From Geobacter sulfurreducens PCA (GTDB lineage: Bacteria > Desulfobacterota > Desulfuromonadia > Geobacterales > Geobacteraceae), in the NCBI RefSeq assembly GCF_000007985.2, contig NC_002939.5:2850001-2882000 (forward strand): DNA of 32,000 nucleotides, written 5' to 3'. Shown here piece after piece: positions 1-32,000 of this stretch; the first letter of the stretch is position 1; every line of letters begins with the position of its first letter. The position numbers and the translations under genes were made by a program. The notes under the pieces are model-generated. The model had not been told where the DNA came from and made no database searches. It saw only the letters and a list, made by a program, of their open reading frames with translations.

Positions 1-442
1 TGAGATCGAACAATGTCTTTATCGGGAGAAGGAGGTACGGAAAAGAGAATTGAGCCTTAAGGGTAGCGTAGGTATGGGATTCCCGCAGCACGGTGGCGAT
101 CACCTGGCCTTTCCAGGTATCGCCGCTCTGCAGGGTCTGGAGCCTCTGCGGGTGGATCCAGCACGGCCCCATGTCTAGGGCGGAATAGGTGCCGATATCT
201 ACCGGATTGGTGGTCCCCCAATGATTCAGCCCCGAATGCTTGGTCACCTGCACATCAGTGCCGTTGACGTTGCTGAGCAGATACGCCTCTTCGGCATCCG
301 ACGCCGTTGTGCTGCCAACAGCCCCGAAATACCAGACACGCACCCCTTTCTGCATCCATCCGACATCAATGGCCCACACGCCGGCCCCATCCACACCCAA
401 CAACAGGACCAGCACCAGACAGGAAATCGCTATCTTTTTCAT
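1..442 (-). CDS. secreted hypothetical protein, partial (C-terminus outside window)
   Basis: Reverse-strand frame is open from ATG 442-440 to position 1. It is absent from the ORF track because it has no stop in the window. GGAGG lies 9 nt upstream (cctcc at 452-456 on +). N-terminus MKKIAISCLVLVLLLGVDGAGVWA resembles a Sec signal peptide. Confidence 0.6.
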   Translation of the reverse strand, partial: MKKIAISCLVLVLLLGVDGAGVWAIDVGWMQKGVRVWYFGAVGSTTASDAEEAYLLSNVNGTDVQVTKHSGLNHWGTTNPVDIGTYSALDMGPCWIHPQRLQTLQSGDTWKGQVIATVLRESHTYATLKAQFSFPYLLLPIKTLFDL

Positions 443-542
443 ATCTCATACCTCCTTCTGCGGGAGGGATGGAGAGAGGAAGGTAACGGAGGGGGAGGGG
501 AAGGTATTCAGAGGGACGGGAATTTACATTTACTATGCATGA

Positions 543-570
543 ACTTTACCACCAGAAACCAGTTCGTCAA
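543..570 (-). promoter_or_regulatory. candidate sigma70-type promoter for the 1..442 gene
   Basis: Reverse strand TTGACG (570-565), 16 nt spacer, TAAAGT (548-543), about 100 nt upstream of the ATG at 442. Confidence 0.25.
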
Positions 571-790
571 TGGAATTACAGGGATTATTGGTGATTGTGA
601 TGGGGGATTGGGGTGCTGCGGCGAGGATGAGATTCTGAGCTATTTGCGGGTTCTCCCCTGTCGCCGGGTTGGGTGCGCTCCGGAACATTCGCGCCACATA
701 AAAAAGAGCGCCCCTCAGCCTTGTGCGAGCCATGAGTCGGGGGAATCCCCTCGCCACACCGTGCCAGCAACCAATTCGTCTCATATCCGT

Positions 791-833
791 TTGACAATGG
801 ATAGCCAACTATGTTTAAGTATAGCCGGCTATA
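791..833 (+). promoter_or_regulatory. candidate marR promoter with palindromic operator sites
   Basis: TTGACA at 791-796 and an extended -10-like TGtTTAAGT at 812-820. A perfect 14-bp palindrome TATAGCCGGCTATA sits at 820-833, with a related ATAGCCAACTAT at 801-812. Both lie just upstream of the regulator ATG at 862. Confidence 0.45.
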
Positions 834-861
834 CAAAGAGGACATCACCAGGAGGCCCGGA

Positions 862-1290
862 ATGAATGATGACCTGTGCTACAAGCTGAACTACCTGGCC
901 CGGCTGATTCTGTCCAAGGTGAATGAAAAAATAAAACCGCACGGAGTAACGCAGGGGCAACTTCCGGTTCTTTGCTGCCTGCATGACGCGGAAGGACAGA
1001 CTCAAGCCGAACTGTGCAAGAATATTCAGGTTGAGCAACCAACCATGGCCAATACGTTGCGACGCATGGAGCGGGACGGTCTGATCTTCCGGACCGCCAG
1101 CGACAAGGACAAACGGCAGTCACGGGTGTATATAACCGAGCGGACCCGCCCGACAGTCGAAGCCTTACAGGAGAAACGGGACGAGGTTGTCGCCGCGATG
1201 GTGCGGCACATGTCGCCAGAGGACCTGGCAACGTTCACCCGACTGCTCGATGTCGCTACAAAGGCCTTGGAGAACCCGGAAACAGAGTAA
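862..1290 (+). CDS. MarR family transcriptional regulator
   Basis: ORF track 811..1290 trimmed to ATG 862, which is preceded by AGGAGG (850-855). Winged-helix MarR-like core: QGQLPVLCCLHDAEGQTQAELCKNIQVEQPTMANTLRRMERDGLIFR...DKRQSRVYIT. Confidence 0.85.
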   Translation: MNDDLCYKLNYLARLILSKVNEKIKPHGVTQGQLPVLCCLHDAEGQTQAELCKNIQVEQPTMANTLRRMERDGLIFRTASDKDKRQSRVYITERTRPTVEALQEKRDEVVAAMVRHMSPEDLATFTRLLDVATKALENPETE

Positions 1291-1307
1291 TCAACAGGAG
1301 AATCTCA

Positions 1308-2666
1308 ATGCAAACGTTTGATGTTGTTGTTATCGGCGGCGGTCCCGGAGGCATGACCGCAGGGATGATGCTGAAGCAGGCTGGCAAATCGGTCGCGATC
1401 ATCCAGGAAAATCACGACAGTTTCGGCGGGGTCTGTCTCAACCGTGGCTGCATGCCGACCAAATCCATGCTAAAAGCGGCCAAGGTCTATCGCGATGCCC
1501 AAAACAGCGAGAAATACGGCCTGGACCTATCCGTGAACCCTGTCGATTTAACACGCCTGCGCGCCGTTGCCGACGCAGATCTGAACATGCTGCGTCATAT
1601 GGTCCAGGGAAAACTGACCGATGCGCGCATTGCCGTCTTCCGCGGCAAAGGCTCTTTCCTGTCCGAACATGAGCTACAGATCTGCCAAGCAGATGGCAGT
1701 TCCGAACAAATCCGCGGCGAAAAAATTATCATTGCGACCGGTTCGGTCCCCGCCGAACTTCCCTGTGCCCCCTTTGATGGGCACTCCATCCTCTCCAGTG
1801 ACCAGATTCTGAAAAACACGGATCTCCCGCACAAGCTGCTGATTATCGGCGGCGGGGCGATAGGCTGCGAGTTTGCAACCCTGTACAACACCTTCGGCAG
1901 CAGAGTTACCTTGGTTGAAGCCATGGATAGCCTGCTGCCACGGGAAGACAAGGAAGCCGGGAAAACGCTGCAGTCCACCTTTGAACAGCAGGGCATCACG
2001 GTGAAAACAGGCGCGGCCATCAAAAGCATTTCGGTCGAGGCTGGAACGGTCCATGTCCATTATGACGGCTCCTGCGCAACCGAAGAATTCGACAAGGTAC
2101 TGGTCGGCATCGGCCGCACAGCGAACATTGCCGGGCTGAACCTTGACGCTGCCGGAGTAGCGACCGAACAGGGCGCTGTCAAGGTTAACGAGATGATGCA
2201 GACCACCGTTCCCCACATCTACGCGCTGGGCGACGTGATCGGTGGCATGACCCTGGCCCATGCGGCAGAAAAAGAAGGGTACCTGCTTGCCCAGAATCTT
2301 ATTCAGGGCACTCGCCACCCCCTCGACCATCGTGCTGTCCCGCGAGTTGTGTTCTGTCACCCCGAAGTGGCGGCAGTAGGAACACATGAAGCCAGGGCCG
2401 GCATTAAGGCCTTCACCATGCCACAGGCCCCCAATGGCCGCGCCGTGGTGGACAAAGTCGCGCCGGCCTTCGTGAAGCTGTTTATCGAGGAGGATACCTC
2501 TCAAATCGCCGGGGCAATCATCATCGGAGAAGGGGCAACAGAAATGATCCACGAGATGGCAGTGGCGGTCGAAAACCGTCTGACCCTGGAGCAGATAGGG
2601 AAAACGGTCCATGCCCATCCGACTCATTCCAAAAATGTTCTGCTAGCCGTCCAGCACTTCAATTAA
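1308..2666 (+). CDS. class I FAD-dependent pyridine nucleotide-disulfide oxidoreductase (dihydrolipoyl dehydrogenase-like)
   Basis: 452-aa ORF 17 nt after the marR stop, with an AGGAGA RBS. Contains GGGPGG FAD fold, redox-active CxxxxC (GGVCLNRGCMPTK), a second dinucleotide fold IIGGGAIGCEF and a C-terminal dimerisation motif HAHPT. Confidence 0.85.
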   Translation: MQTFDVVVIGGGPGGMTAGMMLKQAGKSVAIIQENHDSFGGVCLNRGCMPTKSMLKAAKVYRDAQNSEKYGLDLSVNPVDLTRLRAVADADLNMLRHMVQGKLTDARIAVFRGKGSFLSEHELQICQADGSSEQIRGEKIIIATGSVPAELPCAPFDGHSILSSDQILKNTDLPHKLLIIGGGAIGCEFATLYNTFGSRVTLVEAMDSLLPREDKEAGKTLQSTFEQQGITVKTGAAIKSISVEAGTVHVHYDGSCATEEFDKVLVGIGRTANIAGLNLDAAGVATEQGAVKVNEMMQTTVPHIYALGDVIGGMTLAHAAEKEGYLLAQNLIQGTRHPLDHRAVPRVVFCHPEVAAVGTHEARAGIKAFTMPQAPNGRAVVDKVAPAFVKLFIEEDTSQIAGAIIIGEGATEMIHEMAVAVENRLTLEQIGKTVHAHPTHSKNVLLAVQHFN

Positions 2667-2729
2667 TTCAACGATTGAACTCGTTATAATTGTTACCAAA
2701 TAACCCGCCTCACATCAGTTATGATCTCA

Positions 2730-2762
2730 AGCGGCTCTCCGGCTTCAGCATGGAGAGCCGCT
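2730..2762 (+). terminator. perfect 11-bp stem hairpin downstream of the oxidoreductase gene (possible terminator, no U-tract)
   Basis: AGCGGCTCTCC (2730-2740), 11 nt loop, GGAGAGCCGCT (2752-2762). No T-run follows on either strand, so the terminator function is uncertain. Confidence 0.3.
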
Positions 2763-2909
2763 ACGGGAATGTCCCTGCCCCCTCATAAGCATCCCCAGCC
2801 CCCTGAAGGAGGAGCGGGAGCCTTACACTGCCGGTTTTACCGGCAAAAGTGAGGCTCTAAACGCTGAGAATGTGTTCTTTTGGGCCAAATCTACTGCAGC
2901 TTCAGGTTG

Positions 2910-3356
2910 TTAGCTTGGTCCGACCCCACACCCCGCCTTTGCATAGGCTTTCTGGTAACCGCTTCCAATTACCTGACCTTTGTGGTGGTATATGGCCCCC
3001 CTTGTGATGTAACCCCGGCACATGATTCCTCGCACCAACAGCTCAATAACAGCTCCCCAGCAATGGCTTATTAAGTTGATGACACCTGCTGGGGACACCT
3101 CCGAGGACACAATCACACAATCAGAAATCTGCGTCAGTTCAAAATTAAGGTTCTTTTGAATGAATCTGCTCTCTGGGCAGGTCCGGGCTCCATAACGGTC
3201 AAAGATTTCCTTGTCCTCTTGCTTCCCGAGTTTCGATAGACATTCCATTAACTCAGGTAATGCCATTCCAAGACCGGATTCGGATGCTTCAACCATGCTC
3301 TTGAATCCCAGTACATCTACAAATGCTATAAATTTGTCCTCATATTTCATGATCAC
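2910..3356 (-). CDS. palm-domain nucleotide cyclase-like protein (class III cyclase / GGDEF-type fold), probably 3'-truncated
   Basis: 148-aa ORF. FIAFVDVLGFKSMV resembles the first metal-Asp strand (xFxDIxGFT), ISDCVIVSS the second Asp strand, and MCRGYITRGAIYHHKGQVIGSGYQKAY the hRxGIxxGxh...hxGxxhxxA segment. The domain stops about 10 aa later in a GC-rich tail (KAGCGVGPS) at the island edge. Confidence 0.5.
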   Translation of the reverse strand: MIMKYEDKFIAFVDVLGFKSMVEASESGLGMALPELMECLSKLGKQEDKEIFDRYGARTCPESRFIQKNLNFELTQISDCVIVSSEVSPAGVINLISHCWGAVIELLVRGIMCRGYITRGAIYHHKGQVIGSGYQKAYAKAGCGVGPS

Positions 3357-3376
3357 TCTCTTTATTATTTTCTACT

Positions 3377-3437
3377 GCACAACGTGTATGAGGCGCACCC
3401 GCCGCGTTAGCGGTCGGCGTGCCGCCGAGAGTTATGT
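3377..3437 (-). other. integron attC site (61 bp)
   Basis: Minus strand: ACATAAC-tctc-GGCGGCACGCCGACCGC-taac-GCGGCGGGTGCGCC-tcatacac-GTTGTGC. The stem has three bulged bases on the 5' arm. R'' ACATAA is the exact reverse complement of TTATGT, which starts this cassette at 4344. Confidence 0.7.
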
Positions 3438-3598
3438 GCTAACGCATTGGGGGATATATGCGGCTTGTCAGCTTCAAGTATTTCGCTTTTTTGTTCGGTG
3501 GCGCAGTAAAGCCGCTTTCATTTTATGCAAAAGGTGGAGGATTATGGTTACTCCGTTTTGGTAGTTTTTATACTAAAGCGGCCCCTTCTGACTTTGGT

Positions 3599-4318
3599 TC
3601 ATGTGTGGATAAAAGTCTTAGCCAAAGGGGAAGGCGGTTGTAATTGCAGTTGGTTTTCTAAAGTTGCTGGAATATTTTCGTCTGCCATTTCTTTTAGGGC
3701 GTCTAGGTATGCTTGTTTGGCTGTTTGTGCGGTTATGATTTGAAATCCATAGTTGTCTGACGCTATTTGCATTGCTTTTACTGCCTCATCTATATGTCGG
3801 CCTTTAGCAACCAAGTGGTAGAAAGTTGCATATGCAACAGCAGTTTCAGGCCATTCCGGTTCAGCTGGGTGTCCAATTACAGCAAAGAAAGGCGCTTCAG
3901 TGTCATCAATATTCATAGCCATTCGGCAAGCAGCGACACCGCTACAACACGACATGCAAATTAACAGATTGCCTTTAAGCGCCTCACTAAGCGGGGTCAA
4001 AATTTCTTTCAACTCCGCCCATGTAATTTGCTCTCCGTTTGAAAGCTGTATTCCTTCGGGGAAACCATGAGCACTTATGTGTAAAACTGGTGCTCGGTCA
4101 TCATAGCTTTTGATTACCTGTGGCAGGTCGTGAGTTAGTGCGAAAACAAATGCATCTTTTGATATGGCACACCGTACAGAACATGGAATGCCGTTAAGAT
4201 TTACGGCTTGTTGGATTAATGATCCCTCTGACCTCCCGAAATAAATATCTCTGTCAGATGGTGATTCAATAATATTAACGTAGAACTTTATCGCCTCGTT
4301 ATTATTTTCCTGGGTCAT
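3599..4318 (-). CDS. minimal caspase/CHAT-like protein (His-Cys dyad), paralog A
   Basis: 239-aa ORF with RBS GAAAGGA 7 nt upstream. Alternating strand/helix pattern with PVLHISAHG (His after a hydrophobic strand) and NLLICMSCCSG (Cys after the next hydrophobic strand) about 40 aa apart, as in caspase-hemoglobinase fold proteases. Clearly alignable with 10486..11175. Confidence 0.55.
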   Translation of the reverse strand: MTQENNNEAIKFYVNIIESPSDRDIYFGRSEGSLIQQAVNLNGIPCSVRCAISKDAFVFALTHDLPQVIKSYDDRAPVLHISAHGFPEGIQLSNGEQITWAELKEILTPLSEALKGNLLICMSCCSGVAACRMAMNIDDTEAPFFAVIGHPAEPEWPETAVAYATFYHLVAKGRHIDEAVKAMQIASDNYGFQIITAQTAKQAYLDALKEMADENIPATLENQLQLQPPSPLAKTFIHT

Positions 4319-4338
4319 ATTTGATCCTTTCTCGATTC

Positions 4339-4403
4339 ACATAACGGCCGGGGGCGCACCGGCGTAGCGTAGCGGAGTCCGAGTGCCGCCGCCCATGTTG
4401 GAA
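4339..4403 (-). other. integron attC site (65 bp)
   Basis: Minus strand: TTCCAAC-at-GGGCGGCGGCAC...GTGCGCCCCC-ggcc-GTTATGT, a 10-bp stem with two bulged bases on the 5' arm. R'' TTCCAA is the exact reverse complement of TTGGAA, which starts this cassette at 5577. Confidence 0.75.
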
Positions 4404-4443
4404 GTGCTCTTTACTTTTTCGCCAATTCTCACTGTGCCTCATT

Positions 4444-5550
4444 TTATAGGGGATGGTAAGTGAACCTTACATTTGGAAAATTTTCGATGTTCTTCATGAT
4501 TTCATTGTATATGGTGTCAAACTCCCAAAAATTATTGTCTGGGCCTTCCGCGAGCTTTTGAACTTCCTGTGCCGCGTCTTCGGGGGATATTGTTTTAAAA
4601 TATTCCGAGACCCTAATAGGTATTGGCCATAAAAGACCTTGGTTCATTACTATTTTGGGGAGCTTTATGCGAGGGAATTCAATCTTGGCTATTGCACACT
4701 GTTCATTTAAGAATTTCAGTAGTGTGCTTTCATCGTGGAAAACAAATGGAGTTGGTTTGGACGTTGAAAAATCTGCCTTTACTTTATAGAGTTCTGTTTT
4801 CTGTTCATGAGCATTGTACAAATGGTAGCGCTTTGCTTGCCCCTTAAATTGGAAAACTAGCGCCCCAACTTGATAGTCTACTCTGATGAAATTAATGCAG
4901 TTCTTTTTGCCATCCTGCAGATAGCAGATCTCATCGCTGATATTAACCCTGTATGAGTATTTGCCTAGATTAGCTGAAGGAGTTCCTCTAATCCAGGACT
5001 CCCAGATGAAATCAGGTAGTAGGCCAACGAACGTCCCTTTTTTGTCAAAGAACTTGAAATGCTCAAATGAACTCATATCAAAAATTTCATCAGTTTTTAC
5101 TTCTATCTCGGTAATCGCGCAGAATATGAATACATGTGACTGTAGTGCATTCAGAACTTCAGTCTTGATATTTATTTCTTCATTATGCTTGAGCACCAGC
5201 GTTTTCATTCCAACTTCATGTGCACGTTCAACCGCTTGAGTAGTATACCCACGAGTTGTAACAAAAATACTTGTTTGTGTCGCTAGGCCTACATCCTGCA
5301 GTTTACCTATAAAAGCATCTATATGATGAGAGTCGACCTTTCTTTTGTAATCTTTGCATTCGATAGCAAAATGAACTTTTTGTCCTACTAATTCTCCTGT
5401 GATTAAGACATCTATTTCGCGCAATCCACCGGCTCCGCCCTTTCTACGCAGGGATCGTAGCCGCACATTTTTCTGCACAGTCACATTCGGTTCATCAAAG
5501 GCCGCAGCGACAACTCTCTCTACCAACTTCCATTTCTTGTCATCAGCCAT
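4444..5550 (-). CDS. Mrr-like PD-(D/E)xK restriction-endonuclease-fold domain fused to an unknown ~240-aa C-terminal domain
   Basis: 368-aa ORF. The N-terminus REIDVLITGELVGQKVHFAIECKDYKRKVDSHHIDAFIGKL...TSIFVTTRGYTTQAVERA matches the D...(E/Q)xK plus 'hhhhTtxxFT' layout of Mrr-type nucleases. I do not recognise the remainder. Confidence 0.7.
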   Translation of the reverse strand: MADDKKWKLVERVVAAAFDEPNVTVQKNVRLRSLRRKGGAGGLREIDVLITGELVGQKVHFAIECKDYKRKVDSHHIDAFIGKLQDVGLATQTSIFVTTRGYTTQAVERAHEVGMKTLVLKHNEEINIKTEVLNALQSHVFIFCAITEIEVKTDEIFDMSSFEHFKFFDKKGTFVGLLPDFIWESWIRGTPSANLGKYSYRVNISDEICYLQDGKKNCINFIRVDYQVGALVFQFKGQAKRYHLYNAHEQKTELYKVKADFSTSKPTPFVFHDESTLLKFLNEQCAIAKIEFPRIKLPKIVMNQGLLWPIPIRVSEYFKTISPEDAAQEVQKLAEGPDNNFWEFDTIYNEIMKNIENFPNVRFTYHPL

Positions 5551-5571
5551 TTCAGGATTTTTCCTTTAGCC

Positions 5572-5627
5572 TTCCAACGTCTCAAGGCGCCAGCGGCGGA
5601 GCGTCAGCGGAGACCGCTGTCGCCGCA
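5572..5627 (-). other. integron attC site, L''-loop-L'-R' portion (R'' separated by IS110-family copy 1)
   Basis: Minus strand: ctgc-GGCGACAGCGG-17 nt-CCGCTGGCGCC-ttgagac-GTTGGAA (R' at 5578-5572), followed 21 nt later by the ATG at 5550. The matching R'' GTCCAAC lies at 7030-7024 on the other side of the IS. Confidence 0.7.
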
Positions 5628-5716
5628 GGATACTATGTAAGGCCCCCCTTGGGCATACGGATTTTTGCCGTATGCTGGACTTTGCGAGAACCCATTCTCC
5701 AAAGGAGGCCTTACCC

Positions 5717-6499
5717 ATGAGATTTTACACAAAAACTCACAAACACTACTGCGGAATCGATCTTCATGCGAAGAAAATGTTCCTCTGTATCCTGGATGCA
5801 CAGGGCGAGGTGCTCCTGCACCGCAACATCTCAAGTTCGCCGGAGGCCTTTCTCAAAGCAGTCGCGCCTTTCCGTGATGGCTTGGTGGTCGGCGTGGAAT
5901 GCATGTTTGCCTGGTACTGGCTTGCCGATCTCTGCCGTAAGGAAGGAATCGAATTTGTCTTGGGTCATGCCCTTTACATGAAAGCCGTCCACGGCGGGAA
6001 AGCGAAAAACGACAAGATCGATTCCCACAAGATCGCGGTGCTGTTACGCGGCGGCTCGTTCCCTGTTGCTTACGTCTACCCTCCGGAGATGCGCGCTACC
6101 CGCGATCTGCTGCGCCGTCGGACCCATATCCACGGTGTCGGGCAAATCCTGGCCCTGGTGATGCTCTACGAGATCCACGACATCAATCGTTTTGAGTCGG
6201 TTCAGGATTTCGCCTCTTACTGCCGCTTAGTCAAATGCAGTCACGAATCAGCCGGGAAGAAGAAAGGCAGCGGCGGCGCCAAGATCGGCAATGCGCATCT
6301 GAAGTGGGCCTTTTCCGAAGCAGCCATGCTGTTCATCCGTTACAACCCGCCGGCCAAGAAGCTGGTGGAGAATCTGGCCAAGGTACATGGCAAGGGAAAG
6401 GCTATCGGAATCATAGCGCACAAGCTGGCGCGGGCGATCTATTACATGCTGAAAAATAACGTGCCGTTCAACTTGGAGAAGTTCATGGCAACAGCATAG
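5717..6499 (+). CDS. IS110 family transposase with in-frame ~88-aa internal deletion (probably defective)
   Basis: ORF track 5672..6499 trimmed to ATG 5717 (AAAGGAGG RBS). It has an N-terminal DEDD/RuvC-like YCGIDLH..VGVECMF..KNDKIDSHKIA and a C-terminal Transposase_20-like part. It lacks the segment NFFVRKRAEL...LKLLRSIN that is present in the 348-aa copy at 15260..16306. Confidence 0.75.
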   Translation: MRFYTKTHKHYCGIDLHAKKMFLCILDAQGEVLLHRNISSSPEAFLKAVAPFRDGLVVGVECMFAWYWLADLCRKEGIEFVLGHALYMKAVHGGKAKNDKIDSHKIAVLLRGGSFPVAYVYPPEMRATRDLLRRRTHIHGVGQILALVMLYEIHDINRFESVQDFASYCRLVKCSHESAGKKKGSGGAKIGNAHLKWAFSEAAMLFIRYNPPAKKLVENLAKVHGKGKAIGIIAHKLARAIYYMLKNNVPFNLEKFMATA

Positions 6500-16436: not shown

Positions 16437-17230
16437 CAGGTCTTTGAAAAACTATCAGTATTTAGGACCATTTTGACACAGTTTTATGCTATCTTATTGC
16501 GCATAACAAGCTGATATTCCAGGAGAATAAATATGCGCGGCCTTGAGCAACAATCTGATGCTTTGTTCGTTTATCTCTCGCCGGAATCCTTCGTTCCCAA
16601 AGACCATCCCCTTCGGCCGATTCGGCACATGGTAGATGCGGCACTGGAAAACCTTTCGCCGGTGTTCAGTAAGATGTACTCCCATACGGGCCGGCCCTCG
16701 ATTCCGCCGGAGCGCTTGCTCAAAGCCATGCTGCTTCAGGTGCTGTACTCGATTCCCAGTAACGTCAAGCTGGTTGAGCAGATTCACTTCAGTATCCTGT
16801 TCCGCTGGTTCCTTGGCCTGGGCCTGGATGATCCAGTTTGGGATAATTCCAGCTTCAGCACGAATCAGGAGCGGTTGATCGAGACCGATGTCGCCACGCA
16901 GTTCCTGGAGGCAGTACTTGATCAGGCGAAATGCAAGAAACTGCTCTCCAAAGATCACTTCAGTGTTGATGGCACCCTGATCCAGTCATGGGCCTCCATC
17001 AAGAGCTTCAAGTCACGGGACGATGATGACGGGCAACCGCCTGCCGGCAAGAATCCGGGCCGTGATTTCCAGGGTGAGAAGCTGAGCAACGAGACTCATG
17101 CATCCACTACCGATCCTGAAGCGAAGCTCTATCGCAAGGGGATCAACCAAGAGCCTCGATTGTCGTTTGCGGCCCATCTGCTGACCGAGAATCTGAATGG
17201 GCTGGTCATGATGAGTACCGTTACCGCATC
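16437..17230 (+). mobile_element. IS5 family element, second copy, 3'-truncated
   Basis: Left end CAGGTCTTTGAAAAA (16437-) resembles the IR of the 13092..14410 copy, and the GCGCATAAC box upstream of the ATG is shared. Homology to the intact copy stops near 17228, where GC content jumps. No right IR is present. Confidence 0.75.
16533..17228 (+). pseudogene. IS5 family transposase, N-terminal ~230 codons only
   Basis: MRGLEQQSDALFVYLSPESFVPKDHPLRPIRHMV...STVTAS aligns with residues 1-~235 of the 13241..14326 product. The remainder of track ORF 16533..17381 (PLPPHHPEPACP...) is unrelated GC-rich read-through. Confidence 0.75.
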
Positions 17231-17460
17231 CCCCCTACCCCCGCACCACCCGGAGCCCGCATGCCCCCTCTGTCCGCGAGGCCCCTGCAAACACCCGTGG
17301 CCACACGCCCCGCATGGCTCACCACCACGGAGGCATAGGGCGCATCGAGGTGCTCCCAGAGCAGGACATCAATTTCACTGAATCGCGGGGAATACTTGGC
17401 GAACGGCTGGGGCGGGAACGGTACGAAAAGGCGCAACACAGCATTTTCACGACGTTTCAT
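17221..17460 (-). pseudogene. possible 5' fragment of an unknown core gene cut off at the island border
   Basis: ATG 17460 with AGGGG upstream: MKRRENAVLRLFVPFPPQPFAKYSPRFSEIDVLLWEHLDAPYA... The frame runs into the truncated IS5 copy. No family recognised. Confidence 0.25.
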
Positions 17461-17816
17461 AAGGAAACCCCTGGTGCTGTAAACGAACGATTCAGGTTAG
17501 TAACATGCAATTAACATTTAATCAATTAGGGGAATTCCTGATTTTTTGCGCTGTTCGACGGTCGGCAGCCGGTCGCGTCCCTGTCCGCGCGGGTCGCAAA
17601 AATAGTTCTCAAGCTTCGGCCGGGGATGCCGATATGATTACCAACAGGTCAGAAGAAGCAGTTGGTATGATGATGCACCTTCATTGCGTTGGCCCTGCGG
17701 GCCGGAAAGGAGGCGAGATATCGTAACAGCTGGGAGAAAACCTACATGAGTAGCACCGAGGCAGGGCAACCTGCCGGTCGATCCCCGCTCGGGCGGGGAC
17801 AGGCACAGAATCAGAG

Positions 17817-17857
17817 AAGGCTGTACGGCACGTGACCGTACAGCCTTTCGCATTTTT
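17817..17857. terminator. bidirectional rho-independent-type terminator
   Basis: AAGGCTGTACGG (17817-17828), 7 nt loop, CCGTACAGCCTT (17836-17847). It is followed by tcgcaTTTTT on + and by ttctctgattct on -, and lies 35 nt downstream of the stop of the minus-strand gene ending at 17892. Confidence 0.55.
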
Positions 17858-17891
17858 GGGTGGAAGTATCGCGCGGGGCGGGCGACGGGCC

Positions 17892-19649
17892 TTACGCGCT
17901 GCACCACCGGCGCCAGATATCCCGCAGGGCCGTTTCCATGCGGCGGGCGAATCCGGTGGGGTCGCACAGGGGCGAGGCGGCCAGGCGGGGGCGCATATCC
18001 CGGCGCAGGGCGGCCAGCCGGGCGGGGTCGGCGGCAAGGGCGGCCGCGGCGGAGATGTATTCTTCCGGCGAGTGGGTGATGAGCTCGGGCAGGCCCAGGC
18101 TGGTGAGGATGCTGGCCCCGACCCGGGCGACATGGCGGGTGCCGCAGCAGGTGAGCACCGGCACGCCCATCCAGAGGGCGTCGCAGGTGGTGGCGGTGCC
18201 GTTGTAGGGGAAGGTGTCCAGGGCCAGATCGAGCCGGTTGTAGAGCGCCAGGTGGTCGTTGAAGTTCTCCACGAAGGAGACGAGCTCCAGCCGGTCCGGT
18301 GAGACGCCCCGGGCCCCGAAGGCGTCGCTGACTCGCCTGCGGCAGGTTTCGTCGGCAAAGCCCTTGAACTTGAGCATGAGGCGCGAGCCGGGCACGCGGC
18401 CCAGGATGGCGCTCCAGGCGTCGATCACCTGCGGGCTCACCTTTGCCAGGTTGTTGAAGGAGCCGAAGGTGACCCCGGCGCCCGCGAGGCATGGCGCCTC
18501 GCCCACGGGGGGAGCGCCGGCGGGCGGGGTGTAGCAGAGAAAGCCCTGTTCGAGCCGGATCAGCTGCTCGGTGTGCAGGGCATCGGCACTGCCGGGGGGG
18601 TCGGCAACGGCGTCGGTGATGCGGTAGTCCATGGCGCGCAGACCGGTGGTGTTGGGGTAGCCGAGCCAGGTCACCTGCACCGGCGCGGGTTTCAGGGCGA
18701 AGACCCTGAGCCGGTTGTGGGCCGTGTGGCCGGCCAGGTCCACGAGGATGTCGATGCCGTCGGCGCGGATCATCTCGGCCACGGCGGCGTCGCCCAGGCC
18801 TATGGTTCTGCGCCAGAGATCGGCATGGCCCTTGATCCGGGCGGTGACGTCATCCTCCTGGCGCTGGCCCCGCTCGGAGTAGCAGCAGATCTCGAACTGC
18901 GAGCGGTCGTGGTTCTCCAGGAAGGGGAGCAGGAAGTAGCCCACGGGGTGTTTCCCAAAGTCGCCGGAGACGTAGCCGATGCGCAGCTTCCGGCCGGGGT
19001 CGCGGTCGCACTGGTGGGTAGGGACGGACGCGGCGGCCGGGGCATGCTGCTCGCCCCAGCGGACGTGCTCACGGAACAGGGTTTCGTCGTCCATGTCGCT
19101 GTAGTGCAGCATCATGAGCAGGTCGCTGTGGAAGACGGGATCGTGGGGATTGATGGCGTGGGCCGTGCGGAAGGCGGCCAGGGTTTCGTCGAGCCGCCCC
19201 TGGTGGCGCAGGGTGGTACCCAGGTTGTGGTAGGCCGCGGCAAAGCCGGGTTCGATGGCGATGGCCCGGTTGAAGCAGTCGGCCGACTCGTCGAGCCGCC
19301 CCTGGGTGGCCAGGATATAGCCCAGGTTGTTGTAGGCCTTGGCGTAGTCGCGATTGAAGGAGATGGCGCTCCGGAAGCTGGCGGCGGCCTCGTCGAGCAG
19401 CCCTTTCTGCTGAAAGACAACCCCCAGGTTGTAGTGGGCCTGGGCGAAGCCGGGCCTGAGCCGCACGGCCTCACGGTAGCAGGAGAGTGCCATGTCGAGC
19501 GCGCCCCCGGCCAGATGGGCGTTGCCGGCGCGCCAGAGCATCTCGGCATCGGGAGTCGCAGCCGCGGACGTCGCCCGGTGGAAACAGCACTGCTTGTATT
19601 TCTTCCCGCTGCCGCATGGGCACGGGTCATTCCGGCCGATCTTGCTCAT
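17892..19649 (-). CDS. SEC-C motif / TPR repeat / GT41 (SPINDLY, O-GlcNAc-transferase-like) glycosyltransferase
   Basis: 585-aa ORF. N-terminal [16 protein letters not shown], about five TPR units ([39 protein letters not shown]...), and a C-terminal GT41-like half ([12 protein letters not shown]...LGYPNTTG...TCCG). Confidence 0.8.
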
Positions 19650-19738
19650 CTCGATTCCCCTGGGATGAAGAGTGAGTGCCAGCCACCGCCAGCCGGCGCA
19701 CTCCGTACGCCTGCCCGGCCCGTGGCGGAAGATGCAGA

Positions 19739-19770
19739 AAGAGGGCTATGCGTTGCGGCATAGCCCTCTT
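19739..19770 (-). terminator. hairpin downstream of tRNA-Leu (possible terminator)
   Basis: AAGAGGGCTATGC (19739-19751), 6 nt loop, GCATAGCCCTCTT (19758-19770). T-rich flanks on both strands (gttttcc on +, tctgcatcttcc on -). Confidence 0.4.
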
Positions 19771-19797
19771 GTTTTCCTCAGTGCTTCATCTGTTACG

Positions 19798-19884
19798 TGG
19801 TGCCCGGAGCCGGGCTCGAACCGGCACAGCATTGCTGCCGAGGGATTTTAAATCCCTTGTGTCTACCAGTTCCACCATCCGGGC
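19798..19884 (-). tRNA. tRNA-Leu (anticodon UAA), CCA encoded
   Basis: Reverse strand GCCCGGATGGTGGAACTGGTAGACACAAGGGATTTAAAATCCCTCGGCAGCAATGCTGTGCCGGTTCGAGCCCGGCTCCGGGCACCA. 7-bp acceptor stem GCCCGGA/TCCGGGC, anticodon stem AGGGA/TCCCT with loop TTTAAAA, long variable arm, T-arm GCCGG-TTCGAGC-CCGGC. Confidence 0.9.
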
Positions 19885-19894
19885 AGTACCGGGT

Positions 19895-20185
19895 CTAATC
19901 GGCGTTCTCGTGGTTTACTCGCTCGCGGAGTTCCTTACCGGTCTTGAAGAACGGGGTCTTCTTGGCGGGGATCTTGACGATGGCGCCGCTCTTGGGGTTG
20001 CGGGCCTCGCGGGCGCCGCGCTCACGGACGGTGAAGCTTCCGAAGCCGCGGATCTCGACCTTCTCACCACTCTTGAGGGCGTCGGCGATACTGTCGAATA
20101 CGATGTTGACCACCATCTCCGAGTCCTTGCGGGTGAGCCACGAGTTTTTCTCCGCCAGCATTTCTACCAGTTCACTTTTTGTCAT
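19895..20185 (-). CDS. ihfB: integration host factor subunit beta
   Basis: MTKSELVEML...VEIRGFGSFTVRERGAREARNPKSGAIVKIPAKKTPFFKTGKELRERVN closely parallels E. coli IhfB (MTKSELIE..IEIRGFGSF..GRNPKTG..PHFKPGKELRDRAN). It lies directly downstream of rpsA, as in E. coli. Confidence 0.85.
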   Translation of the reverse strand: MTKSELVEMLAEKNSWLTRKDSEMVVNIVFDSIADALKSGEKVEIRGFGSFTVRERGAREARNPKSGAIVKIPAKKTPFFKTGKELRERVNHENAD

Positions 20186-20271
20186 CACAATACTCCTTGC
20201 TGCTTGATTGACTCTGCCGCGGTGCCGGCGTCGCCCGGCGGACCGGACGGCGCCCGCCCGGTGGACGGATG

Positions 20272-22032
20272 TTAGTCGTTGTTGTCGCCGTTCTTGCGCA
20301 TCCCCTCCCGGAGCAGGGCACCCAGGTTGGAGGTGGCTTCACCGCGGTCCTGCATGTACGACTCCAGCTCGGCCTTCTCGGCGGCGGCCTGGAGAGCCTT
20401 GACGGAGAGGGCGATCTTCTTCTCCACGTCGTCGACGCTCAGAACCACCGCATCCAGCTCGTCGCCCACGGAGGCGAAGTCCTTGGGCGAGGCGACCTTC
20501 TCGCGGGAAAGCTCGGAGACGTGCACCAGCCCTTCGATCCCCTCTTCGATCTCAAGGAAGACGCCGAAGTCGGTCACGGAGGTTACCTTGCCCCGCACGC
20601 GGGTGCCGGGACGGTAGGTTGCGGGGATGACGCTCCAGGGATCGGGGGTGAGTTGCTTGATCCCCAGGGAAAGGCGCTCGTTCTCGGCGTCCACGTTGAG
20701 GACCACGGCCTGGACGGTCTGCCCCTTGGCGTAGACCTCGCCGGGGTGCTTGATCCGCTTGGTCCAGGAGATGTCGGAAACGTGCACGAGGCCGTCGATT
20801 CCCTCGTCAACGCCGATGAAGACGCCGAAGTCGGTGATGCTCTTGATCTGCCCCTCCAGCTTGGTGCCGACGGGGTATTTCTCCTCCAGCTGGGTCCAGG
20901 GGTTGGCCTGGGCCTGCTTGAGGCCGAGGGAGATGCGGCGGTTGCCGGTGTCGATGCCGAGCACCACGGTTTCCACCTCGTCGCCCACGGTGAGGAGGTC
21001 GGACGGATGGCGGAGCCGCTTGGTCCACGACATTTCGGAGACGTGCACCAGCCCTTCGACCCCTTCGTCGAGGGCCACGAATGCGCCGTAATCGGTCATG
21101 CTGACCACGCGGCCGCTGACCCGGTCGCCGACTTGAAACTTCTGCTCCACCGCAAGCCAGGGATCGGGAGTGATCTGCTTGAGGCCCAGGGAGATCTTGC
21201 CCTTCTCCTGGTCGTACTTGAGAATCTTGACGCTGAGCTTGTCGCCCGGCTTGAGCATCTCGGAGGGGTGGCCCAGGCGGCCCCACGACATGTCGGTCAC
21301 GTGCAGGAGGCCGTCAACGCCGCCGATATCGACGAATGCGCCGTAATCGGTGATGTTCTTGACCACGCCTTCGCGAGTCTGGCCCTCGGCCAGGTTGGCG
21401 AGGGTCTCGGTGCGGACGCCGGCCCGTTCCTCTTCCAGCAGGACGCGACGGGAGAGAACGATGTTGCCCCGCTTCTTGTTGAGCTTGAGCACCTTGAAGC
21501 GGTCGGTCACACCGATGTACTTGTCCAGGTTGCCGCCGGGGCGGAGATCAACCTGGGAGGCAGGCAGGAACGCCTGGACGCCGATGTCGACGGTGAGGCC
21601 CCCCTTGACCTTGCCGGTGATCTTGCCTTCGACGATGCCGCCTTCGCCGCCGGCGGCGTCGATGGAGTCCCAGGCGGAGAGGCGGTCGGCCTTGCGCTTG
21701 GAGAGAACCGCGTACCCCTTCTGGTTTTCCTTCCGCTCAAACAGGGCCTTCACTTCGTCGCCCACCTGGACGGTCAGGTTGCCTGCCTCGTCGAGGAACT
21801 CTTCAACGGGGATGCTCCCCTCGGACTTGTATCCGATATCGACCAGCACGTAATCGTTGCTGATGTGCACCACCTTGCCCTTGACGACTTCCCCCACATG
21901 GTGATGCCTGATACTCTCCTGGAAAAGCTCGGCGAACTCGCCGGAGCCCCCCTGATCCGCCTCGTCCTCCGCATCGGCGAATCGTTTGATCGTCATTGCG
22001 GTGCGGCTGTTATAGTCCTTGTCATCACTCAT
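20272..22032 (-). CDS. rpsA: 30S ribosomal protein S1
   Basis: 586-aa ORF with six S1 repeats (GxVxGxVxxhxxxGhFVxh..GhxGLhHhSEhS). GGGAGG RBS. Confidence 0.95.
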   Translation of the reverse strand: MSDDKDYNSRTAMTIKRFADAEDEADQGGSGEFAELFQESIRHHHVGEVVKGKVVHISNDYVLVDIGYKSEGSIPVEEFLDEAGNLTVQVGDEVKALFERKENQKGYAVLSKRKADRLSAWDSIDAAGGEGGIVEGKITGKVKGGLTVDIGVQAFLPASQVDLRPGGNLDKYIGVTDRFKVLKLNKKRGNIVLSRRVLLEEERAGVRTETLANLAEGQTREGVVKNITDYGAFVDIGGVDGLLHVTDMSWGRLGHPSEMLKPGDKLSVKILKYDQEKGKISLGLKQITPDPWLAVEQKFQVGDRVSGRVVSMTDYGAFVALDEGVEGLVHVSEMSWTKRLRHPSDLLTVGDEVETVVLGIDTGNRRISLGLKQAQANPWTQLEEKYPVGTKLEGQIKSITDFGVFIGVDEGIDGLVHVSDISWTKRIKHPGEVYAKGQTVQAVVLNVDAENERLSLGIKQLTPDPWSVIPATYRPGTRVRGKVTSVTDFGVFLEIEEGIEGLVHVSELSREKVASPKDFASVGDELDAVVLSVDDVEKKIALSVKALQAAAEKAELESYMQDRGEATSNLGALLREGMRKNGDNND

Positions 22033-22098
22033 TTAAAGCTGGCCTCCCTACACGTCGTGGATTAGGATGAGTAAACGTAGCAATATCTATCGAAAAAC

Positions 22099-22947
22099 TC
22101 AACCTTTTTTCTTATTGTCAAACTCTTGTATCCGTTCTATTACCTCGTCGATAAGCCACTTGGGCGTGGATGCGCCCGCAGTGACCCCTACCCGCTCAAC
22201 CCCTTGAAACCATGATGCATCCAGCTCCTGGGCCGTCTCTATGTGGTAGGTACGCGGCTGCAGTTCGGAGCAGACCTCGGCGAGCCGCTTGGTGTTGGCG
22301 CTGTTGAAGCCACCGATGACGATCATGCAGTCCACCTCCCGGGCCAGGGCCTTGGCTTCGTCCTGGCGGACGGCGGTGGCGTCGCAGATGGTGTTGAAGA
22401 CCCGGATCTCCCCCCCCTTGAGGAGGCATTCCTTCACCACGTTCTTGAGGGTTTCGAAGGATTGGGTGGTCTGGGCCACAACGCCGACCTTCTTCATGTT
22501 GGGGAGCCTGGCGGCCTCCTCGCCGGAACCGACCACGTGGACCGGCCCCTCGGCGTAGGATACGATGCCCTGCACCTCGGGGTGGTCGGCATCGCCCACC
22601 ACCACCACGGTATAGCCGTCGTGGGACAGACGCTTCACGTGCTCCTGGGCCTTCTTGACAAAGGGACAGGTGGCGTCCACCACCTCAAGCTGCCGGCGGA
22701 CCGCGTCTTCCAGTTCCGCGGAGGTCACCCCGTGGGACCGGATGATGACGGTGCCGTTACCGATCCCTTCCAGGTCGCTCAGCACCTTCACTCCCATCCC
22801 CTCCAGGCGCTGCACGACCTGGGGCGAATGGATGATGGGGCCGAGGGTGAAGGTTTCCCCTTCCTTTTCGGCGGCCTCGAAGGCCATCTGGGTTGCCCGC
22901 TTCACGCCGAAGCAGAAGCCGGCCCGCTTTGCCAGTACGATCTCCAT
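22099..22947 (-). CDS. ispH: 4-hydroxy-3-methylbut-2-enyl diphosphate reductase
   Basis: Track ORF 22099..23166 trimmed to ATG 22947: MEIVLAKRAGFCFGVKRA (compare E. coli MQILLANPRGFCAGVDRA), plus the DATCPFV and NTICDAT cluster-Cys motifs. Confidence 0.9.
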   Translation of the reverse strand: MEIVLAKRAGFCFGVKRATQMAFEAAEKEGETFTLGPIIHSPQVVQRLEGMGVKVLSDLEGIGNGTVIIRSHGVTSAELEDAVRRQLEVVDATCPFVKKAQEHVKRLSHDGYTVVVVGDADHPEVQGIVSYAEGPVHVVGSGEEAARLPNMKKVGVVAQTTQSFETLKNVVKECLLKGGEIRVFNTICDATAVRQDEAKALAREVDCMIVIGGFNSANTKRLAEVCSELQPRTYHIETAQELDASWFQGVERVGVTAGASTPKWLIDEVIERIQEFDNKKKG

Positions 22948-22984
22948 TGCGTTGCTCCCGAAGCTGCTCTGTTGCCGTCCCGGA

Positions 22985-23686
22985 CTACGCGCCCGGAGTG
23001 GCCCGTTCCCGCTCCCGCACGATGGATTCCATGCGGTCCAGGACCTCCTCGATGGAAAGTCCGGTCGAATCGATGTCCACGGCGTCATCAGCCCGCCGCA
23101 GGGGGGCGTGCTCCCGGCCCGAGTCCTGCTCGTCCCGCCGGGCCACGGCCGCGATGGTCTCGTCAAGGGACACCTCCTGCCCCTTGGCCTTCAGTTCCAG
23201 GTAGCGCCGGCGGCCCCGTTCCTCCACTGACGCAGAGAGGAAAAACTTCACGTCGGCGTCCGGAAAGACCACGGTCCCGATGTCGCGCCCCTCCAGGATG
23301 ACCCCCCCTTCGCGGGCCATGTGGCGCTGGAGGCGCAACAGAACGTCGCGCACCACCTTGCGTGCCGAGATGGCCGAGGTGAGGGCGCTGATGGCCGGGG
23401 TCCGGATGGCGTCGGTCACGTCTTCGCCGTTTGCAGTCACCCGGCAGCAGCCGTTATTCCTCACAAAGGCGATCTCCAGATCGGCGCAGAGCCCGGCCAG
23501 GGAGGCGTCGTTGTCGGGCGCAATGCCGGCGCGGCTGGCGGCCAGGGCCACGGTCCGGAACATGGCTCCGGTGTCGATGTGGATGTAGCCGAGCCGGTCC
23601 GCCAGGAGCTTGGTTATGGTGCTCTTCCCGGCGCCCGACGGTCCGTCGATGGCGACGATGAGCCCCCTGCGCCCCGCCGCGCTCAC
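22985..23686 (-). CDS. cmk: cytidylate kinase
   Basis: IVAIDGPSGAGKSTITKLLADRLGYIHIDTGAMFR. Start assigned to GTG 23686, which overlaps the aroA stop (GTGA). The longer track ORF start (23743) lies inside aroA. Confidence 0.9.
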   Translation of the reverse strand: MSAAGRRGLIVAIDGPSGAGKSTITKLLADRLGYIHIDTGAMFRTVALAASRAGIAPDNDASLAGLCADLEIAFVRNNGCCRVTANGEDVTDAIRTPAISALTSAISARKVVRDVLLRLQRHMAREGGVILEGRDIGTVVFPDADVKFFLSASVEERGRRRYLELKAKGQEVSLDETIAAVARRDEQDSGREHAPLRRADDAVDIDSTGLSIEEVLDRMESIVRERERATPGA

Positions 23687-24972
23687 CGTACCGCCACCTT
23701 GTCCAGGAGCGCGGTGAAGGTGGGGAACGAGGTGGCGATGCACTCGGTGTCGCTTACGGTGATGGCCCCCGAGGCGGCAAGCCCCGCCACGAGCATGGAC
23801 ATGGCGATCCGGTGGTCGCCGAAGCTCTCCACGGTGACGCCGTTCAGCCGGCCGGTCCCCTCGATGATCATGCCGTCCGCCGTCTCGGTGATAGTGGCAC
23901 CCGCCGCGCGCAGGTTGGCGGCCATGGCGGCGATGCGGTCCGTTTCCTTGACCCGCAGCTCACGCGCGTCGCGGATGACGGTGGTTCCTTCGGCCAGGGC
24001 GGCGGCCACGCAGATGACCGGGAATTCGTCGATGGCCCGGGGCACCACGTCCCCTCCGATCTCGATCCCCTTGAGGGCAGATGACCGGACCAGCAGGTCG
24101 GCCACCGGCTCGCCGGAGACTTCGCGCTGGTCGAGCAGCTCCACCGAGCCCCCCATGGCGGCGAGAATGTCGAGGATGCCCGTGCGGGTCGGGTTCACGC
24201 CCACCCCCCGGATGAGCAGCTCGGAGCCGGGGACGATCAGGGCGGCAACCAGGAAAAAGGCCGCCGAGGAGATGTCGCCCGGCACCACGATGTCGCGGCC
24301 GTCCAGCTCGTGCCCGCCGTACACGGTGACCCCGGCGGCGTCGGTCTCCAACCGGGCGCCGAAGTGGCGGAACATCCGCTCCGAGTGATCCCGCGAGAGA
24401 TGGGGCTCGGTGACGCGGGTAGCGCCGTCGGCGTAGAGACCGGCCAGCATGAGGGCCGATTTCACCTGGGCGCTGGCCACCGGCGAATCGTAGGCGATGC
24501 CGGTCAGGGGCCGGCCAACGATGGCAAGGGGCGCCTTTTCTCCGTTGTCGCGGCCGTGGATGCAGGCCCCCATGCGCGAAAGGGGTTCCACCACCCGCCG
24601 CATGGGCCTGCGCCGCAGGTAGCGGTCGCCGGTTAGGACCGTGTAGAAGCGCTGGGCCGCCATGAGCCCCGTCAGGAGCCGGATGGACGTGCCGGAGTTG
24701 CCGCAGTCGATGACGTCCTCGGCCTCGGTCAGGCCGTGGAGCCCTTTCCCCTCGATCCGCAGGGTCTCGCCGTCGTCGTGGACCTGCACCCCCATGGCCC
24801 GGAAGGCGTCGAGGGTGGCGATATTGTCCTCGCCCCGGAGAAAGCCGCTCACCGTGGTCACGCCGCGGGCGATGGAGCCGAGCATGATGGAGCGGTGGGA
24901 GATCGATTTGTCCCCCGGCACCGCGATTTCGCCGCGCAGCGCACGGGCGGGGTGTGAACTCAGGCTTACCAC
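23683..24972 (-). CDS. aroA: 3-phosphoshikimate 1-carboxyvinyltransferase (EPSP synthase)
   Basis: LRGEIAVPGDKSISHRSIMLGSIA..., LGNSGTS-type CGNSGTSIRLL. Start assigned to GTG 24972 with GGAG 6 nt upstream (track start is 25005). Confidence 0.9.
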   Translation of the reverse strand: MVSLSSHPARALRGEIAVPGDKSISHRSIMLGSIARGVTTVSGFLRGEDNIATLDAFRAMGVQVHDDGETLRIEGKGLHGLTEAEDVIDCGNSGTSIRLLTGLMAAQRFYTVLTGDRYLRRRPMRRVVEPLSRMGACIHGRDNGEKAPLAIVGRPLTGIAYDSPVASAQVKSALMLAGLYADGATRVTEPHLSRDHSERMFRHFGARLETDAAGVTVYGGHELDGRDIVVPGDISSAAFFLVAALIVPGSELLIRGVGVNPTRTGILDILAAMGGSVELLDQREVSGEPVADLLVRSSALKGIEIGGDVVPRAIDEFPVICVAAALAEGTTVIRDARELRVKETDRIAAMAANLRAAGATITETADGMIIEGTGRLNGVTVESFGDHRIAMSMLVAGLAASGAITVSDTECIATSFPTFTALLDKVAVR

Positions 24973-24988
24973 GGACACTCCTTTGCAG

Positions 24989-25861
24989 CTAGAGTATGGC
25001 GTCACGGGACTCCTTGGAATCCCGGAAGAACCGTTCGAGACCTTCAGCGTCCCCCGCGGCCACCAGGGACCGGAGCTGGCCGAAGTACGCGGCGAAGTGA
25101 TCCATCATCTCCAGAACCCCCTCCCGGTTCATGAGGGCGATGTCGCGCCACATGGCCGGGTCCGACGAGGCAATGCGGGTGAAGTCCCGGAAGCCGCCGG
25201 CCGAATAGCGGAGAATGCTCTCCTCGAACCGGTCGTACCCCTCCACGGCATTCACCAGGGCGTAGGCGACCATGTGGGGGAGATGGGAGATGGCGGCAAC
25301 CACCCGGTCGTGCTTCTCCGGATCCATCAGCACCACTTCGGAACCGGCCGCCTCCCACATGCGGGCCACCGTGGCGAGCGCGTCGCGGTCAGTGGTTGCG
25401 GCAGGGGTCAGGATACAGCGCTTGCCCTGGTAGAGGGTGGCGAAGGACGCCCCGACCCCCGAGTGCTCGGTGCCGGCAATGGGGTGCCCCCCCACGAAAC
25501 AGGTGCCGGCCGGCATGAGGGGATCGCACGCGGCCACGACTTCTGCCTTGACGCTGCCGCCGTCGGTCACGATGCACCCGGCAGCCAGGTGGGGGGCGAT
25601 CTCCCTCACTACCCCCGCCATGGCGCGGACCGGCACGGAAAGAAAGACCATGTCGGCGCCGGCAACCCCTTCGGCAACCGTGGCCGCGGCCCGGTCGACG
25701 ACCCCCAGCTCGGCGGCCTGCCGCAGGTTGGCCTCGTCCCGGTCGATGCCAATGATCTCACCCACGGCACCGGCCGTCCGCAGGGCCCGCGCCAGGGAAC
25801 CGCCGATGAGGCCGACGCCGATGACGGCCAGTCGCCGGATAAAGGGGACGGAACCGCTCAT
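24989..25861 (-). CDS. tyrA: prephenate dehydrogenase
   Basis: RRLAVIGVGLIGGSLARAL Rossmann N-terminus and HPIAGTE motif. ATG 25861 overlaps the pheA stop (ATGA). The track ORF N-terminal extension is rejected. Confidence 0.85.
   Translation of the reverse strand: MSGSVPFIRRLAVIGVGLIGGSLARALRTAGAVGEIIGIDRDEANLRQAAELGVVDRAAATVAEGVAGADMVFLSVPVRAMAGVVREIAPHLAAGCIVTDGGSVKAEVVAACDPLMPAGTCFVGGHPIAGTEHSGVGASFATLYQGKRCILTPAATTDRDALATVARMWEAAGSEVVLMDPEKHDRVVAAISHLPHMVAYALVNAVEGYDRFEESILRYSAGGFRDFTRIASSDPAMWRDIALMNREGVLEMMDHFAAYFGQLRSLVAAGDAEGLERFFRDSKESRDAIL

Positions 25862-32000: not shown

Follow-up and report, generated by a model that had tools for sequence, protein, structure and literature searches.

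Recent work has established caspase-like proteases of bacteria as immune executioners, namely in type IV Thoeris, in PCaspase/SAVED-CHAT systems and in gasdermin activation. To our knowledge, every such executioner studied so far is coupled either to a sensor domain or to a partner gene. Type IV Thoeris consists of a TIR protein and the caspase-like effector ThsE, which is activated by N7-cADPR (Rousset et al., doi 10.1101/2024.10.24.620036); ThsE always adjoins a short TIR gene, its C-terminal domain has been proposed to bind the signal, and the same work provides the precedent for Arg-specific bacterial caspase-like executioners. SAVED-CHAT (PDB 8tl0), which is associated with CBASS and type III CRISPR systems, is a protein of approximately 478 aa in which a SAVED sensor binds a cyclic oligonucleotide, leading to a filament. 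Here, we analyzed a 32,000-nt stretch of the Geobacter sulfurreducens PCA genome (hereafter, the window), in which a 239-aa protein with a predicted clan-CD core is encoded within an integron gene cassette (Table 1). In contrast to the studied executioners, the family to which this protein belongs presents a bare core without a conserved partner, and it is repeatedly packaged in single-gene integron cassettes.

Table 1. Positions of the features discussed, counted from the first nucleotide of the window.
Feature	Position	Strand	Remarks
Complete integron gene cassette, 962 nt	3383..4344	(-)	From TT of GTTATGT (4345-4339) to G of its own R' GTTGTGC (3383-3377)
attC of the mini-caspase cassette	3377..3438	(-)	R'' CACATAAC (3438-3431), R' GTTGTGC (3383-3377)
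attC of the upstream Mrr-nuclease cassette	4339..4404	(-)	R'' CTTCCAAC (4404-4397) complements the cassette start GTTGGAAG (5578-5571)
Mini-caspase gene, product of 239 aa (minimal clan-CD, CHAT/caspase-like)	3599..4318	(-)	ORF; exact database match GenBank AFP20487.1, Geobacter sulfurreducens
Codons of the conserved acidic N-terminal motif, Glu18-Ser19-Pro20...Asp24...Glu31	4226..4267	(-)	At and after the end of β1; near-invariant in the family
Codon of His84, predicted catalytic His, LHISAHG motif	4067..4069	(-)	Directly after β3; aligns with His80 of the paralogue
Codon of Cys125, predicted catalytic Cys, CMSCCSG motif	3944..3946	(-)	Directly after β4; aligns with Cys116 of the paralogue
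Antisense 61-codon ORF, possible small second gene of uncertain status	3458..3643	(+)	Lies in the cassette's 3' untranslated region; its overlap with the main gene spans that gene's last 45 nt
Paralogue, 229-aa minimal caspase-like protein (AFP20489.1 / WP_010943232.1)	10486..11175	(-)	Belongs to a second family with a relation to Pfam DUF6642; a TIR gene lies in the same cassette

Comparison of two genomic contexts showed that the mini-caspase cassette is a discrete mobile unit. Between the window segment 3368-4345 and the metagenome contig L004, a match of 86.7% extended over 978 nt; this similarity started exactly at GTTATGTG and ended at ...ACACGTT (between G and TT of the attC), with unrelated flanks on both sides. 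The attC of the cassette differed from that of L004 by one mismatch over 60 nt, while the upstream neighbour changed with the context, namely an Mrr nuclease in the window and a Peptidase_S41 in L004. The R' box GTTATGT of the Mrr-cassette attC supplies the start of the mini-caspase cassette, whose boxes (ACATAAC ... GTTGTGC) are RYYYAAC/GTTRRRY-like. In the reassembled attC of this cassette, CACATAAC and GTTATGTG are exact reverse complements and form a perfect 8-bp R''/R' stem; the same complementarity between cassette start and R'' was seen in the Mrr cassette (GTTGGAAG / CTTCCAAC) and in the LprI cassette (GTTAAGGA / TCCTTAAC). A preliminary description of this DNA had bounded the cassette by attC sites at 4403-4339 and 3437-3377, and both lie where it had placed them, the first belonging to the Mrr cassette and the second to the mini-caspase cassette itself.

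The folding of these sites depended on the R' that was included. The mini-caspase attC gave z=-2.4 as found and z=-3.9 when reassembled with its own R', in which case none of 200 shuffles folded as well. For the Mrr attC, reassembly gave z=-1.8 to -1.9 (10-11 of 200 shuffles as good), and folding of the same site as placed in the array was no better than that of shuffles (z=+0.3), such that the value is meaningful only with the R' of the site's own cassette. A home-made attC detector combining AAC...GTT with folding energy found the sites of the window and was unspecific elsewhere, with hits in 23/48 downstream regions versus 22/48 opposite-strand controls. We used an exact 8-mer R'/R'' complementarity test in its place.

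In the window, one of the adjacent cassettes encodes an Mrr-type nuclease and another a TIR protein. Integrase domains were absent from the ORFs flanking the array, and tblastn of the integrase-like neighbours of relatives gave no match to the window. As no integrase was found there, the array is, within the window, an integrase-less attC cluster, which has moreover been heavily invaded by IS elements. We found no promoter-like site within the mini-caspase cassette. Promoterless, bounded by attC and with a compact gene, in an array that includes nuclease and TIR cassettes, it resembles the phage-defence integron cassettes of Kieffer et al. 2025 and Darracq et al. 2025. One integron-cassette paper made no mention of caspase or CHAT, and the literature searched for integrons in combination with caspases returned nothing relevant.

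The gene itself carries an AAGGA Shine-Dalgarno sequence 6 nt 5' of its ATG. Its codons were identical to those of the L004 copy in 157 cases and differed in 69 synonymous and 12 non-synonymous cases, a ratio which indicates that the gene is real and under purifying selection. UniRef names both this product and the 229-aa protein encoded further along the array 'CHAT domain-containing protein', so the CHAT label is not new for either of them. Beyond this name, PADLOC and NCBIfam contained no model for the two proteins, and no description of the 239-aa protein was found in the literature searched. Matches of the 239-aa protein to Pfam families stayed below the gathering thresholds, with 13.3 bits for CHAT (PF12770; E 0.056, residues 65-125, threshold 24 bits) and 16.5 bits for Peptidase_C13 (threshold 22.8). 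The caspase family Peptidase_C14 gave no match at E<=1 for the window proteins, and no member of the two family alignments matched it at E<=0.1.

AlphaFold2 modelled the 239-aa protein with a pLDDT of 89.6 and a pTM of 0.83, and the 229-aa paralogue with a pLDDT of 86.9. All 50 of the 50 PDB matches listed by Foldseek for the 239-aa model were clan-CD folds, headed by the SAVED-CHAT filament 8tl0 (E 5.5e-9) and followed by caspase-11/7/9/8/3/4, C11 protease and legumain; the GPI transamidase 8imx was listed as well. TM-scores against these known structures were moderate (0.50-0.57). Caspases were the best matches of the 229-aa model as well (E about 4e-5), although its list also contained, further down, a few folds that are unrelated. 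A viral structure library also yielded caspase- and clostripain-like proteins. The secondary-structure elements of the 239-aa model follow the caspase order, β1-α-β2-α-β3-(hairpin)-α-β4-α-β5-α-α-β6, in an α/β/α sandwich, with His84-Gly85 following strand 76-82 (VLHISA-H84-G85) and Cys125 following strand 119-123 (LICMS-x-C125). The confident models, their clan-CD matches and the placement of His84 and Cys125 bear out the designation as a minimal caspase-like family that had been proposed before.

Conservation within the family points to the same residues. In an alignment set of 255 sequences, which includes representatives clustered at 50% identity, His84 was found in 254/255, Gly85 in 253/255 and Cys125 in 255/255, and Glu18 in 247/248 non-gap positions. 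The loss of His and Cys from family alignments, which the preliminary description had named as a refutation, was thus not observed. The juxtaposition of His and Cys is predicted from the topology, in which the two follow adjacent parallel strands. The acidic motif is common to the family of the paralogue as E-S-x4-D-x6-[ED]-G and invariant in its alignment (A2); judging by topology, it may contribute the S1 pocket or a third catalytic residue. When all PDB chains were searched with the family profile, 0 matches were obtained at E<=10, so the link of the family to known structures is one of fold comparison only. Likewise, when the family profile was compared in hhalign with a hand-entered human caspase-3 sequence, no meaningful alignment resulted (probability 0.4%), and the catalytic residues could therefore not be placed in caspase numbering by sequence.

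How does this protein compare with the described systems? SAVED-CHAT, its best structural match (TM 0.57 on the query over ~220 columns), shares the His...Cys clan-CD core at 13-15% sequence identity and, with its sensor, is about twice as long, whereas the 239-aa protein lacks a sensor. Caspases and metacaspases (C14) and legumain (C13) share its fold, its element order, the His-Gly after β3 and the Cys after β4; the His-to-Cys spacing of 41 residues and a size close to that of the caspase p20+p10 core are also caspase-like. The protein has no significant sequence match to these enzymes and, unlike caspases, neither a prodomain nor an obvious inter-subunit linker, and its family has additional invariant residues (His80, Ser82, Ser123, Glu18 and Asp24) that are not caspase hallmarks. 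ThsE, going by its published description, is a bacterial caspase-like executioner with its Cys at C129, compared with C125 in the 239-aa protein and C116 in the paralogue, and the paralogue is, as in Thoeris, physically coupled to a TIR gene. The mini-caspase cassette, by contrast, contains no TIR gene and the family no recurrent partner in 48 loci, and the 239-aa protein has no counterpart of the C-terminal domain proposed to bind N7-cADPR. Furthermore, the ThsE study cites PF00656 when introducing caspases (doi 10.1101/2024.10.24.620036), and the window proteins have no PF00656 match.

The 239-aa protein is predicted to be the catalytic core of a clan-CD cysteine peptidase with a short helical tail. 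The ~40 residues beyond the last core strand form two helices of low model confidence. This agrees with the earlier view that the protein has no sensor or effector extension, and the small size, consistently about 200-270 aa, holds family-wide, with relatives of 217-306 aa among 120 word-index matches and of 165-276 aa in every one of the 150 best clusters out of 2,881 represented. A conserved C-terminal segment, ...P-x-x-L-A-K..., occurs in the closer relatives only.

We consider the chances about even that this promoterless cassette, with its one gene on the array strand, encodes a self-contained clan-CD conflict protease that passes from a latent to an active state in the manner of caspases. 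The protein would work on its own as a conflict protease of the anti-phage or abortive-infection type; it would be made latent and be activated by a trigger, by analogy with caspases most plausibly dimerisation or the binding of an invader-derived factor, and the active protease would then cut host or phage proteins. Glu18, Asp24 and Glu31, invariant acidic residues at the end of β1, would occupy the place at which clan-CD enzymes form the S1 pocket or the third catalytic residue, and cleavage after Arg or Lys, as reported for ThsE and PCaspase, is therefore predicted on topological grounds. The protein would thus be a self-contained, probably Arg/Lys-specific conflict protease, and the proposed role in defence draws on genomic context as well as on analogy. 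Integron arrays carry many non-defence genes, which makes adjacency within an array weak evidence for defence. A separate observation that speaks against the main reading is that a 239-aa protease of such unregulated appearance would have to avoid self-harm.

The paralogue in the same array bears on the question of how such a protease might be switched on. The two proteins were related by BLASTP (E=1e-5, 22% identity over 157 aa), their family profiles aligned in hhalign with a probability of 96.6% (E=6.4e-10, 151 columns), and six other members of the first family matched the gene of the second by tblastn (3e-5 to 6e-8). The preliminary description had aligned them along their whole length. 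Homology beyond chance stands, and the four segment pairs that it quoted (IIES/IIES, LHISAHG/LHLSCHG, CMSCCSG/VSGCNLG and FFAVIGHP/YSVTAPM) do align in hhalign, but only the core is covered (residues 4-171 versus 7-161) and not the last ~65 residues. Much closer relatives of both proteins exist elsewhere (P0001, at 95%, for the 239-aa and P0122, at 85%, for the 229-aa protein), which, with the low mutual identity and the separate cassettes, supports the suggestion of old paralogues or independent acquisitions; the two genes would have been acquired independently, as separate cassettes. The two families were also considered as a co-occurring pair, and this was rejected: among 79 loci plus the window with any match, they were found together in this window only. 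The family of the paralogue resembles Pfam DUF6642 (PF20347), a family of short bacterial proteins with no function assigned in Pfam; 9/45 of its members gave weak matches (best E 6.6e-6), neither window protein matched at E<=0.1, and DUF6642 was not mentioned in the literature searched.

In the window, the gene of the paralogue and a ThsB-like TIR gene lie in one cassette, separated by an 80-nt spacer without attC; the TIR gene is split by IS21. This arrangement, together with the activation of a caspase-like effector by N7-cADPR in type IV Thoeris (doi 10.1101/2024.10.24.620036), would be expected if the mini-caspase were an orphan effector activated in trans by a small-molecule signal from a sensor elsewhere, for example of TIR type, for which a one-gene cassette would be enough. 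We nevertheless regard this as unlikely: the 48 genome loci of the first family contain no recurrent TIR or other partner, a TIR neighbour was absent from the members of the second family examined elsewhere and thus seen in this window only, and the Thoeris effector has a proposed signal-binding C-terminal domain where the 239-aa protein continues for only ~40 residues past its last core strand. Nor was a ligand pocket identified in the 239-aa protein.

The distribution of the family offers further evidence on the self-contained conflict protease. At 50% identity, the family falls into at least 2,881 clusters, which come from many phyla. One-gene cassettes containing a member were met repeatedly, as were members next to defence or toxin-antitoxin genes. 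An exact 8-mer cassette signature around a single gene was present at 10/54 family loci, compared with 2.5% of mismatched controls, and, apart from the query, each protein family was limited to at most 2 of the 48 genome loci. Neighbours of members included mads, PD-T7-4, PD-T4-6, type I restriction-modification, GajB, DRT, ParE and integron-integrase-like genes, and further members were flanked by DUF1156/DUF499, BrnT, AbiJ/PLD and HicB. Weak but consistent Pfam signals over the His-to-Cys segment were obtained for Peptidase_C13 in 23/50 members and for CHAT in 15/50 (best E 3e-5), and one relative (P0037) has a precomputed PF12770 match. By analogy and context, this large, uncharacterised family of stand-alone mini-caspases probably acts in phage or mobile-element conflicts. 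A phage origin of the family was considered as well and rejected, with only 3 loci in 2.9 million viral contigs and 4 weak plasmid matches.

Several members lie among housekeeping genes, such as one in Rhodanobacter between fabV-like and HxsD/radical-SAM genes, and most integron cassettes have unknown, non-defence functions. Clan CD also includes transamidases, with GPI transamidase 8imx among the fold matches. These observations would fit a niche-adaptive or regulatory peptidase, or a legumain-like transpeptidase/ligase, that rides the cassette and, for instance, processes a specific host protein. We assign this a similarly small probability as activation in trans, as the patchy spread over many phyla, the lack of a conserved neighbour and the absence of a vertical pattern are typical of conflict genes, defence genes recur beside members, and neither a signal peptide nor a nearby substrate gene was found.

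The gene had also been described as alone in its cassette, which holds for its own strand, where there is no second ORF of >=20 aa, and is slightly qualified by the antisense ORF on the opposite strand. Across the three closest lineages, L004 and L075/L076 among them, this ORF has stayed open with a similar sequence, its substitutions are distributed as 10/4/19 over the three codon positions, and 12 codons differ synonymously versus 13 non-synonymously. It is absent from P0003, in which the attC directly follows the stop codon, and from all more distant members; it matched no Pfam family, a search of 5.8 billion proteins returned no family and only the sequence itself, and no promoter-like site was found for it. 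It is therefore at best a clade-specific addition, and in the closest clade the cassette may not be strictly a one-gene unit.

A product or transcript of this convergent ORF could, in principle, restrain the protease as the toxin of a toxin-antitoxin-like or addiction module, with the pair stabilising the array. Integrons often contain toxin-antitoxin cassettes, some members of the family have a ParE or BrnT toxin gene as neighbour, and the conservation of the ORF in the closest lineages, its bias in codon position and the overlap of its 3' end with the protease gene could all be accommodated. However, such a module is improbable in view of its absence from P0003 and the more distant members, and of an ORF with neither relatives nor a promoter-like site. 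Least probable is a catalytically dead scaffold or decoy with a caspase fold, for which the Pfam scores below threshold and the residue preceding Cys125 (Cys/Ser/Thr across the family instead of the Ala typical of clan CD) might be quoted, as the invariance of His84, Gly85 and Cys125 in about 255 diverse sequences is not expected of a pseudo-enzyme.

Going beyond the self-contained conflict protease as such, it is conceivable, though we would not count on it, that these ~230-aa proteins are the smallest self-sufficient immune caspases, in which the core both senses and executes, that they are circulated by integrons as plug-in suicide or phage-cleaving modules, and that the TIR-linked paralogue represents a new minimal Thoeris-like pair. 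Sensing would then need no dedicated sensor domain and would proceed, for example, through invader-induced dimerisation or through the capture of a diffusible signal of TIR type. If the protease is active and regulated, it would show how little is needed to control a caspase-fold enzyme, and the defence functions known from integrons would gain a one-gene module. Should the protein not be an active protease, the gene would still be a well-delimited and easily cloned 720-bp test case with H84A and C125A as controls. Finally, the comparison of one cassette in two contexts, in combination with the R'/R'' complementarity rule, provides a reusable check of cassette boundaries that works without an attC model.

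The ends of the cassette carrying the 239-aa gene were defined by comparison with the metagenome contig L004, which harbors a copy with 86.7% DNA identity. The two sequences were unrelated upstream, where L004 encodes a Peptidase_S41 and the window an Mrr protein, and became nearly identical precisely from GTTATGTG onwards. This likeness spanned the ORF, a 160-nt 3' region and a 60-nt attC (with one mismatch), and was lost directly after ...ACACGTT, where the R' box has its G|TT crossover point. The cassette begins with 8 nt (GTTATGTG, 4345-4338) that match the reverse complement of its own R'' (CACATAAC, 3438-3431) exactly, as expected for a circular cassette opened at G|TT. The same complementarity was observed for the Mrr cassette (GTTGGAAG, 5578-5571, with CTTCCAAC, 4404-4397) and the LprI cassette (GTTAAGGA, 12234-12227, with TCCTTAAC, 11259-11252). 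Once reassembled, the attC of the 239-aa cassette folded far better than its shuffles (z=-3.9, with 0/200 as good), and the reassembled Mrr attC gave z=-1.8 to -1.9. The junction site at 4403-4339 in its array context folded no better than shuffles (z=+0.3), which is expected since this site is a hybrid of two cassettes' halves. Given the L004 boundaries, the R'' complementarity and the attC folding, the unit is a bona fide integron cassette with the attributes of this class, and the attC coordinates of the preliminary description proved correct. It is mobile and promoterless (no σ70-like promoter was found within it), with one gene on the array strand. The ATG of this gene is preceded, at a distance of 6 nt, by an AAGGA ribosome-binding site, and the product matches GenBank AFP20487.1 from Geobacter sulfurreducens PCA exactly. 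Judged by its codons, the ORF is a real gene, because the L004 copy differs at 69 synonymous and only 12 amino-acid-changing codons, next to 157 identical ones.

Features of the cassette array, in window positions
Feature	Position	Strand	Remarks
ORF of the last cassette, 148 aa	2910-3356	minus	GTG start
Integron cassette of the 239-aa gene	4344→3383	minus	L004 comparison, complementarity, folding
Antisense ORF, 61 codons	3458-3643	plus	3' part of the cassette
Gene of the 239-aa protein	3599..4318	minus	ORF
ORF of the Mrr cassette, 368 aa	4444-5550	minus	upstream one-gene cassette
IS110-family copy	5628-6998	plus	transposase shortened to 275 aa
ThsB-like TIR-domain gene	7015-10405	minus	split at about 8.30-10.24 kb
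istA (IS21 family)	8360-9385
istB (IS21 family)	to 10176
Cassette of the paralogue, which also holds the TIR gene	10406-11205	minus	start G|TTGAAC (11206-11200)
322-aa protein, C-terminal LprI (lysozyme-inhibitor) domain	11253-12221	minus	one-gene cassette
attC between the 322-aa and 224-aa cassettes	12301-12228		strong fold, z=-3.8
224-aa protein	12303-12977	minus	one-gene cassette
IS5-family transposase gene	13241-14374	minus
IS110-family copy	14784-16392	minus
IS5-family transposase gene	16533-17381	plus	282 aa

The G+C content was 41-54% over 3-17 kb of the window and 59-70% past 17 kb, consistent with the insertion of a foreign cassette array between chromosomal genes. On one side these genes are MarR and a pyridine-nucleotide oxidoreductase; the opposite flank has a GT41/TPR protein, a tRNA, rpsA and ispH. 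A dihydrolipoyl dehydrogenase gene is also among the flanking genes and, like rpsA, confirms the source organism. No integrase was found in the 32,000-nt window, and the stretch from the array to the next chromosomal genes contained no integron integrase; what the window shows is therefore an attC cluster without integrase, riddled with IS elements. The two IS5-family genes lie at its integrase-proximal end, and the match of the shorter one is confined to the beginning of the IS5 model. The two IS110-family copies are diverged and inverted, with arms 74-92% complementary where matched. One of them (5628-6998) appears to sit inside the attC closing the paralogue/TIR cassette, in the manner of attC-targeting IS110/IS1111 elements. 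As for the other cassettes, the 368-aa protein carries at its N terminus a restriction endonuclease domain of the Mrr type (Pfam E 4e-10), a long C-terminal part without assignment and a weak PADLOC type IV REase match. The 224-aa product looks lipoprotein-like by eye (a hydrophobic N-terminal stretch with a Cys at its end). The 148-aa ORF, which may be truncated, had no Pfam or PADLOC match at E≤1; its first residues, MIMKYEDKFIAFVDVLGFKSMV, are reminiscent of the metal-binding N terminus of class III nucleotide cyclases.

AlphaFold2 models were built with alignments of 50 sequences taken from 138 matches for the 239-aa protein (family 1) and 45 taken from 424 for its 229-aa paralogue (family 2), and reached pLDDT 89.6 and pTM 0.83, and 86.9 and 0.85, respectively. 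All of the 50 PDB matches listed by Foldseek for the 239-aa model were clan-CD enzymes, led by the CHAT domain of the SAVED-CHAT filament 8tl0 (E 5.5e-9, TM 0.57) as the closest structure, and followed by caspases 11/7/9/8/4/3/1, CED-3, a Bacteroides C11 protease, legumain and GPI transamidase. The 229-aa model matched caspases 6/7/3 best (E about 4e-5), a few unrelated folds ranking lower, and a viral structure library again returned caspase- and clostripain-like proteins. The predicted order of elements in the 239-aa protein, β1-α-β2-α-β3-α-β4-α-β5-α-α-β6, is that of caspases. His84-Gly85 lies directly past β3 (residues 76-82) and Cys125 directly past β4 (residues 119-123); a His past β3 and a Cys past β4 are the defining arrangement of clan CD. 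We infer that these two residues are adjacent, capping neighboring parallel strands. Both residues were conserved, His84 in 254/255 and Cys125 in 255/255 sequences of an alignment that included representatives clustered at 50% identity, as were Gly85, His80 and Ser123 (each 253/255) and Glu18 (247/248 non-gap). In its modelled caspase fold and its invariant His/Cys pair the protein agrees with clan CD, and this invariance makes a pseudo-enzyme unlikely. Pfam matches to CHAT, C13 and C14 were sub-threshold or absent; the segment from His to Cys scored 16.5 bits for Peptidase_C13 and 13.3 bits for CHAT, and this weak signal recurred in 23/50 and 15/50 alignment members, respectively. PADLOC and NCBIfam hold no model for the protein. 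Its fold assignment is already known, since its automatic UniRef name is "CHAT domain-containing protein".

The 239-aa protein and the 229-aa one (10486-11175, minus strand) shared 22% identity over 157 residues (BLASTP, E=1e-5), and their families matched with 96.6% probability (E=6.4e-10, 151 columns) in a profile-profile comparison that paired all four motif pairs of the preliminary description. Other family-1 proteins matched the 229-aa gene directly (tblastn, 3e-5 to 6e-8). The low identity initially described thus stood, while the claimed alignment along the whole length was overstated: residues 4-171 align with 7-161, leaving the C-terminal third outside. Besides the His/Cys motifs, both families share an E-S-x4-D-x6-[ED]-G signature at and past the C-terminal end of β1. 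As proposed, there was no recent duplication, nor a local one: far closer relatives exist elsewhere (95% identity for the 239-aa and 85% for the 229-aa protein) and the genes lie in different cassettes, so that, by sequence comparison, they are independent acquisitions. Among the window and the 79 other loci with any match, the families co-occurred in this window only. Family 2 resembled family 1 in its settings, being otherwise found in cassette-like arrays, beside an integrase fragment, or within a methylase/Vsr/helicase island; Pfam DUF6642, which is not mentioned in the literature searched, weakly matches part of it. The paralogue likely starts at 11175, because a 241-aa frame would begin inside the previous cassette's attC. 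The 80-nt spacer ahead of the TIR start showed no attC-like fold (z=+0.2). Once its halves, split by the IS21-family element, were joined, the TIR gene encoded about 469 aa that matched TIR_2 without interruption (E 2e-18) and included a long C-terminal region lacking an assigned function; its best PADLOC model was the candidate PDC-S66.

An exhaustive HMM search returned 2,881 family-1 clusters (50% identity) at E≤1e-3, 1,558 at ≤1e-10 and 420 at ≤1e-30, with lengths of 165-276 aa in all of the best 150 of the 2,881. When one genome was scanned for each species, 57 loci were identified in Proteobacteria, Nitrospirota, Planctomycetota, Acidobacteriota, Bacteroidota, candidate phyla and one Methanobacterium bin. 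Viral contigs yielded just 3 loci and plasmids 4 weak matches, so the family is scarce in both. The exact 8-mer cassette signature surrounded a single gene in 10/54 loci, compared to 2.5% of mismatched controls, so the one-gene cassette format recurs. When all ORFs ≤3.5 kb away were clustered, no gene besides family 1 was common to more than two of 48 genome loci, and domain scans of 146 flanking proteins revealed no dominant family. The 239-aa protein therefore has no conserved partner by these comparisons; it also lacks a sensor domain. Conflict-type surroundings were frequent and included mads components, PD-T7-4, PD-T4-6, type I restriction-modification, GajB, a defence reverse transcriptase, ParE toxins and integron-integrase-like genes among the 146, and, from single-locus look-ups, DUF1156/DUF499, BrnT/antitoxin, PLD plus AbiJ, and HicB. 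Housekeeping genes surround some members. Two apparent tandem copies, one in each of two genome bins (L037, 1723-2469; L049, 1208-1992), were single genes occupying two overlapping or adjacent frames, probably through frameshifts or as pseudogenes.

These data confirm the observation of the preliminary description and support its interpretation. We consider it an even bet that this cassette-borne clan-CD peptidase acts as an autonomous conflict protease, the cassette and peptidase parts of this picture being much more secure than the defence part. The enzyme would stay latent until triggered, by analogy with caspases preferably through induced dimerization or binding of an invader-derived factor. 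In caspases, the C-terminal end of β1 carries the P1-binding Arg, and in legumain the third catalytic residue. Since an invariant Glu18/Asp24/Glu31 cluster sits at and past this position, we predict that the S1 pocket is acidic and that substrates are cleaved after Arg/Lys, a specificity reported for the closest functional analogues, PCaspase and ThsE, the type IV Thoeris effector (Rousset et al., doi 10.1101/2024.10.24.620036). Unlike ThsE, the 239-aa protein lacks a TIR partner and a C-terminal domain.

The TIR gene in the paralogue's cassette, a pairing that recalls type IV Thoeris, suggests instead an orphan effector answering a signal made in trans; however, the protein has no ligand-binding domain, and TIR neighbors do not recur, the pairing being absent from four other family-2 contexts. 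Alternatively, the protease could be a toxin under the control of the antisense 61-codon ORF or its RNA, against which speaks that this ORF is clade-specific: it was missing in more distant relatives. A non-defence peptidase or transpeptidase is the remaining possibility. In the literature searched, we found no description of caspase/CHAT integron cassettes or stand-alone CHAT proteins, and the terms caspase, CHAT, protease and peptidase were all absent from one integron-cassette paper. The 239-aa protein is a minimal stand-alone variant, new within a known superfamily, in a clean mobile-cassette context, and its role in conflict is putative.

The antisense ORF overlaps the protease gene end by 45 nt and had neither homologues in the protein database nor a promoter-like site. 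A similar open frame is present in each of the three closest lineages (the window, L004 and the family-1 loci L075/L076), where substitutions fall 10/4/19 by codon position, a coding-like bias. Finally, the closer relatives (P0001-P0120) share a short motif past an acidic linker within their C-terminal 45 residues (e.g. PPSPLAKTF, PPSNLAKLT, PGELAKLL; strict pattern in only 20/254 sequences), which may serve a Lys/Arg-specific enzyme as a site of docking or cleavage or as a pseudo-substrate.
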